Assembly: GCA_049322955.1 (NCBI GenBank)
Contig: JBMOPU010000033.1
Coordinates: 784-64,783, forward strand
Source of the DNA: Patescibacteria group bacterium
GTDB lineage: Bacteria > Patescibacteriota > Microgenomatia > UBA10105 > UBA927
Direction of reading: 5' to 3'
DNA: 64,000 nt
Made by a program: the position numbers and the translations under genes. Below the pieces are notes generated by a model. That model had not been told where the DNA came from and searched no databases. It worked only from the letters and a program-made list of their open reading frames with translations. How positions within the stretch are numbered: the stretch's first letter is position 1; each line of letters opens with the position of its first letter. Shown here piece by piece: positions 1 to 64,000 of the stretch.

Positions 1-647
1 CCAACTATCTTGCGGCAACGCAAATCGATACCGGCGCCTATATAAACTCGTATCTTCCGAAGCCTTCGGAATCCGATTACAACAACGGGGAAACAATGTA
101 TGCGCTTATCCGAAGTTACGGGCTGACGCGGAAAGAAACCCATCTGCAATCGGTACGAAGGGCGGCGGAGTACGCATTGTCGCATTACGGGAAACAGGAT
201 TTTAATTCGGCGTTTTTCAGTTGGGGTATGGCGGCGTTTGCCTATCTGTATAACACTGAGCCGGAAGACAAGTATTGGGAATTCATGAAGCAAAGCACCG
301 CAAAATATTTTACCGGACGGGGAGACGGATATGAGAAACAGCTGAAAGACTCCAAAGTGCAGACCATTATCCCCGGGTCTTCCGTGTTCCTTGAGGGGAT
401 AACGCACGTCGGTTGGATTGCCCGGGAAAAAGATCCCGTACTTTTCAAAAAATTAAAGGCACACACCCGTGCCATGCTTGAACATCTTTTGCGGTATGAA
501 ATCAACAGCCCGTATGGGATGTACCGATCCGACGCCGAATCAGTGGGGCATGCCGTTTGTTCGCAGGTTTCTTGCGAGACCACCCGCATCGATTTTTCTC
601 AGCACAATATGTCGGCGATGTACCTTTACCTGCTGTTTTTCAAATAG
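1..647 (+). CDS. hypothetical protein, 5'-truncated at window edge (C-terminal ~215 aa present)
   Basis: ORF frame stays open back to position 1 with no stop upstream of the ATG at 96; no recognisable motif. Confidence 0.4.
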   Translation, partial: NYLAATQIDTGAYINSYLPKPSESDYNNGETMYALIRSYGLTRKETHLQSVRRAAEYALSHYGKQDFNSAFFSWGMAAFAYLYNTEPEDKYWEFMKQSTAKYFTGRGDGYEKQLKDSKVQTIIPGSSVFLEGITHVGWIAREKDPVLFKKLKAHTRAMLEHLLRYEINSPYGMYRSDAESVGHAVCSQVSCETTRIDFSQHNMSAMYLYLLFFK

Positions 648-1162
648 TGCAGTGCATCTTTTGTGGGAAGCGAGGTGAGTAACCGCTCCGCTTCCTCATA
701 CGACTTCCATCCGTAGGTGAAAAATTCGTTGCCGAGCGCGTGACCGTCGGGGTGAAAAGCCGAAGCGTCATACGGCAGAAAATACCAGAGATCATAGTGT
801 TTGCGACATATTTGCTTTTCGGGATGCTCGATGACGGTGAGTGTTATCAGCGCAATCGGTGGCAGGTTATTTTTTGCGATGCTCAGTCCCCATTCTTCAT
901 TCGCCTCCCGCACGACAGCGTCTTCGGGAAGTTCATTCGGTTCGATGTGTCCGCCGTTAAACAGCCAAAGATCCGATTTTTTATGATGCCCGATAAATAC
1001 CTGTTTTTTCACAGGGTCAAAGGCGGCAAAATATACGCAAAAATGTGAGAACCGATTTTCCGCACGGGTGAGGTTGCCCCGTCGAATTCTTGCCAAAAAC
1101 TTTTGTTTATCGCCGGCACTCCCTTCCGCCGTGGCGACTCGCTGTCGTAACGCATCCCGCAT
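626..1162 (-). CDS. NUDIX hydrolase
   Basis: Nudix box GGHIEPNELPEDAVVREANEEWG (GX5EX7REUXEEXGU); start chosen at internal Met (MRDALRQR) to avoid a 14-80 nt overlap with the upstream gene; alternatives 1192 or 1258. Confidence 0.65.
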   Translation of the reverse strand: MRDALRQRVATAEGSAGDKQKFLARIRRGNLTRAENRFSHFCVYFAAFDPVKKQVFIGHHKKSDLWLFNGGHIEPNELPEDAVVREANEEWGLSIAKNNLPPIALITLTVIEHPEKQICRKHYDLWYFLPYDASAFHPDGHALGNEFFTYGWKSYEEAERLLTSLPTKDALHYLKNSR

Positions 1163-1178
1163 GGGAGGAGTATAGCAC

Positions 1179-2774
1179 CTACTTTGCGGCATGGATTTTT
1201 TTGTAGATACGAATGGTCGGATGGTCAAATACGGTAAATGTTTCTTCGGTGAATTCATCGGAAAGCTTCCACGGTCCCAGGCGCGGATAGGAAGAAAATT
1301 CGGCTATTTTGGTAAAACCCAACGCCCCCGACGCAAGATCGGTATAAAACCGTGCGGTATCGGGATAGCTATCCTGCAGGCGCATAATTGTATTTTTCAC
1401 TTTCGGGCTTTCAAGGATGATGTACTCCGTTTCGGCGAGACGTTGACGGAGAAGCGAACGTTTTTCAGCAGTGTCCGGGGAATAAAAATTAACGGATGTG
1501 ATTCGGTAGGCGTTATCGCGTAAGGGGACTTGCGAAAATCGCAGAATACTGTTCCACTCCTCAACCAGTATCGATGAAGACGAAGGAACATTTTTTTGAA
1601 GCCATTCTGAAGCGGTAACGGATGTATGCGGCGACAGATATACCGATACATACATCACCCCCAGAATCAGTTGGGTTGCAAGGGTTCCGACACCTATCAC
1701 TTTTCCGATACGATGCCGGTATATCTTGCGGATAACGTATGCCGTAAAAAGCAGGTACATGGGGATGACAGGCGCGATGTATCGGGTAAATTTCAGATAC
1801 GTCCCCGCAAGAAATACCATGTATCCGATACTCCAAAAAATCATCGCGGTGATACTGCCGTTTTTTGGTCTGCGGAACAGCGCATACAGCATGCCGAATA
1901 TTCCCATTGCAAACGGTATGCCCAGGGCGATGGGGAGCGTTTTAAGCCAGAACAACGGCGTACTGTCAAAAAATTGTCGCGTCCAGTCCATCGGCAATCT
2001 TCCCGAAACCACATCGGCAAGGTATCGGGAACGCTCGGCATACCCCGCAAAATCGATAAATGAGTAGGGGGAAAAGACAAAGAAAGCCGTCAGGCTTATT
2101 GTCCCCAAGGTGATACTCATCCGTATCAATTGCGGGAGGTTTTTGTTCGAAAAAACGAACGATAAAATCGCAAGCGGATAAAGAAGATATGCGGTGTTTT
2201 TTGTTGCCAGCAATATACCCAACGTTACCCCGGCGGGCACGACCGATATATGTGAGCCGTGTTTTGCGCTACGGATCAACAGCGTCATGAGGAGCGGAAT
2301 AAAAAACAAAAGAATATTTTCGGTGGTATAAAAATGGGAAAGTTGGATAAGAAGCGGGGTAAATGTTCCCAAAAACGCCGCCATGAGTCCCGTCTCTTTT
2401 GACCACAAAGATTTGCCGATCGTATACACGCCGATGAGTGACAAAGTAGAAAGGATGGCTGATAAATATCTTCCCGTAATCGTGACACCTTCGGCGGTTT
2501 GTGACCAATAGGCGTTTCCCGAGAGTGTGGCGACGCCTGCCGACCACAGTGCGAGCAAATAGACGGAAAACCCGTTGTAGTCATGAAAGCCGGGGAAAAG
2601 ACTGCCCGTAGAGCGGAGGTGAAGGACTCCGTTGACGATCAGTGCCTCATCGGGATGAATCCTTGCCCCGTTATCCCAATCAGGAGACACACTGCGGAGA
2701 AAAAATCCCACCAGCAAAAGAAGCAGGAGCGTGCCGTGAGTGCGGAGAAACCGCATGCTGTGCGTGTCACGCAT
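1179..2774 (-). CDS. GT-C fold membrane glycosyltransferase (ArnT/PMT, GT39/GT83-like)
   Basis: 531 aa, more than 10 predicted TM helices; N-terminal loop with HPDE motif typical of the ArnT/PMT_2 family. Confidence 0.5.
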   Translation of the reverse strand: MRDTHSMRFLRTHGTLLLLLLVGFFLRSVSPDWDNGARIHPDEALIVNGVLHLRSTGSLFPGFHDYNGFSVYLLALWSAGVATLSGNAYWSQTAEGVTITGRYLSAILSTLSLIGVYTIGKSLWSKETGLMAAFLGTFTPLLIQLSHFYTTENILLFFIPLLMTLLIRSAKHGSHISVVPAGVTLGILLATKNTAYLLYPLAILSFVFSNKNLPQLIRMSITLGTISLTAFFVFSPYSFIDFAGYAERSRYLADVVSGRLPMDWTRQFFDSTPLFWLKTLPIALGIPFAMGIFGMLYALFRRPKNGSITAMIFWSIGYMVFLAGTYLKFTRYIAPVIPMYLLFTAYVIRKIYRHRIGKVIGVGTLATQLILGVMYVSVYLSPHTSVTASEWLQKNVPSSSSILVEEWNSILRFSQVPLRDNAYRITSVNFYSPDTAEKRSLLRQRLAETEYIILESPKVKNTIMRLQDSYPDTARFYTDLASGALGFTKIAEFSSYPRLGPWKLSDEFTEETFTVFDHPTIRIYKKIHAAK

Positions 2775-2788
2775 GGGAGGAAAAAAGC

Positions 2789-3205
2789 TTAGATTTTTAT
2801 ACGATATCGCTTGACGTTCATCTTACCCGATTTGAGCTGTGTTTCGATTAAGAGCGTTGCGTTTTGTATGCCGCGATGCGGTGTACATACGCCGTGACTG
2901 CAGGTGCCGAAATATAGATCACGGGAGTCCGTGGTTCCCGCGGGGGTAATTGAACCGACCGCTCCCTGTTCTATCCCGTTTGCGGTATAGGAGAGCGTAT
3001 AGGTGACGCGGGAAACACTTCCCAAATTGATAAACGTCACGACGACGCTGTTTGTTGCCCGTGAAAGCCGTGCTTTCGAGTAGCCGCTTGCGGAAGATAC
3101 GACGGCTGATTTGGCACCACCGCGGACGCGCGGTTTTGCGGCAAGCACGGGGGTAACTGCGGCACCGAATACAACGGTAAGAAGAAATATTGTGATTGCT
3201 TTCAT
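2789..3205 (-). CDS. small secreted hypothetical protein
   Basis: N-terminal signal peptide MKAITIFLLTVVFGAAVTPVLAA; 138 aa; no known motif. Confidence 0.4.
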   Translation of the reverse strand: MKAITIFLLTVVFGAAVTPVLAAKPRVRGGAKSAVVSSASGYSKARLSRATNSVVVTFINLGSVSRVTYTLSYTANGIEQGAVGSITPAGTTDSRDLYFGTCSHGVCTPHRGIQNATLLIETQLKSGKMNVKRYRIKI

Positions 3206-3252
3206 ATGCCGATTATAGCAAGAACAATCGTCGCATGATACACTTTGGGCAT

Positions 3253-3891
3253 ATGAAGCGACCGATTGTTATCATTCTTGTTGCGGGTATACTTTTGGGC
3301 GGTTTGGGCGGGGGAGCGTATCTGTTTTTTTCGCGCACCGGAGGAACAAAAACACCCAACCTTATCGCGGCTAACCCGACGCCGACTCCCGTACCGACAC
3401 TTATTTCATGGGATGACCCCGCCGGTTTCAGCATAAAGTATCCCGACACGTTGACACTCAACAAACACGACGAGGATAAGGAAAATTACGCGCATCTTGA
3501 ATTTACCCATCCGTCGCATCCCGGGAGTGTCGTCGTTTTGGTCAAGGATCTCCCCAAGGGGGTAACCGATACGATTTCCTGGGGAAAAAAAGCATCTACC
3601 CCTTCATCGGCAATATCATTCGACACCGTGATAAATGAAAAACCCGCACAGAAAATCCTGGTTTCGTCGCCGGTAAAAACCGTAACGACGGGTATCGTGT
3701 ATGACGGAGTGCTTTGGTATATCGAAGCCACACTTACCGATGATGCGTTCTGGCAACCCATATACGACGGTATGCTCAATGACTTTACCTTTACGCCGCT
3801 GACCGGTTCCGGTTCGGAAAGCGATTCCGGTGCCGGGGTGCCCGCCAGCGGGGATGCCGCTTCGTACGACGAGGAAGAGGTGTTGGAATAA
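3253..3891 (+). CDS. membrane-anchored hypothetical protein with acidic C-terminus
   Basis: MKRPIVIILVAGILLGG N-terminal TM; Pro/Thr linker; D/E-rich tail; alternative start 3235. Confidence 0.4.
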   Translation: MKRPIVIILVAGILLGGLGGGAYLFFSRTGGTKTPNLIAANPTPTPVPTLISWDDPAGFSIKYPDTLTLNKHDEDKENYAHLEFTHPSHPGSVVVLVKDLPKGVTDTISWGKKASTPSSAISFDTVINEKPAQKILVSSPVKTVTTGIVYDGVLWYIEATLTDDAFWQPIYDGMLNDFTFTPLTGSGSESDSGAGVPASGDAASYDEEEVLE

Positions 3892-4080
3892 GAGACATTT
3901 CTGTTTGCATATAGCCTTTCCTAGCCTGATAAACTGGCATAAACCATGGGAAATATGCTATACTTCCCCTTGTCCTGGGAACAAAGTGGTGACGACGTCA
4001 AGTGTTTAGAGAGTCCTCTAGTTGATTTCTCTTAGGCAGAGACAGTCTCCTTCAAGACCTAAGGGGAAAGGAAATCCAAT

Positions 4081-4347
4081 ATGGCTATCAACTTATTCGT
4101 AGGAAATCTTCCCTACAGCATGACCAATGATGACTTGGCACAAACATTTGCCCAAGCCGGAACCGTCGTGTCTGCAAAAGTCATTTCCGACAAATACTCA
4201 GGCCGCTCACGCGGTTTTGGATTTGTCGAAATGAGTAGCGATGAAGAAAGCAAAAAAGCGATTGAGATGTTCAACGGTAAGGATGTCAATGGACGTCCGT
4301 TAGTCGTTAATGAAGCTCGACCTCGCGAAGAACGCCCACGACAGTAA
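4081..4347 (+). CDS. RRM-type RNA-binding protein (Rbp family)
   Basis: RNP-2 LFVGNLPY and RNP-1 RGFGFVEM; 88 aa; preceded by a ~190 nt untranslated leader. Confidence 0.8.
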   Translation: MAINLFVGNLPYSMTNDDLAQTFAQAGTVVSAKVISDKYSGRSRGFGFVEMSSDEESKKAIEMFNGKDVNGRPLVVNEARPREERPRQ

Positions 4348-4370
4348 TCTGAAACGAAGCGTATAAATTA

Positions 4371-4401
4371 CCCAGTCTCGCTCCGGCGGGACTGGGTTTT
4401 T
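4371..4401 (+). terminator. rho-independent terminator after the rbp gene
   Basis: cccagtc-tcgctccggcg-gactggg hairpin followed by TTTTT. Confidence 0.6.
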
Positions 4402-4428
4402 GGTACCTTTTGCATAGTATGATATAGT
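4400..4428 (+). promoter_or_regulatory. candidate sigma70 promoter for the cupredoxin-like gene
   Basis: TTGGTA, 17 nt spacer, TATAGT; AGGAGG RBS at 4435-4440; ATG at 4451. Confidence 0.3.
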
Positions 4429-4450
4429 CTACGCAGGAGGAACTGAATAT

Positions 4451-4924
4451 ATGAATAAGATACTTGTAGGATTTGTCGTTGTTATCGTCGGGGGCTTGGT
4501 CGGTTGGTATCTGTTTCGCGGGGATGTGAAACTTCCCGGCATGCAGATTGCCCCCAATACGGTTACCCCTGCTCCTACGGGAACGGATTCGAACGTCGTT
4601 ATTACCGAAGAATCGCCCGTATCAGGTAACAGTAAGGGAGGAGTGGCAACCGAAGTGACGGTTACCTATACCGACAACGGATACTCACCGGCTACGATTA
4701 CCGTAAAAAAGGGTACCAAAGTGACATTCAAGAATGAAAGTGCCAATGCAATGTGGACGGCATCAGGCGTGCATCCCACGCATCAGTTGTTGCCAGGATT
4801 CGATCAACTCAAAAGTGTTGCAAAAGGCGGCATGTATGAGTATGTGTTTTCCAAAATCGGTACCTGGAAGTATCATAACCACGTCAATCCTACCGATGGC
4901 GGTACGGTGGTGGTAACTGACTAA
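4451..4924 (+). CDS. membrane-anchored cupredoxin-fold protein (plastocyanin/EfeO-like)
   Basis: N-terminal TM; C-terminal ~90 aa beta-sandwich pattern TITVKKGTKVTFKN...WKYHNHVNP...GGTVVV; no Cys, so probably not a blue copper centre. Confidence 0.5.
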   Translation: MNKILVGFVVVIVGGLVGWYLFRGDVKLPGMQIAPNTVTPAPTGTDSNVVITEESPVSGNSKGGVATEVTVTYTDNGYSPATITVKKGTKVTFKNESANAMWTASGVHPTHQLLPGFDQLKSVAKGGMYEYVFSKIGTWKYHNHVNPTDGGTVVVTD

Positions 4925-4942
4925 TCGGCAATTGTTCAAATG

Positions 4943-4971
4943 CCCTCGCCGCGTATGCGGCGGGGGTTTTT
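4943..4971. terminator. bidirectional terminator between convergent cupredoxin and PBP genes
   Basis: ccctcgccgc-gtat-gcggcggggg hairpin followed by TTTTT. Confidence 0.55.
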
Positions 4972-4976
4972 GCATG

Positions 4977-7472
4977 TTACGGGGTGGGAGTCGGTGTTTG
5001 GGTGGGGATTGCGGCACATCTGCCGCCTGCCGGTTCGGTGCCGCTTATGAAGTATTCGATTTTTCCGAAGTAACAGGGAAGTGAAACGATGGTGTCGGGC
5101 TTGGGCTGAATTTCATCGGGATGCCCTTTCAACAATTCCACCATAAGATCATGCCAGATAGGAGCGGCTCCCGTGATTCCCGACGTAAGGTAGGGGTTCA
5201 TGGGGGAGTTATCATTATTACCGACCCATACCACGGTGACGTACGACGGCGTGTATCCAACGGTCCAATTATCCCGTTTGTCGTTGGTTGTCCCCGTTTT
5301 GACGGATACGGTATGACCGGGAATCACGAGTGAAGAATTCGGTCCGAACGCCTGCGTACGTGCGGCATTGTCGGAAAGTATGTTTGAGATAATCCAAGCG
5401 ACTTCGGGTTTAACAGCATCGGTCGTTTTGCTCGGCCGATTATCCTTGAGCACTCTTCCGGTATAGTCGGTGACTTGCAGGATAGGTCGCAATTCCTGAA
5501 GCTTCCCCATGTTGGCAAGACTCCCATACACGTTTGCCATCTCAAGCATCGTCACATCACCGCCGCCGAGCGCAAGCGACAACCCGTAACGACCAGGGTC
5601 GTTGCTCCAGGAGCGGATGCCCATGCGTTCGGCTTTTTCAAGCATGGCGGGTACTCCGATTGCGGCGAGGGTTTTGACGGCGGGAATGTTATAGGAATTT
5701 CCCAGCGCATACCGAAGCGGTACCGGACCATGAAATGTGCCGTCATAATTAACCGGCGCATATGGGGGACTTCCCGCATTTTGATAAACGATCGGCGCAT
5801 CATTGATGATTGTGGCGGCAGTCATACCGGTTTCCAATGCCGCCGCATACGGAATCACTTTAATGGAAGAACCCGGTTGTTGGTAGGCGGTCGTCACGTT
5901 AACGTTTCCGTCGCGACCGGTATCAAAGTAATCGCGGCTTCCCACCATCGCAAGAATATCACCGCTTCTGGGGTTGGTAATAAGTGCCGCACCGTTGCCC
6001 ACTTGGAGGGAGGCGAGATTGTCGATGTGCGTTTTGACGATTTCTTCCGCTTTTTCCTGTATGGAAAGATCAAGTGAGGTGATCACCCGTAACCCGCCCC
6101 GCTCAAGCATGCGGGGTCCGTACGTCTTTTCAAGAAGATCCTTTATATACATGACAAAGTGCGGTGCCCTGATGCCGATTCTCGGTTGCGCAAACTGAAT
6201 GGGAGCTTTGAGTGCCTGCTCCTTCTGTTCCTGGGTGATGTAGCCGTCAATTTGCATGCGTTCCAATACTTCTTTCTGACGGACGATGGCTTTTTCCGGA
6301 TGACTGCCGAACGGAGAGTACTCACTGGGCGCGGCGGGAAGTCCCGCCAGAAGCGCCGCCTCGGCAAGCGTCAGCTGGGTCACCGACTTACGGAAGTAAG
6401 TTTGCGCGGCGGATTCGATCCCCCAAGCCGTTCCGCCGTATGGCACCTGGTTTAAGTACATTTCAAAAATCTGATCCTTCGAAAACAACCGCTCGGCCCA
6501 AAATGCGAGAATAATTTCCTTTGTCTTTCGGATTATCGTGACTTCGGGGGTGAGGAGAGCCGATTTGATGAGTTGCTGGGTGATGGTGGAGCCGCCTTGA
6601 ATTTGTTTGTTGATGACGATTTCCGAAGCCGCCCGAAGAATACCGCGCAGTGAAAAGCCCGGATGATAATAAAAGTCGTGATCTTCAATGGCGATCGTCG
6701 CCTGTTTGACCACGAGCGGAATGTCTTCTAATTTGACCGGCGTTCTGTTTTGGTCAACATATATCTCATACAACAGTTGTCCGTTACGGTCCATGATTTT
6801 CGTGCTGACTTCCAGGTCACGTTGGGTTAATAATTGCGGATTGGGGAGCGACTTAAGGAATAGCCACGTGTTATACGGAACAAAAATAAAAATAAGCGTC
6901 AACACGACGCCTCCTGCAAATGACTTTATTTGACTCAACGGTGAGGGAGTATCGAGCACGGTGGCGATATGGGTGCGTTCGATCGGCTTTTCTTTTTGCG
7001 GAGGTGCTTCTTTCCGTTTCGGCAGAGCGATATGCGGCAGTGGGAAGTCGGGCACTCGGAGGTGCGGAGTCCGAAACTTCGGTATCGTAAATCTTGGAAA
7101 CCGGAATTCCCGGATATTGCTTACAAACGACTGCAAGCGGGTATCAAACCAGGGAGAAAATTTATCGAATGAAAGCGTGTTTCGGGTAGGTCGTGCCGTT
7201 TTGCCTTTTGCCCGTTTTTTGTCCCGTTTTTCCGCGATCCAATTCACCGCACTTTTATGTGTTTCCGAGAGTATCCGACCTGCTCCGGCGATAATCTTCA
7301 ACGGGAGAATGATCACAAACCAGACGATCGTGCGAAGGGTGTTTCCGATAGTAATCAGCAAGAGGATACAATACAGAACAAATTGCGCCGCGGGATTCAT
7401 GGTTTGATCGTCGGGGGATGATTGTCTGCGGCGCGCCATAGCGCCGTTTTTTATACCACGTCTTCGGGTCAC
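4977..7472 (-). CDS. class A penicillin-binding protein (PBP1A; transglycosylase plus transpeptidase) with long basic N-terminal extension
   Basis: GT51 motifs EDHDFYYHPG and RGGSTITQQL; transpeptidase SxxK (GSSIK), SxN, KTGT; ~190 aa Arg/Lys-rich extension before the TM anchor. Confidence 0.85.
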   Translation of the reverse strand: MTRRRGIKNGAMARRRQSSPDDQTMNPAAQFVLYCILLLITIGNTLRTIVWFVIILPLKIIAGAGRILSETHKSAVNWIAEKRDKKRAKGKTARPTRNTLSFDKFSPWFDTRLQSFVSNIREFRFPRFTIPKFRTPHLRVPDFPLPHIALPKRKEAPPQKEKPIERTHIATVLDTPSPLSQIKSFAGGVVLTLIFIFVPYNTWLFLKSLPNPQLLTQRDLEVSTKIMDRNGQLLYEIYVDQNRTPVKLEDIPLVVKQATIAIEDHDFYYHPGFSLRGILRAASEIVINKQIQGGSTITQQLIKSALLTPEVTIIRKTKEIILAFWAERLFSKDQIFEMYLNQVPYGGTAWGIESAAQTYFRKSVTQLTLAEAALLAGLPAAPSEYSPFGSHPEKAIVRQKEVLERMQIDGYITQEQKEQALKAPIQFAQPRIGIRAPHFVMYIKDLLEKTYGPRMLERGGLRVITSLDLSIQEKAEEIVKTHIDNLASLQVGNGAALITNPRSGDILAMVGSRDYFDTGRDGNVNVTTAYQQPGSSIKVIPYAAALETGMTAATIINDAPIVYQNAGSPPYAPVNYDGTFHGPVPLRYALGNSYNIPAVKTLAAIGVPAMLEKAERMGIRSWSNDPGRYGLSLALGGGDVTMLEMANVYGSLANMGKLQELRPILQVTDYTGRVLKDNRPSKTTDAVKPEVAWIISNILSDNAARTQAFGPNSSLVIPGHTVSVKTGTTNDKRDNWTVGYTPSYVTVVWVGNNDNSPMNPYLTSGITGAAPIWHDLMVELLKGHPDEIQPKPDTIVSLPCYFGKIEYFISGTEPAGGRCAAIPTQTPTPTP

Positions 7473-7515
7473 TCGACAAGAGGGGATTATCCTGCGGTAC
7501 TTTTGAACCGGTCCG

Positions 7516-9756
7516 TTATTTGACGATTGCCGCTTTTCCTTCGGGGTGCGTGCAGTCGAGACACCATCTCGTAACGCCGTCCCAGGCGATATCGTGTTCC
7601 TGCATTTCTACGTTTTCCGTCTGTCCCGCCGGGGCCAGGTCGCCGGTTGTCTTGTCGATCGGAACAACCTGTCTGCTACTGCCGCTTTTTGCGACGGTAC
7701 CTTTGATAAAGTATTCAAATCGCGTCGGACATCCGAGCGCATCATCGGGTTTATTGGATGCTTCCTGTTCGTTTTGGGAGCCGCCCGCGTTGGGGGGTAA
7801 CAGTCCGTTTGTGGTGCAGACTCTTCCGCCGACGACACCGTCCGGCTGTTTCGGCCAGATATCCGGCTTTCCCTCAAGCACCCTTCGCATGAGTTTATTC
7901 CAGATGGGAGCGGCACCCGTAATACCGGACACCAATGCGCTGTTCATGGGAGAATTGTCATTGTTGCCGACCCACGTGGCGACGAGGAACTGCGGCGTAA
8001 ATCCGATGGTCCAGTTATCCCTGAGGTCATTGGTGGTACCGGTTTTTACCGATACCGCACGATTCGGAATAACAAGCGCCGAGCTGGGACCGAATGCTTC
8101 CTGTCTCGCGTTGTTGTCGAGAAGGATATGGGAGATCAGAAATGCCGTTTCCGGCGAAACGACCCGCTGTCCGGTGAGCAGTAATTGTGACGGGATATCT
8201 TTCCCGACATTCGGATCGGTATATTCTTCAAGCACCTTCCCGTTTTTGTCGACGACTTTGAGAATCGATACCAAATCATGTCTGATGCCTGCATTGGCAA
8301 ATACGGAAAATGCCTCGGCCATATCCGTCATGCGGACCTCTCCTCCCCCCAGGGTGAGGGATAACCCGTATTTTGACGGGTCTGCAAGCGTATCGAGTCC
8401 GAACGCGGATGCCGATGCAACCATGCCCTGAACGGTGTTGAGGTACAACATTTTTACGGCGGGGATGTTCAGCGAGTTGCCGAGCGCAAACCGGAGTTGA
8501 ACGGGACCGCGGAATTTTCCGTCGTAGTTGCGCGGGCAATACAACGGTTGTCCCGGAGTACCGATAAAACAGGTGGGAACATCAAGAAACATCGTGGCGG
8601 GGGTAACGACTTTATTTTCAATGCCGATCGCGTAGTTTATCGGTTTGATTGACGAGCCGGGTTGGCGGAGCGCGGTCGTGACGTTAAATGATCCCGAGGG
8701 GGTCGCGAAATAATCGGTTGAACCGACCATCGCAAGAATTTCGCCGGTTGACGGTTTCGTTATGAGTGCCGCTCCGTTGCCGACACGGATATTTTTCAGC
8801 TTCGCCACTTCCGCGGCAACCGTCGCCTGCGCATAATTCTGCAGATCAAGATCAAGCGTCGTCGTTACTTTCAGTCCGCCGCGTTCGACAAGACTTTCTC
8901 CGTATTTTTCCACCAGTTGTTCTTTGACATACATGACAAAGTGTGCCGCCTGAATGCCTGCTTCCTGTTTGTATTCGATCGGTTCATTGGCCGCTTCTTC
9001 CGCCTGTTCCCGGGTGATATAGCCGTCTTCCACCATGCGATGGAGCACTTCCTTCTGACGTTCCTTGGCAAGTTCGGGATGCGCACCGTACGGCGAATAC
9101 AGCGTCGGTGCCTGCGGAAGTCCCGCAAGAATCGCGGCCTGTGCAAGCGTGACATCCTTTATGGAAACACCGAAGTATTTTTCCGCGGCGGTTTCAATTC
9201 CCCATGCGGTTCCTCCGTACGGCACCGTGTTCAAATACATTTCCAGGATTTTATCCTTGGAATACAAAAGCTCAACGGTCGGGGCAAGAAGAAACTCCTT
9301 GAGTTTTCGTGTGACGGTTCGTTCAGGTGTGAGGAGGGCGGATTTCACCAGTTGTTGGGTGATCGTGGAACCTCCCTGCAGTTTTTTATTGAGCACCGAA
9401 GCGTAGAGTGCTCTGATGATGCCTCCCACGGGATTGATCCCCGCATGGGTATAAAATGTTTTATCTTCTATGGCGATGGTTGCGTTGCGGACAACTTCAG
9501 GAATGTCGGAAAGCGGTACGGGCGATCTGTTTTCACCCACAAAAATATCGAAGAGAAGATTACCGTTCCTGTCATAGACTTTGGTTGCAAGCGGCACATC
9601 ATACCGACCCAGTTTGGCAGGTGAGGGGAGATCCCGTAATATGAACCAATAGAATAGTCCGATAAAGAGTGCCGGGAAAATCCAAAACACAAACTTTTTA
9701 TGTTTGGTAATATATTTTTTACCCGCCGTAAGCGCTTTAAGTCTAGGAAAGGCCAT
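7516..9756 (-). CDS. class A penicillin-binding protein (PBP1A paralog) with Cys-containing C-terminal tail
   Basis: GT51 motifs EDKTFYTHAG and QGGSTITQQL; GSSIKP, KTGTT; C-terminal WCLDCTHPEGK. Confidence 0.85.
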   Translation of the reverse strand: MAFPRLKALTAGKKYITKHKKFVFWIFPALFIGLFYWFILRDLPSPAKLGRYDVPLATKVYDRNGNLLFDIFVGENRSPVPLSDIPEVVRNATIAIEDKTFYTHAGINPVGGIIRALYASVLNKKLQGGSTITQQLVKSALLTPERTVTRKLKEFLLAPTVELLYSKDKILEMYLNTVPYGGTAWGIETAAEKYFGVSIKDVTLAQAAILAGLPQAPTLYSPYGAHPELAKERQKEVLHRMVEDGYITREQAEEAANEPIEYKQEAGIQAAHFVMYVKEQLVEKYGESLVERGGLKVTTTLDLDLQNYAQATVAAEVAKLKNIRVGNGAALITKPSTGEILAMVGSTDYFATPSGSFNVTTALRQPGSSIKPINYAIGIENKVVTPATMFLDVPTCFIGTPGQPLYCPRNYDGKFRGPVQLRFALGNSLNIPAVKMLYLNTVQGMVASASAFGLDTLADPSKYGLSLTLGGGEVRMTDMAEAFSVFANAGIRHDLVSILKVVDKNGKVLEEYTDPNVGKDIPSQLLLTGQRVVSPETAFLISHILLDNNARQEAFGPSSALVIPNRAVSVKTGTTNDLRDNWTIGFTPQFLVATWVGNNDNSPMNSALVSGITGAAPIWNKLMRRVLEGKPDIWPKQPDGVVGGRVCTTNGLLPPNAGGSQNEQEASNKPDDALGCPTRFEYFIKGTVAKSGSSRQVVPIDKTTGDLAPAGQTENVEMQEHDIAWDGVTRWCLDCTHPEGKAAIVK

Positions 9757-9795
9757 GGGGACATTATATAATAAGTAAAGAAGGAGACTCTACTT

Positions 9796-10398
9796 ATGTT
9801 CACACTTCCCGATCTTACCTATGCCTATAACGCCCTTGAACCCTTCATTGATGAGAAAACGATGCAGATCCATCATGACAAGCATCACGCCGCATATGTC
9901 AAAAATTTGAATGATGCATTGGCGGGAAATGACGCATTGCTCGCTCTTCCGATAGAATCCCTGATCAAAGATCTTTCCCAGGTTCCCGAGCAGGTTCGCA
10001 TGAAAGTACGAAACAACGGAGGCGGGCATTATAACCATTCGCTTTTTTGGGAAATTATGGGGCCCGGAGAAGGAATGCCGACAGGAGTTCTCGCCGATGC
10101 GATTACGGCATCGTTCGGATCATTTGCCGTATTCCAGGAAAAGTTTGCCGCCGCGGGAATGGGAAGGTTCGGGAGCGGTTGGGTATGGCTTGTTGCGGAT
10201 AAGGGCACGCTTTCCATCGTCGATACCCCCAATCAGGATAACCCGCTCATGGAAGGAAAAACGCCCGTACTGGGACTTGATGTCTGGGAACACGCCTATT
10301 ACTTGAAGTATCAAAACGTCCGTGCCGACTACATTGCCGCCTGGTGGCATGTCGTTAATTGGAAGGCCGTGGAAAAACGATTCGCCGACGCCAAGTAA
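9796..10398 (+). CDS. sod: Fe/Mn superoxide dismutase
   Basis: [10 protein letters not shown] and [13 protein letters not shown](V)RADY signature; 200 aa. Confidence 0.9.
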
Positions 10399-10399
10399 T

Positions 10400-11140
10400 A
10401 TGCGATTTGCCGACCCGTATGCCTTAAAAATCAAGCCGACCCGCGAAACCGTTATTTTTGCCGCAAGTCAGCATATCGGGACAAAGCCGGTGCAGTGTGA
10501 TTATTTTTTAAATTTTAACGACGAATGCTTCGTATTAGCCGACGGTCTCGATACCCTGCCGCATAGCGCGGTCGCCGCAAAATTTGCCTGTGAAACAGCC
10601 ATATGGGCATATAAGCATATACGGCAACACCGGTATTACTGGATGGATAAGAAATTGTTTATGCGTAGAATTTTCCGTTCGACGAATCTCGCGGTTTGGC
10701 AAAAAAGAAAAGAAGCCGGATATGAGGCGGGTATGGCCACAACGCTCACGGTACTTCTGGTCGGAGCAAGACATTATTGGTTGGGGTCCGCAGGACCGAC
10801 GGGCGCGTGGCATATTCGCGGAAGCACATTTACCAAGCTGACGCCCGATATCGACACGCTCCGTCCGATTGAACAGCAACAGTATCTCGGTACGCAACGT
10901 CTCGGATTGGTTCCCTCATATAAAACCGCAACGTTCGAAGAAGGGGAGGCGATCATCCTTGCCTCATCCGGTTGCGGCAACTATCTTACTCCCATGGATA
11001 TTTCCACTGCGGCCGCCATGTCGGGAAGATCTGTCGATGATGCAACATCGGCCGTTATGGCGTTGGTGCAGGCGTCGGGGCAAAACGGGTCGACCGAAAA
11101 TCAAACAGGCGTGCTGGTCAAGCGACTCGAGCGGGCGTAA
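10400..11140 (+). CDS. PP2C-like protein, probably degenerate (pseudo-phosphatase)
   Basis: ADGLDTLPHSAVAAKFA aligns to PP2C motif ADGMGGHxxGExAS; TTLTVLLV; but GDSR is replaced by GSAG and SDGL by SSGCG, so two metal-ligand Asp are missing. Confidence 0.45.
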   Translation: MRFADPYALKIKPTRETVIFAASQHIGTKPVQCDYFLNFNDECFVLADGLDTLPHSAVAAKFACETAIWAYKHIRQHRYYWMDKKLFMRRIFRSTNLAVWQKRKEAGYEAGMATTLTVLLVGARHYWLGSAGPTGAWHIRGSTFTKLTPDIDTLRPIEQQQYLGTQRLGLVPSYKTATFEEGEAIILASSGCGNYLTPMDISTAAAMSGRSVDDATSAVMALVQASGQNGSTENQTGVLVKRLERA

Positions 11141-11144
11141 TACC

Positions 11145-11453
11145 ATGGAAGAAACACTCAAGAACCTTATCCGACGGATAGAATCCGCGGCAATACCCGA
11201 AAGCGATAAGATACATTTGTATCTTGAAATCCGCTACGCCCTGCAGGCGGCGGTAACGCCGGTTATCGTGTCGCATCTTCCGAAAGAACAAGTGCAGGCA
11301 CTGGTAAAAAATCTTTCCTCGGTGACGCTTGACGGGTATATTACCCTGCTATCCACCGCAATACACAAAGAAGGCGTACTGGAAGAAATCGAAGAGTCTA
11401 TGCGGGAAGTCTTGGACGAAATCGGAAAGGCACTTACCGAATCAGGCGTATAA
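11145..11453 (+). CDS. small hypothetical protein (102 aa)
   Basis: ATG 5 nt after the upstream stop; helical, acidic; no motif. Confidence 0.35.
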   Translation: MEETLKNLIRRIESAAIPESDKIHLYLEIRYALQAAVTPVIVSHLPKEQVQALVKNLSSVTLDGYITLLSTAIHKEGVLEEIEESMREVLDEIGKALTESGV

Positions 11454-11466
11454 TGGGGGAATCCGT

Positions 11467-11955
11467 ATGACAGAAACACTGGTATCCGAAGAAGAAAAAG
11501 CGGCAAAAGGCACGGAAATCCGAAAAAAAGTGACGGAACGGATTCGCACATGGGTTCGCGAAAAATCTCAAGGCATTGAGCAGGCCGACCGTCATGCATT
11601 TGCCGCCGTCAAGAAACAGGCGGTTGAAGGACAGTCGCAAAAAAATATCGCCGCCAGGATAAAATCGGCGCTTGAAAGCGGGGGAGCGGCGGTCAAGGAC
11701 GAAGCGTCGAAAACGAAAAAGAAAATGCTTGTAAAGACATTGGGGATTGTCGCATCCATCGGGGCGTTTATCGATCCCGAACCGGTATCAAAAGCGGCGC
11801 TTGCCGCTACGGCAACCGGTATCGGGGTTGCGGAAAAAGCCTCGGAGCTCAAGGCGATGAAAGACGCGCATGATAGCAAAATAGCCGGAGGGAACGAAAA
11901 GATGCAAGCAAATATTGCGGAACGAATTCTCAGCGTCGGGAACCCCGCGGCGTAA
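11467..11955 (+). CDS. hypothetical Lys/Ala-rich protein with one hydrophobic segment
   Basis: ORF in operon-like array; segment LGIVASIGAFI; no motif. Confidence 0.35.
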   Translation: MTETLVSEEEKAAKGTEIRKKVTERIRTWVREKSQGIEQADRHAFAAVKKQAVEGQSQKNIAARIKSALESGGAAVKDEASKTKKKMLVKTLGIVASIGAFIDPEPVSKAALAATATGIGVAEKASELKAMKDAHDSKIAGGNEKMQANIAERILSVGNPAA

Positions 11956-11998
11956 GCACACCCTTGGTTTCTTTCCCGTTGCCCTCTATACTGTATGT

Positions 11999-13483
11999 AT
12001 GCCTGCCGATTTTTTTGCCGACATAAGCGATAAGGGAACGCCTCCCAACTTTTTCTTTTTTGACGGGACCACCTGGCAAGGCAGTACCACGGGAAAAACA
12101 GTCTCCGTCATTTCTCCGATTGATAACACGCTTGTCGGAACCCTTCCGATGGTTTCTCATGAGGAAATTGACCGTGTGCTTGCGACCGCAAAGCTCGCCC
12201 AACCGTTATGGGAGGCTGTACCGCTTAATAAGCGCGTTGGCATCATGCACCTTGCGGCAGACTGGATACGCCACCTCCAGGATTATCTTATCGCGTTGCT
12301 CATCCGCGAGGTCGGAAAATCCGCCGATGAGGCAAAAGGGGAAATAGTACGAACCGCCGATCTTATTGATTATTTCGCCGATGAGGCACAGTCCATGCGG
12401 GGGATGACGCTTGATAGTGATAATTTCCCGGGTTTTGAAAAGGGAAGAATTGCCGTCATTGAGCGGGTTCCGTACGGAACCGTGCTTGCCATTGCGCCGT
12501 TTAATTATCCCGTGAATCTTACCGCCAGTAAAATCGCGCCGGCACTTCTTATGGGAAACAGCGTTGTCGTAAAGCCTCCTACCCAAGGAGGGATATCGGC
12601 AACGCACCTTGTTCGGATTTTCGAAAAAGCGGGAGTTCCCGCGGGAGTAATTACCACTCTTACCGGTACCGGAGAAGTGATCGGTGAGTATCTCGTTCCC
12701 CACAAGGATGTGTCGATGGTCGCTTTTACCGGCAATTCCGATACCGGAATAGGAATAGCGGGAAAAGCCGCCATGAAGCCATTACTTTTTGAATGCGGCG
12801 GCAATAACCCCGTCGTCGTGATGCCTGATGCGGATTTTGCGGTTACGGTTCGCGAAATTATCAAAGGGGCATTTGCCTATAGCGGACAGCGGTGCACGGG
12901 GATTAAGTATGTGCTTACCACCCCCGCTATCCGTGAGCAGTTGGTACGTATGCTTTTGAAGACGCTTCCCGAAATGGTGCATCCGGGAGATCCGCGCAGT
13001 CCGGAAACCAAGCTCGTCGGCCCCGTTATTTCCGAAGCCGCCGCCATACGCATTGAAGAGGCCATAACAACGTCGGTGAAAAACGGCGCAAAACTTGTCT
13101 GCGGCGGCAAACGAACCAACGCCATGATTGAACCGACGGTGCTTACGGGGGTTATCCCCAGCATGCCGATTATCGCAAAAGAAACATTCGGACCGGTGGT
13201 GTCGTTTGTGGATGTTTCGTCATTTGACGAGGCGGTGACCATTATCAACAACTCCTCATATGGGTTGCAGGCAAGTATATTCACCAAAGACGAAGGAACA
13301 GGGCTGGTATTTGCCAAAAGATTAAACGTCGGATCGGTACAGATAAACGGGAGTCCCCAACGGGGGCCGGATCATTTCCCGTTCCTCGGCGTGAAGCACT
13401 CCGGCGTGGGAGTGCAGGGAGTGCGATACAGCCTTGAAGCCGTGAGCAGACTCCGCCCCGTCGTGCTTAATAAACCGCAATAA
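11999..13483 (+). CDS. gapN: NADP-dependent non-phosphorylating glyceraldehyde-3-phosphate dehydrogenase (aldehyde dehydrogenase family, GapN-like)
   Basis: ALDH fold; catalytic Cys in SGQRCTG; Glu in FECGGNNP; GapN-like N-terminus; start at internal Met 11999 to avoid overlap. Confidence 0.75.
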   Translation: MPADFFADISDKGTPPNFFFFDGTTWQGSTTGKTVSVISPIDNTLVGTLPMVSHEEIDRVLATAKLAQPLWEAVPLNKRVGIMHLAADWIRHLQDYLIALLIREVGKSADEAKGEIVRTADLIDYFADEAQSMRGMTLDSDNFPGFEKGRIAVIERVPYGTVLAIAPFNYPVNLTASKIAPALLMGNSVVVKPPTQGGISATHLVRIFEKAGVPAGVITTLTGTGEVIGEYLVPHKDVSMVAFTGNSDTGIGIAGKAAMKPLLFECGGNNPVVVMPDADFAVTVREIIKGAFAYSGQRCTGIKYVLTTPAIREQLVRMLLKTLPEMVHPGDPRSPETKLVGPVISEAAAIRIEEAITTSVKNGAKLVCGGKRTNAMIEPTVLTGVIPSMPIIAKETFGPVVSFVDVSSFDEAVTIINNSSYGLQASIFTKDEGTGLVFAKRLNVGSVQINGSPQRGPDHFPFLGVKHSGVGVQGVRYSLEAVSRLRPVVLNKPQ

Positions 13484-13542
13484 CCCCCTCGTCTTGACAT
13501 CCCCAGACAAACGATACACACTGGATGGTAAGGAGCATTTAT

Positions 13543-14976
13543 ATGGCAAAAAAAGTTGTTGCACCAAAATCGAATCTTGTTTCCGTTGTTTCGTTTGTTA
13601 CCTTACTTTTGATTCTTGTTTCCGTATTTGTGATGAGCGGCAGTTTTGCCGATTTTGTGACCACCGTGACGAAAACGAAAGCCTCACGGGCAAATCCCAA
13701 AGTGAGCGAATCGTTTGTTGACGCATTCAATGACGGCAAGATCAATGAGGAGAAATGGTCGGTAGGAAAAACCGACGGAGCAAACGTCATTGAAACTGCC
13801 AAAGACAACCTTCGCTTCGATATTTCCGAGGGCAACGTCGGCGGCAAAGTGAAGGGTGCGTCGCTCACGTTCAAAGAGTTGTTCAAAGACAGCGGAGATT
13901 TTCGTGCCTATGCCGTTGTGTATAAACCCACGGTGACGGGAGAGGGAACGGGTGTTACCGCGTTGCGGTTTTCGTCAAAGGGAACCGATGATGATGAGGC
14001 GGCGGTGGTACGATGGCAGGTAAGTAGTTCAAACAGTAAGGTCATGTTCTTCGTCAACGGTCCCAACGGCACCCGAATTGAAACGGAGCAAAAAGATGTC
14101 AACAGTAATATCGCGATTCTTCGGCTTGACCGGATAAATAAGAAGTATCGCGCGTTTTATAAGCTGGGGGCGGATGCTACGGGCGATGCGGGGTGGATTC
14201 CTCTCGGTAGCGAGCAGGCGATATCGCTCGGTAACGAAGGGAGAATTTCGCTGCGTTCGAACAACACGGGAGCAAACGGGAAATTCCCGAAGGTTGTCGG
14301 AAGAATCGATCAAATCAACATCGCTTGGGAAGGCGAACCGTCAACAAGAAATGGTTTCTCCGACGCATTTGCCGACGGCAATCTCGGAAAGCAATGGAAG
14401 GTCACCCGCTCCGACGGGGCGCAGGTGTATGAAAATAAAAATGATAATCTGATCATGTCTCTTCCGACGGGTCCCATCCAAAACAAAGGAAGATATGCGG
14501 TGGTTACCCGGACGCAACCGGTAATACCCGAAGGAAAAGAATTTGCGTTGCAGACCCGCATGTTCAAGCCGGTTGTCGTTGGAGAAGGCAGTGGCTATGC
14601 GGGTATCCGGTTTGTCTCGGGAGGAAAAGCCGACGATGAAGCGGCATCGCTCCGATGGGTAGTAGGAAAGGATATAAGTCGCATGGTATTCGTGGTGAGA
14701 AGTCCCGACGGCACGCTCGCGGAAAAGGCGACGGTGAATGTACCCGTGACGCTGAAAGCCGCGACACTGCGTCTTACCCGCGTAGGAAATTCGTATCGGG
14801 GATGGTACCGCACGGGAGATGCCGATACCGATTGGGTGGCGATAGGGAGTGAAACGAGCGCAAACTTCGGTGCGAACGGGACGGTTGCTCTAATGGTCAG
14901 CAATGCAAACACGCCGAATAAATATCCGCGTGTCGTGGGGCGATTTGACCAGGCAAGCGGGTCAGTCGAGAAGTAA
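13543..14976 (+). CDS. secreted/membrane-anchored protein with two tandem ~230 aa lectin/glucanase-like (ConA-like, DUF1080-type) domains
   Basis: AAGGAG RBS; N-terminal TM; internal duplication (SESFVDAFNDGKINEEKWSVGKTDGANV vs NGFSDAFADGNLGKQWKVTRSDGAQV; RWQV/RWVV). Confidence 0.45.
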   Translation: MAKKVVAPKSNLVSVVSFVTLLLILVSVFVMSGSFADFVTTVTKTKASRANPKVSESFVDAFNDGKINEEKWSVGKTDGANVIETAKDNLRFDISEGNVGGKVKGASLTFKELFKDSGDFRAYAVVYKPTVTGEGTGVTALRFSSKGTDDDEAAVVRWQVSSSNSKVMFFVNGPNGTRIETEQKDVNSNIAILRLDRINKKYRAFYKLGADATGDAGWIPLGSEQAISLGNEGRISLRSNNTGANGKFPKVVGRIDQINIAWEGEPSTRNGFSDAFADGNLGKQWKVTRSDGAQVYENKNDNLIMSLPTGPIQNKGRYAVVTRTQPVIPEGKEFALQTRMFKPVVVGEGSGYAGIRFVSGGKADDEAASLRWVVGKDISRMVFVVRSPDGTLAEKATVNVPVTLKAATLRLTRVGNSYRGWYRTGDADTDWVAIGSETSANFGANGTVALMVSNANTPNKYPRVVGRFDQASGSVEK

Positions 14977-15004
14977 CGACTCGTGTTACGGCATTCGGAG
15001 ATAC

Positions 15005-15592
15005 TTATATTCTCTGTGAGAGATGGTGTCTTCGTACGAACTTGATTTGCTCGGCGCTATAGCCCAATTGTTCCAAAAACGTCTGGATCTCCGCTTTTGT
15101 TTTTCCTTCCCGTTCCATCTTTCGGGTAAAGGTATATACCCACTCCGTCACCTCAAACGGCTGGAGTATCCATTGCGTCGTCTGCTTGGCAAAATAATCG
15201 GGTCGTACGGACGAATGGGGCTTATAAAACAACGTCGCGGTGGTAATCGTTTTCGGATCGAATTCCTTAAGATACGAGACCGCCCGTTTGAGCGTCGTCC
15301 CGGTGTCGGCGATGTCATCCACCAAAAGCACGCGTTTATTGTCTATCCGTTCGGACAATGCGCCGGTAATTTTGACCTCTCCCTGTTGCTGAATATCGGT
15401 ATAGCTTTGAATCGTGATGGAACTTATGGGTATCCGTAAAAAATCCGAAAGCAGATGTCCGAACGTGAGACCGCCCCGTCCGATGGCGACGATACAGTCA
15501 AACGGCGCTTCGTGCACAAGGATTGCGGCGGCAATTTTTTGCGAAAGGGAGTGGTATTCTTTCCAGCTAATGGAGAGGTAGCGAATGCGCAT
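15005..15592 (-). CDS. hpt: purine phosphoribosyltransferase (hypoxanthine/guanine PRT-like, type I PRTase)
   Basis: PRPP-binding motif VLLVDDIADTGTTL. Confidence 0.7.
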   Translation of the reverse strand: MRIRYLSISWKEYHSLSQKIAAAILVHEAPFDCIVAIGRGGLTFGHLLSDFLRIPISSITIQSYTDIQQQGEVKITGALSERIDNKRVLLVDDIADTGTTLKRAVSYLKEFDPKTITTATLFYKPHSSVRPDYFAKQTTQWILQPFEVTEWVYTFTRKMEREGKTKAEIQTFLEQLGYSAEQIKFVRRHHLSQRI

Positions 15593-15687
15593 ACGATAGT
15601 ATTAAATTTAGCGCACGTCTTTGTCAACAAGATCGATCGGATACGGGATACCCTTGACTGTGTTTATTTGGATTCTATAATACGTGT

Positions 15688-16302
15688 ATGGATACCCCCA
15701 ACACGGCGACAGGACTCAAATATTCAAGCGTCGCGATATCCGGCCGCCCCGGTGCCGGGCGAAGCACTTTGCTGAAAAATCTCCGTCCTCACCTTGAACC
15801 GCTCGGGTTTGAATTTTTCTCGGGAGGAGATTGGTCCCGACAATATGCCATAAAAATGGGCACCCATGATCCCAACGACGCGAAACACCATTTGGCGACG
15901 GATTACGGAGACGATATAGACTATCAGATAGATCAGGCATTACGGGAGAAAATCTCCCACCCGGAAAATCACATGGCGGTGGAAAGCTGGATCGCGGGAT
16001 GGAACGCCAGAGGATACTCCCATGTGTTAAAGGTGCTTCTTATGTGCGACGATTCTCTGCGCATTGATCGGATCGTCAACCGCGACAACGCAACCGTAGA
16101 AGATGCAAAAAACCATTTGCGGGAACGGGAAGATGCTAACATCGGGAAATGGAAGCGTTTATACGGAGTCAACGATTTTTGGGATCCCCGGCATTATGAT
16201 CTTGTCATTAACACATATTCCCATGGTCCGGGTCAGACGCTCGATGTGGTGTTGCAGGCGCTGGGATACTTTCGGGTCAACGGCCAGCCCAAAGCGGTCT
16301 AA
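15688..16302 (+). CDS. P-loop nucleotide/nucleoside kinase (cytidylate kinase-like AAA)
   Basis: Walker A ISGRPGAGRSTL near the N-terminus; 204 aa. Confidence 0.5.
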   Translation: MDTPNTATGLKYSSVAISGRPGAGRSTLLKNLRPHLEPLGFEFFSGGDWSRQYAIKMGTHDPNDAKHHLATDYGDDIDYQIDQALREKISHPENHMAVESWIAGWNARGYSHVLKVLLMCDDSLRIDRIVNRDNATVEDAKNHLREREDANIGKWKRLYGVNDFWDPRHYDLVINTYSHGPGQTLDVVLQALGYFRVNGQPKAV

Positions 16303-16368
16303 AAATCTCACGAATACATTTTGTATTCTTTTTTATTTACTCATATCATTGTGACGGTTGATTATTAA

Positions 16369-16965
16369 ATGTTCTTTGCCAAAAAAATGATTCCGACCGG
16401 TCAGCAAATAGAGGAATTGTGGAATACCTACGGCCTTCCGGAGCGAAAGCGTCATCATTGTAAGCTGGTTGCCGGGGTCGCCGTTTTTTTTGCCGGGCGA
16501 CTTGCGAATACCCCGGACACCCCTCCCGTGAACATACCGCTTCTTGCGGCGGCGGCGCTCCTTCACGATCTTGATAAAATGGCGCCGAAACGCGAAGGCG
16601 AACACCATCCGGATACGGGCGTACGGATCCTTCGTGAACACGGTTTTTCTGCCGTTGCCGACCTGGTCAGAACACATCCCGTCCATGCGATACTTGATCA
16701 AAGTATCGCACCGAAAACGCGCGAGCAGGAACTGTTATATCTTGCCGATAAAATGGTGAAAGATACGGTTATTACCGTGGATAAACGGTTTGCCTTATGG
16801 CAGGAAGAAAACCTCCCCGAGGAGGCACAGCGTATGCTTGCCTCTGCATACCCCCTGGCAAAAGCATTGGAAAGAAAAGTATGTGAGGCAATCGGAATCG
16901 CCCCTGAAGATCTCGTCCGCCTTGCCAACGCAATGGAAACGAGTACAATGGACGTACTGCGTTAA
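16369..16965 (+). CDS. HD-domain phosphohydrolase
   Basis: HD motif LLHDLDK; H...HP metal ligands. Confidence 0.6.
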   Translation: MFFAKKMIPTGQQIEELWNTYGLPERKRHHCKLVAGVAVFFAGRLANTPDTPPVNIPLLAAAALLHDLDKMAPKREGEHHPDTGVRILREHGFSAVADLVRTHPVHAILDQSIAPKTREQELLYLADKMVKDTVITVDKRFALWQEENLPEEAQRMLASAYPLAKALERKVCEAIGIAPEDLVRLANAMETSTMDVLR

Positions 16966-16978
16966 GAAGGAGGATGCT

Positions 16979-17515
16979 ATGAAGAAAATACTTTTTGCAC
17001 TCTGTCTGTTCTTTGCTCTGCCGTTCTTGTCGAGTGAGGCCGCCTTTGCTCTTGCTCCACGCATCACGGATATCCCTAAACCGTCGGTGACCCCCACGCC
17101 GGGACCGGTGGAATATACGCTTCCGTACCCCGGGATTCTCCCGACGCATCCTCTCTATATGATCAAGTTATTGCGGGACCGAATTATCGAGATGCTCATT
17201 ACCGATCCGTTGAGTAAATCGGAATTTTATATCCTTCAGGCGGACAAAAAGCTCAATATGGCCATAAGCCTGACGAGTGCCAAGAAAACAAAAGAAGCCG
17301 GTGAGGCGTTGAGCGAATCGCTTTCGGCACGGGAGCAGGCATTGACGCTTCTTGGCAATTACAAGAAGTCGGGCAGTACCATCCCCGGGCATCTTTCCGA
17401 AAAGTTTTTTCTGTCTTTGGAAAAACACAACGAGGTGCTCCGTGATTTGGGCAACTCGCCTGATGCGCTCATCTCCCTAAAAACCAAAGCGGAAAAATCG
17501 CTCCGCACCGAGTGA
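16979..17515 (+). CDS. secreted hypothetical protein
   Basis: AAGGAGG RBS then MKKILFALCLFFALPFLSSEAA signal peptide; overlaps the 3' end of the HD gene in another frame. Confidence 0.45.
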   Translation: MKKILFALCLFFALPFLSSEAAFALAPRITDIPKPSVTPTPGPVEYTLPYPGILPTHPLYMIKLLRDRIIEMLITDPLSKSEFYILQADKKLNMAISLTSAKKTKEAGEALSESLSAREQALTLLGNYKKSGSTIPGHLSEKFFLSLEKHNEVLRDLGNSPDALISLKTKAEKSLRTE

Positions 17516-17722
17516 TGAAAGGTATACGTATATAGGTATATAGCCCGTCAGAAAAAACCGGAACCGCATGCTAAGTTGAGTACAGAGCGCATCCTTTTGC
17601 ACAGACGGACACAAAAAACATCGGCGTTTTTCCGTTTTTCACCGTACTTTTCCCTCAAAAAATTTTCACGAGGCTAAAAAAATTGCCTGGGTATCTTTGA
17701 TATAGAAGTTGCCAGTTGACGG

Positions 17723-17771
17723 TCCACTATTAGTGTTTTAGGATTTCTGAGCACACCACACTTAGTGTTTA
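17723..17771 (+). promoter_or_regulatory. two tandem CAC...GTG palindromes (candidate NrdR-type operator) upstream of nrdR-nrdJ
   Basis: cCACTATTAGTGt and aCACTTAGTGt, centres ~33 bp apart, 45-90 nt upstream of the nrdR ATG; inner spacing is shorter than the canonical 16-bp NrdR box. Confidence 0.4.
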
Positions 17772-17813
17772 AAGGTTTCACGACATACTGTTCCAAAAGA
17801 GGAGAAGAGAGCC

Positions 17814-18269
17814 ATGAAATGTCCCTATTGTACCAACAGCGACACTGAGGTTATTGAAACGAGAGATAGTGAAGATCTTGCGGTAACGAGACGAAGACGA
17901 GGGTGCAGTAAATGCGGCAAGCGATTTACCACCTATGAGCGGATAGAGACGGTGCCATTGACCGTCATCAAAAAAGATAACAGGAGAGAGCCGTTTGATC
18001 GGGAGAAATTAGAAAGAGGTATCTGGCGGGCAAGCGGTAAGACGACACTCAAGGGAAGCGACATACGACGAATCGTGGACGAGGTAGAGCGGGAACTCAT
18101 CGGAGGTATCACCACGGAATTGACGAGCAAAAGAATCGGGGAATTGGTGGCAAAGCGATTGAAGAAACTCGATAAGATAGCATATATTCGCTTCGCCAGC
18201 GTATTTAAGCAATTTGTTGATCTTGACGAATTTGAAGGAGAGTTAAAAAAACTTATCAAAAAGAAATAA
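17814..18269 (+). CDS. nrdR: transcriptional repressor NrdR
   Basis: N-terminal zinc ribbon CPYC...CSKC followed by an ATP-cone; 151 aa. Confidence 0.9.
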   Translation: MKCPYCTNSDTEVIETRDSEDLAVTRRRRGCSKCGKRFTTYERIETVPLTVIKKDNRREPFDREKLERGIWRASGKTTLKGSDIRRIVDEVERELIGGITTELTSKRIGELVAKRLKKLDKIAYIRFASVFKQFVDLDEFEGELKKLIKKK

Positions 18270-18271
18270 CT

Positions 18272-20716
18272 ATGGATACAAATTTTACCGGCATCAGAAA
18301 AACAGTATTTACCGACCGCTATGCGTTAAAAGATGAGGCGGGCAATCCCGTCGAACAAACGCCCGAGGAAATGTGGCGCAGAGTCGCGAAAGCGGTTGCC
18401 CTCATGGAAAAGAAAGATGACCGAAAGAAATGGGAAGACAAATTCTACGATGCCATGCGTGATTTTGTTTTGGTGCCCGGCGGGCGTATCCTCTCGGGGG
18501 CGGGGACGGGGTATAAGGTAACGTTTTATAACTGTTTTGTGATCCCCAGCCCGCATGATTCACGGGGAGGGATTTTAACCACGCTCACGCAAATGGTGGA
18601 AATCATGTCACGCGGCGGCGGCGTGGGAATAAACCTTTCGAGTCTTCGTCCGCGAGGAGCCAGAGTCCAAAAAGTCAACGGATTTTCATCGGGTCCCTGC
18701 AATTGGGCGGAACTTTTTTCTGTCGCGACAAAAGACATTATCCAACAAGGGGGCAGTAGAAGAGGTGCGCTGATGCTGATGTTGTGGGACTGGCATCCTG
18801 ATGTCGAAGAATTTATTACCGTCAAACAGGATCTTGCGAGAATTAACGGCGCAAATCTTTCCGTATGTGTTTCCGATGCCTTCATGGAAGCGGTGAAAAA
18901 AGATGCCGATTGGGAATTAAAATTTCCGGATCCCAAGGATCCCGATTACGATACCAAATGGGACGGCTATATGCCCAACTGGATAGCGCTCGGGAAAAAA
19001 CCGATTGTCCAAAAGACCGTCAAAGCCCGGGCATTGTGGGATCTTATCGCCACCGCCGCATGGAAGAGCGCCGAACCGGGAGTTGTTTTCATGGAGCGGT
19101 ACAACAAGTGGTTCAACAATTATTATTACGAGTACGTTAACTGCGTCAACCCCTGCGGCGAAGAGGGACTTCCCAACTGGGGCGTGTGTAACCTGACCTC
19201 GATCAACTTGTCGGCACTCGTCAATGAAAAAGGCGAGTTTGACTATGAACGGCTTGCCGAAGTCGCCCGAATCGGCGTGAGGTTCCAGGACGATATCATC
19301 GATGCCGACTATTACGTCTTTGATCAAATCAAAGAGGTACAGCTCCGCGGAGAACGGCGTATCGGCCTGGGTACCATGGGACTCGGTGATGCGTTAATCA
19401 AAATGAAGCTCCGGTACGGATCCGAAGAAAGTCTTGCCGTTATCGACAAAATCTACCGTACCATCAGGGATGCGGCGTATGATTCTTCCGTCGATCTCGC
19501 CAAAGAAAAAGGCGCATTTCCGAAAATCGATAAGGCCAAGCATCTTGAAGCGTATTTCGTAAAGAAACTTCCCGAAACAATACGCAAGAAGCTTAAAAAG
19601 TACGGGATCAGAAATTCGATGATATTACAGCAGGCTCCCACCGGGTCCACGTCGCTCATGGCCGGCGTATCGAGCGGTATCGAACCGGTGTATGAGTTTG
19701 AATTCATCCGCCGCGACCGCTTGGGAGAGCATATTCTCCGCCATCCGCTGTATGAAGCATGGTTCCAGAAGTATAAGGAAGAACAGGGAACCGAGCCGAA
19801 AAAAACCGACCGTCCCGATTATTTCGTATCGGCAAATGATTTGACCCCGGAAGACCACGTGCGGGTGCAGGCGGCTATCCAACAGTATGTGGATGCCTCG
19901 ATCAGCAAAACCGTCAATGCTCCCAAAACGCACACTGTCGAAGACGTAAAACGCCTTTATACCCTTGCATATGATTTGGGGTGCAAAGGTATTGCGTACA
20001 TGCGGGAAGGAAGCCGCGAGGGTGTGTTAACGAGAAAAGAAGAAGAGACCAAAAAAGAGGAAATCAAACAGGTTGCCGCCCCCGTGATGAGTGCTGAAGT
20101 AAAGCCGCGTCCGGCCGTGGTGCACGGCTCGACCTATCAGCTGGAAACGCCGATGGGGCAGGCATACATCACCATTAACACCAACGGCGGAGAACAACCG
20201 CTTGAGGTATTTGTGAATGTCGGCAAAGCAGGAAGCGACGTCACCGCCATGGCGGAAGCCATGGGTCGGTTAATATCACTCGTCCTGCGCGTTGCGTCGC
20301 CGATTTCTCCCATGGAGCGGGCGCACCGGGTGGCAAGTGAGCTTATCGGTATCGGAGGCGCAAGAAGTCTCGGTTTCGGCGAAAACAGAGTCCGCAGTCT
20401 TCCCGACGCGGTAGCCAAAGTCATCGACCGCCATTTCGGCTTTTTTGCCAAACACCGGGTTGATGCCCCTATTGCCGCAAACGGGAACGGTCATACGGTT
20501 CCGCAAACAAACGGTAATGGGCACGCCCCGACAGTTGTTACCGGCGCACCGCAGGTAGAACCGGCGGCAAACCCCGTCGCGATGCCCGCGACCCAAATGC
20601 TCCTGACGGAGCGAAGAATGGTAACCGTGGATTTGTGTCCGTCATGCGGCGAGGGGAGTCTCGTGTTTGAAGAATCATGCAAGAAATGCTATTCGTGCGG
20701 TTATTCCGAGTGTTAA
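18272..20716 (+). CDS. nrdJ: class II adenosylcobalamin-dependent ribonucleotide reductase
   Basis: 814 aa; RNR catalytic core motifs; C-terminal zinc ribbon CPSCGEGS...CKKCYSCGY typical of NrdJ. Confidence 0.85.
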   Translation: MDTNFTGIRKTVFTDRYALKDEAGNPVEQTPEEMWRRVAKAVALMEKKDDRKKWEDKFYDAMRDFVLVPGGRILSGAGTGYKVTFYNCFVIPSPHDSRGGILTTLTQMVEIMSRGGGVGINLSSLRPRGARVQKVNGFSSGPCNWAELFSVATKDIIQQGGSRRGALMLMLWDWHPDVEEFITVKQDLARINGANLSVCVSDAFMEAVKKDADWELKFPDPKDPDYDTKWDGYMPNWIALGKKPIVQKTVKARALWDLIATAAWKSAEPGVVFMERYNKWFNNYYYEYVNCVNPCGEEGLPNWGVCNLTSINLSALVNEKGEFDYERLAEVARIGVRFQDDIIDADYYVFDQIKEVQLRGERRIGLGTMGLGDALIKMKLRYGSEESLAVIDKIYRTIRDAAYDSSVDLAKEKGAFPKIDKAKHLEAYFVKKLPETIRKKLKKYGIRNSMILQQAPTGSTSLMAGVSSGIEPVYEFEFIRRDRLGEHILRHPLYEAWFQKYKEEQGTEPKKTDRPDYFVSANDLTPEDHVRVQAAIQQYVDASISKTVNAPKTHTVEDVKRLYTLAYDLGCKGIAYMREGSREGVLTRKEEETKKEEIKQVAAPVMSAEVKPRPAVVHGSTYQLETPMGQAYITINTNGGEQPLEVFVNVGKAGSDVTAMAEAMGRLISLVLRVASPISPMERAHRVASELIGIGGARSLGFGENRVRSLPDAVAKVIDRHFGFFAKHRVDAPIAANGNGHTVPQTNGNGHAPTVVTGAPQVEPAANPVAMPATQMLLTERRMVTVDLCPSCGEGSLVFEESCKKCYSCGYSEC

Positions 20717-20725
20717 ACTACTGTC

Positions 20726-21277
20726 ATGCCAATTTACACAAAAACCGGCGATACTGGTTCGACCGCATTATTCGGAGGCAAACGCGTACTCAAGTGTGAA
20801 GAGCTGGTCGATGTGTACGGGTCCATCGATGAGCTTAATTCCTGGATAGGCATGGTTGCCGGCGTCATCGACACGGCAGACGTTCAGACCTTTTTGTTCG
20901 CCATCCAAACGGATCTTTTTACCGTCGGCAGTCATTTGGCGGGATGGACAGCGGATCTTAGCGTGCTTCCCAAGCGGGTAAGTGAAATGGAAGCGCGGAT
21001 TGATGTCCTGGATGATACGCTCCCTAAACTCACCAATTTTATTCTTCCCGGAGGGACGAAGTTGGCATCGGAAATTCACCTTGCGCGAGCCGTATGCCGA
21101 AGGGTCGAACGCCAGCTCGTATCACTGGGGCAAAAACAAACGGTTGATCCGAAGATTTATGTCTATCTTAACCGTCTTTCCGATTTATTGTTTATGCTCG
21201 CCAGATTTATCAATCATACCGCCGGCGTTGTTGAGGTAACGTGGCAGGGCATTGACCGGAAAGCCAAAAAGCAGTAA
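20726..21277 (+). CDS. pduO: ATP:cob(I)alamin adenosyltransferase, PduO-type
   Basis: N-terminus MPIYTKTGDTGSTALFGG, the classic PduO/MMAB signature; 183 aa. Confidence 0.8.
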   Translation: MPIYTKTGDTGSTALFGGKRVLKCEELVDVYGSIDELNSWIGMVAGVIDTADVQTFLFAIQTDLFTVGSHLAGWTADLSVLPKRVSEMEARIDVLDDTLPKLTNFILPGGTKLASEIHLARAVCRRVERQLVSLGQKQTVDPKIYVYLNRLSDLLFMLARFINHTAGVVEVTWQGIDRKAKKQ

Positions 21278-21353
21278 AACAAGTCCAGTAGAAGTAAGGG
21301 CAAGAGGAACCCCGCGAACTTCGGGGACTGTGCCGCAACGGTGATCCGCCAGC

Positions 21354-23366
21354 TTGACGGAAAGTCCGGAACTCCCCCTTATATATCCCGAGCAGGAGGC
21401 AATTATGGAGAAGCCCTCTCCGACATACGATAATTTTGCGCGCTATAGCATCCGTTCATATAACGACGATACACGGTATAAAGACCGTCTGACGCTTCGC
21501 GGTATTCCCCAGCTTACGGACACGGATGAAGAAGAAAACAAACCCCGATGGCGGGGCGATCACACCTATAATTCCGAAGCGGCATCCTACTCACTCACGC
21601 ATTTTATCGAGCCGGAAGTCAGAAAGGCACACCCCGACTGGACGCACGAAGAAGTACAAAAAGAGGCAACCCAGCGTTTCAAAGAACGGCTTGCACAGGA
21701 TCTTTCATATGAACACAAAGAAAATGCCCATGAAGAATCTGAAGTGCGGTGGGAAAAAATACGGGTGGCGGACGGTTCGTGGGAGCTGGCTACTTCCTAC
21801 GGGGACAAGATGATTACCTTAAACGAACTTTGGGAGCATACCAAAGAGTATGCGGCCTTTGCCGGTAATCCGGACGCGTATAACCGGGATGAACATGCGG
21901 CGCAACTTGCCATGCAGGAACAACTGATATCCGGGAATGCGACGGGATTTGTCAGCGTGCTGTCACACCCTGATGCCGTCCGATATGTCCAGATATGGCA
22001 GAAGTCGGAAGACGGAGGAGTTATCTCCAAGCATGTTGACCTGTTTAAAACGACGGGTACGGACTTCACTCATGAAGAGGGAGCGGATTTTATCCGACAC
22101 CTTGCCCGATTTCATGATGCCGACACGCTTTCATCGGAAGTCTCTTCGTACGCGCATTTTTTTCTGAAGGAAAAAAATATCACCGAATCGGATATCCGTA
22201 CCATCGCCATTGCCCAAACCATGGAACGCGTGCGTGAGGCACCGTCTCCCCATGTGTCCACCGAATATGTACGGATTGTGGGTGATGTGGCGCGAGACAG
22301 CAAAAAAACGTTTATAGAACTCGGGGTGTTTCTCAAAGAGCATATTGATAAAAAAATCGCTCTCGTGAAAAACACCACCGACATTCCGAAAAAAGAAAAA
22401 ACCCGTCGTCTCCCGATTGGTTCCGCAGATCGTCATCCCGTTACCGAGGCAACACGAGCGTTTATTACGGTTCGCCACATCGATACCGCACCAAATGCGC
22501 ATCTGCGAACCGATACAATGCGGTCCACCGATTCGATGAAATCCGTTGCCGCAGAATGGGTGGTGATGCAAACCATGCTTCGGTATAGCCCCGTTATACC
22601 GACGGGCGCCGGTGCCCTTATTTTTTGGTTCACCCGTCCCCTGGAACAGATACAACCGGAAAAAAGAAAACAAATGGGCATCCCTCACGCTGAGGAAAAA
22701 AACACCGTGTTACCCCCCGCACGGGTAAAAGAAAAAAATCCCCGCATATCACTGCGATCACTTTTCCGATTGGTCAGTGAGGCGGGGAAGCGGGCGTTTG
22801 TTCGCTCCGAGAAACAAAAAAATATATCCTCGACGATCGCGGAGAAAACGCCGAAGAAACCTGCGGAACCGGGAAATTCCGAAGTACCCGCCGTACGCCT
22901 GTCGCTTCCCTTTGTGGAACGGCTTCTTCATTTGTACAGAACGCTTATCGTGGAGAAACAGTCAAAACCGCACGGAGTGAAGAAACGGGATACACGAGAC
23001 GCGAACATACCGGAACAGTTGGTTGCCCAGGCCGAAGAAAAAGCAACGCGTATAGTGAAAGATATGGGGATAGCCATCATCGTATGGCTCCTTGTTGAGT
23101 GGGAACGCACGATTGTGTGTGAAAGTCAGGCGTTACCGGCTGAACATGAGGTGGTATTTGCCGATACGCCTGAAATTCCCGACGGGAAAAAACAATCTTC
23201 CTGGCTGTTGTTTGCCATAATCTGGTATCTTTCGGCACTTCGCGAGCACGGCAAACCCGGATCTTTCCAGCAGAAAAAAACCGGGAAAAAGCGGAAAAAA
23301 AAGACCACGGCAAAATCACGCCGTTTTTTGCCGTCATCAGGCATCATATTCACCTATGGTTCGTGA
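21354..23366 (+). CDS. large hypothetical protein (670 aa), charged N-terminal domain, two C-terminal TM segments, poly-Lys tail
   Basis: no recognisable catalytic motif; TM-like IAIIVWLLVEW and SWLLFAIIWYLSAL; tail KKTGKKRKKKTTAKSRR. Confidence 0.4.
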   Translation: MTESPELPLIYPEQEAIMEKPSPTYDNFARYSIRSYNDDTRYKDRLTLRGIPQLTDTDEEENKPRWRGDHTYNSEAASYSLTHFIEPEVRKAHPDWTHEEVQKEATQRFKERLAQDLSYEHKENAHEESEVRWEKIRVADGSWELATSYGDKMITLNELWEHTKEYAAFAGNPDAYNRDEHAAQLAMQEQLISGNATGFVSVLSHPDAVRYVQIWQKSEDGGVISKHVDLFKTTGTDFTHEEGADFIRHLARFHDADTLSSEVSSYAHFFLKEKNITESDIRTIAIAQTMERVREAPSPHVSTEYVRIVGDVARDSKKTFIELGVFLKEHIDKKIALVKNTTDIPKKEKTRRLPIGSADRHPVTEATRAFITVRHIDTAPNAHLRTDTMRSTDSMKSVAAEWVVMQTMLRYSPVIPTGAGALIFWFTRPLEQIQPEKRKQMGIPHAEEKNTVLPPARVKEKNPRISLRSLFRLVSEAGKRAFVRSEKQKNISSTIAEKTPKKPAEPGNSEVPAVRLSLPFVERLLHLYRTLIVEKQSKPHGVKKRDTRDANIPEQLVAQAEEKATRIVKDMGIAIIVWLLVEWERTIVCESQALPAEHEVVFADTPEIPDGKKQSSWLLFAIIWYLSALREHGKPGSFQQKKTGKKRKKKTTAKSRRFLPSSGIIFTYGS

Positions 23367-23823
23367 TAGAATAATACTTATGGATCCTCTGCCCAACACA
23401 TCGCAACGATCTTCCGCAACCCCGGCAATGCCGGCTGGTTCGATGGTCGGTAGTATGGCCAAAGAACAGGTTCCTTTAACCGCCACTCCCGAAACACCTT
23501 CTCTTTCGGAAGTGGGAAAAGAAGTTGACCTTCCTCAGGAAGTACAGCGAGCGGGAGTCACGATACAATCGGATACGATTACCTTGCCGAAAGTCGTCCA
23601 AAACATGGGAGTTTCCGCGGTGGGTCCCTCGGCACCGTCTTCTTCCGCACCCGTCGCTACCGTCGTGTTGCCGCTTACCGATGACCAAATTGCACAAGGT
23701 GTCCATCAAAGTATCATGACTTCATGGCGGTGGTTAGCCGAGTGGTGTGAACGACAACTCAAACAGGCGCATATTTTGCTGACTTCTGCGCACGGGAAAA
23801 TTATACGGACAAAAACGGAATAA
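23356..23823 (+). CDS. hypothetical Pro/Ser/Thr/Ala-rich protein (155 aa)
   Basis: ORF overlaps the upstream gene by 11 nt and ends 4 nt before the ATPase gene (translational coupling); no motif. Confidence 0.35.
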   Translation: MVRDRIILMDPLPNTSQRSSATPAMPAGSMVGSMAKEQVPLTATPETPSLSEVGKEVDLPQEVQRAGVTIQSDTITLPKVVQNMGVSAVGPSAPSSSAPVATVVLPLTDDQIAQGVHQSIMTSWRWLAEWCERQLKQAHILLTSAHGKIIRTKTE

Positions 23824-23827
23824 TCGT

Positions 23828-26176
23828 ATGCCATTAGAATTTGCTGATATCGTCTATCAATTGGAAGTATTGGGGGTGGCGCTTCTTATCGTCACCTTTT
23901 GTCTGATCGGTTTTGCGGTACTAGGATACGTCCTGTTTCTTGCGTGGAAATACCGGGATCGCGAAAAACGTTCGATGGAATATACCCTCATGCAAGTGGC
24001 AACCCCTCGGGATAACGAAATCAAAATCGATGCGGCGGAGCAAATGTTCGCCAGTCTGCATGCGATTCATCACGGAGGATTTTGGTCGTTTTTGAAACCG
24101 CAGGATCATATTTCTTTTGAAATCGTCGCAAAGAGGGAAGACATACGATTTTATATCGCCGCCCCGAAACACTATATCGATCTTGTCGAAAAACAAATAC
24201 ACGGTTCATATCCGGGAGCAGACGTAAAAATCGTGGACGAATACAATATATTTTCCGAAAACGGCAAGGTGGCGTTTGCGGCATTGACGCCCAAAAATTC
24301 CGACTACATGCCGATCCGGGTATTTCGTGATCTTCCCATTGATCCGCTTTCTTCGATAACCAGCGTACTTGCCAAAATGGCCGAAGGAGAGGGAGCCGCA
24401 ATTCAGGTGTTGGTACAGCCTGCGGGGAGCAAGTGGAGTAGCCTTGGAAGATCGTTTATCTCAAAGACGAAAAAGAACGAGGCAAATCCCGAAAAAGCGA
24501 GCTTTAAGATTGATGCGAAAACACTTGAATCGGTGGAACAGAAAGTTTCTAAGCCGGGTTTTAATACCGTCATCCGACTGGTGGTGAGTGCCGCGACAAA
24601 AGAAGCGGCGGACGCGCATCTTGAAAATCTTATCACGTCGTTTCATCAATACACCTCCGATCACAATCACTTTTCCAAGGTGAAACATCCGATGAAAAAG
24701 TTTTTTATGGTCGACTTTATTTACCGATATTTCCCGATGGTGAATCTGCCGTTTTTTAAGCAGTACGGTGTGTTAAACAGCGATGAGCTCGCCACTATTT
24801 ATCATTTTCCGAACAAATCGATTGAAACACCGCATATATTCTGGTTGAACGCGAAGCGGGCGCCGGCTCCAATGCAGATTGCCTCTAGCGGACTGTTTAT
24901 CGGGGTTTCCCGATATCGCGGCGTCGACAGGCCGATATTTATCGGAGATGACGATAGAAGACGGCATCTGTATGTCATCGGAAAAACCGGTACCGGAAAA
25001 TCACAGATGCTCGAAGAGCTGGTTATTCAGGATGTGAAAGCCGGAAAAGGACTTGCCGTCATTGACCCGCACGGGGATCTTATTGACGGAATATTGGCCC
25101 GTATTCCTCCCGAACGTGCCGAGGATGTTATTTATTTTGATCCGTCCGACGGAGAACGTCCGATGGGACTCAATATGTTGGAAGCGCAAACGGAGGAACA
25201 GAAACATTTTGTGGTGACTTCCATCGTGGGACTTATGTACAAACTCTACGATCCGCAGAAAACCGGTATCATCGGTCCGCGGTTTGAACATGCGGTACGT
25301 AATGCCATGCTTACCGTCATGAGCGAACCGGGAACGACGTTTATCGAAGTGGTTCGTATATTAACCGACAGCAACTTCGTGCAGGAATTGCTTCCCAAGG
25401 TCCAGGATCCGATTATCAGAAGATATTGGACCGATCAGATTGCACAAACCGCCGACTTCCATAAATCCGAGGTATTGGACTACATCGTTTCCAAATTCGG
25501 CCGTTTCGTTACGAATAAACTCATGCGGAACATTATCGGGCAATCGGAATCAAGCTTTAACTTCCGCAAGGTGATGGACGAAGGAAAAATCCTGCTTGTT
25601 AATCTCTCCAAAGGAAAACTCGGCGAAGAAAACAGCAACTTTTTGGGACTTATCTTAGTGCCGCGTATTCTTATCGCGGCAATGAGCAGACAGGATATTC
25701 CTGAGGATAAACGGCGGGATTTTTACCTTTATGTGGACGAATTCCAAAATTTCGCCACCCCTGATTTTGCCCAGATTCTTTCCGAAGCCCGGAAATACCG
25801 CTTGAGTCTTACCGTAGCAAACCAATTCATCGGACAAATGGAAGAAGAAGTGAAGAACGCAGTGTTCGGTAACGTCGGTACGCTTATTACATTCCGGGTG
25901 GGGGTAACCGACGCGAATTATCTCCAGCATGAATATCAGCCGACATTTAACGAAATTGATTTAATCAACATCGATAAATTTAATGCATACGTAAAAACCA
26001 TCGTGCACAACGAACCGGTGAAACCGTTTAGCGTGGACTTATCGAAAGATATGTCGGTTGTGAATGCTGAACGAAATAAGGATGTCGCGCAGGCAATCAT
26101 TCAGTTATCCCGGTTGAAATACGGTCAGGCGAGGGAACTTATCGAGGCGGAAATCCAGGAACGCGCCCGTTTGTAA
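23828..26176 (+). CDS. membrane-anchored VirB4/TraC-class (AAA_10/DUF87, HerA-FtsK superfamily) ATPase
   Basis: N-terminal TM helix; ~380 aa pre-ATPase domain; Walker A VIGKTGTGKSQML then IDPHGD; Walker B LYVDEFQNFAT (DE plus aromatic, as in VirB4 DEAW). Confidence 0.55.
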   Translation: MPLEFADIVYQLEVLGVALLIVTFCLIGFAVLGYVLFLAWKYRDREKRSMEYTLMQVATPRDNEIKIDAAEQMFASLHAIHHGGFWSFLKPQDHISFEIVAKREDIRFYIAAPKHYIDLVEKQIHGSYPGADVKIVDEYNIFSENGKVAFAALTPKNSDYMPIRVFRDLPIDPLSSITSVLAKMAEGEGAAIQVLVQPAGSKWSSLGRSFISKTKKNEANPEKASFKIDAKTLESVEQKVSKPGFNTVIRLVVSAATKEAADAHLENLITSFHQYTSDHNHFSKVKHPMKKFFMVDFIYRYFPMVNLPFFKQYGVLNSDELATIYHFPNKSIETPHIFWLNAKRAPAPMQIASSGLFIGVSRYRGVDRPIFIGDDDRRRHLYVIGKTGTGKSQMLEELVIQDVKAGKGLAVIDPHGDLIDGILARIPPERAEDVIYFDPSDGERPMGLNMLEAQTEEQKHFVVTSIVGLMYKLYDPQKTGIIGPRFEHAVRNAMLTVMSEPGTTFIEVVRILTDSNFVQELLPKVQDPIIRRYWTDQIAQTADFHKSEVLDYIVSKFGRFVTNKLMRNIIGQSESSFNFRKVMDEGKILLVNLSKGKLGEENSNFLGLILVPRILIAAMSRQDIPEDKRRDFYLYVDEFQNFATPDFAQILSEARKYRLSLTVANQFIGQMEEEVKNAVFGNVGTLITFRVGVTDANYLQHEYQPTFNEIDLINIDKFNAYVKTIVHNEPVKPFSVDLSKDMSVVNAERNKDVAQAIIQLSRLKYGQARELIEAEIQERARL

Positions 26177-26255
26177 AAAATTCTTCAGGTTACTCTCTTT
26201 ACATTCAAAAAAAAACATGTAATGCTCTGAAGATATTCGGTAAATATATCTATTC

Positions 26256-27653
26256 ATGAGTCAATCTCCCGAGGAAATTTCCTCAGAAAAAAAACATAAC
26301 GTTTTAGTGTATATATTCAACATGTCGGAGGATGTGTGGTCGTTCATTTCCGCCATGTCCGACGCCAACGCAAGAAGTGCGGAGATTGTGGAAAACGGCT
26401 ACCTCGGGGATGTTCGGATGTTTCAGTTTGCGGGTGAGGACAACGAAGTCTTGTATATAACTCCGCAACCGGTAAGCCAACAATTTCTTGATTATTATCA
26501 TTCGCTTTTCCCCAACACAAAGCTGAGCGTGTTAACGACGGCTCAACATAGCGGCGTTATTTGCGAGGATATTTTACACGATCCGTCGATCATGAACGCG
26601 CTTGTCGAGGTGGCGAATTCCTCTCGGAAACTTACGATAACGAGTTATGCGGTAAGTCAGCCGTTTCTCAATCTCGTTCGTGCGCTTCGTGAGAAGGGAC
26701 TGATTATCGTAACTCCCGAAGCACCCGATGAAGAAGACGCTTGGACGGTCAATTTCTTCGGCAGTAAGTCTGGCATCCGGCAACTTGCCCAGCAAAGTAG
26801 TAACGAGGAACCGGATTTTAAAATGGCGGACGGGGTTATTTGTTTCGGTATCGAAGATGCGGCGAAGATTGCGGCGATCCGTTATGTCAAAGAGCAGGGC
26901 GTCGTTATCAAAACAAACAAAGGGCATTCGGGAATGGGGGTCGAAATTTTTCGTCCCGGTGATTTGCCCGATGAATTCCATGCGTGTCAGGCAAAAATAT
27001 TGGCATTGCTTACCAAGGATTCCTACTGGCAAAAGTTCCCTATCATCATCGAAAAACTTATTCAGGTGAGTAATTCGGTGGCGGGCGGAAATCCGAATGT
27101 GGAGTTTAAGATCAATAGAAACGGACACATAGATTTTCTTTATCACTGCGGTGTTTTGGTTACCAAAGAAGGGGCGTTTCACGGCATAGAAATCGGACAC
27201 GATATCATGCCGGAGCGGGTAGCCGCGCGTATAAAAGATACCGGGTATTATATTGCGGAACGGTTTGCCGCGGCGGGATATCGCGGATATTTTGACGTTG
27301 ATTGCGTGGCGGGAAAAAACGGAGAAATCTATGTCGCGGAATCAAACGTACGAAGCACGGGAGGGACCTTCGTTTATACGACAGCGGTCGCGTTATTCGG
27401 CGAAAACTTCATGTATGATACCTATCTTTTCTCCAATAACGGGTATATGATTCCGCATCTTAAGCGGCAAACATTCGCGAGCATGCTCACGAGGCTTTCG
27501 CCGATTTTGTATGATAAAACGACCAAAGAAGGACTTATATTAACGAGTGAAAATCTCCTGCGTATGCAGAAATTCTCATTCATCATTTTTGCAAAAAACA
27601 AAAAACGATCCCTCGAGATTGAAGCCCGCATGGAAGAACTTCTGCAGGCGTAA
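26256..27653 (+). CDS. ATP-grasp fold enzyme with long N-terminal extension
   Basis: VVIKTNKGHSGMGVEIF (Lys/Gly-rich loop) and C-terminal YFDVDCVAGKNGEIYVAESNVRSTGG (E-x-N-x-R motif). Confidence 0.45.
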   Translation: MSQSPEEISSEKKHNVLVYIFNMSEDVWSFISAMSDANARSAEIVENGYLGDVRMFQFAGEDNEVLYITPQPVSQQFLDYYHSLFPNTKLSVLTTAQHSGVICEDILHDPSIMNALVEVANSSRKLTITSYAVSQPFLNLVRALREKGLIIVTPEAPDEEDAWTVNFFGSKSGIRQLAQQSSNEEPDFKMADGVICFGIEDAAKIAAIRYVKEQGVVIKTNKGHSGMGVEIFRPGDLPDEFHACQAKILALLTKDSYWQKFPIIIEKLIQVSNSVAGGNPNVEFKINRNGHIDFLYHCGVLVTKEGAFHGIEIGHDIMPERVAARIKDTGYYIAERFAAAGYRGYFDVDCVAGKNGEIYVAESNVRSTGGTFVYTTAVALFGENFMYDTYLFSNNGYMIPHLKRQTFASMLTRLSPILYDKTTKEGLILTSENLLRMQKFSFIIFAKNKKRSLEIEARMEELLQA

Positions 27654-27812
27654 GTGGCGGCGTCGCCGTTTCTTTTGATACAATCGGATCCATGGGTGTG
27701 TAGCCCAGCGGTACCTATGCTCGCTATCGCAAGCATGAGCTTGCTTGGTCGTTGCGGGCGGGGAGCGCTATCGACATATCAGGTACGCTCATTAATACGT
27801 GCGTACAAAATG

Positions 27813-27884
27813 GGGCCAGTAGCTCAGTGGTAGAGCGCTATCCTTATAAGATAGATGTCCTTGGTCCGATCCCAAGCTGGCCCA
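27813..27884 (+). tRNA. tRNA with anticodon TAT (tRNA-Ile-UAU), CCA not encoded
   Basis: Perfect 7-bp acceptor (GGGCCAG/CTGGCCC), D arm GCTC-AGTGGTA-GAGC, anticodon arm CTATC-CTTATAA-GATAG, T arm CTTGG-TCCGATC-CCAAG; note C at position 55. Confidence 0.7.
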
Positions 27885-27886
27885 CT

Positions 27887-28381
27887 ATGAAAACCGTATC
27901 ACTAGAAGAAATCGAAACTATCGCAAAACAATTGGCTCAGGAAAAAAAACAATGGCATTATCATCTCCTGACTCCGACGTGTCAATTCAATGAAGCAACG
28001 AGTCACGCGTTCGTATTGGAGAATAGTTCTGACCAGGAATATTACGTGTATTATTCCGATGAGCCCGCGATGGCGTTAGGAAAACGCCTGTTGAGTATCC
28101 TGCATGGGGAAGACATCCTTGCCCAAAAAACAACTGACGTGCTCTCTCCCGCAATAGAAAATATCATCCGAAAAGCCCGGGAATTAAACACCGCCGAAAA
28201 ATTCTGGCACCATCATGTCTTTTTTCCAACGTGCAGATATAATCGTCATCCCGGGAAGTGGAATATTACCTTTGAAAATCAGCAGGAAAAGGAAGTGTTG
28301 GAAAGCTTGAGTGATACTAATCCGAAACAAGACCAGAAGGAAATCGAACGACTTTATTATCAGCAGAAAACGCTTACATAA
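27887..28381 (+). CDS. hypothetical protein with duplicated W-H-x-H-x3-P-T-C-x2-N motif
   Basis: ATG 3 nt after the tRNA 3' end; two repeats WHYHLLTPTCQFN and WHHHVFFPTCRYN about 75 aa apart. Confidence 0.35.
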   Translation: MKTVSLEEIETIAKQLAQEKKQWHYHLLTPTCQFNEATSHAFVLENSSDQEYYVYYSDEPAMALGKRLLSILHGEDILAQKTTDVLSPAIENIIRKARELNTAEKFWHHHVFFPTCRYNRHPGKWNITFENQQEKEVLESLSDTNPKQDQKEIERLYYQQKTLT

Positions 28382-28393
28382 GCATTACATTGT

Positions 28394-28942
28394 ATGAAAG
28401 AACTCGTGGTTCTCGTTGACGAGCAAAATAATCCGATAGGAACGGCCGATAAAGATACGGTGCATACGATCGATACCCCTCTCCACCGGGCATTTTCGCT
28501 ATTTTTGTTTAACTCCAAAGGACAGGTACTCCTGACCAAGCGCGCATCAACAAAAAAAACGTTTCCCGGAGTGTGGACAAATACCGTATGCGGACACTTG
28601 GCTCCCGATGAAGATGTCGTGAGTGCGGCAACGCGACGACTTTCGGAAGAACTCGGCATTACGGGAGTTACGGTGAAAGAAGTTTCTTACTACCGTTACC
28701 GGTTTGCCGACCGAAACGGTATCATGGAAAACGAAATTTGTCCGATCACCGTCGCAACCTACGACGGAGATCCCCATCCGCACCCCGGTGAGGTTGATGA
28801 GTGGCGATGGACGGATTGGGAGGTGTTTCTTACGGAGTTAAAAAATAATCCCGAACCGTACTCGCCCTGGTGCAGGGAGGAAGCGGTTATCCTCACAACA
28901 AAACTTCCACCGATAAATCAGGAGTCGCATTCACTTCGGTAA
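28394..28942 (+). CDS. idi: isopentenyl-diphosphate delta-isomerase type 1 (NUDIX family)
   Basis: NTVCGH (catalytic Cys), RRLxEELGI, W...E; 182 aa. Confidence 0.7.
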   Translation: MKELVVLVDEQNNPIGTADKDTVHTIDTPLHRAFSLFLFNSKGQVLLTKRASTKKTFPGVWTNTVCGHLAPDEDVVSAATRRLSEELGITGVTVKEVSYYRYRFADRNGIMENEICPITVATYDGDPHPHPGEVDEWRWTDWEVFLTELKNNPEPYSPWCREEAVILTTKLPPINQESHSLR

Positions 28943-29999
28943 CCGGAACGGGTACCCCGCGAAAATGCGCGTAACTTGCGATATATACGGCGTTGTCCGT
29001 ACACAGCGACACCGGCGGTACATGGAAGTCTACCGGAGCGGCGAGTAGTGCTATTTTTTGAAGGAATTTCTCCCGCAGTCTCAGATTGGCGGACACGCCG
29101 CCGGAAAGGAGAATTGCTTTTGCGTTGTGGAGTGCAACGGCTTTCAGTGTTTTTTTGACCAATACGTCCGTTATCGTTTCCTGTACCTCATACGAAAGCG
29201 CGGCCACCATATCATCGGAAAGCAGGTGCTGTTCGCCAAGCGCGGTTACTTTTCGGAGTATGGCGGTCTTGAGTCCGCTAAAAGAAAAATCCAGGACATG
29301 CTCGTTTGAGAGCATGGGAATCGGGAGCGCCTTGCCGGGTAGAGGAGAGATGTCGGTTTTTTTATAGCGGGTAGCCGCCTCCTGTATGGCAAGCCCGCCT
29401 CCGTGTCCGAATCCCAGTAAGCGTGCCGTTTTATCAAAACATTCACCGGCCGCGTCATCAATCGTCCCTCCGAGCCATCGCATTTCCTTTTCGTTGTTGA
29501 GGAGATATAACTCCGTATGTCCTCCCGAAACCACCAGGGATATTGCCGGAAATTGTATGCCTGGCTTCTCATACGTTCCTGCGGTGTTATTTTCGTTACG
29601 TTGTTGAGGAGTAACGAAGTTGGCGTACATATGGGCAAGCACGTGATTGACGGGAATAATCGGTTTGTTGGTAACAAACGCAATCGTTTTTGCCGCCTCG
29701 ACGCCGACGAGCAGAGATCCGATCAGTCCCGGTCCCACGGTTACCGCTATGGCATCGACATGTTCGCGGATTTTTTCCATCATGCTCTGGGAAGCGTAGC
29801 CGAGCGGAAGCAGGCTTTCGGTGATTGTGGGAATGACGGATTCAAGTTGCATTCGTGCCGCGACTTCGGGTACGATACCGCCGTATTTTTCGTGCATCGC
29901 ATGACTGGTCGCCACGACGGTACTTATTATTTTCGTGCCGTTTTCTACGACGGCGGCGGCAGTTTCGTCACAGGATGATTCGATGGCGAGAATACGCAT
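28893..29999 (-). CDS. tsaD: tRNA N6-adenosine threonylcarbamoyltransferase TsaD (Kae1/Gcp)
   Basis: MRILAIESSCDETAAAV N-terminus; HxxH and GGV motifs; 3' end overlaps idi convergently by 50 nt. Confidence 0.9.
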   Translation of the reverse strand: MRILAIESSCDETAAAVVENGTKIISTVVATSHAMHEKYGGIVPEVAARMQLESVIPTITESLLPLGYASQSMMEKIREHVDAIAVTVGPGLIGSLLVGVEAAKTIAFVTNKPIIPVNHVLAHMYANFVTPQQRNENNTAGTYEKPGIQFPAISLVVSGGHTELYLLNNEKEMRWLGGTIDDAAGECFDKTARLLGFGHGGGLAIQEAATRYKKTDISPLPGKALPIPMLSNEHVLDFSFSGLKTAILRKVTALGEQHLLSDDMVAALSYEVQETITDVLVKKTLKAVALHNAKAILLSGGVSANLRLREKFLQKIALLAAPVDFHVPPVSLCTDNAVYIASYAHFRGVPVPVTEVNATPDLSVEVLL

Positions 30000-30153
30000 G
30001 GCCCTATTTTACTACAAGAGAACGGAAGCTACTCATACAGCGTCGCTGTAGCGGTACAATCATCGCGAAGCGCACAAGACGGAAAAAAAGATGCATTCGT
30101 TAGCACGTACGCTTTTACTATACGTGTGCGGAATCACCGCGTGTCGGTATCAC

Positions 30154-30570
30154 TTATTCAAGCTCAAGGAGCTTGGCAAGTTGTGAGGTGGATGGCGTAT
30201 GTATTTTGGGAATTACCGCGATGGTAGCCCCGATTGCCGCGGCGTGTTCCCGTTTTTTTTCTTCCATCGGATCGCCTTCGGTTATGGCGATGATGGAAGG
30301 TGCGATGCGGGTAACTAAATCCCGGTATTCCGCGTCGCTGTTCATCGGCGGCAATGAAATCACTTCGCTTACCGCAGATAGCGACAGAAGCATCGCCTTT
30401 CGTTGTTTCTGCGTATGAATCGGTCTGGTGGATCCCTTCATTTTTCGCACGTTTTCGTCCGATTCAAGCGCTACGACCAAATGGTCTCCGAGCGCCCGAG
30501 CCGCGGTCAAAAATTGGGTATGTCCGTAGTGAATAAGGTCAAAACATCCGCCGACCAATACGTTTTTCAT
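30154..30570 (-). CDS. cytidylyltransferase-like nucleotidyltransferase (TagD/RfaE domain II-like)
   Basis: GGCFDLIHYGHTQFL (HxGH motif); 138 aa. Confidence 0.6.
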   Translation of the reverse strand: MKNVLVGGCFDLIHYGHTQFLTAARALGDHLVVALESDENVRKMKGSTRPIHTQKQRKAMLLSLSAVSEVISLPPMNSDAEYRDLVTRIAPSIIAITEGDPMEEKKREHAAAIGATIAVIPKIHTPSTSQLAKLLELE

Positions 30571-30571
30571 A

Positions 30572-32011
30572 TTATTGCGGCGTCACCCCGCGAAGATAGA
30601 CGGCTTGCCAAGGACGATAGTTGGAAGTGAAAACCGTATCCTGCAATACTTCGTTGCCCCGTGTTACTTTGTAGGCAAACGATGCCTTTGCGCCCCATGC
30701 CGCCCAATCAACCTGACGGACCACGCCCGGAGGAAGGGTGGGATCGTCCTGATAGGAAGGGGGAGGCGGCGGTACTTCGCCGCCGACGACATGATTTGTT
30801 ATTTCACTGCTTCTGCCGTCATGGGTGCCGTAGAGTTCAAAGGTCAGGGTCAAATTCTTGGTATCGGTCTTTGTTTGGATGAGTATATGTGCCGGGGTGT
30901 CGTTTTTGATTTTGAGATCAACGGTGGGAGAGAATACGGTGGCATCGATACCCGCTTTAAATCCGCCTTCTTCATAATAATGTACCCGATATGCGTGCGC
31001 GTGCCGTTCGACGATGGGAAGTCCCGCCGCAAGTGCCGATCGGAAGAGGGTCGTGCTTACCTGACACACGCCGCCCCCGTCTCCCAATACCGTTCTTCCT
31101 TCTTTGATAATGTATGCGGACTGATATCCGGTTGCCGCCGAAATATCCCCTATGGCATCAACGAACGAAAACGTTTCTCCCGGAGGGATGAGCACGCCGT
31201 TTAATCGGCTTGCCGCAAGCGCGACGTTATGGATTCTTCCCGGAATTGATCCGGTAAATTCCGAATATCCCCGACCGATAAGTTCCTTGATTCCGAACGA
31301 ATTGATTTTTTCGGTGGTGGCAGTGGGATGGATCGTGTAGACGGGAACGGCGATGACAATGTGGAGTTGTGGTGCATGGGGTAATGCTTTGACGGCGGAT
31401 TCAAACCGTGCCAATGCTTCCTCCTTTTGTACCGCCTGGCCGTTTTTCGACGCGCGAAACGCGGTTACCTTGCCGTTTTCAAACTGAAATAATCCTTCCT
31501 GAACGGGGACGTCTATCTGTTCCGCAAGAGAATTTACTGCTTCTTCCACAAGACCCGATTGCCATCGGAAATACGGCGTAAGTGCTATCGTGCCGCGGAG
31601 AAACTTGGTGGTAAAGTCCCGCAATCGGTTTCCGGTTCGTCCGATTTCATATGCCTGGGTAGCGGAAAGCGTTGCATCATACCCGAGATCAAGCGCGCTT
31701 CCCGAAACCGTCGCGATATGACCCTCATATTTGAACTCAAAAACCGCCTTGGCAAACGGGATGTTTTGGTTTTGCCAATATTGTTCGACTTCCTGGGGCG
31801 TTTTTCCGCCGACGCGGACTCCGTCAATAACGACGTTGGGGTAAATTTTCCCTTCGTAATACGCATCAAATGCGGAAAGACCGACGCCCAAAGAAACGGC
31901 GACAAGAATAACCCCGAGAAGTATCCCGCGAAGCAGGCCTCCGGTTGTGCCGGGATGCGATGTCCTCGCTTGAGAATCGTGTGTCATGCTATGATACATT
32001 GTACCGTACAT
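30572..32011 (-). CDS. VanW-family protein, membrane-anchored
   Basis: N-terminal TM; VanW core GDGGGVCQVSTTLFRSALAAGLPIVERHAH. Confidence 0.55.
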   Translation of the reverse strand: MYGTMYHSMTHDSQARTSHPGTTGGLLRGILLGVILVAVSLGVGLSAFDAYYEGKIYPNVVIDGVRVGGKTPQEVEQYWQNQNIPFAKAVFEFKYEGHIATVSGSALDLGYDATLSATQAYEIGRTGNRLRDFTTKFLRGTIALTPYFRWQSGLVEEAVNSLAEQIDVPVQEGLFQFENGKVTAFRASKNGQAVQKEEALARFESAVKALPHAPQLHIVIAVPVYTIHPTATTEKINSFGIKELIGRGYSEFTGSIPGRIHNVALAASRLNGVLIPPGETFSFVDAIGDISAATGYQSAYIIKEGRTVLGDGGGVCQVSTTLFRSALAAGLPIVERHAHAYRVHYYEEGGFKAGIDATVFSPTVDLKIKNDTPAHILIQTKTDTKNLTLTFELYGTHDGRSSEITNHVVGGEVPPPPPSYQDDPTLPPGVVRQVDWAAWGAKASFAYKVTRGNEVLQDTVFTSNYRPWQAVYLRGVTPQ

Positions 32012-32015
32012 TACT

Positions 32016-33590
32016 ATGGATCCAAAAGACCCACAAACGCCGGAGGCTCCTCCGGTTTCCGGAGGAATAGGGATCGCCGAGCCTATTTTTCAGGCTCCGC
32101 AGGAACCAGCGCCGGATACCATCGTCATCCCCCCGGTCGAGCCGGGAGCGCCGGTAACACCGGGTGCCGTATCGGCACCCGCGCCCGCTTCAGTACCGCA
32201 TGAAACGGTCAATCCGTTTATTCCGAACCTTGCCGTACCGCCCCAGCCGGCGGCGCCTACAGGAAAAAGCCCCGTGCTCCGTATGCTTCTCGTGTTTGGT
32301 GGCGTTATTCTCCTTATCGTGCTGGGTATTTTCGGCTATCGTGCTTTTGCCGGCGGCGCAACGCCGACACAAAAAGAAGTTACCTTAAACTATTGGGGAC
32401 TGTGGGAAAATGATGCGGTTACCCGCCAGATGCTGGCAGATTTCGAAACAACACATCCTGGAATCAAAGTACAATATACCTCCCAATCTCCCAAACAGTA
32501 TCGCGAGCGGTTGCAGTCGGCAATCAACAGGGGAGAAGGACCCGACATATTCCGTTTTCACAACACCTGGTTGCCCATGCTCAGAACCCAGCTTGCGACG
32601 GTTCCTCAGACGGTCATGACACCAGCGGAATTCAGTAGCACGTTTTTCCCCGTGATAAATAACGATCTTGTCGCCGGCAATACGATTTTCGGTATTCCGC
32701 TTATGATCGACGGGCTCGGGTTGTACATAAATGACGAACTTTTTGCGACGGCAGGAGTGACTCCTCCCACGACCTGGACGGATGTCATAAACCTTATTCC
32801 GCGATTAACGGTGAAAAACGGTACCGCCATAGTGACGGGAGCTATTGCGCTGGGTACCACAAACAATGTCGAGCACTTTAGCGACATATTGGCGGTAATG
32901 TTCCTCCAAAACGGCGCGAGTCTGAAAAAACCGATCGGAAAAGAAGCGGAAGGTACGCTCGTGTTTTATCGAAAATTTGCCGATCCTTCCGATCCGCTTT
33001 ATACCTGGAGTGACGGTATGGATAATTCTATTTCCGCCTTTGCATCTGGCAGAGTGGCGATGATAATCGCTCCGTCATGGCGGGCACATGAAATCGCCGT
33101 CATCAATCCGAAACTTCGCTTTCATATCAGTGCTATTCCCCAGCTACAGGGAAATGCCGTTGCGTGGGCGTCCTATTGGGTTGAGGGAGTTTCTTCAAAA
33201 AGTCCGAATCAGGCGGCCGCCTGGGAGTTTGTCAAATACTTAACAAGCAAGGAAACCGCGGCAAAGTTCTACACGGATGCGGCGGCAACCCGGTTATTCG
33301 GTGAGCCGTATGCCCGCATGGATCTCGCCAATACGATTATTGACGACCAGTATTTGGGGGCCTACGTCAAACAGGCGGTGTACGCGAGAAGTTTCCCCCT
33401 GGCGTCCAGAACCTTTGATAACGGCATAAACGACAAACTCATCCAATACCTAACCGACGGGGTCAACGGGATGACCACGGGCGGTTCTCCCACGCAAGTA
33501 CTGACGACCGTCAATCAGGGGTTCCGTCAGGTACTTTCTTCCTATGGCATTGCAACGGATGACGAACCTCAAACAAGTCCTGCCCCGTAA
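32016..33590 (+). CDS. extracellular solute-binding protein (ABC transporter SBP family 1-like) with Pro-rich N-terminus and TM anchor
   Basis: LNYWGLWEN...; size and pattern of sugar-type SBP; no permease or ATPase gene adjacent. Confidence 0.45.
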   Translation: MDPKDPQTPEAPPVSGGIGIAEPIFQAPQEPAPDTIVIPPVEPGAPVTPGAVSAPAPASVPHETVNPFIPNLAVPPQPAAPTGKSPVLRMLLVFGGVILLIVLGIFGYRAFAGGATPTQKEVTLNYWGLWENDAVTRQMLADFETTHPGIKVQYTSQSPKQYRERLQSAINRGEGPDIFRFHNTWLPMLRTQLATVPQTVMTPAEFSSTFFPVINNDLVAGNTIFGIPLMIDGLGLYINDELFATAGVTPPTTWTDVINLIPRLTVKNGTAIVTGAIALGTTNNVEHFSDILAVMFLQNGASLKKPIGKEAEGTLVFYRKFADPSDPLYTWSDGMDNSISAFASGRVAMIIAPSWRAHEIAVINPKLRFHISAIPQLQGNAVAWASYWVEGVSSKSPNQAAAWEFVKYLTSKETAAKFYTDAAATRLFGEPYARMDLANTIIDDQYLGAYVKQAVYARSFPLASRTFDNGINDKLIQYLTDGVNGMTTGGSPTQVLTTVNQGFRQVLSSYGIATDDEPQTSPAP

Positions 33591-33597
33591 GTGAACC

Positions 33598-34479
33598 ATG
33601 CGCGCCGTGTATCATCATGAACTCGCAACGCTCGCGTATGCGGATGTATTTGATTACCCCCTTACCAAAGAGGAATTGTCGTTGTGGCTTATAAAAAAAC
33701 GTGCGATGTCTCCTTCGTTTTTCCGGTATGTTTCTTTTCGTGACGGCTTCCTGACGCTTCCGAAAAGGCGTGCGTTGGTACAGCGTCGGAGAAAACGGGA
33801 AATGTATGCCAAAACAAAATGGGAGTTTATCCGAAGAGTTGCCCCGTTATTCCGTTTGGTTCCCACCGTGACGCTTGTAGGGGTTACCGGCGGGCTTTCG
33901 ATGAATAACGTAAAGCATGACGATGACATAGACTTATTTTTTATCGTCCGTCCCGGAACGCTGTGGCTCAGCCGTTTGATGCTTACACTTCTTGCGGAGG
34001 CGTTACGAATACGGCGGAGGCCGCAGGAAATCGCGGTCGCCGACAAGGTATGCCTTAATATGTTCATGGAAGAAGGATCGCTTGCACTTCCGCGAAACGA
34101 ACGTGATTTGTTTAGTGCGCATGAAGTGCTCCAGATGGTGCCGTTATGGCAGAGGGGGAATAGTCATCAAAAAATGCTGTCGAGTAATCGTTGGGTATCG
34201 CACTACCTTCCTAACGCCTGGCGACACAAAACGGGACATATGTCCACACGCGGGAAAAATACCCCGGACATCGCATGGTGGCGGTGTCTTTCTCCTTTAG
34301 AACCTATAGCAAAAGTTGCCCAGTTGCATTACATGCAAAAGAGGCGTACAAATGAAGTGATCCGATACGGTATGATTCGATTTCATCCTTCGGATGCCCG
34401 TCATTGGGTACGGGAAAAGTTGTCGTCCCGTTTTCAGCACTGGCATATCCCTCTTGACAACTTTTTTTATCACCGATAA
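33598..34479 (+). CDS. nucleotidyltransferase-domain protein (Pol-beta superfamily)
   Basis: GVTGGLSMNNVKHDDDIDL matches the minimal nucleotidyltransferase motif GSxxxGx(n)SDxDL. Confidence 0.45.
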   Translation: MRAVYHHELATLAYADVFDYPLTKEELSLWLIKKRAMSPSFFRYVSFRDGFLTLPKRRALVQRRRKREMYAKTKWEFIRRVAPLFRLVPTVTLVGVTGGLSMNNVKHDDDIDLFFIVRPGTLWLSRLMLTLLAEALRIRRRPQEIAVADKVCLNMFMEEGSLALPRNERDLFSAHEVLQMVPLWQRGNSHQKMLSSNRWVSHYLPNAWRHKTGHMSTRGKNTPDIAWWRCLSPLEPIAKVAQLHYMQKRRTNEVIRYGMIRFHPSDARHWVREKLSSRFQHWHIPLDNFFYHR

Positions 34480-34482
34480 AAT
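34454..34482 (+). promoter_or_regulatory. sigma70 promoter of the groES-groEL operon
   Basis: TTGACA, 17 nt spacer, TAAAAT. Confidence 0.55.
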
Positions 34483-34508
34483 AGCACTCACTTCGAAAGA
34501 CTGCTAGT
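34481..34508 (+). promoter_or_regulatory. CIRCE-like inverted repeat (HrcA operator)
   Basis: aTAGCACTC-N9-GAcTGCTAg versus consensus TTAGCACTC-N9-GAGTGCTAA; overlaps the -10 and +1. Confidence 0.65.
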
Positions 34509-34556
34509 ATTTTATACAAACCAGTAGTCATATATATATTTAAAAAGGAGGTAGTT

Positions 34557-34868
34557 ATGGCAAAACAAACCATCACACCGTTATTTGATAATGTCCTCAT
34601 TAAGCCTCTTGAGGCGGAACAAAAACTTCCCTCCGGGATCATTCTTCCCGATAGTGCAAAAGAAAAACCCCAGGTCGGAGAAGTCATGGCGGTAGGTCCG
34701 GGAACCGACGGATGCGACTGCGATGACAAAGAATGCCGCAAAGGTGCAATGGTCGTCAAAGTAGGGCAGAAAGTCATGTACAAAAAATGGGGCGGCAATG
34801 AGATTAAAGTGGACGGCAAAGAGTGGACCATCGTCGAACAGAAAGATATTTTGGCTATCGTCGAATAA
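34557..34868 (+). CDS. groES: co-chaperonin GroES with Cys-containing insert
   Basis: AGGAGG RBS; GroES fold pattern; CDCDDKEC in the roof-hairpin region. Confidence 0.85.
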   Translation: MAKQTITPLFDNVLIKPLEAEQKLPSGIILPDSAKEKPQVGEVMAVGPGTDGCDCDDKECRKGAMVVKVGQKVMYKKWGGNEIKVDGKEWTIVEQKDILAIVE

Positions 34869-34884
34869 TAAATCTTATTTATAG

Positions 34885-36549
<1,665 letters not shown>

Positions 36550-36580
36550 ATCCATCATAATGAATAACGAGTAATACATA

Positions 36581-36607
36581 AAACCCCCGGAGACCCCGGG
36601 GGTTTTA
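36581..36607 (+). terminator. rho-independent terminator of groESL
   Basis: aaaacccccgg-agac-cccgggggtttt. Confidence 0.7.
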
Positions 36608-36623
36608 GTAGAAAAAGAAAAAT

Positions 36624-37208
36624 ATGAACTGGATGAATATTTTAGAAAATGCCTTGGGAAATGCCGCGGCAGATATCATGGTTGGGATATTAATTACTGT
36701 ATTTATTACTAGATATTTTGAAAAATTAGCAGAAAAGAAAAAAACAATTGGAGCCCTAGTGCTTGTCGAATCAGAGATTCAAGTAAACACACACATCCTT
36801 GAGGATGTACTATATGAATTGATTCCAGCATTTGAAAATGCTCATAAACGAGGTGCAACCGATGAAATTCATGTATTACCAACTGAATTTGAAGATGCGG
36901 CGAGGTTTATTCGAATTCCTATTGATGGACTACTTTATCAATCATATCGAAACGAAGAAGAAACGATAGGAGCCTTACAAAACCATGCATTGGCAGAAAG
37001 AATAATAAACTTATACACAGTGGAGTATCATTATAAAATTCAGACATCTTTTAAGATGGAACAGTTAAATTGGTTGTTACTTGATAACATTAAAACTAAG
37101 CTAGAAGAGAAGATTAAATTATCGAAAGAAATTGATAATGAAATAAAAAATGAATTAATTAAGCAGAGAGCCAGGAATACATTATTTGAGACGCTATTCG
37201 CTTTGTAA
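36624..37208 (+). CDS. hypothetical membrane-anchored coiled-coil protein in a low-GC island
   Basis: N-terminal TM IMVGILITVFIT; Lys/Glu-rich helical C-terminus; local GC clearly below its neighbours. Confidence 0.4.
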   Translation: MNWMNILENALGNAAADIMVGILITVFITRYFEKLAEKKKTIGALVLVESEIQVNTHILEDVLYELIPAFENAHKRGATDEIHVLPTEFEDAARFIRIPIDGLLYQSYRNEEETIGALQNHALAERIINLYTVEYHYKIQTSFKMEQLNWLLLDNIKTKLEEKIKLSKEIDNEIKNELIKQRARNTLFETLFAL

Positions 37209-37209
37209 A

Positions 37210-37842
37210 ATGGGAGATCATATATTACATACAATCAATGTTTACAACAAAACCGCGCCGGAGTATGTTGCAAAGGTGCAGAAATATGCTCCGATTCCCG
37301 AGCGGGAGAAGTTTATTGCGTCGGTAAAATCTGGCGGTACGGTGCTCGATGCCGGGTGCGGGTCGGGGCGGGATGCAAATTATTTTGCCTCTCTTGGGTT
37401 TGCGGTGACGGGTATCGATTTATCGACGGGGCTTTTATCCTACGCCCGCGAGCATGCGGATCCCGGTGCAAATTTTTTAGAAATGGATCTTCGGGACATC
37501 ACGCTTACGGGAGCGTTTGACGGCATATGGGCATGCGCCTCACTCTTGCATCTGATGCGAGAAGAAATTGTCCCCGTACTCCACAAATTTCACTCGCTCC
37601 TTACAACAAACGGCACGCTCTTTTTACTGATGAAAGAAGGTACGGGAGAAAAGCTCGTAACCAGCGGCACGATCGAAGGGGATACCCGATTTTTTACCTA
37701 CTATAGTGCTGAAGAATTAAAAAAATTGTTAGCTAGCGCGGACTTCACTATTACTGATCAATCTACCTGGGATCAAAAAGAGAGAAACGAAGAACGTCCG
37801 CACGAGGTGTGGATCTCCACCTTTGCTACAAAAACAGCATAA
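37210..37842 (+). CDS. class I SAM-dependent methyltransferase
   Basis: motif I VLDAGCGSGRD; motif post-I; 211 aa. Confidence 0.7.
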   Translation: MGDHILHTINVYNKTAPEYVAKVQKYAPIPEREKFIASVKSGGTVLDAGCGSGRDANYFASLGFAVTGIDLSTGLLSYAREHADPGANFLEMDLRDITLTGAFDGIWACASLLHLMREEIVPVLHKFHSLLTTNGTLFLLMKEGTGEKLVTSGTIEGDTRFFTYYSAEELKKLLASADFTITDQSTWDQKERNEERPHEVWISTFATKTA

Positions 37843-38317
37843 CAAGAAGTAGCCCAAGCCAGAACGACAAAAACAGCTTCGGATTGGTCGACCAATTTGC
37901 ACCGTCGATGTGTGCTGCAGAAAACGGATACAGCAATCGCGTGGCAAATTGTCCTTCATGGGTGGGGATATCGATCAGGATATGGGAAAGATATGCAAAC
38001 GAAAAAATCACCCATCGCTCGGGGAAGAGAAAATACATAAGGGCGGTAAAAATTCCCGCGCCCACCAGTGAGTGAGTGTTTCGATAAAATGTCGCGTCGG
38101 TGTTGTTGGTGAATTTATTGGAGAGCAGCAGGCGGGTATAGGTTTTGATAAAGGTAGCCTGCGGATATACGATAGCCTCCCGAAGTTTCAACGCATAAAA
38201 CGGGAGTATACCTAAAATGTCAGGGAGGGTTGCGGCGATTGCCGTAGGCACCATATCATTCGAGCCAAAACTTTTGGTTATGGCAATACCGCTGACGGCA
38301 TGATACAAAATATCCAT
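37826..38317 (-). CDS. membrane-bound metal-dependent hydrolase-like protein (DUF457/YdjM-like)
   Basis: multi-TM; conserved His pattern HSLVGAG...SHILIDIPTHEG. Confidence 0.45.
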   Translation of the reverse strand: MDILYHAVSGIAITKSFGSNDMVPTAIAATLPDILGILPFYALKLREAIVYPQATFIKTYTRLLLSNKFTNNTDATFYRNTHSLVGAGIFTALMYFLFPERWVIFSFAYLSHILIDIPTHEGQFATRLLYPFSAAHIDGANWSTNPKLFLSFWLGLLLVMLFL

Positions 38318-38318
38318 T

Positions 38319-39200
38319 ATGATTCAATTTACCTTAGAAGAAATTATTACTCAAGACAACCTGGTACATCAGGGATTGCTTCACGTGCCGCCGCAGGCCA
38401 GCGGCAAGGTGCTCGTATGGATTCACGGACTCACCGGCACGTTTTACAGCAACGCCAAAAGCATGAACGGGTTTGCCGAGGAAGCGGCAAAACACGGCAT
38501 GGCGTTTGCCGCGTTCCATACCCGCGGTCATGATTATGTCACCAGTACCCACAAGATTGATCCGAATTCTCCGAAAGGTTATGTGCATGAAATGATCGGT
38601 GCGGGAGTGGAGAACTTCACCGACTGTGTGAAGGATATCGACGCCATCGTTTCCTTCCTTGCGGGGAAGGAACTTACGAAAGTGATTTTAATCGGACATA
38701 GCACGGGAGCCAACAAAGTTTGCTATTACGCGGGAACCGTTACCGACAACAGGCTTGCCGGAGTCGTATTATCCGGTCCTATGTCGGATCGGTATTCGGC
38801 AACGGATCCCGAAACCAACAAAAAGCATCGCGCGATTATGGAACAGAAAATCAACGAAGGGAAAGGCGATGAGTTGCTAACGGGGTTTGACTTTTTCCCG
38901 CTTACTCCCAAACGATGGATGAGTCTCTTAGCCGAAGGATCACCCGAGGATGTCTTTAATTATCATGATGAACAGGGCGCGCTTGCCACGTATGCACGTA
39001 TCACCGTGCCGTTGTTAGTCATGTTCGGGGGCAGTGACGAGCATGCCGACAGACCCGTACCCGAGATGCAAAAGGCATTTGACGCACATGCCAAGTCTTC
39101 CAAGTATAAAAGTGTAGTAGTTCCCGACGCTGATCACGGGTTCACCGGAAAAGAAAAAGTTTTTGTCGATGAAGTCGTCGCCTTTGCCGCATCACTATGA
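38319..39200 (+). CDS. alpha/beta hydrolase (esterase/lipase-like)
   Basis: nucleophile elbow GHSTGAN; downstream D and H. Confidence 0.6.
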   Translation: MIQFTLEEIITQDNLVHQGLLHVPPQASGKVLVWIHGLTGTFYSNAKSMNGFAEEAAKHGMAFAAFHTRGHDYVTSTHKIDPNSPKGYVHEMIGAGVENFTDCVKDIDAIVSFLAGKELTKVILIGHSTGANKVCYYAGTVTDNRLAGVVLSGPMSDRYSATDPETNKKHRAIMEQKINEGKGDELLTGFDFFPLTPKRWMSLLAEGSPEDVFNYHDEQGALATYARITVPLLVMFGGSDEHADRPVPEMQKAFDAHAKSSKYKSVVVPDADHGFTGKEKVFVDEVVAFAASL

Positions 39201-39994
39201 ACTACGATGTGATCATGACAAGAGTTCCCAACAGCAAAGGACTCGGGCTTGCCACCGAAATATATCGCCCCAAAAAAGACGGTAAACTCCCCGTCGTGTT
39301 TCTGTTCCACGGATTTACGGGTTATAAGGAAAGTACAGATTTGGTTGATTTCGCCGATCGCTTTGCGAGCAAAGGAATTGTTGCCGTGCGTTTTACGTCC
39401 TCGGGGTTCGGCGACAGTGACGGTACGCTTGCCGACGATTACCGTTTCACGAACTACCGGAGTGACGCCGAAAGCGTATATCAGTACGTTGCCCGACTCG
39501 CCTATGCGGATACAACGCGAATGGGAGTAGTAGGGCACAGCATGGGAGGGAAGTTAGCCGTTCTTTTTTGCGCCGATCATCCCGATGTAACGGTACTCGG
39601 TGTGCTTGCGGCTCCCGTGACTTTTTTGGGAACCGCCTACGGACCGCTTCTCAAGGAATGGCGGGAAATAGGCTACTTTGAAAAAGTAAGCGGACGCGAT
39701 CAGAAAACGATTCGCATTCCGTACGAGTATGTGACCGATGTCGAAGGCGCTGAACATGATGTGCTTGCCGCCGCCGCAACCATAACGCATGCCGATACGT
39801 TAGTGATGGCAGGTCTTGCCGACACGGAGGTTCCCTGGCAGGAAACAAAGCGTATATTTGATGCCTTGCCGTCTAAAAAAACCTGGAGTTTATTACCCGG
39901 AGTTCCCCATAAATACGGGCATCAGAAGGCGCTTATTCCGGTGGTAAATACGCCCGTGGCAGAATTTATCGCCGCCCGTCTCCTACGGGATTAA
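39197..39994 (+). CDS. alpha/beta hydrolase
   Basis: GHSMGGKLA nucleophile elbow; 4-nt overlap with the previous hydrolase gene (tandem paralogs). Confidence 0.6.
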   Translation: MNYDVIMTRVPNSKGLGLATEIYRPKKDGKLPVVFLFHGFTGYKESTDLVDFADRFASKGIVAVRFTSSGFGDSDGTLADDYRFTNYRSDAESVYQYVARLAYADTTRMGVVGHSMGGKLAVLFCADHPDVTVLGVLAAPVTFLGTAYGPLLKEWREIGYFEKVSGRDQKTIRIPYEYVTDVEGAEHDVLAAAATITHADTLVMAGLADTEVPWQETKRIFDALPSKKTWSLLPGVPHKYGHQKALIPVVNTPVAEFIAARLLRD

Positions 39995-40653
39995 AGAGAG
40001 AGATTCGGCAGGTGCGGTTCCGTTCGGTTGACTGCCACTCGAGGTTCATATTTTTTAATATCGGGAAGAATTTCCATAGGATTTAAAGCGACCCCATGCT
40101 GGGCAATCTCAAGATGCAAATGGTTTCCCGTTGCCCATCCGGTGGCGCCGACGGTACCGAGCTCGGTTTCCTTCCCCACGACTTGCCCGGTCGTTACGTC
40201 AATGCGCGACATATGAGCATAGATAGACGTCATTCCTTCTTTGTGGGACACGATGACATGCTTGCCGTACCCGCCGCTTACGGTGCCCGCGAAGGTGACG
40301 GTACCGTCCGTAACGGGATATATGGGAGTGCCTGCTGGATTGGTCAGATCGAGTCCGGGATGCCCGCCCGCAAAGTATTGCGATATACCGAAGGTAGCCA
40401 GCGGCCAGCGGAATAGGGAAGGAGCAACAACGGCATCGACCGTGGTCACATGGGTATCAAAGTAGAGTTCGGTCGAGTCAAAGCCCGCCTGTGTGGAAGG
40501 CACGACCACGCCCAAAAAAACGGCAAGGGCGATTAAGGGAACGCCGATGAGCTCGAACGCCTGCTTGTGCTCGATTTTGGTCCGTATCCAGTGGCTCAGA
40601 CGGTTGCTTCCTCGATACGGCTTGGTGAGCCATGTAAGGGCATGTTTGATCAT
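39991..40653 (-). CDS. M23 family metallopeptidase (LytM domain)
   Basis: HxxxD (GGHPGLD) and HLHLE motifs; N-terminal TM. Confidence 0.75.
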   Translation of the reverse strand: MIKHALTWLTKPYRGSNRLSHWIRTKIEHKQAFELIGVPLIALAVFLGVVVPSTQAGFDSTELYFDTHVTTVDAVVAPSLFRWPLATFGISQYFAGGHPGLDLTNPAGTPIYPVTDGTVTFAGTVSGGYGKHVIVSHKEGMTSIYAHMSRIDVTTGQVVGKETELGTVGATGWATGNHLHLEIAQHGVALNPMEILPDIKKYEPRVAVNRTEPHLPNLSL

Positions 40654-40794
40654 AGATTGAACCTACTAAAAAACCACTCGGGAGGAGTGGTTCAATACCC
40701 CGTATTGTAGCGTAAAAAAGCCCCAAAGTCAAATTATAGGATACTGTCAGCATTGCCGTTTGCTTGCCTTATGTGGTATGATCGAACTCAATTT

Positions 40795-41682
40795 ATGAAG
40801 CGTAAAATCGGCTTTTTCCTCGTTGTCATCGTTATCCTCCTTGTTATCGGCGGTGTGATTAAGCTCCTGGTTAACAGGGCCCCCAAAGAAGGCGAGTTGC
40901 GGGTGGATGCGAGCCCCAATGTGAGCGTATTTTTGGATAATAAGCATATCGGCAGAACCCCGCTTCGTGAGAAGGTTGCCGCAGGTGAATACACGATCCG
41001 ACTGGTTGCGGATTCGACTACCGACGATATTGCTCCCTGGCAATCAAAAATTTTCGTGGGTCCTAACCTTTTGACGTTTGTAAATGCCGTCCTCTCGGAT
41101 TCGGAGCTCTCGTCGGCCGTGGATGTGCTGTGGTTGGAAAAGAGCGTGGTCGGCAAACCGGAGCTTTCGATTGTGACCAATCCCGACGGTGCCTCCGTGG
41201 TACTCGATGATGTGACCAAAGGGATAACGCCGCTTACCATTTCCGATGTCGCGGCGGGAGATCACACGCTCACCGTCACCTCTCCCGGCTTTTTGACACG
41301 CACCATGAAAGTAAAACTCACTACCGGATATAAGCTTATTACCAGTATGAAACTCGCGTTATCTGCCGCAGGCAGTCAGCCTCAGGAATCGACGAGTGCA
41401 GCGGTTGTGCCAACCACTCCTACGCCGTCAACCAAAGCAGGGGAAACGGCAACTTCGTCGGGAACCGCCACTCCCCAAAAACCGTACGCTACGATTAAAG
41501 ATACCCCTACGGGTTTTTTGAGAGTGCGCATGGAGCCTTCAACGGGAGCTACCGAAGCGGGCAGAGTCAAACCGGGGGAAAAGTATCATATCTTTAACCA
41601 GCAAACCGGGTGGTACCAGATATCCCATGACGGTACCAACAAAGGCTGGATATCCGCCCAATACGCAGATAAAACTGAGTAA
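40795..41682 (+). CDS. PEGA-domain surface protein with C-terminal SH3b domain
   Basis: N-terminal TM; two PEGA-like repeats (NPDGASVVLDD..GITPL); Thr/Pro linker; SH3b-like GFLRVRMEPS...GWYQISHDGTNKGWISAQY. Confidence 0.5.
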   Translation: MKRKIGFFLVVIVILLVIGGVIKLLVNRAPKEGELRVDASPNVSVFLDNKHIGRTPLREKVAAGEYTIRLVADSTTDDIAPWQSKIFVGPNLLTFVNAVLSDSELSSAVDVLWLEKSVVGKPELSIVTNPDGASVVLDDVTKGITPLTISDVAAGDHTLTVTSPGFLTRTMKVKLTTGYKLITSMKLALSAAGSQPQESTSAAVVPTTPTPSTKAGETATSSGTATPQKPYATIKDTPTGFLRVRMEPSTGATEAGRVKPGEKYHIFNQQTGWYQISHDGTNKGWISAQYADKTE

Positions 41683-41688
41683 TCTTCT

Positions 41689-42024
41689 ATGCCGGTTATT
41701 GCCGAAAAAGCCGCGATCCATCACACCCGAGAAGGAGTGAACGCTTCATATTATCAATTTCCTGATATAAGCGGAGGAACCACCGTAGCGACCGCCACAT
41801 TCACAGGGCCTCACGGTGAACGTACCCTCGGTGACCATCCGCGAATATATGTGGTGACGGAAGGAAAAGGTGATGTTATCATCGACAAGCAAGTTACTGA
41901 GGTGCGTGCCGGTGATGTGATTGCGATTCCCCCTCATGCGACCTACGACCTTACTCCCAAAGAAGGAAAACTCTGCGTTATTCTGTTTATGGAGCTGTTA
42001 GATACGTCAAAACTTCCGAAGTAG
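41689..42024 (+). CDS. cupin-domain protein
   Basis: RIYVVTEGKGDVII...AGDVIAIPPHATY matches the cupin_2 two-motif pattern; 111 aa. Confidence 0.5.
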   Translation: MPVIAEKAAIHHTREGVNASYYQFPDISGGTTVATATFTGPHGERTLGDHPRIYVVTEGKGDVIIDKQVTEVRAGDVIAIPPHATYDLTPKEGKLCVILFMELLDTSKLPK

Positions 42025-42029
42025 GATAT

Positions 42030-42968
42030 TTACCCCCCTATGCCGTAGATGACGAAGAGGGTTGCTCCCACCCACAGTACGACTGTGGAAAGAAGCGGCA
42101 AATCGGTGGTGAGAATCTGTTCCGGTGATTCACCTTTCCCGTGATAGATAAGTTGCATGTACCGCATGATGCCGTACAGCACAAAGGGAATCGTCATCAT
42201 CATCCACTTCCGATCGGGGATTCCGATGACAAAATCACTGTAGTTTCTAAATATTATTCCCTGAGTAATGGGTCGTTCCAGAAAAGTAAAATACGTATAG
42301 GAAATAAACGTACTGGTCGCAAACATTGACGTATAGGCGTCCAGAAGCTTTTCCGAGTAATGGGAAAGCGCCGCCCGCGTATCTTTGGGTGAGGCATCAC
42401 CGGATCCTTGGATAAGAGTGAGTTCCGCCCGCCTTTTTCCGATAGCAAGAAATAGCGCAAGCGATAATGCGGCGAGCGCCAGCCAGATGGAGATATGATA
42501 ACCGCTGGCGGCTTCTCCGGCGTAGACGCGCAACACGTACCCCGTCGTTATGGCGATAATATCGACGACCGAAATATGCTTTAACACCACGGAGTATGAA
42601 TACTGCAGAATGATAAAGCCGACGGAGAAAAGAAAGAACGTATGTCCTACGGAACTGGCGATGGCAAGTCCACCCGCGAGCATCAAAAGCGACACCAACA
42701 GTGCCGTCTTAATGGGAAGTTTGCCGCTTGCGACGGGACGGAATTTTTTGAACGGGTGACGCCTGTCTGCGGGCGCATCGAGCACGTCATTTAATATATA
42801 GTTCGATGAGGAAAGCAAACAAAACGAGATGAAGCCTAAAATCGTGGCGATAAAAAGCGGTCCATAGAAGAGTTGCCCCGTAAAAAATATCGTGGTGAAC
42901 AACGCCAGATTTTTTAGCCACTGTCGTGGTCTCGCTGCTTTGAGAATTGCGTAAAGTAGCTGACCCAT
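42030..42968 (-). CDS. UbiA-family prenyltransferase (decaprenyl-phosphate phosphoribosyltransferase-like)
   Basis: RPRQWLKN then NDVLDAPADRRHP (NDxxDxxxD); 8-9 TM helices. Confidence 0.65.
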   Translation of the reverse strand: MGQLLYAILKAARPRQWLKNLALFTTIFFTGQLFYGPLFIATILGFISFCLLSSSNYILNDVLDAPADRRHPFKKFRPVASGKLPIKTALLVSLLMLAGGLAIASSVGHTFFLFSVGFIILQYSYSVVLKHISVVDIIAITTGYVLRVYAGEAASGYHISIWLALAALSLALFLAIGKRRAELTLIQGSGDASPKDTRAALSHYSEKLLDAYTSMFATSTFISYTYFTFLERPITQGIIFRNYSDFVIGIPDRKWMMMTIPFVLYGIMRYMQLIYHGKGESPEQILTTDLPLLSTVVLWVGATLFVIYGIGG

Positions 42969-43990
42969 ACAAAAAACATGGTCAACGCAACAGCCACAGC
43001 AATAAACGCAAACACTTTAAGCGTGCTTGTGACTGTGAGTGAGACCAGCCCCAGTATAGCCGAGACTCCCCAGTAAAACAAGGCTATCTGCGGTTTGCTC
43101 CATCCGAGATCCAGAAGTTTATGATGGAGGTGTCCGCGGTCGGCAAGGACGGGAGATTTTTTGGTCCCGATACGACGGACAAGGGTTGCCACCGCATCGA
43201 GCATAGGGATGCCGAGGACAAGCAACGCCGTGCCCAATTTGGCAAATGATAAAATTCCCAAAAGTGCCAGAAAGAATCCCGCAAGTGTCTTACCGCCGTA
43301 GCCGGGCATAATCCGTTGCGGATAAAAGTTCCAGGGAAGAAAGCCGAGGTATGCGCCGGTGACGATAAACGCAAGAATGGTTACCCAGATTTGCTGAGGA
43401 TCAAGGAGACTATAACGAAGCGACAAAAGCCCTAAGACAAACGCGGATATGGCGACATAGCCGGGCATTTGTCCGTCAACGCCCGCACTCCATCCGATGA
43501 TATTCATCGTCCAGACTATCCAAATAACGGCAAGGACGTGCGGTAGACCCACGGTTATATCGAAGGGGAGCGTAACGCTCCACGCCGCAAGCGGCAGTAC
43601 CCCGCCGGTCAGGGGATTGGTGATAAAGGGGATTGAACTGCCGGTTATAACAACAAGCAGTGCCACCGCCACATTTGTGATAAGCCGTAAATACGGGTTC
43701 ACATCCTTTTTATCATCCATGAGACCCACCACGGTAAGAATGATACTGCCGGCAACAATACCGATAATCTGAGGGGTGATGGGCAGTGTAATAAGGATCG
43801 TTACTCCTATTCCGATAAGAAGCGCCAATCCTCCCGCACGGGGAATAATCCCTTTGTGGGTATGGGCGGGGTGATACCGATGTTTTGGGTCATCCACCAG
43901 CCCGAACCTGCGGGCAAGTCTCATAACCAGCGGGGTTGTCACTCCGGTAATTAATGCCGCGATAAGTAATGGAGGAAGAAACGGTGTCAT
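42914..43990 (-). CDS. GT4-family polyprenyl-phosphate N-acetylhexosamine-1-phosphate transferase (WecA/MraY-like)
   Basis: 10-11 TM helices; GLVDD and MPGYGG-type loops typical of MraY/WecA. Confidence 0.6.
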   Translation of the reverse strand: MTPFLPPLLIAALITGVTTPLVMRLARRFGLVDDPKHRYHPAHTHKGIIPRAGGLALLIGIGVTILITLPITPQIIGIVAGSIILTVVGLMDDKKDVNPYLRLITNVAVALLVVITGSSIPFITNPLTGGVLPLAAWSVTLPFDITVGLPHVLAVIWIVWTMNIIGWSAGVDGQMPGYVAISAFVLGLLSLRYSLLDPQQIWVTILAFIVTGAYLGFLPWNFYPQRIMPGYGGKTLAGFFLALLGILSFAKLGTALLVLGIPMLDAVATLVRRIGTKKSPVLADRGHLHHKLLDLGWSKPQIALFYWGVSAILGLVSLTVTSTLKVFAFIAVAVALTMFFVWVSYFTQFSKQRDHDSG

Positions 43991-44380
43991 TTAGCTGATG
44001 AGCGTAATGATACGAACTACAATAATGGTGCTGATCACGGAAATAAGGAGCGAGGTAAGTGACAATACCCTGGCAAACATGGGATGATCTTTTGCCGATC
44101 GCGCGACCATACTGCGGTTCACCATATACACGATAATTGCGGTGAGTATGGGTATCGTCAGAAAAAACGGTGAAGCGAGCCGTTCCTCACCCCACGGTTT
44201 GCTGTACCAGATAGGGATTTTTGGCGGCAACAGCCGCCAGGCTAACCCGAGGGTGGATGCGCCGATAACCGCCTGTGCGATAACGGCAACCCTCGCGAGC
44301 CGCTGTTCCCACGTGGTATCGGTATATCTGAGGCTCTCAAGGAGTCCGTCAGCTTTTTGGATGGGGAGGGTAAATTTCAT
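43991..44380 (-). CDS. small membrane protein, hypothetical
   Basis: 3 TM helices; 4-nt overlap with the upstream GT-C gene. Confidence 0.3.
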   Translation of the reverse strand: MKFTLPIQKADGLLESLRYTDTTWEQRLARVAVIAQAVIGASTLGLAWRLLPPKIPIWYSKPWGEERLASPFFLTIPILTAIIVYMVNRSMVARSAKDHPMFARVLSLTSLLISVISTIIVVRIITLIS

Positions 44381-45714
44381 AGCGGCATCCGATAAACGAC
44401 ATCAAACGTTCCGTCGGTATGGATAAGAAATGCTCGACTCGGATATATGGGATAATCGCGTACCATGCGGGACGGTGTTATAAGCGCATCGCCTATATAC
44501 CAGGGGAAAATATTATCGTTGGGGTTGTACAAATATACTTTGGACGAATCTTTCGTGTAGTACAGCGTTTCCAGATAAATCAACGAGTCGGAAGCCAACA
44601 CCACATCGCCGGGTTTCATCAGGGCATGCACCTGTTCAAACGTTTCCCGTACCGGTGTTTTGGCATGGAACGGTGCATACCACCAGTTGATCCAGATTAC
44701 TCCTGCAAACAGGATTGCCGCCGTTATTTTTTGGAGTAAGGGTTTTCGTATTGCCGCAAGTGCCGCGGTGACTACCAATACTTCCGCTACGGTTACGGGA
44801 ATAAGGTATCTATTTACAAATAACGGTTTGATAAACGATATGCCGATAATACCGATAAGGGGGATAAGCCCGAAAAAAAGCAAAAGACGCACATGTTCCC
44901 TCATTTTGCTCCCCGCGATTGCTCCCCAACCCGCAAGCACGATGCCGAGTGACAGATAACGGGTATATTTCCATCCGAACCACGGGGTACCTTCGTAGCC
45001 GACAAACATATTGCCGAGGACGGATCTGACAAGTTGCACATCAACCGGGAAGTACCATGACGACTTCATGCGACCCATCTCAAGGCCGATACGGATAAGC
45101 CAGGGCACCATCAAAAGTACGGCCAGGGCGACACTGCGAACGCCGGAATCTTTTGCAACACGCCCCAGCATGCGGAGAAAAGATTGATGCTTTTGGAAAA
45201 GCTGATGCCGCTCTACAAACAGCCGGTGCAAAAACAGGGCGCCGACAAACGGCAGGATATAAACGTGGGTATAGAACCCGAGAACCGCCGCTACCACAAA
45301 CCATAGCCACCGTTTTGTGGCATAGGCGTATAGCGTTGCCGTCGCAAAAAATATATACCAGCCGTACGTGCGCACTTCAAACGCGTAATACAACAACATC
45401 GGGTTAACGAAGAAGAAAAGCGGCACAAACCAAGCGAGCCAGTGTTTTTTATAAAGTTGATCCGCCCATTCGATGATGATGACCGTGGCAAGCAAAAATC
45501 CTACGAGCGACAGACTTCGCGCGGCAAGTTCACTCGTGCCGAATATCTTGATCCAAAAGTGAAGCATGGTGTAGTAAAGCGGCGGTTCAAACCCGAGTCG
45601 GGTGAAGATAAACGAAAGAGATTCCTTTGCGGCGAGCACCGAAAACGCCTCATCCCGCCAAAAACTCTGCACAAGATAGAGAAGCGGGGTATGCGACAGC
45701 AGATAATTCAACAT
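44377..45714 (-). CDS. GT-C fold membrane glycosyltransferase (ArnT/PMT-like)
   Basis: 445 aa, about 11 TM helices; N-terminal RDE-containing loop; resembles the 1179..2774 protein. Confidence 0.5.
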   Translation of the reverse strand: MLNYLLSHTPLLYLVQSFWRDEAFSVLAAKESLSFIFTRLGFEPPLYYTMLHFWIKIFGTSELAARSLSLVGFLLATVIIIEWADQLYKKHWLAWFVPLFFFVNPMLLYYAFEVRTYGWYIFFATATLYAYATKRWLWFVVAAVLGFYTHVYILPFVGALFLHRLFVERHQLFQKHQSFLRMLGRVAKDSGVRSVALAVLLMVPWLIRIGLEMGRMKSSWYFPVDVQLVRSVLGNMFVGYEGTPWFGWKYTRYLSLGIVLAGWGAIAGSKMREHVRLLLFFGLIPLIGIIGISFIKPLFVNRYLIPVTVAEVLVVTAALAAIRKPLLQKITAAILFAGVIWINWWYAPFHAKTPVRETFEQVHALMKPGDVVLASDSLIYLETLYYTKDSSKVYLYNPNDNIFPWYIGDALITPSRMVRDYPIYPSRAFLIHTDGTFDVVYRMPL

Positions 45715-45723
45715 ACGATGCTA

Positions 45724-47205
45724 TTATATCTTTTCCGTCACGCGATATTCCAGTCGCTTGCCTAACATCAGGCGCGTATGCGCATCGAGTCCCGGAAGTG
45801 CTGACAGGAAGAATGAAATGATGGGAAGGGTGAGCCACTGCAGGTATAAAAGCGGCAGTTTCCATTTGGGGTATGCTTTCGGCGGCGGAGGCTTAATACG
45901 CCAATCAATGATAAAGACGATAAGCAAGAAGATAGTTGATAAGGTAAGGATCCCGGAGGAAATCTGAGCGAGATTATGACCGAGAACCGTTCTGCCGAAT
46001 ACGGGATTAATAAGCGGGGGAACGGTACTGCCTATCGTCAGAATAAACCAATTGGTCGGCCAAAGAATGTGATGTTCAAGAAGCGATGAAACGCGCCGTA
46101 CCCGTTCGGAAAGTTTAATTTCGGGATGGAGAAACGATTGCCGTATCACATAAGGGATATCGGATACGCCCCATGCCCATCGTTTTGCCTGCTCGTATTG
46201 GTTGACGAACGTGTTCACGAATCCGTGACTTTCCGCGGCATCGACGAGTATCGGCAAGAAAATCGGGCGAACCGATACTTTCTCCCCCCGGGTAAAGAAG
46301 ACGGAAAAGAACATATGATAGTCCTCGGGGATGACATCCACCGCCCAAAACCCTACTTCACGGGCGGTCCGATATGCGAGAGAATACGTCGAAAAATTGA
46401 TGAGTTTCGATTCCTGTGAAAGGAACGCCAAATTCCACATGCTGTTTAACGTATTGAGAAACCTGTTGGGAAGCGGAATTCGCCAGATATTGCTGTAGAA
46501 CATGATGCTTCCCTGGTAGAGGTGGTCAAACCGATTGGTATCGGTCAAAAACTGAAACGCCAGCGCAGAAAAATATTTGGGGTGCGGAAGCGCATCGGCA
46601 TCACAGGAAGTAATGGTCAGCCATTCGTCGGGTATCCGATGTTTTTTGATATAAATATCCGCCTGTTTTGCCGCCCAAGCCATATTCGAAGATTTTCCCG
46701 CAATTTCTCCCGGGGCGAGCGTATGTTGCGTGACCAGAAAATGCCCGAATGTTTTGCCGAACTCTTTTTGAAGAAGCGCGCCCGTTGCTACCGCCGCCGG
46801 ATCTTTCGTTTCAGTCGCAAGCACGATGATCATGCGTTCTGTGGGGAAATCCTGATTGGCAAGGTTTTCAAGCGTCCGTTTTAAAATATGCACGGGCTCC
46901 CGATATTCCGGGATGACGATCATGTGCCAGACGTCATTAAAATGGGGAAACGATTCCGCTTGCGCGCGCCAATTGACCGCGGCGTGCGCCGTATAGGTGA
47001 TAAATGATCGCAATGCATAATTGACCAGTGTCACCGATTTATAAAACCAATACACGTCAAACGTGATGATGAAGTAGGCAACCAACGCTGGGTGCCAGAA
47101 CGAGAGCCATAACGGCATGGTGATGATAATCCATGAGGTGAGCGGTATCGAGATCTCAAGAAGCCGCTGAGTTTTGTTTGGGTAGAGTTCGAATAGCCGG
47201 CGCAT
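45724..47205 (-). CDS. GT2-family membrane glycosyltransferase (processive synthase-like)
   Basis: DxD (SCDADA) and QxxRW (QAKRWAWG) motifs flanked by TM helices. Confidence 0.7.
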   Translation of the reverse strand: MRRLFELYPNKTQRLLEISIPLTSWIIITMPLWLSFWHPALVAYFIITFDVYWFYKSVTLVNYALRSFITYTAHAAVNWRAQAESFPHFNDVWHMIVIPEYREPVHILKRTLENLANQDFPTERMIIVLATETKDPAAVATGALLQKEFGKTFGHFLVTQHTLAPGEIAGKSSNMAWAAKQADIYIKKHRIPDEWLTITSCDADALPHPKYFSALAFQFLTDTNRFDHLYQGSIMFYSNIWRIPLPNRFLNTLNSMWNLAFLSQESKLINFSTYSLAYRTAREVGFWAVDVIPEDYHMFFSVFFTRGEKVSVRPIFLPILVDAAESHGFVNTFVNQYEQAKRWAWGVSDIPYVIRQSFLHPEIKLSERVRRVSSLLEHHILWPTNWFILTIGSTVPPLINPVFGRTVLGHNLAQISSGILTLSTIFLLIVFIIDWRIKPPPPKAYPKWKLPLLYLQWLTLPIISFFLSALPGLDAHTRLMLGKRLEYRVTEKI

Positions 47206-47258
47206 AGAATCAAGCTAAATTATACCATGCGGGAAGCATTACCGCGAAAAGCCGGCGT

Positions 47259-48044
47259 TTAATAAACAAGCCCGAAGAGAGCCTGCGCGTTTCGGGTGGT
47301 AGTTTCCCGTATCTGTGCAACGGGCTTATTCTGAAGCAGGGCAATTTTTTCCGCGATAAGGGGGATATACTTTGGTTCGTTTCGTTTGCCCCGATGGGGA
47401 ACGGGAGTAAGGTACGGTGCATCGGTTTCCAACACAAGTGAATCCTCGGGGATATGGGGGACGACCATGGGCAGTTGCTTCGAATAGGTCACATTGCCGT
47501 CGATACCGATATAAAATCCCAGAGATACGGCAATCCGAAGGTCCTGCTGACTGCCCGAAAAACAGTGAAAAACTCCACGCGGAATTTTAGGAAGACTGGT
47601 TATGATGCCGAATACATCATCAAATGCTTCGCGGCAATGAATGATAACAGGTAAATCATACCTTACCGCCAAATTGAGTTGTTCGATAAATAAGCGTTGT
47701 TGGACGTCTTTCCTTCCCGCCGCGACCTCGCCGCGATACTCATGGTAATCCAAACCGCACTCGCCGATTGCCACGATGAAAGGTTTATTTTCGGGATTGT
47801 TAAGGAGCGTTTCGAGGTAACTCAAATCGGGATTTTTCGGCGCTTCATACGGATGAAACCCTACGGCGGCATAGACGACGGAGGGATGTAATTTTGCAAG
47901 ATGCAATGCCGTACGGCAAGAATTATGATCCACCCCGGGGACGACGAATTGTTTTACTCCCGCTTTTTTGGCATTGCCAATCACCGCGGCCCGATCCGTA
48001 TCGAAATCGGCAAAGTTTAACTGGACGTGGGTATCGATATACAT
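47259..48044 (-). CDS. tatD: TatD-family metal-dependent hydrolase/DNase
   Basis: MYIDTHVQL N-terminus (HxH); conserved E, H, D pattern; start taken at internal Met. Confidence 0.75.
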   Translation of the reverse strand: MYIDTHVQLNFADFDTDRAAVIGNAKKAGVKQFVVPGVDHNSCRTALHLAKLHPSVVYAAVGFHPYEAPKNPDLSYLETLLNNPENKPFIVAIGECGLDYHEYRGEVAAGRKDVQQRLFIEQLNLAVRYDLPVIIHCREAFDDVFGIITSLPKIPRGVFHCFSGSQQDLRIAVSLGFYIGIDGNVTYSKQLPMVVPHIPEDSLVLETDAPYLTPVPHRGKRNEPKYIPLIAEKIALLQNKPVAQIRETTTRNAQALFGLVY

Positions 48045-48081
48045 ACTTTTAACAAGGTAACTCGTACCACTCACCGTTAAT

Positions 48082-49521
48082 TTATGTAAGGCGCGGGAAC
48101 ATGGGCGGTTCGGCTTTTATCGCGGAACCGGAAAATTGTCTGGTGATTTTGTTCGCGGTTTCGGGCATAAACGGCTGTAACAATACCGATATCGCGCGAA
48201 TTGCCTCAACCGATTTTTCAAGTGCCGCACGTTTTTCATCGCCGACAAGTTTCCAGGGAGCGGTGTCATTTATGTATTGATCCGTAGCTTTAATATCGTT
48301 CCATACCGTTTTCACCGCTTCGTCAAATGCAAAGTTTTTTAATGCCGTTTCATACGGGGTTTTTGCCACCGTTATCGCATACGCCTCTGATTTCATCGGT
48401 GCAAAGGTAAGCCCTTCGGCAAGTTTTGCAACTCGGGAAACAAGGTTTCCCAGTCCGTTCGCTAATTCTGCGTTATAGAGCTCTTTAAATCGGCGCTCGG
48501 AAAAATCTCCGTCACTGGTTGCCGGTATTTCACGCAAAAAGTAATAGCGGATCGCGTCGGTGCCGTATTTGTCTATCAACAGGTGAGGGTCGATAACATT
48601 ACCGAGCGTTTTACTCATTTTTTGTCCGTTCACGGTGAAGTATCCGTGAACAAATAATGCCTTCGGTGTCGGAAGTCCTGCGGAAAGCAAAAATGCCGGC
48701 CAATACACCGCGTGGAAGCGGCTGATACCTTTGCCGATTACATGGACATCGGCAGGCCACCATTTATTATATTGAGTTTCATCCCAGCCGAATCCTACTC
48801 CGGATTGGTAGATGTTTAACGCATCAAACCAAACGTACATGCGCTGTGTGTCGTCTCCGGGTACGGGAACTCCCCAGTTTTTCGCGCGTTCATTACTTCG
48901 TGAGATACTGATATCCATAAGCGGCTGTTTGAGGAATGATAACACCTCATTTTTTCTCGATTCGGGAGTAATCGCCAATTTCCCTGAGGTAATCAGATGA
49001 ATGATCTGGGACTGATATTTTGAAAGACGGAAAAAATAATTTTCTTCCTTTACGACTTCCAATTTCTTTCCGGGATGTTCATAACATTCACCGTTTTCAT
49101 TGAGTTCTTCCGGTTCATAAAATGTTTCGCACCCTACGCAGTACAGTCCTTCATAAGATTTTTTATAAATATCTCCTGCCTTGTCGCACAGTTCCCACAG
49201 TTTTTGACTGGCGGGGAAGTGGTTATCGGTATCGCTTCCTTTTTGCCAGATATCAAATTGGCACGCTAATGCCTTCGTAAGCTCGTAAAATTTGATGTTA
49301 TTATCATCGATAAATTCCTGTACGGGAACCCCGGCTTTTTCCGCCGCCTGCACATTCTTTAACGCGTTTTCATCGCCGCCCGAGAGTAATCGCACGTCTT
49401 CACCCAGTAACCTATGAAATCTCGCAATCACATCACCCTGGACAAATTCAAGCGCATGTCCAATATGCGGTGCCGCATTGACGTAAGGAATCGCACAGGT
49501 AATATAGAATTTATTTTGCAT
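48082..49521 (-). CDS. metG: methionyl-tRNA synthetase (short form)
   Basis: HIGH (PHIGHA) and KMSKT motifs; zinc knuckle CVGCETF; 479 aa. Confidence 0.9.
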   Translation of the reverse strand: MQNKFYITCAIPYVNAAPHIGHALEFVQGDVIARFHRLLGEDVRLLSGGDENALKNVQAAEKAGVPVQEFIDDNNIKFYELTKALACQFDIWQKGSDTDNHFPASQKLWELCDKAGDIYKKSYEGLYCVGCETFYEPEELNENGECYEHPGKKLEVVKEENYFFRLSKYQSQIIHLITSGKLAITPESRKNEVLSFLKQPLMDISISRSNERAKNWGVPVPGDDTQRMYVWFDALNIYQSGVGFGWDETQYNKWWPADVHVIGKGISRFHAVYWPAFLLSAGLPTPKALFVHGYFTVNGQKMSKTLGNVIDPHLLIDKYGTDAIRYYFLREIPATSDGDFSERRFKELYNAELANGLGNLVSRVAKLAEGLTFAPMKSEAYAITVAKTPYETALKNFAFDEAVKTVWNDIKATDQYINDTAPWKLVGDEKRAALEKSVEAIRAISVLLQPFMPETANKITRQFSGSAIKAEPPMFPRLT

Positions 49522-49561
49522 ACTCCGTATTTTACTACATTCAATGCATTGCCGAGCGGGA

Positions 49562-49879
49562 TTATCCTTGCCAATCGGCGACGCCTCGTGTCGTGGGTCG
49601 GGTATCCCCGCACGGGAGTAGCTCGCTTACCGGGACAATCCGTACGGGTACTGCCTGAGAATACAGCTTTTTTCGTCGGGTAAAACCGCGCAGAGACATA
49701 TCAATGGAGTGATTTTGGATAAGCACCCGCGCATTTTCCCCCTCGGTAGTAATGAGCGTCACGTCATAGACGTTGCCGTCGATCGGGAGCCGATATGTTT
49801 TTCCGATAGTCAGTTGTTCACGATTCATATGCGATACTTGCACCCGTTCATAGCGGGATTGGCGGTCGGATGCCCGCAT
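49562..49879 (-). CDS. small hypothetical protein
   Basis: ORF only; probable true start at internal Met (MNREQLTIGK). Confidence 0.3.
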   Translation of the reverse strand: MRASDRQSRYERVQVSHMNREQLTIGKTYRLPIDGNVYDVTLITTEGENARVLIQNHSIDMSLRGFTRRKKLYSQAVPVRIVPVSELLPCGDTRPTTRGVADWQG

Positions 49880-49910
49880 AAATTGCCATTCATCCGGCTA
49901 CCGACGCAAC

Positions 49911-49942
49911 AAAAAAACCCCGCCTGGCGGGGTTTGTTTTTT
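49911..49942. terminator. bidirectional rho-independent terminator
   Basis: aaaaaaaccccgcc-tgg-cggggtttgtttttt. Confidence 0.6.
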
Positions 49943-50037
49943 CCATGAGCAAACCTCCGTCAGCCGGATTTGTTTGCCATCATCATGGAAATGATGTGTG
50001 TCATGTTCACGTAACTATACCACAACGTACGATGAAT

Positions 50038-50358
50038 TCAAGCCGTCGTATCCTTCCAAAGGTATTCCAGTGCGATCACGCACGCGATCATAAGCAGAAA
50101 ATACAGGGGATGTTTGAGACCGAGCATTCGGAGAATAAAATAGAGAACAACGCTTCCGGCACCGACAAGCGAGCGACGCACACTGCCGCCGATGTAGAGG
50201 GAAAAGAGCATCGTTGCCGCGGCAAGCAGGAAAAAAAATACGCCGATAGAGACATATGAGGAAGGAGGCATGACGTTCACAAACGCCGACAGAAGGATAA
50301 GCGCGCTTACCGCAAAAAACAGATGGAGCGGATTTTTGGATTTTCGGATTCTCTCCAT
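50038..50358 (-). CDS. small membrane protein, hypothetical
   Basis: 3 TM helices; 106 aa. Confidence 0.3.
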   Translation of the reverse strand: MERIRKSKNPLHLFFAVSALILLSAFVNVMPPSSYVSIGVFFFLLAAATMLFSLYIGGSVRRSLVGAGSVVLYFILRMLGLKHPLYFLLMIACVIALEYLWKDTTA

Positions 50359-50393
50359 ACATTTATTGTAGGTGAGTTTATGAGCGTGCTACA

Positions 50394-51431
50394 ATGGGTG
50401 CGATCATGAGCCCCGATTTTTTTATCCTTATTGCCGTCATTGTCGTCGGATTCGGAGTGCTCACGTACCTTGTCAAAAAAGAGCTTTCCGGTTTGAGCGG
50501 GAAGCGGGATGACATAACCCTCACCGAGTGGCTCAAGTCCATGCAGGCATCAATCGAAAATACGAACAAGGTGCTCAATGAGGCGATGCGCGGACAAACA
50601 ACCGATGTGAGCCGTCTTCTTCAGGCAAACACGAAGGAGCTCAATGAGCGGCTTGATATGGCAACAAAGGTCATCGGTGACCTGAAACAGAACCTGGGCG
50701 AAATGTCTGAGGTGGGCAAAGGAATACGGAGTCTTCAGGAATTCTTGCAGTCCCCGAAACTTCGCGGAAATATAGGGGAGCAGGTACTGCAGGATATGAT
50801 CGGCCAGACATTCCCCAAAAATTCATTTCACCTTCAATACGCATTTAAGAGCGGTATGAAAGTTGATGCGGTGTTAAAAACCGATGCGGGACTTCTGTGT
50901 GTCGATTCCAAATTTCCCATGGAGAATTTTACGAAAATGCATAAAGGCCCTACGGAAGCCGAACGGCATCAGGCCAAAAAGGATTTTCTCTCCGACGTAA
51001 AAAAACATGTAACGGATATAAGCCGCAAGTATATATTGCCGGAAGAAGGCACGATGGATTTTGCGCTCATGTATATCCCATCGGAGGGCGTGTATTACGA
51101 AATGGCCAATATGGAGGAGCTCATGGATTATGCGAGGAAACTCCGCGTGTATCCCGTTTCTCCCAACACGCTGTATGCGCATTTACAGGTATTGCTCCTT
51201 TCCTTTCAGGGAAAAGATTTGGAGCAAAAATCCCGACGGTTATTTCAACTGCTTCGCGGTATTCAAAAGGACTACGCGAAAATCGAGGAGGGGTTGGGTA
51301 CGCTCGGAAAACACATCAATAACGCATATAACTCCATGGGAAGTGTTTCCGGATCGTTTTCACTGCTCGGACAGAAATTAACGCAGACCCAGGCATTGGA
51401 AGCGGATGAAGAGGAAAAAAAACTGACATAA
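50394..51431 (+). CDS. rmuC: DNA recombination protein RmuC
   Basis: N-terminal TM; long coiled coil; C-terminal RmuC nuclease-like region (YIPSEGVYYE...). Confidence 0.7.
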   Translation: MGAIMSPDFFILIAVIVVGFGVLTYLVKKELSGLSGKRDDITLTEWLKSMQASIENTNKVLNEAMRGQTTDVSRLLQANTKELNERLDMATKVIGDLKQNLGEMSEVGKGIRSLQEFLQSPKLRGNIGEQVLQDMIGQTFPKNSFHLQYAFKSGMKVDAVLKTDAGLLCVDSKFPMENFTKMHKGPTEAERHQAKKDFLSDVKKHVTDISRKYILPEEGTMDFALMYIPSEGVYYEMANMEELMDYARKLRVYPVSPNTLYAHLQVLLLSFQGKDLEQKSRRLFQLLRGIQKDYAKIEEGLGTLGKHINNAYNSMGSVSGSFSLLGQKLTQTQALEADEEEKKLT

Positions 51432-51435
51432 CTCT

Positions 51436-51981
51436 ATGAAAAACGCGCTGATTCTTCACGGTACGGCAAATAATCACACCGGCAATTGGTTTCCGTGGTT
51501 AACCCGTGAACTTGAAAAACAGGGCTATCGGGTCTTTTGCCCTGACCTTCCGCAAGCAGAGCGACCGAATATCGGGCGATACACAGAATATATCCTTTCA
51601 AACTGGCGCTTTGATAATGAATCGATCATTGTCGGACATTCGTCGGGGGCGGTGGAAATCTTGGGATTACTTCCCCAAATCCCCAAAGATGTCGTTATTG
51701 CAAAAGCGATTTTGGTTGCGGGATTTACTGATTCGCTGGGAGATACCAAGTCCGAGCTTTTTTTAACTCCTTTTGATTATCCGGCAATCAGAAAGAAAGC
51801 AAGAAAATTCATATTTTTTCATTCGGACACCGATCCGTACGTACCCCTTTCTCACGGAGAAAAACTGCATGCGCTACTGGGAGGCGAGCTTATTATCGTC
51901 AGGGATCAGGGGCATTTTAATTTGGAAAAGGGTCCGCAGTATAAAGAGTTTCCGATGCTTCTCGAAAAGATACTTGAGTAA
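51436..51981 (+). CDS. serine hydrolase of the YdeN/RBBP9 alpha/beta-hydrolase family
   Basis: ILHGTANNH...GHSSGA (GxSxG)...D...H; 181 aa. Confidence 0.55.
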   Translation: MKNALILHGTANNHTGNWFPWLTRELEKQGYRVFCPDLPQAERPNIGRYTEYILSNWRFDNESIIVGHSSGAVEILGLLPQIPKDVVIAKAILVAGFTDSLGDTKSELFLTPFDYPAIRKKARKFIFFHSDTDPYVPLSHGEKLHALLGGELIIVRDQGHFNLEKGPQYKEFPMLLEKILE

Positions 51982-51999
51982 GTCTATAATGTCCACACC

Positions 52000-54945
52000 A
52001 TGGCAAGTGTCCCTCAAGCCAGTAAAAAACTCAACGCACAACAGCAGGACGCGGTAACGTTTGGTGAAGGCCCGCTCCTCATTATCGCGGGTGCAGGGAC
52101 CGGCAAAACCACCGTCGTTACGGAACGCATTAAACACCTGATCGGTACCGGCAAGGCGCTTCCCTCGGAAATACTCGCCCTTACGTTCACCGAGAAGGCC
52201 GCAAAAGAAATGGAAGAGCGCGTGGATGTCATCATGCCGTACGGATATACCAACATGTGGATATCCACTTTTCATAAATTTTGCGATCGCTTGCTTCGCC
52301 AGGAGGCTATTCATGTCGGCTTAAACCCCGCATATCGGCTCATGACCGATACGGATGCGACAATGCTTTTCCGAAGCCGGTTATATGATTTTCATCTCGA
52401 GTATTTCCGCCCGCTGGGAAACCCCAACAAATTCATAAAAGGAATGCTCCAGCATATATCGCGGCTTCAGGATGAAGACATATCGCCGGAAACCTACAAG
52501 GCGTGGGTACAAAAGCGGGAAAAAAATGCAAAGGAGGAAGAGGAAATTCAGGAAGCGGCAAAATACCGTGAGCTTGCCGATACCTACGAAGCCTACCAGT
52601 TACTCAAGATACGGGAAGGGCTCATGGATTTCGGCGATCTCATCACCCAAACATTGGGGTTGCTTCGTAGCAGGAAAAATATCCTGAACTTTTATCAAAA
52701 ACAATTTAAATATATTTTGGTGGATGAATTTCAGGATACGAATATCGCGCAAAATGAACTGGTCTCATTGTTATCGGGGAAACTTCAAAACATCACCGCC
52801 GTTTGTGACGATGATCAGAGTATTTATAAATTCAGAGGTGCCGCGGTATCGAATGTACTGAGTTTTCGAAAAAATTTTCCCAAGGCAAAGCTTATTGTGT
52901 TAAGTCAGAATTACCGCTCCTCACAGGCGATTCTTGATGCGAGTTATCAGCTTATTCAAAACAATAATCCCGACCGGTTGGAAATCAAAGAACACATCAA
53001 TAAAAAACTTACGGCGAACAGGGATGCCGCCGCGGTATGGCCGATGCTTATCTACGCGGACCGGGTCGAAAATGAAGCGGATGAAGTGGCCAAAAAAATA
53101 AGATCGCTTACCACCTCAGGTGATCACACCAACACGTACGAATGGAAGGACATTGCCATCTTAGTGCGCGCCAATAATCATGCGGAGCCATTCGTTCGCG
53201 CGTTTATGCGTCATGGAATTCCGTATCAATTTTTGGGTCCGGGGCAATTATTCCGACAGCCGGAAATAAAAGATCTGATAGCGTATCTTCAGGTTATTCA
53301 TAATTTTGAGGATAACGTTGCCCTGTTTCGTATTTACTCGATGAAATACTTTGCCATGAACGCCCGCGATATTGCCGCGGTTACCCTGTTTGCCAAAAAA
53401 CAGAATATGTCCCTTTTCGAAGCGAGTGAAATAATTGCCGGGGTCAGCCGCCGCGAAGGGATAACGCCCCCGGAAATTGACGAGGATACGGTGGCCAAGA
53501 TCACATCGCTCATCACCATGATCCGTAAGCATTTGGGGTTGGTAACGCAGGAAAGCGCCGGGCAAATACTTTTTTACTTTCTTTCAGATACCGGCATGCT
53601 GAAGAATATTCTGGACTATAGTGCACCGATCGATGAAAAAATCGCGGGCAATATTTCCAAGTTTTTCAGCAAACTCAAAACCTATGAAACGGATCATGAT
53701 GACGCCAGCGTTACCGCGGTTCTCGACTGGATTGAATTATCCATGGATTTGGGGGAATCCCCGCTTTCGGGAGACACAGACTGGACGGCCAATAACGCCG
53801 TCAATATTCTGTCGGTACACGGTTCGAAAGGTCTCGAGTTTCCCGTCGTGTTTTTGGTGAACATGGTATCGGCCCGGTTTCCGACTACCGAGCGCAGGGA
53901 AACGATCCCCATCCCCGAGGCGCTTATAAAAGAAGAGTTACCGGAAGGAGATTATCATCTTCAGGAAGAACGGCGGCTTTGTTATGTCGGTATGACCCGG
54001 GCACGGGATCTTTTGTATTTGACCGGCGCAAACTATTACGGTGAAGGAAAGCGTGAGAAAAAACTTTCACCGTTTGTCTATGAAGTAATACGTACGGCTT
54101 CCATCATTCCTCCTCATGAACAACCCCAACAAATTCCGCTTCTTGATTGGAAAAAAGACGAACGGGAACAGACAAATGAACCGTCGTCATCTCCCGTTGT
54201 CGTCACCTATCTCTCCTATTCGCAGATAGAAACATTCCGCCTGTGTCCGTTGCACTACAAACTCCGCTATCTCCTTCATATCCCGACGCCGCCGTCCGCT
54301 TCGTCTTCATTCGGCACGAGTATTCATAACGCATTATTTGATTTTTACTCCCTGCATGCGAAAGGCACGAAAGTCACAAAGAAACTTCTTTTGGAATTGC
54401 TGGATACGCGATGGAAACACGAAGGCTATGAAACAAAGGCAAGGGAAGCGTTGCTTCGCAAAAAAGGTGAAGCGTATCTTGCCGACTATTATACGAGCCA
54501 ATTTGACCCCGATACCGTTGTTGCCGCGCTCGAACAGCCTTTTACCGTCCCGGTGGAAAACGACGGGCGATCGGTGAGTATCGGCGGAAAAATTGACAGG
54601 ATTGATGTTCTTCCGGACGGAAAAATAGAAATTATCGATTACAAAACGGGAAGGATGCCGAGCAAAAGAGAAGTGGATGCGAATCTTCAGCTTTCCATCT
54701 ACGCGCTTGCGGCAAGTTCGATACCCGGTTTGCCGTTCGGGAAAAAGAGCGAGGATATCACGCTTTCATTATATTTTTTCGACACGAAAACAAAAATATC
54801 GACGATAAGAACCGTCGAGCAACTTGCCGTGGAACGTGCAACCATCATCAACATCGCAAAACAAATCGAAACATCCGATTTCCGGTGTTCAGGAAACTTA
54901 CTGTGTAAAGAATGCGAATATCGGATGTTTTGCGGTATCACGTAA
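52000..54945 (+). CDS. UvrD/PcrA-family helicase fused to a C-terminal PD-(D/E)xK nuclease with 4-Cys cluster (AddB/Cas4-like)
   Basis: Walker A GAGTGKTT; helicase motifs DEFQDT, QNYRS; C-terminus IDRIDVL...IIDYKTG and CPLHY...CSGNLLCKEC...FC. Confidence 0.8.
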   Translation: MASVPQASKKLNAQQQDAVTFGEGPLLIIAGAGTGKTTVVTERIKHLIGTGKALPSEILALTFTEKAAKEMEERVDVIMPYGYTNMWISTFHKFCDRLLRQEAIHVGLNPAYRLMTDTDATMLFRSRLYDFHLEYFRPLGNPNKFIKGMLQHISRLQDEDISPETYKAWVQKREKNAKEEEEIQEAAKYRELADTYEAYQLLKIREGLMDFGDLITQTLGLLRSRKNILNFYQKQFKYILVDEFQDTNIAQNELVSLLSGKLQNITAVCDDDQSIYKFRGAAVSNVLSFRKNFPKAKLIVLSQNYRSSQAILDASYQLIQNNNPDRLEIKEHINKKLTANRDAAAVWPMLIYADRVENEADEVAKKIRSLTTSGDHTNTYEWKDIAILVRANNHAEPFVRAFMRHGIPYQFLGPGQLFRQPEIKDLIAYLQVIHNFEDNVALFRIYSMKYFAMNARDIAAVTLFAKKQNMSLFEASEIIAGVSRREGITPPEIDEDTVAKITSLITMIRKHLGLVTQESAGQILFYFLSDTGMLKNILDYSAPIDEKIAGNISKFFSKLKTYETDHDDASVTAVLDWIELSMDLGESPLSGDTDWTANNAVNILSVHGSKGLEFPVVFLVNMVSARFPTTERRETIPIPEALIKEELPEGDYHLQEERRLCYVGMTRARDLLYLTGANYYGEGKREKKLSPFVYEVIRTASIIPPHEQPQQIPLLDWKKDEREQTNEPSSSPVVVTYLSYSQIETFRLCPLHYKLRYLLHIPTPPSASSSFGTSIHNALFDFYSLHAKGTKVTKKLLLELLDTRWKHEGYETKAREALLRKKGEAYLADYYTSQFDPDTVVAALEQPFTVPVENDGRSVSIGGKIDRIDVLPDGKIEIIDYKTGRMPSKREVDANLQLSIYALAASSIPGLPFGKKSEDITLSLYFFDTKTKISTIRTVEQLAVERATIINIAKQIETSDFRCSGNLLCKECEYRMFCGIT

Positions 54946-54951
54946 CCGGTT

Positions 54952-55779
54952 CTAACCCGGGAGGGGATAATACAGCGTTTCTCCTCCGAACCCCTCTTTG
55001 AATTTGGTGAAGCCTTTCCATTCGGTATTTTTGTTCGCAATCCGTTCATCCCATACGCCGACAAAATCGAAAAAATTCATTTTTCGTTGTCTGGCCAGTT
55101 TGATAGCCTCCCATACCAAAAGCGTCGGGGCAAACAGCTTCTTTCCTCGTCTGGTGGCGCCCGCTATCCAGTAATAGCCGATACGGTTACAAAAGAGCAT
55201 GAGTACGGTTCCCACCGCAGTACCCTTCGAATCGTACGCAAAAAGAATCGCTTTATTTTTTTGGGGGAGAATTGCCCAGAGTTTGGTAATCCCCGTGGTG
55301 GTAATAAATCCCAATAATCCCGCAGACCTGTTTTTCAATCGAACCATTGCCCGGATGTCCTCGGAAATCCCGATACGCACTCCCGCTTTCAGCGCTCGTC
55401 GAACCGCCCGCCGTTTTGCCTCACTCAATTGCGAAAACAATGCGTCTTCGGATCCGGACAGTGGTATGCGTATTGTTTTCGAGGGAATATAGGGATCGGT
55501 ATTGACGGTCATATCTTTCGCCATCGATTTTGTCCATCGGGTCAGATCGGCTTGCCGTACCCGGCTGTCCGGTTCGATAACGAGCGTCCTCACTCCGTAC
55601 GACTGGAGGAGTCGCAGTACTTTTTTGCGATCGGGGAGTTTGATACACCGCTGGATTTTGGCGATCCCGCCGAAAATCCAAAACGGTTTGATAAAAATAA
55701 AACAACCGTCCAACGACTCCACTTTCCATCCCAACGAACGGATATACTTTGCATACAGCGGTGATTGTTGAATTTCCAT
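54952..55779 (-). CDS. FemAB-family aminoacyltransferase (FemX-like, short)
   Basis: C-terminal region KLFAPTLLVWEAIKLARQRKMNFFDFVGV...FTKFKEGF matches the FemX/FemAB core; paralog of the next gene. Confidence 0.5.
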   Translation of the reverse strand: MEIQQSPLYAKYIRSLGWKVESLDGCFIFIKPFWIFGGIAKIQRCIKLPDRKKVLRLLQSYGVRTLVIEPDSRVRQADLTRWTKSMAKDMTVNTDPYIPSKTIRIPLSGSEDALFSQLSEAKRRAVRRALKAGVRIGISEDIRAMVRLKNRSAGLLGFITTTGITKLWAILPQKNKAILFAYDSKGTAVGTVLMLFCNRIGYYWIAGATRRGKKLFAPTLLVWEAIKLARQRKMNFFDFVGVWDERIANKNTEWKGFTKFKEGFGGETLYYPLPG

Positions 55780-55787
55780 AATGCTCC

Positions 55788-56774
55788 TTACGAAGACCGT
55801 TTGAGGAAAAACCAGCGGACGGTATCGATTACCGTATAGAGTCGGTAAAGGAATGGCGATATGACAAGGTCAAATGATCCGGCATAGGTGACGTGGCGCG
55901 GGCGAAACCCCTGTTTAAACCGATGAAAGCCGAACCAAGGGTCATTGGAATCGGGATGTTCTCCGAGTGCACCCCATAAATCAAACGCTTCATACCCTTC
56001 CTTCTTTGCCCAACGGGCAATTTCCCACAGTAAGAGGGTGGGTGCCATCACTTCCCGATGCAGTCTGCTTGATGCGCCGTACGGATAATAAACGGTTTTG
56101 TTCCAGCAAAAAAGCACCCAGGCGGCAAGAACCTCACCCTGATACCGTGCGGTAAAAAGCTTGGCAATCCCCGCTTTGGATAACGTATCCCACATGGTTT
56201 GGTGGTAAGCGGAGTTGTGTGCATAAAATCCCTGGCGGGATGTCGTCTCCGCGCTGAGTCGCAGATACTCGTGAAACGCTTCGGGTGATGAATCCTGGGT
56301 TACCGTAACGCCGTGTTTTTGTGCAACCTTCAGGTTATACCGCGTTTTGGGGTGCATTGCGGCAAGGAGCTCGCTTTCCGTTTTCGTTAAGTCCAATATG
56401 AATGAGTGAGGAGTAAAAAGGGGATGATGGGACGGAACCAATAATGGAGCATCGGAGGGAGGGACGAACGCGTGTTTTTCGACGTCGGGTTCAAGCTGGA
56501 TATAGATCGCTTTTTTTCCCTTCCCGAGTTTAGTGAGCGTTGCTAGCATTGTCGACGTTATAGCGGGTCCCTTCGGAAAATATCCGACGGTAAAGGGAAG
56601 ATACGGCAATTTATGAAAGGTGAGTTGCCAATTGTGTATGCGCGTTACATCGATGCCCATACGTTCACGGAAGACACCCCATTGCCAGCTTTGTAGCGGG
56701 TGGGTAACCCGTGCATTCCATGCGGTGATTTCCGTAGAAAGCAGATCTGCGGGGGGCTTTTTGGCTATCGGCAT
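55788..56774 (-). CDS. FemAB-family peptidoglycan aminoacyltransferase (FemX-like)
   Basis: YYPYGASSR...APTLLLWEIARWAKKEGYEAFDLWGA...FHRFKQGF aligns with W. viridescens FemX (YMYAGS...APYAVQSEMIQWALD..LYDLGG...FKHVF). Confidence 0.6.
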   Translation of the reverse strand: MPIAKKPPADLLSTEITAWNARVTHPLQSWQWGVFRERMGIDVTRIHNWQLTFHKLPYLPFTVGYFPKGPAITSTMLATLTKLGKGKKAIYIQLEPDVEKHAFVPPSDAPLLVPSHHPLFTPHSFILDLTKTESELLAAMHPKTRYNLKVAQKHGVTVTQDSSPEAFHEYLRLSAETTSRQGFYAHNSAYHQTMWDTLSKAGIAKLFTARYQGEVLAAWVLFCWNKTVYYPYGASSRLHREVMAPTLLLWEIARWAKKEGYEAFDLWGALGEHPDSNDPWFGFHRFKQGFRPRHVTYAGSFDLVISPFLYRLYTVIDTVRWFFLKRSS

Positions 56775-57009
56775 ATCCGTATTATCGCGCTTTTACGCAT
56801 GTGGTACAATATTTACCGATGAAGGTGCAAAGGAAAAATACGAAAGAACAATCCGTCGGTTGGTTGCCAATTGATAGTCGTTTAATTTCTCCGTTAATTT
56901 CTTTCAGTCATGTCAAAGGGATAGCAAAATTGTTTCTTGTGGTGGAAATGATATTTGCGTTAAGCGTCGTGTTAGGTACCTTCGTCATTCTTCTTTTTCA
57001 CTTCGCCGT

Positions 57010-58854
57010 TTAAAAAAACACATCCTCGTCCCTATATCCGCGGTCAGCGGACATAGATACTTGCATGTCCATCGCATGCTCAGGAATATCCGCGATGAAC
57101 CGGGATATGGTATTTTGTGTCCGTTGTCCGAAAAACAATCGACGGTTTGCAAACGTAAGATAGAGTTTTTCCTTTGCCCGGGTAATGCCCACGTAGCACA
57201 GACGACGTTCTTCCTCGAGCTCATCTTTTTCCATAAGCGCCCTGCTATGGGGAAAAATTCCTTCTTCCATGCCGACGATCGCCACGATGGGAAATTCCAA
57301 ACCTTTCGCGGCATGGAGTGTCATGAGGGTGACCGCCTGGCGATTTTTTCCCATCTCCTTGACCGAGCGGGGAACATACTCCTGTTCGACAAGTGCGACA
57401 TTTTCAAGAAATTCGGTAATATCGGGAAACTCGGTCGCCACCGAACGGAGTTCCTTTATATTTTCCAATCGGGAAAATTCCTCCTCCACTTTGGCGTCAT
57501 ATAGATCGAGATATCCGGTGGCGTCCAGCGTTGTATCGAGCAACGCAAGCGTCGTGGTGCCCTTACTGTCAGAGTCTGTTTTATAGCGTTGGGCAAAATC
57601 GAGAAATTTCGATAACCTTCCTTTTCCCAATTTTTCAATCCGATGATAGGAAACCGTATCTTTCGGATTCACCAATACCCGAAGGTAAGAAAGCACGTCC
57701 TTAATTTCCTTCCGTTCATAAAATCGAGTCCCGCCGACGAGGGTGTACGGAACTCCCGCGTGAAGCAACGCCTCTTCAAGAACACGCGATTGCGCGTTAG
57801 TGCGGTACAGGATCGCAAAATGCGAGAACGGTTTTCCCGATCGGAGAATAGTCTGAATGAGGTAGGTCGCTTCATCCTGTTCATTCCGTGCCTCATACAG
57901 CGTGATCATTTCTCCCGATGCTTTTTCCGTCCACAACTTCAGTACGGGATGTGAAGTGTTTTTGGCGATTACCCCGTGGGCGGCATCGAGTATCGTTTGG
58001 GTTGATCGATAGTTTTGTTCCAAATGGAAAACCGTAACGTCAGGATAATCGTTTTTGAAATTTGTTATGTTACGGAAATCGGCGCCCCGCCAACGATAGA
58101 TTGATTGCGACGCATCGCCGACCACGCAGATATTACGCCATCGTTTTGAGAGTATCTTCGTCAACATATATTGTGCTTTGTTCGTATCCTGATATTCATC
58201 GACGAGCACGTAATGATATTTTTCCTGATATTTTCCCGCGACTTCCGGATATTTTTGAAAGAGCAAAACGGTTTTTGCGAGCATATCATCGAAATCAAGC
58301 GCCTCGTTGGTGAGGAGGAGTTTTTGATACCCAAGATAGACGCGGGCGACGGTTTCCTGAAAATTGCCCCGTGCATACGTGGGGTATTCAAGAGCGGTGA
58401 TAAGTTCGTTTTTTGCCTGTGATATGGTGGAAAGGACGGCGCGCGGATTATACAGCTTCGTCGAAATATCCAGTTGTTGCATGACTTCCTTGATCGCGTC
58501 AATCTGATCCTGGTCGTCGTAAATAACAAAGCTGGGTGAAATACCGATATGGTGGCCGTCGATACGAAGTATTTTGGCGCATAGCGCATGAAACGTTCCG
58601 GCAAACGGCAATTCCCGATCCGCAATAAGCGCACGAATCCGCTCTTTCATTTCTTTTGCCGCCTTGTTGGTGAAGGTGACCATCAGTATGTTGTGCGGGG
58701 AAACATGTTTTTTTGCGATAAGGTAGGCAACCCTGCAGGTAAGCACCCGTGTTTTTCCACTGCCGGCGCCCGCAAGGATAAGAACCGCGCCATCCGTGTG
58801 CGTTACCGCGGCCTGTTGCGCGGCGTTTAAATCATTGAGGAGATCGTCGATCAT
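57010..58854 (-). CDS. pcrA: ATP-dependent DNA helicase PcrA/UvrD
   Basis: Walker A GAGSGKTR; DEYQDTN, QNYRST, VTLMTLHAAKGLEF; 614 aa. Confidence 0.85.
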   Translation of the reverse strand: MIDDLLNDLNAAQQAAVTHTDGAVLILAGAGSGKTRVLTCRVAYLIAKKHVSPHNILMVTFTNKAAKEMKERIRALIADRELPFAGTFHALCAKILRIDGHHIGISPSFVIYDDQDQIDAIKEVMQQLDISTKLYNPRAVLSTISQAKNELITALEYPTYARGNFQETVARVYLGYQKLLLTNEALDFDDMLAKTVLLFQKYPEVAGKYQEKYHYVLVDEYQDTNKAQYMLTKILSKRWRNICVVGDASQSIYRWRGADFRNITNFKNDYPDVTVFHLEQNYRSTQTILDAAHGVIAKNTSHPVLKLWTEKASGEMITLYEARNEQDEATYLIQTILRSGKPFSHFAILYRTNAQSRVLEEALLHAGVPYTLVGGTRFYERKEIKDVLSYLRVLVNPKDTVSYHRIEKLGKGRLSKFLDFAQRYKTDSDSKGTTTLALLDTTLDATGYLDLYDAKVEEEFSRLENIKELRSVATEFPDITEFLENVALVEQEYVPRSVKEMGKNRQAVTLMTLHAAKGLEFPIVAIVGMEEGIFPHSRALMEKDELEEERRLCYVGITRAKEKLYLTFANRRLFFGQRTQNTISRFIADIPEHAMDMQVSMSADRGYRDEDVFF

Positions 58855-58872
58855 AGACTATAATAGTAGCAT

Positions 58873-59553
58873 ATGAAAAAGCTTTTCATTTTGGGTAATT
58901 GGAAGTCCAATAAAACGCTTTCCGAAGCAAAATCGTGGCTTGCTGATGTTGACCGAACATTCCCCGCTCTTCCTCCCCATGTTACCGTCATCGTTTGTCC
59001 GAATTTTCTCGCTCTTCCTCTTTTTGCCGAAAAAACACACGGTTTTTCGGTCGGCGCACAGGATATCTCACCGTATGAAACCGGTGCCTATACGGGGGAA
59101 ATCGCCGCAGACATGGCGAAATCACTCGTCAGTCATGTCATGATCGGACACTCGGAGCGACGCAAGTACTTCGGTGAGACCGATGAGACGGTGGCGGAAA
59201 AGACAAAACGGGCGATAGCGGCAGGTATTATTCCGATCGTGTGTGTCTCGGCGATTGATCAGGTACAAGCGCTTGCAGTACTCGCTCCCGAATTTTCCGG
59301 GAAGGGGATATTTTTGTATGAGCCGCTGTTTGCCATAGGGTCAGGCAAATCGGACTCCCCGGAAAACGCCGATCGAGTGGCGGGTGATATCGCCGCACTT
59401 TTCCCGACGGTGCCTATTATGTACGGCGGCAGTGTCACCGCGGAAAACGTCAAAGGGTTTATCAACGCGACGCATTTGTCGGGGGTCGGAGCCGGAGGAG
59501 CAAGCCTTACCCCGCATACATTTCTTGCGCTTATCACGTCGGTCATCGCATAA
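58873..59553 (+). CDS. tpiA: triosephosphate isomerase
   Basis: GNWKSN, GHSERR, YEPLFAIGSGK. Confidence 0.85.
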   Translation: MKKLFILGNWKSNKTLSEAKSWLADVDRTFPALPPHVTVIVCPNFLALPLFAEKTHGFSVGAQDISPYETGAYTGEIAADMAKSLVSHVMIGHSERRKYFGETDETVAEKTKRAIAAGIIPIVCVSAIDQVQALAVLAPEFSGKGIFLYEPLFAIGSGKSDSPENADRVAGDIAALFPTVPIMYGGSVTAENVKGFINATHLSGVGAGGASLTPHTFLALITSVIA

Positions 59554-59564
59554 CTTACTTTTCT

Positions 59565-60593
59565 ATGGAGTCACGGACAAGGCGCATTTACGCGTCCAAA
59601 ATAAAAATAGGTATTTTTCTGGTACTCGTTATCATGCTTTTGACGCTTATCGTCAAAGCCGTGCAATTTTCGCGCGGATTCATGACGACAACAGGGATAA
59701 CCCCCACAACCCTTATGCGGTTGGTGTTCGATTCGGGAGCCGACCTTCATCCGATAGACGGACGGGTAAATATTTTACTTCTGGGTATTCCCGGCGGTGA
59801 CCATGACGGCACCGACCTTACCGATACGATTCTGGTGCTTTCATTCCATATGAAAAATCAGTCCCTTGCCATGATATCCGTGCCCCGGGACATATGGTCC
59901 GATACCTTGAAGGATAAAGTGAACAGCGCCTACCATTACGGGGAACAAAAAAAGAAAGGCGGCGGGCTGATCCTTGCAAAAGCGATTGTATCGGATGTCG
60001 TCGGGTTGCCGATCCAATATGCCCTGGTACTCGATTTTTCGGGGTTCAAGAAAATTATCGATCTTGTGGGAGGGGTTGAAATACAGGTGGAAAAAAGCTT
60101 CACCGATAAGGAATATCCTATCCCCGGCAAAGAAAACGACGAATGTAATGGTGACCCGCTCTTTGCGTGCCGGTATGAAGCATTGCATTTTGATGCGGGA
60201 CCCCAGGTAATGGACGGGGAGCGTGCGTTAAAATATGTGCGAAGCAGACATGCGGAAGGGAATGAAGGAAGTGATTTTGCACGCGGGCGGAGACAACAGG
60301 AAGTGTTGCTTGCACTCAAAACGAAACTGTTATCCAAGGATATCTATCTGCACCCTTCCGAAATCGAAAAACTGTATGCGGCGTTTGATGAGGCGACCGA
60401 CATGGACACCAATATCGGCGAGCTTATGACGATCGGCAAGATGTTTATGCAAACGACAAAGGAAAAGACCACGCGTATATCTTTGGAAGACAAACTTTAC
60501 ACGCCGCCGAGTAGTTGGTACGGCCGGTATGTCCTGCTTCCCAAGGAAAGTTTTCCCGCTATCCACGCGTTTGTTAAGTCCGCATTACCCTAA
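59565..60593 (+). CDS. LytR-CpsA-Psr (LCP) family cell-wall polymer transferase
   Basis: N-terminal TM; LCP core NILLLGIPGGDHDGTDLTDTILVLSF...ISVPRD. Confidence 0.8.
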   Translation: MESRTRRIYASKIKIGIFLVLVIMLLTLIVKAVQFSRGFMTTTGITPTTLMRLVFDSGADLHPIDGRVNILLLGIPGGDHDGTDLTDTILVLSFHMKNQSLAMISVPRDIWSDTLKDKVNSAYHYGEQKKKGGGLILAKAIVSDVVGLPIQYALVLDFSGFKKIIDLVGGVEIQVEKSFTDKEYPIPGKENDECNGDPLFACRYEALHFDAGPQVMDGERALKYVRSRHAEGNEGSDFARGRRQQEVLLALKTKLLSKDIYLHPSEIEKLYAAFDEATDMDTNIGELMTIGKMFMQTTKEKTTRISLEDKLYTPPSSWYGRYVLLPKESFPAIHAFVKSALP

Positions 60594-60772
60594 CGCATAC
60601 CGTCTTTTATCGCAGATATCCCAAGTACCATAGGTGAGTGGGCAGTTATCCCTTGTCTTACCGCCCGCGCTTCGGTGTTGTGTCACTCGCACCGATACGG
60701 GTGATGCGTATTACCAAGCATACGTGATCCGATACGGATGAGAGAGGAGAGCAGACGGAATATCCAGAGGGA

Positions 60773-61552
60773 TTAGAACACTAATCCGAGAAGAAGCAGT
60801 AATACACCGCCGGCAACCACGCTTGCGCCGAGGACGGAAGGTACCCCCGCTACCGGAATCTTCGGCGTCGGAATGGGCGTCGGCGTTGCTGTGGTGCCCG
60901 GAGGCGGTGTCGGTCCCGTTGCGACACGGCAGTCATCGGATGCGATCCAGACATTGTTATTGTCTCTTACCCGACAGGAGAAGCTGTATGCGCCGCTGGT
61001 GGTCACCGTATAGGTCGTCGTGAGCGAACCCGGTGAGCCGACATTTTCTTCGACAAGCTTCGTGGACCCGTCCGGCATGGTAAATTCTGCGGCGGTAATG
61101 TCCCCGTCGGCATCCCTTCCCACACAGGTTAAGGTGACGGTGTAGGGGACTGTTCCCGTTGCGGGTTCAACCGTGAGATCCACACAAACGGGATTGGTAT
61201 TGTTGGCAACCGGCGTCGGCGTCGGCGTTGAAGTCGGACCAGGAGTTCCCGTCGGCGTCGGCGTTGAAGTCGGACCAGGAGTTCCCGTCGGCGTCACGGT
61301 CGGCGTCGGGGTCGGGGTATTCTCAACCCCGATCGAAAAGACCAATTTACAGTTGATGTCCGACGCTTTGGGGGTTACTTGCGGGACGGTCGGTGCGACG
61401 GGTGATTGCTGTTCCAGTTTCGTGCTGGTCAGGTACGCCACCACGCCGATACCCACCGTGATGATGGTGACCGTCATCAAATACCAATATTTCTTTAGGA
61501 AATGCATATTAGTGCCATGCTCCGTTCGTAAATACTTCGCCTTCAATGACAA
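60773..61552 (-). CDS. Thr/Pro-rich cell-surface protein with Cys-containing beta domains and C-terminal hydrophobic tail
   Basis: N-terminal TM; (TPTPTGTPGPTS)x2-3 linker; C-terminus KIPVAGVPSVLGASVVAGGVLLLLLGLVF. Confidence 0.5.
   Translation of the reverse strand: MSLKAKYLRTEHGTNMHFLKKYWYLMTVTIITVGIGVVAYLTSTKLEQQSPVAPTVPQVTPKASDINCKLVFSIGVENTPTPTPTVTPTGTPGPTSTPTPTGTPGPTSTPTPTPVANNTNPVCVDLTVEPATGTVPYTVTLTCVGRDADGDITAAEFTMPDGSTKLVEENVGSPGSLTTTYTVTTSGAYSFSCRVRDNNNVWIASDDCRVATGPTPPPGTTATPTPIPTPKIPVAGVPSVLGASVVAGGVLLLLLGLVF
61215..61286. repeat. perfect 36-nt x2 tandem repeat (degenerate third copy) inside the surface-protein gene
   Basis: gtcggcgtcggcgttgaagtcggaccaggagttccc repeated head-to-tail; encodes the TP-rich linker on the minus strand. 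Confidence 0.75.
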
Positions 61553-62513
61553 AATCGGTAACGCCGTCGGCTATCGTATAGTTTAACGTAAATTCGTTAC
61601 TGGCATTTTTGGTGGTGGTTTCCGTCCATGCGCCGCCGTTCACCCGGAAATGCGCCTTGGTGGGCGAGAGGTTGCCCTTGACGGCAAGGACCACTTCGTC
61701 GCCTGCCCGAAGCGTGGTGAGATCACTTACCTGGGTGCCGTTTTTATAGATTTTTATGTTTTGACACACCGGGGTGTTACCTGTTGTGGGTGTCGGCGTG
61801 GGATTAGTGGTGTCATCATCATCACCGTTATCGTCATCACCGCCGACCGGGACACAACCGTCGCCGTTAGGATTACACTGGTATTGCGGATAACAACAGG
61901 TCATGCCGACGCCGTGCTGGTTGGCGCACCATGCCCTTCCTTGGGCTTTACAAGGGCCTTCCGTTTCTCCCGGCAATTCACATCGCGTTTCCGTACACAT
62001 ATCGCCGTCCTGGCAGTGACACACATAGCCTGCGGGACAGGTTCCCTGCGGATTACCATCCGTCGCTCCACTACATTCCTTATATCCGGTACCCCACGCT
62101 CTGCTTCGGACGTCGGCGATCTGTTGATTTTTTTGCGAGATAAAATACACGCTCGCCGGCAACACCAATAAAAGTAAAGCGATAAGGGCGATAAGCGGAC
62201 CCTTTGAGGATTTTTTCGGAAGCGAAGAATGATGGTGCGATTTTTCCTGTGCGGGGGGAACAATCACCGATTCGCTGGGTTTCGTTTCAAGAAGACTTTC
62301 GACCAAGGCATCCTGACCCGCGTTCAAAGAAGCGGATGATTCTGCAACCGGCACGGGAGCCGGAGCGGGAACCGAGGCCGGCATGGGATCAAGTGCAGGG
62401 ACGGGCGGAGCGGGAGGTTCCGGTACTGCGGGAGGAGGAACCACCGGAACGGGTTCCGGTTCCGGGGGAAGGGTATCAGTCGTTGTTTGTGGTTTTAATA
62501 CATCATCAGCCAT
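61509..62513 (-). CDS. membrane-anchored surface protein: Pro-rich N-terminus, TM, Cys-rich module, poly-Asp stretch, Ig-like domain
   Basis: PEPEPVPVVPPPAVPEPPAPP; TM LIALIALLLLVLPA; 16 Cys in ~90 aa; GGDDDNGDDDD; beta-rich C-terminus. Confidence 0.45.
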   Translation of the reverse strand: MADDVLKPQTTTDTLPPEPEPVPVVPPPAVPEPPAPPVPALDPMPASVPAPAPVPVAESSASLNAGQDALVESLLETKPSESVIVPPAQEKSHHHSSLPKKSSKGPLIALIALLLLVLPASVYFISQKNQQIADVRSRAWGTGYKECSGATDGNPQGTCPAGYVCHCQDGDMCTETRCELPGETEGPCKAQGRAWCANQHGVGMTCCYPQYQCNPNGDGCVPVGGDDDNGDDDDTTNPTPTPTTGNTPVCQNIKIYKNGTQVSDLTTLRAGDEVVLAVKGNLSPTKAHFRVNGGAWTETTTKNASNEFTLNYTIADGVTDFVIEGEVFTNGAWH

Positions 62514-62582
62514 ACGAATAAATTCGCGTATATAGAATCAGCTTAGTGCACCGATAACATAAGAGTCAAGCGGCGGTCGTAC

Positions 62583-63878
62583 TCACCGTCGTAACGAAAA
62601 AGCACCTCCGCCGAAAATGCCTAGACCGAGTATGAGCAGTACGATAAGCGGCAAAGGAAAGCCGGTTTCCGGTATGGGTTCGCCGGCGAGCGTTGCGGTA
62701 GGAGTGGGATCGTCCGTAACGGTCGGTTCCGGCGTCAGGGTTGCCGACGGCGTGGCGTCTCCAAGTACTTGGGTGCCGCTCTTTAATATTTCAAACGTGT
62801 GGGTGAGCGCGACGGTTTTATTTTGGGCATCTTTCGTCGTTATGGTGACGCTTTGCTTGCCGGGAGCAAGCGGCTTAATGGGCGTATATCGCCATACGCC
62901 GTCATTTCCTATGATGACCGTATCGCTCATCGGCTTTTCGATGCCGATGGTTACCAACAGTGGATTCCCGCCGACCCCGGTTCCCTGAATCAGCGGCAGA
63001 TTTGAGGGTATGGCACTGCCGTCTGCGGGTTTGACGATTGCGACCGTCTGTTTTTTCACTTCCGTTGTTTCGCCCAGTACCGCCGGCTGTGCGGCGGGAG
63101 CCGCCGCAAGGGGCGGTTGCCCGATTGTTTCCGCCTGAATTTTACGAAAATCGTAGGTTTTTCCGACCGTCATACTGGGTACGGGATTATCATTCAACGT
63201 ATCGGTGAGCGCCGTTGACTCACCGTCAGCGCTACGGATGACAATGGATTCATTGATCCGCTCGGCAACGGGCAGGTATCGGTCAAGTGACGTTGTGCGT
63301 GCAAGATTCAACGGAATGACCCAGGTGCCTGTCGTTTTTGAGAGGGTTGAGAGTGTTTGCCCGTTTTCAAGCGTAAGATATACCAATGCACCGTCAAGCG
63401 GCAGACCGTTGGTTGCGGTGATTTGTCCGTAAGCAGGTTCAATACCCGTTCCGAGACCGGAAATTGCGGGTGCCGTTTTTACTTCGTACGATACCCCGTT
63501 ATTGGTGTAGGAAACATTGTTGGATACAATGACAAATTTGTACCCCGTATCCGGTTTGAGGTTTCGTACCACCACGGAGTGGGTGGTGTAGGCGGCGGTT
63601 GCCGGTTTGGTGTTTGCGGTGGAGTAGCGTTCGTCAAAGAAAAAGTTATCAGGGTTAACCCCGTCCAATCGCACCGAACCGCTGACTTCATCATCCGTCG
63701 TCCACGTCACCGTAAATGACGCATCGGTGATATTGGTGACGGTGACGTTTTTCGGAGCATGCGTCGACACCGCCTTGGTCAACAGCGGAGTGACTCTGTC
63801 AAATGCGAAGCGAAACACCATAACCGCCGCCACTACAAGCAATAAGCCGACGATGGTGGGGATTTTTCTCTGTTGCAT
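62583..63878 (-). CDS. surface protein with FN3-like domain and LPXTG-like C-terminal sorting signal
   Basis: signal peptide; NVTVTNITDASFTVTWTTDDEVSGSVRLDG (FN3/PAP-N-like); C-terminus EPIPETGFPLPLIVLLILGLGIFGGGAFSLRR (IPETG, hydrophobic stretch, basic tail). Confidence 0.5.
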   Translation of the reverse strand: MQQRKIPTIVGLLLVVAAVMVFRFAFDRVTPLLTKAVSTHAPKNVTVTNITDASFTVTWTTDDEVSGSVRLDGVNPDNFFFDERYSTANTKPATAAYTTHSVVVRNLKPDTGYKFVIVSNNVSYTNNGVSYEVKTAPAISGLGTGIEPAYGQITATNGLPLDGALVYLTLENGQTLSTLSKTTGTWVIPLNLARTTSLDRYLPVAERINESIVIRSADGESTALTDTLNDNPVPSMTVGKTYDFRKIQAETIGQPPLAAAPAAQPAVLGETTEVKKQTVAIVKPADGSAIPSNLPLIQGTGVGGNPLLVTIGIEKPMSDTVIIGNDGVWRYTPIKPLAPGKQSVTITTKDAQNKTVALTHTFEILKSGTQVLGDATPSATLTPEPTVTDDPTPTATLAGEPIPETGFPLPLIVLLILGLGIFGGGAFSLRR

Positions 63879-64000
63879 ACGTTTTTTGCTAGTCCATGGT
63901 ACTTCGTGTTTCTAATTCTTCCAATATACTAACATCAATTTTACTTGATAGCGGACTGACGACCTGTTGGACGGGGCGTGCTATCGTCGATGTCTTGGTT

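Follow-up and report, generated by a model that had tools for sequence, protein, structure and literature searches.

The four-gene cluster described here is a chromosomal, vertically inherited locus of a Gottesmanbacteria-like member of the Patescibacteria. The best explanation, to which we give about an even chance as a whole, is a stray type IV coupling protein (T4CP) with a small partner, serving a channel encoded elsewhere and accompanied by lineage-specific additions. New here is the cobalamin riboswitch that heads the cluster. The window is the whole stretch of DNA analysed (64 000 nucleotides); its relevant features, all on the + strand, are as follows.

21281..21394, +, cobalamin (B12) riboswitch aptamer, between the cob(I)alamin adenosyltransferase gene and the 653-aa gene
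21394..21399, +, Shine–Dalgarno sequence AGGAGG, abutting the aptamer 3' end, 5 nt to ATG 21405
21405..23366, +, 653-aa protein (p652), lineage-specific, fast-evolving, fold unassigned
23356..23823, +, 155-aa small partner (p155), overlapping the 653-aa gene by 11 nt and ending 4 nt before the ATPase gene
23828..26176, +, 782-aa membrane-anchored P-loop ATPase of the T4CP lineage with a VirB4-like N-domain
23867..23947, +, single N-terminal transmembrane (TM) helix of the ATPase, aa 14–40 (hydropathy; AF2 helix 8–41)
23957..24862, +, DUF8128 domain, aa 44–345, fold of the VirB4/TrwK N-terminal domain
24980..25003, +, Walker A GKTGTGKS, aa 385–392 (G385, G390 and K391 invariant in 63 homologues)
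25061..25078, +, IDPHGD motif, aa 412–417, aligned with TrwB VDPNGD
25724..25753, +, Walker B YLYVDEFQNF, aa 633–642 (D637 and E638 invariant in the homologue alignment)
26256..27653, +, 465-aa ATP-grasp ligase with a pre-ATP-grasp domain (Pfam PreAtp-grasp, 30.5 bits, cutoff 27.5)
27652..27671, +, terminator-like hairpin of eight pairs with a T-run behind it, at the stop codon of the ATP-grasp gene (consensus match only)

Gene order and probable operon structure

The + strand open reading frames of an earlier sequence-only reading (21354–23366, 23356–23823, 23828–26176 and 26256–27653) were recovered with the spacings claimed for them, i.e. an 11 nt overlap, a 4 nt gap and a 79 nt gap, and are four real genes, probably in one operon. 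Against a relative at ~80–84% DNA identity, dN/dS in gene order was 0.173, 0.127, 0.008 and 0.018, indicating purifying selection on all four. Gene-neighbourhood comparison showed the four-gene synteny to be kept across Gottesmanbacteria-like genomes. The hairpin at 27652..27671, the probable operon end, was the sole non-coding + strand terminator-like match downstream of the start of the 155-aa gene; this and the synteny agree with the co-transcription proposed earlier. Intragenic + strand matches were located at 22597–22617 and 23307–23324 (653-aa gene) and at 27268–27286 (ATP-grasp gene, weaker than the end hairpin), and a scan from the start of the 155-aa gene to the ATPase stop codon returned zero terminator-like hairpins. 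Since no terminator separates these abutting or overlapping genes, all four might conceivably act together in the Gottesmanbacteria-like lineage.

The ATPase and the small upstream protein would form the ancient core of a cluster that is best described as three layers of different age. In 62 of 81 loci the ATPase was preceded, at a distance below 200 nt, by a small ORF on the same strand, and the small upstream protein was the only cluster partner to recur across classes. In p155 itself the N-terminal part is rich in Pro/Ser/Thr, and the C-terminus carries a conserved helix motif (LPLTDDQIAQG..SWRWLAEWC.RQLKQ, aa 105–137); its family was met with in 12 Microgenomates-type loci, and the protein has no Pfam match. 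The HMM of one small-partner family matched the N-terminus of ten ATPases that lack the TM helix, so that partner and ATPase are naturally fused there. No homology was detectable between the small-partner families of different classes, so that what looks like a single conserved partner may be a set of unrelated proteins.

The ATP-grasp ligase would be a Gottesmanbacteria-specific addition. Its identity, claimed previously, was borne out by the Pfam score listed above. The homologue search returned 779 proteins, and the gene directly followed the ATPase in 4/4 divergent loci at 57–60% identity, only in Gottesmanbacteria-like genomes; it was absent in locus L004 and in all other classes. The protein resembles the PGM1/BesA/LdmS-type ATP-grasp amino-acid or peptide ligases in combining a pre-ATP-grasp domain with an ATP-grasp core, but differs from BesA and LdmS in that the NCBIfam matches are weak and partial (27–30 bits against equivalog cutoffs of 475–750).

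The 653-aa gene was likewise absent beside the ATPase in every class outside the Gottesmanbacteria-like relatives, and also in locus L102. Of the three partners proposed by the sequence-only reading, only the small protein thus recurs beyond the lineage, and the synteny of the flanking genes holds among Gottesmanbacteria-like relatives but not in other classes. That reading had seen a self-contained minimal translocation apparatus made up of a VirB4-class motor, a 653-aa membrane component and an ATP-grasp modifier. The operon-like packing of the four genes, the order kept in genomes whose ATP-grasp proteins have diverged as above and the VirB4-like fold of the ATPase N-domain are in its favour. 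We regard it as highly unlikely: the synteny data already largely contradict it, the 653-aa protein has two short hydrophobic stretches in place of a polytopic membrane domain, and the motor is of the T4CP type, T4CPs being receptors that need a separate channel. The cluster contains no channel-forming component, which also makes a self-contained apparatus unlikely.

The riboswitch and the 653-aa protein

The first gene had been described as a 670-aa ORF starting at TTG 21354. The ORF is real, with a different start: it almost certainly begins at ATG 21405, giving 653 aa identical to a database protein (P0121). Bases 21354–21394, previously called coding, belong to the riboswitch aptamer, which had been missed.

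The full RF00174 model, core and B12 box included, matched at 21281–21394 with 24.1 bits, under the gathering score of 31.5 (E = 0.008 in 12 kb, 1.3e-4 in 191 nt). At the matching position the same Rfam clan was found in seven relatives, three of which exceeded the gathering score, and the element is conserved in eight related loci. One helix of the aptamer showed compensatory changes at 3/5 pairs, with 98.8% of cells pairing; 0/500 shuffles reached the observed value. The element shares with the cobalamin riboswitches RF00174/RF01689 (clan CL00101) the core GGAAC..GAA..CGGGGACUG.GCCGCAACGGU and a B12-box-like AGUCCGGAACUCCCC. Like known examples it lies in a B12-utilisation locus, and its relatives carry a terminator, a hairpin and T-run just upstream of the first gene being present in six of them. 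Unlike known examples, the window copy is short and of sub-gathering score, and the gene that it precedes is not a member of any known B12-regulon family. The riboswitch links the first gene to a B12-salvage neighbourhood; in relatives, the slot of the 653-aa gene holds B12-binding and B12-transport genes.

The 653-aa protein evolves rapidly, with 63% identity to a relative whose ATPase is 98.6% identical (at ~84% DNA identity). Only 77 homologues were found, none with a Pfam domain, and p652 itself matched nothing in the PDB or Pfam, as expected from the earlier description of a protein without a recognisable domain. The conservation profile shows a conserved N-domain (aa ~45–270; WRGDH, HEES, SHPD), a variable middle and a C-terminus with a conserved hydrophobic helix WLLFAIIWYLSALREHG (aa 600–616), a basic tail (aa 624–640) and the ending GIIFTYGS. 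The last 45 aa of the homologues have a median net charge of +7 (≥ +5 in 53/77). The two C-terminal TM helices claimed for this protein correspond to hydrophobic stretches of 13–15 residues with a 19-residue hydropathy mean ≤ 1.58, which are not convincing membrane spans. The gene is a lineage-specific layer under the riboswitch and probably concerns B12 acquisition, not the motor; given its basic C-terminal tail, the protein could alternatively be a cargo.

The riboswitch might instead control the whole operon, the 653-aa protein, small protein and ATPase jointly acquiring cobalamin, e.g. by transporting a B12 carrier protein into the membrane or through it. The element lies directly upstream of genes that overlap or abut with no terminator-like hairpin from the 155-aa start to the ATPase stop, and the hairpins before the first gene in the six relatives fit as well. 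In L006, L012 and L019 a B12 riboswitch heads a same-strand array that ends in the small partner and ATPase and contains DUF4430 and/or DUF6580 genes and CobAT, with a Cys-rich ~470-aa protein in L012 and L019. About half of the Microgenomates-type loci have RNR class II and CobAT upstream. Nevertheless, this explanation is distinctly unlikely. In L102, L018 and L023 a minus-strand gene stands between the B12-regulated genes and the ATPase, or the B12-regulated genes run on the minus strand; no B12 genes were found near the ATPase in Parcubacteria, Dojkabacteria, WWE3 and Saccharibacteria-like loci; and conservation of the ATPase far exceeds that of the 653-aa gene. No B12 uptake system is known to rely on an FtsK/HerA-superfamily motor.

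The ATPase: family, conservation and proposed role

The N-terminal TM helix and the GKTGTGKS, IDPHGD and VDEFQNF motifs reported earlier were all confirmed. The protein runs from the TM helix through a 300-aa DUF8128 domain (Pfam) to the Walker A/B motor, which is of the TrwB/VirD4 type with a helical insertion. Because the stretch KYRDREKR follows the TM helix, the positive-inside rule predicts an N-out, C-in topology with the bulk of the protein in the cytoplasm.

Judged by sequence, the motor groups with the T4CPs (TrwB, TraD, VirD4) and not with VirB4/AAA_10. The HMM searches recommended earlier gave Pfam T4CP families above their cutoffs and zero matches to AAA_10. NCBIfam TraD/VirD4-type models scored 53.4 and 37.6 bits versus 24.6 bits for the VirB4 model TIGR00929, whose cutoff is 643. 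The best PDB sequence matches were TrwB and DotL; no VirB4 chain was among the matches even at E ≤ 10. Profile–profile comparison with the AAA_10 VirB4 of plasmid pBM69 gave a probability of 5.5%, whereas the DUF87 protein of the same plasmid aligned over both domains (hhalign probability 100%, E = 4e-54, 657 aligned columns). The proposed VirB4/TraC membership was accordingly abandoned, as was the novelty of the family, which is already catalogued as Pfam DUF8128 and NCBI 'type IV secretion system DNA-binding domain-containing protein'.

The ATPase has the lowest dN/dS among 13 neighbouring genes, a GroEL-like slowness. A representative search returned 6,426 clusters at 50% identity (E < 1e-30), and the protein is widespread, nearly throughout the Patescibacteria. 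Conservation of GroEL grade is atypical for a T4SS accessory protein and counts against the best explanation.

Orphan status, as first noted, was upheld. Pfam scans, including 20 further large ORFs, found no other T4SS part in the window, and none was found near the ATPase in >80 related loci. The neighbours are housekeeping genes, with no relaxase or integrase found among them. In the literature, 5,713 T4CP homologues were counted in 2,918 of 3,035 Patescibacteria genomes, only 148 of them near virB4 (Quinonero-Coronel et al., 2025, PMC12102498). The Patescibacterial T4SS with its canonical VirB4 was reported near dnaA, and in Southlakia epibionticum no coupling protein is recognisable in the T4SS cluster. 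Counting against the best explanation, the T4SS of S. epibionticum was reported to be essential and its T4CP homologue, not confirmed to be of the DUF8128 type, to be non-essential (PMC12102498).

By homology to TrwB, VirD4 and VirB4, the ATPase is most likely a hexamer at the cytoplasmic membrane face, which would spend ATP to pass a polymer substrate (DNA or protein) to a separately encoded channel. Docking would probably be through the VirB4-like N-domain, and the small protein would probably act as an adaptor or regulator. As the channel, the Patescibacterial T4SS is the most likely candidate; as no T4SS gene lay within reach at any locus, this link is drawn from family membership and literature counts only.

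The motor could also be T4CP-derived and have no T4SS role, having been exapted as a housekeeping DNA translocase for a core process, e.g. DNA uptake in nucleotide salvage or chromosome segregation and dimer resolution at division. Extreme purifying selection and near-universal distribution point this way, as do neighbours often devoted to DNA metabolism: NrdR–RNR in at least 13 loci, a Xer-type recombinase with DivIC/FtsB in ~17, DnaX in ~15 and GyrB, ComM-like and RuvX genes in others. Relatives from phages and plasmids are found paired with a Replic_Relax protein that resembles nickases, suggesting a DNA substrate, and NCBIfam CedD matches weakly (E = 2.7e-4). DNA import by relatives has precedents in ComB4 and Ced. 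The neighbourhood evidence is weak, however, in tiny genomes dense in housekeeping genes, and the Xer gene lies on the opposite strand. In TM7x, ftsK is annotated as a gene of its own (PMC10768705), and in co-culture S. epibionticum can do without either comEC or the T4CP homologue. A scan for FtsK motors in 1.22 Mb of related loci gave 0 matches, which carries no weight since about one was expected. A further point in favour is that the T4CP has been described as possibly 'exapted for other functions' (PMC12102498). We consider the translocase possible but rather unlikely.

Plasmids of Bacillus, Streptomyces, Clostridium and haloarchaea carry full-length homologues, as do Bacillus phages (PHROG 5156 matches at E = 3e-93), and GC content is slightly lower at 24–28 kb (0.46 versus about 0.50). 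That the locus is left over from an integrated conjugative element, a plasmid or a prophage module is still extremely improbable: relaxase, integrase, repeats and other T4SS genes were not found, the housekeeping context is the same across genera and classes, divergence is vertical and in step with the neighbours at the low dN/dS given above, and identity to the plasmid and phage homologues is only 20–30%.

Comparison with known systems

Classical T4CPs such as TrwB (R388), VirD4 and DotL lack a 300-aa VirB4-like domain between anchor and motor; two TM helices are usual among them, and their genes accompany those of a relaxase or T4SS, whereas the window ATPase has one helix and neither companion. 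VirB4/TrwK/TraC proteins (AAA_10, TIGR00929) differ in that the ATPase fails their sequence models and has no VirB3, VirB6 or VirB8 gene beside it; a separate gene encodes the canonical Patescibacterial VirB4. Small T4CP adaptors or regulators are known in the pairs CagZ–Cagβ, TrwA–TrwB, TraM–TraD and IcmS/W–DotL. p155 has no sequence similarity to CagZ, TrwA, TraM or IcmS/W, and its adaptor role is suggested by analogy.

The T4CP-slot 'DUF87 domain-containing proteins' of Bacillaceae plasmids (pBM69 BMMGA3_RS16220; B. subtilis FUA2233 plasmid; compare pGIAK1_2) and Bacillus phage CP-51 gp91 are homologous in both domains and of similar size. Their genes lie beside a Replic_Relax nickase-like gene, plasmid copies also with TcpC and a separate AAA_10 VirB4; the pBM69 homologue directly precedes the Replic_Relax gene, TcpC and VirB4, an arrangement read as containing a T4CP (PMC3756968). 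These homologues thus belong to the transfer or replication module of a mobile element. The window ATPase, at 20–25% identity, is in contrast chromosomal and without Replic_Relax, TcpC or VirB4.

The ATPase is also like the orphan VirD4-type T4CP homologues of Patescibacteria, which are chromosomal, away from virB4, without a relaxase and in nearly every genome (PMC12102498); the NCBI and JGI names of close ATPase homologues agree with the T4CP assignment. To that account, which gives counts only, the present analysis adds the DUF8128 VirB4-like N-domain, the small partner and its fusions, the degree of conservation and the B12-riboswitch context.

The four genes and their chromosomal setting

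The four plus-strand ORFs proposed in the sequence-only reading were confirmed at their positions and with their spacing (an 11-nt overlap, a 4-nt gap and a 79-nt gap). The first ORF had been given as 670 aa; the gene is present, with its start at ATG 21405 behind a Shine–Dalgarno sequence, so that the product has 653 aa and is identical to database protein P0121. The two transmembrane (TM) helices assigned to it are hydrophobic stretches of only 13–15 residues. The features of the cluster are as follows.

21281-21394, predicted cobalamin riboswitch aptamer, between the adenosyltransferase stop codon and the Shine–Dalgarno sequence of the 653-aa gene (Rfam scan)
21394-21399, +, AGGAGG ahead of the first gene
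21405-23366, +, 653-aa protein
23356-23823, +, 155-aa protein
23828-26176, +, ATPase, 782 aa
26256-27653, +, ATP-grasp protein, 465 aa
27813-27885, tRNA-Ile(TAT), 3' of the operon terminator

Against the closely related locus L001 (about 80-84% DNA identity) the dN/dS values were, in gene order, 0.173, 0.127, 0.008 and 0.018; all four genes are real and under purifying selection. The value for the ATPase (98.6% protein identity to L001, about 84% at the DNA level) was the lowest among 13 neighbouring genes and comparable to those of GroEL and ribonucleotide reductase (RNR).

The window lies in a housekeeping region of the chromosome of a Gottesmanbacteria-like member of the Patescibacteria. 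NrdR, class II RNR and cob(I)alamin adenosyltransferase (CobAT) are encoded 5' of the cluster, and tRNA-Ile, NUDIX, TsaD, VanW and GroES/EL 3' of it; penicillin-binding proteins, MetRS, UvrD-type helicases and FemAB-like proteins are found elsewhere in the window. As previously claimed, no type IV secretion system (T4SS) parts were found among the window ORFs scanned. A sigma-70 promoter scan gave fewer matches than shuffled sequence and none upstream of the operon.

A '209-aa ORF' at 27752 spans the tRNA-Ile(TAT) gene. The true gene here is plausibly an ORF of 164 aa that starts at ATG 27887 (27887-28381); its product contains two W-H-x-H..P-x-C repeats and matches nothing in Pfam. The close relatives L001-L003 keep the tRNA and are missing the 164-aa gene. 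Two adjoining class A penicillin-binding protein genes (4977-9756, minus strand) and two adjoining FemAB-family genes (54952-56774, minus strand) amount to duplicated cell-wall machinery in a small genome.

Cobalamin riboswitch and the 653-aa protein

The window aptamer reached 24.1 bits, short of the gathering score of 31.5 (E = 0.008 in 12 kb, 1.3e-4 locally), with the core and the B12 box aligned. Members of the same Rfam clan were found at the equivalent intergenic position in L001, L004, L005 and L102-L105. Three of these exceeded the gathering score (L102, 32.1 versus 31.5; L005, 37.5 versus 36.5; L105, 38.8 versus 36.5) and two were just under it (L104, 36.0; L004, 34.2). A hairpin followed by a T-run lies shortly before the start codon in six relatives. 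Covariation was assessed for two helices in eight sequences: in helix 1, three of five pairs carry compensatory changes, 98.8% of cells pair and none of 500 shuffles reached the observed value. The element is a conserved structure with covariation in a B12-gene context, formed by class II RNR and CobAT upstream and, in relatives, by genes for DUF4430 and DUF6580 proteins.

A search for further copies with a covariance model trained on these sequences found two in L019. In L012 and L006 the copies head same-strand arrays that contain DUF4430 and/or DUF6580 together with CobAT and end with the small partner (the small ORF upstream of the ATPase) and the ATPase; in L018 and L023 minus-strand copies precede a Cys-rich protein of about 430-480 aa. 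The slot behind the riboswitch in L102, L006 and L012 is taken by DUF4430, which occurs in B12-binding proteins, by membrane proteins with DUF6580 and by an alpha/alpha-toroid protein. Because of the riboswitch, its copies in relatives and the B12 genes in this slot, the 653-aa gene is predicted to be a B12-regulated gene in a B12-utilisation locus. The organism is B12-dependent, having a class II RNR, and the biosynthetic capacity of Patescibacteria is generally very limited. Riboswitch control could extend to the ATPase, given how closely the genes are packed in the window and the arrays seen in L006, L012 and L019. In L102, L018 and L023 a gene on the minus strand lies in between, or the B12-regulated gene is itself a minus-strand gene, which speaks against obligate membership of the ATPase in the regulon.

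The Cys-rich proteins (L018 5572-6870 and L023 5962-7404, both minus strand; also L012 6144-7535 and L019 5753-7201) have a zinc-ribbon-like C-terminus and match no Pfam domain. In L018, L019 and L023 they follow the B12 riboswitch, and they are candidates for a further B12-regulon family. At L105 1-242 the class II RNR (product 1,190 aa) carries an intein with a LAGLIDADG endonuclease.

For the 653-aa family just 77 homologues were found, none with a Pfam domain. The window protein is 63% identical to that of the relative with the 98.6% identical ATPase, and matches to the family HMM were confined to L001-L005 and L103-L105. Searches of the PDB sequences and Pfam, including one with the complete set of 30 aligned family members, gave nothing meaningful. 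A diverged Replic_Relax nickase was considered and rejected (hhalign probability <1%), and no link was detectable to the Cys-rich B12-regulated Microgenomates proteins (families f116, f330 and f376); a strand motif S-P/H-P-G/D common to both is no more than an eye-level lead. Many His, Asp and Glu residues are invariant in the N-domain (window 21549-22220, residues ~45-270), including WRGDH, HEES, H144, SHPD, D211 and D219, which suggests a putative metal or ligand site. The last 45 residues have a median charge of +7 across the family. VirB/D4 substrates carry positively charged C-terminal signals, and the resemblance of the basic tail to these may be taken as a lead only.

Affiliation and distribution of the ATPase

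The following elements were located in the ATPase.

aa 14-40, N-terminal hydrophobic helix
aa 385-392, Walker A, GKTGTGKS
aa 412-417, IDPHGD
aa 633-642, YLYVDEFQNF

The catalytic motifs are intact. Above-cutoff Pfam matches, all partial and weak, were obtained with TrwB_AAD_bind (28.3 versus 20.5 bits), T4SS-DNA_transf (25.9 versus 20.1) and TraG-D_C (26.3 versus 22), and the generic core model DUF87 also passed (25.9 versus 23.2), while neither AAA_10 (PF12846) nor CagE_TrbE_VirB (PF03135) matched at E <= 0.1. In NCBIfam, TraD/VirD4 models ranked first (53.4 and 37.6 bits), yet far under their equivalog cutoffs, ahead of VirB4_CagE (TIGR00929; 24.6 bits, cutoff 643). TrwB and DotL were the top matches in a PDB sequence search, and no VirB4 chain appeared in the PDB profile search even at E <= 10. 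The N-terminal membrane anchor and the cytoplasmic nucleotide-binding domain with a helical (all-alpha) insertion are those of a type IV coupling protein (T4CP). Between anchor and motor lies a 300-aa domain, Pfam DUF8128 (pLDDT 95 when modelled alone), and the N-terminal domain has the VirB4 N-domain fold. The sequence evidence points to coupling proteins, and the structural evidence is more mixed. The assignment to the VirB4/TraC class therefore survives as a description of the layout, which is structurally VirB4-like; the family itself belongs to the T4CP lineage.

The sequence-only reading had named affiliation with HerA/FtsK-type housekeeping proteins as one outcome that would overturn it. 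HerA was rejected, NF040819 scoring 13.9 bits against a cutoff of 970 and the N-domain being VirB4-like rather than a HAS-barrel, and the combination of an FtsK_SpoIIIE motor-model match and a gamma (winged-helix) domain that marks FtsK/SpoIIIE was not found. PADLOC gave just weak motor-domain matches (mad8, HerA), and a role in a defence system is disfavoured by the housekeeping context.

Plasmids of Bacillus, Streptomyces, Clostridium and haloarchaea carry full-length homologues, as do large Bacillus phages. In pBM69 and in a plasmid of B. subtilis, the homologue lies directly 5' of a Replic_Relax gene, with TcpC and a separate 860-aa AAA_10 VirB4. Alignment of the window-family profile by hhalign to the pBM69 homologue gave a probability of 100% (E = 4e-54, 657 columns, both domains), against 5.5% for the pBM69 AAA_10 VirB4, and the ATPase is orthologous to this protein, which occupies the T4CP slot beside the relaxase of a conjugative module. 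The same gene arrangement on pGIAK1 was read as relaxase, VirD4 and VirB4 (PMC3756968). On the strength of the plasmid and phage homologues and the pBM69 profile alignments, the ATPase is best placed among monoderm coupling proteins, in a lineage whose N-domain is VirB4-like.

The phages with a full-length homologue are CP-51, Shanette, JL, phage G (gp156), 0305phi8-36 and SP-10. In CP-51 (L106, record 66550-72035) the homologue has an actin-like ParM/Alp partition protein on one side and a Replic_Relax protein on the other, an arrangement reminiscent of a plasmid module within a lytic phage genome.

A word-indexed search with the ATPase returned more than 7,900 homologues, the best 120 of which were all from Patescibacteria with identities of at least 77%. 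When representatives were searched exhaustively, 23,884 clusters (50% identity) matched at E <= 1e-3, of which 6,426 passed E < 1e-30. Some long homologues (P0264, P0282-P0287, P0292 and similar; about 1,300-1,510 aa) match at 50-53% identity over the motor domain only, at the C-terminus. About 980 aa precede the motor in P0264-type proteins; in the one scanned, P0264, only a sub-cutoff ANAPC3/TPR-like Pfam match was seen, and apart from this and a generic P-loop-family match in P0235 no Pfam domains were found in the extensions of homologues of 1,000-2,000 aa.

In the published record, 5,713 VirD4-type T4CP homologues were counted; they come from 2,918 of the 3,035 Patescibacteria genomes, no more than 148 lie near virB4, and canonical Patescibacterial VirB4 tends toward dnaA (Quinonero-Coronel et al. 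2025, PMC12102498). An essential T4SS cluster without a recognisable coupling protein was noted by Wang et al. 2023. From these counts and this remark, the existence of the gene class is already published; the architecture of the ATPase, its partner and the B12-riboswitch leader are new details. Two ATPase paralogues occur in tandem or nearby in L042, L049, L056 and L063, which fits the published mean of about two T4CP homologues in each Patescibacteria genome.

The T4CP homologue of Southlakia epibionticum is non-essential and may be 'exapted for other functions' (Quinonero-Coronel et al. 2025, PMC12102498). An alternative to a role in secretion is that the ATPase is an exapted DNA translocase, which its GroEL-grade conservation and its DNA-metabolism neighbours would favour. 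A tblastn search with the E. coli FtsK motor gave no match in 1.22 Mb of related loci, a negative that carries no information because about one match was to be expected; ftsK is annotated in TM7x (PMC10768705).

Partners and possible roles

Neighbourhoods were compared across 83 related loci from Microgenomates, Dojkabacteria, WWE3, Berkelbacteria, Saccharibacteria-like and Parcubacteria lineages. No VirB3-, VirB6- or VirB8-type component was found in the window ORFs scanned or among the recurrent neighbour families of these loci, and linkage of the ATPase to a relaxase or T4SS is absent from the 64-kb window and the related Patescibacterial loci. The sole recurrent neighbour is a small same-strand ORF ending <200 nt 5' of the ATPase (62 of 81 loci). 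Forty-two of these 62 ORFs fall into four lineage-specific families without Pfam domains, each with a low-complexity N-terminal part and a short conserved C-terminal helix; the 155-aa protein represents a Microgenomates family with the motif LP(L/I)TDDQIAQGL..S..SWRWLAEWC.R.LKQ. A common origin of the small partners was rejected, since just the two Microgenomates families are related and the Parcubacteria-, Saccharibacteria- and f24-type proteins have no similarity. The f24 family is fused to the N-terminus of ten ATPase representatives that are without a TM helix (E = 6e-14 to 1e-4; P0241, P0262, P0271, P0280, P0308, P0313, P0326-P0328 and P0343). Such a Rosetta-stone fusion speaks for a physical association of the two proteins in the cytoplasm, and the fused subfamily, being TM-less, is probably soluble.

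The ATP-grasp gene lies 3' of the ATPase gene in L001-L003, L005 and four divergent Gottesmanbacteria-like loci (57-60% identity) that were reached by searching from the ATP-grasp side; it is missing from this position in L004 and all other classes. The 465-aa product matches the pre-ATP-grasp domain PF18604 above the Pfam gathering score (30.5 versus 27.5 bits) and has only partial NCBIfam matches to the ATP-grasp core. The four-gene order is thus kept in the Gottesmanbacteria-like lineage, and only the two-gene core is general, because the 653-aa and ATP-grasp genes are lineage-restricted. Among the three partners proposed earlier, the small upstream protein is general and the other two are lineage-specific; the cluster is judged not to be a self-contained apparatus. 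In Parcubacteria-type loci (e.g. L061 10385-11026) the f1 family (about 200 aa, no Pfam match) occupies the next or next-but-one same-strand slot after the ATPase in about 17 loci carrying it, often followed by DnaX, and may be a second lineage-specific partner.

Judged from its homologues, the ATPase would be a hexameric motor held in the membrane by a single TM helix, with the N-terminus outside and the C-terminus inside. The most economical reading would be that it still serves as the coupling ATPase of a T4SS encoded elsewhere; if it merely serves a T4SS in trans, the finding is an ordinary one. An essential T4SS and a non-essential T4CP would be reconciled on this reading, because VirD4 is dispensable for pilus biogenesis in Agrobacterium. 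A wider proposal seems improbable to us as a whole: that a conjugative coupling protein with a VirB4-type docking domain has become a phylum-wide, conjugation-independent translocation motor with lineage-specific small adaptors, placed in Gottesmanbacteria in a B12-riboswitch operon with the 653-aa protein as its dedicated cargo or receptor. If true, it would link a secretion-type motor to the scavenging of a vitamin from the host.

Patescibacteria account for much of bacterial diversity and depend on other cells for their living; in the single strain examined their T4SS is essential, and orphan coupling-protein homologues are near-universal. The VirB4-type N-domain, the GroEL-like conservation, the dedicated small partner and the orthology to the T4CP slot of Bacillus plasmids and phages provide experimental handles, and the riboswitch marks out the 653-aa family as a candidate for a new component of B12 acquisition. 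In the structures from R388, VirB3 and VirB8 attach to the VirB4 N-domain through their tails, and for this reason the DUF8128 domain is a likely docking surface for the small partner or a channel. A T4CP-like motor that keeps a VirB4-type N-domain bears on the divergence of VirB4 and VirD4.
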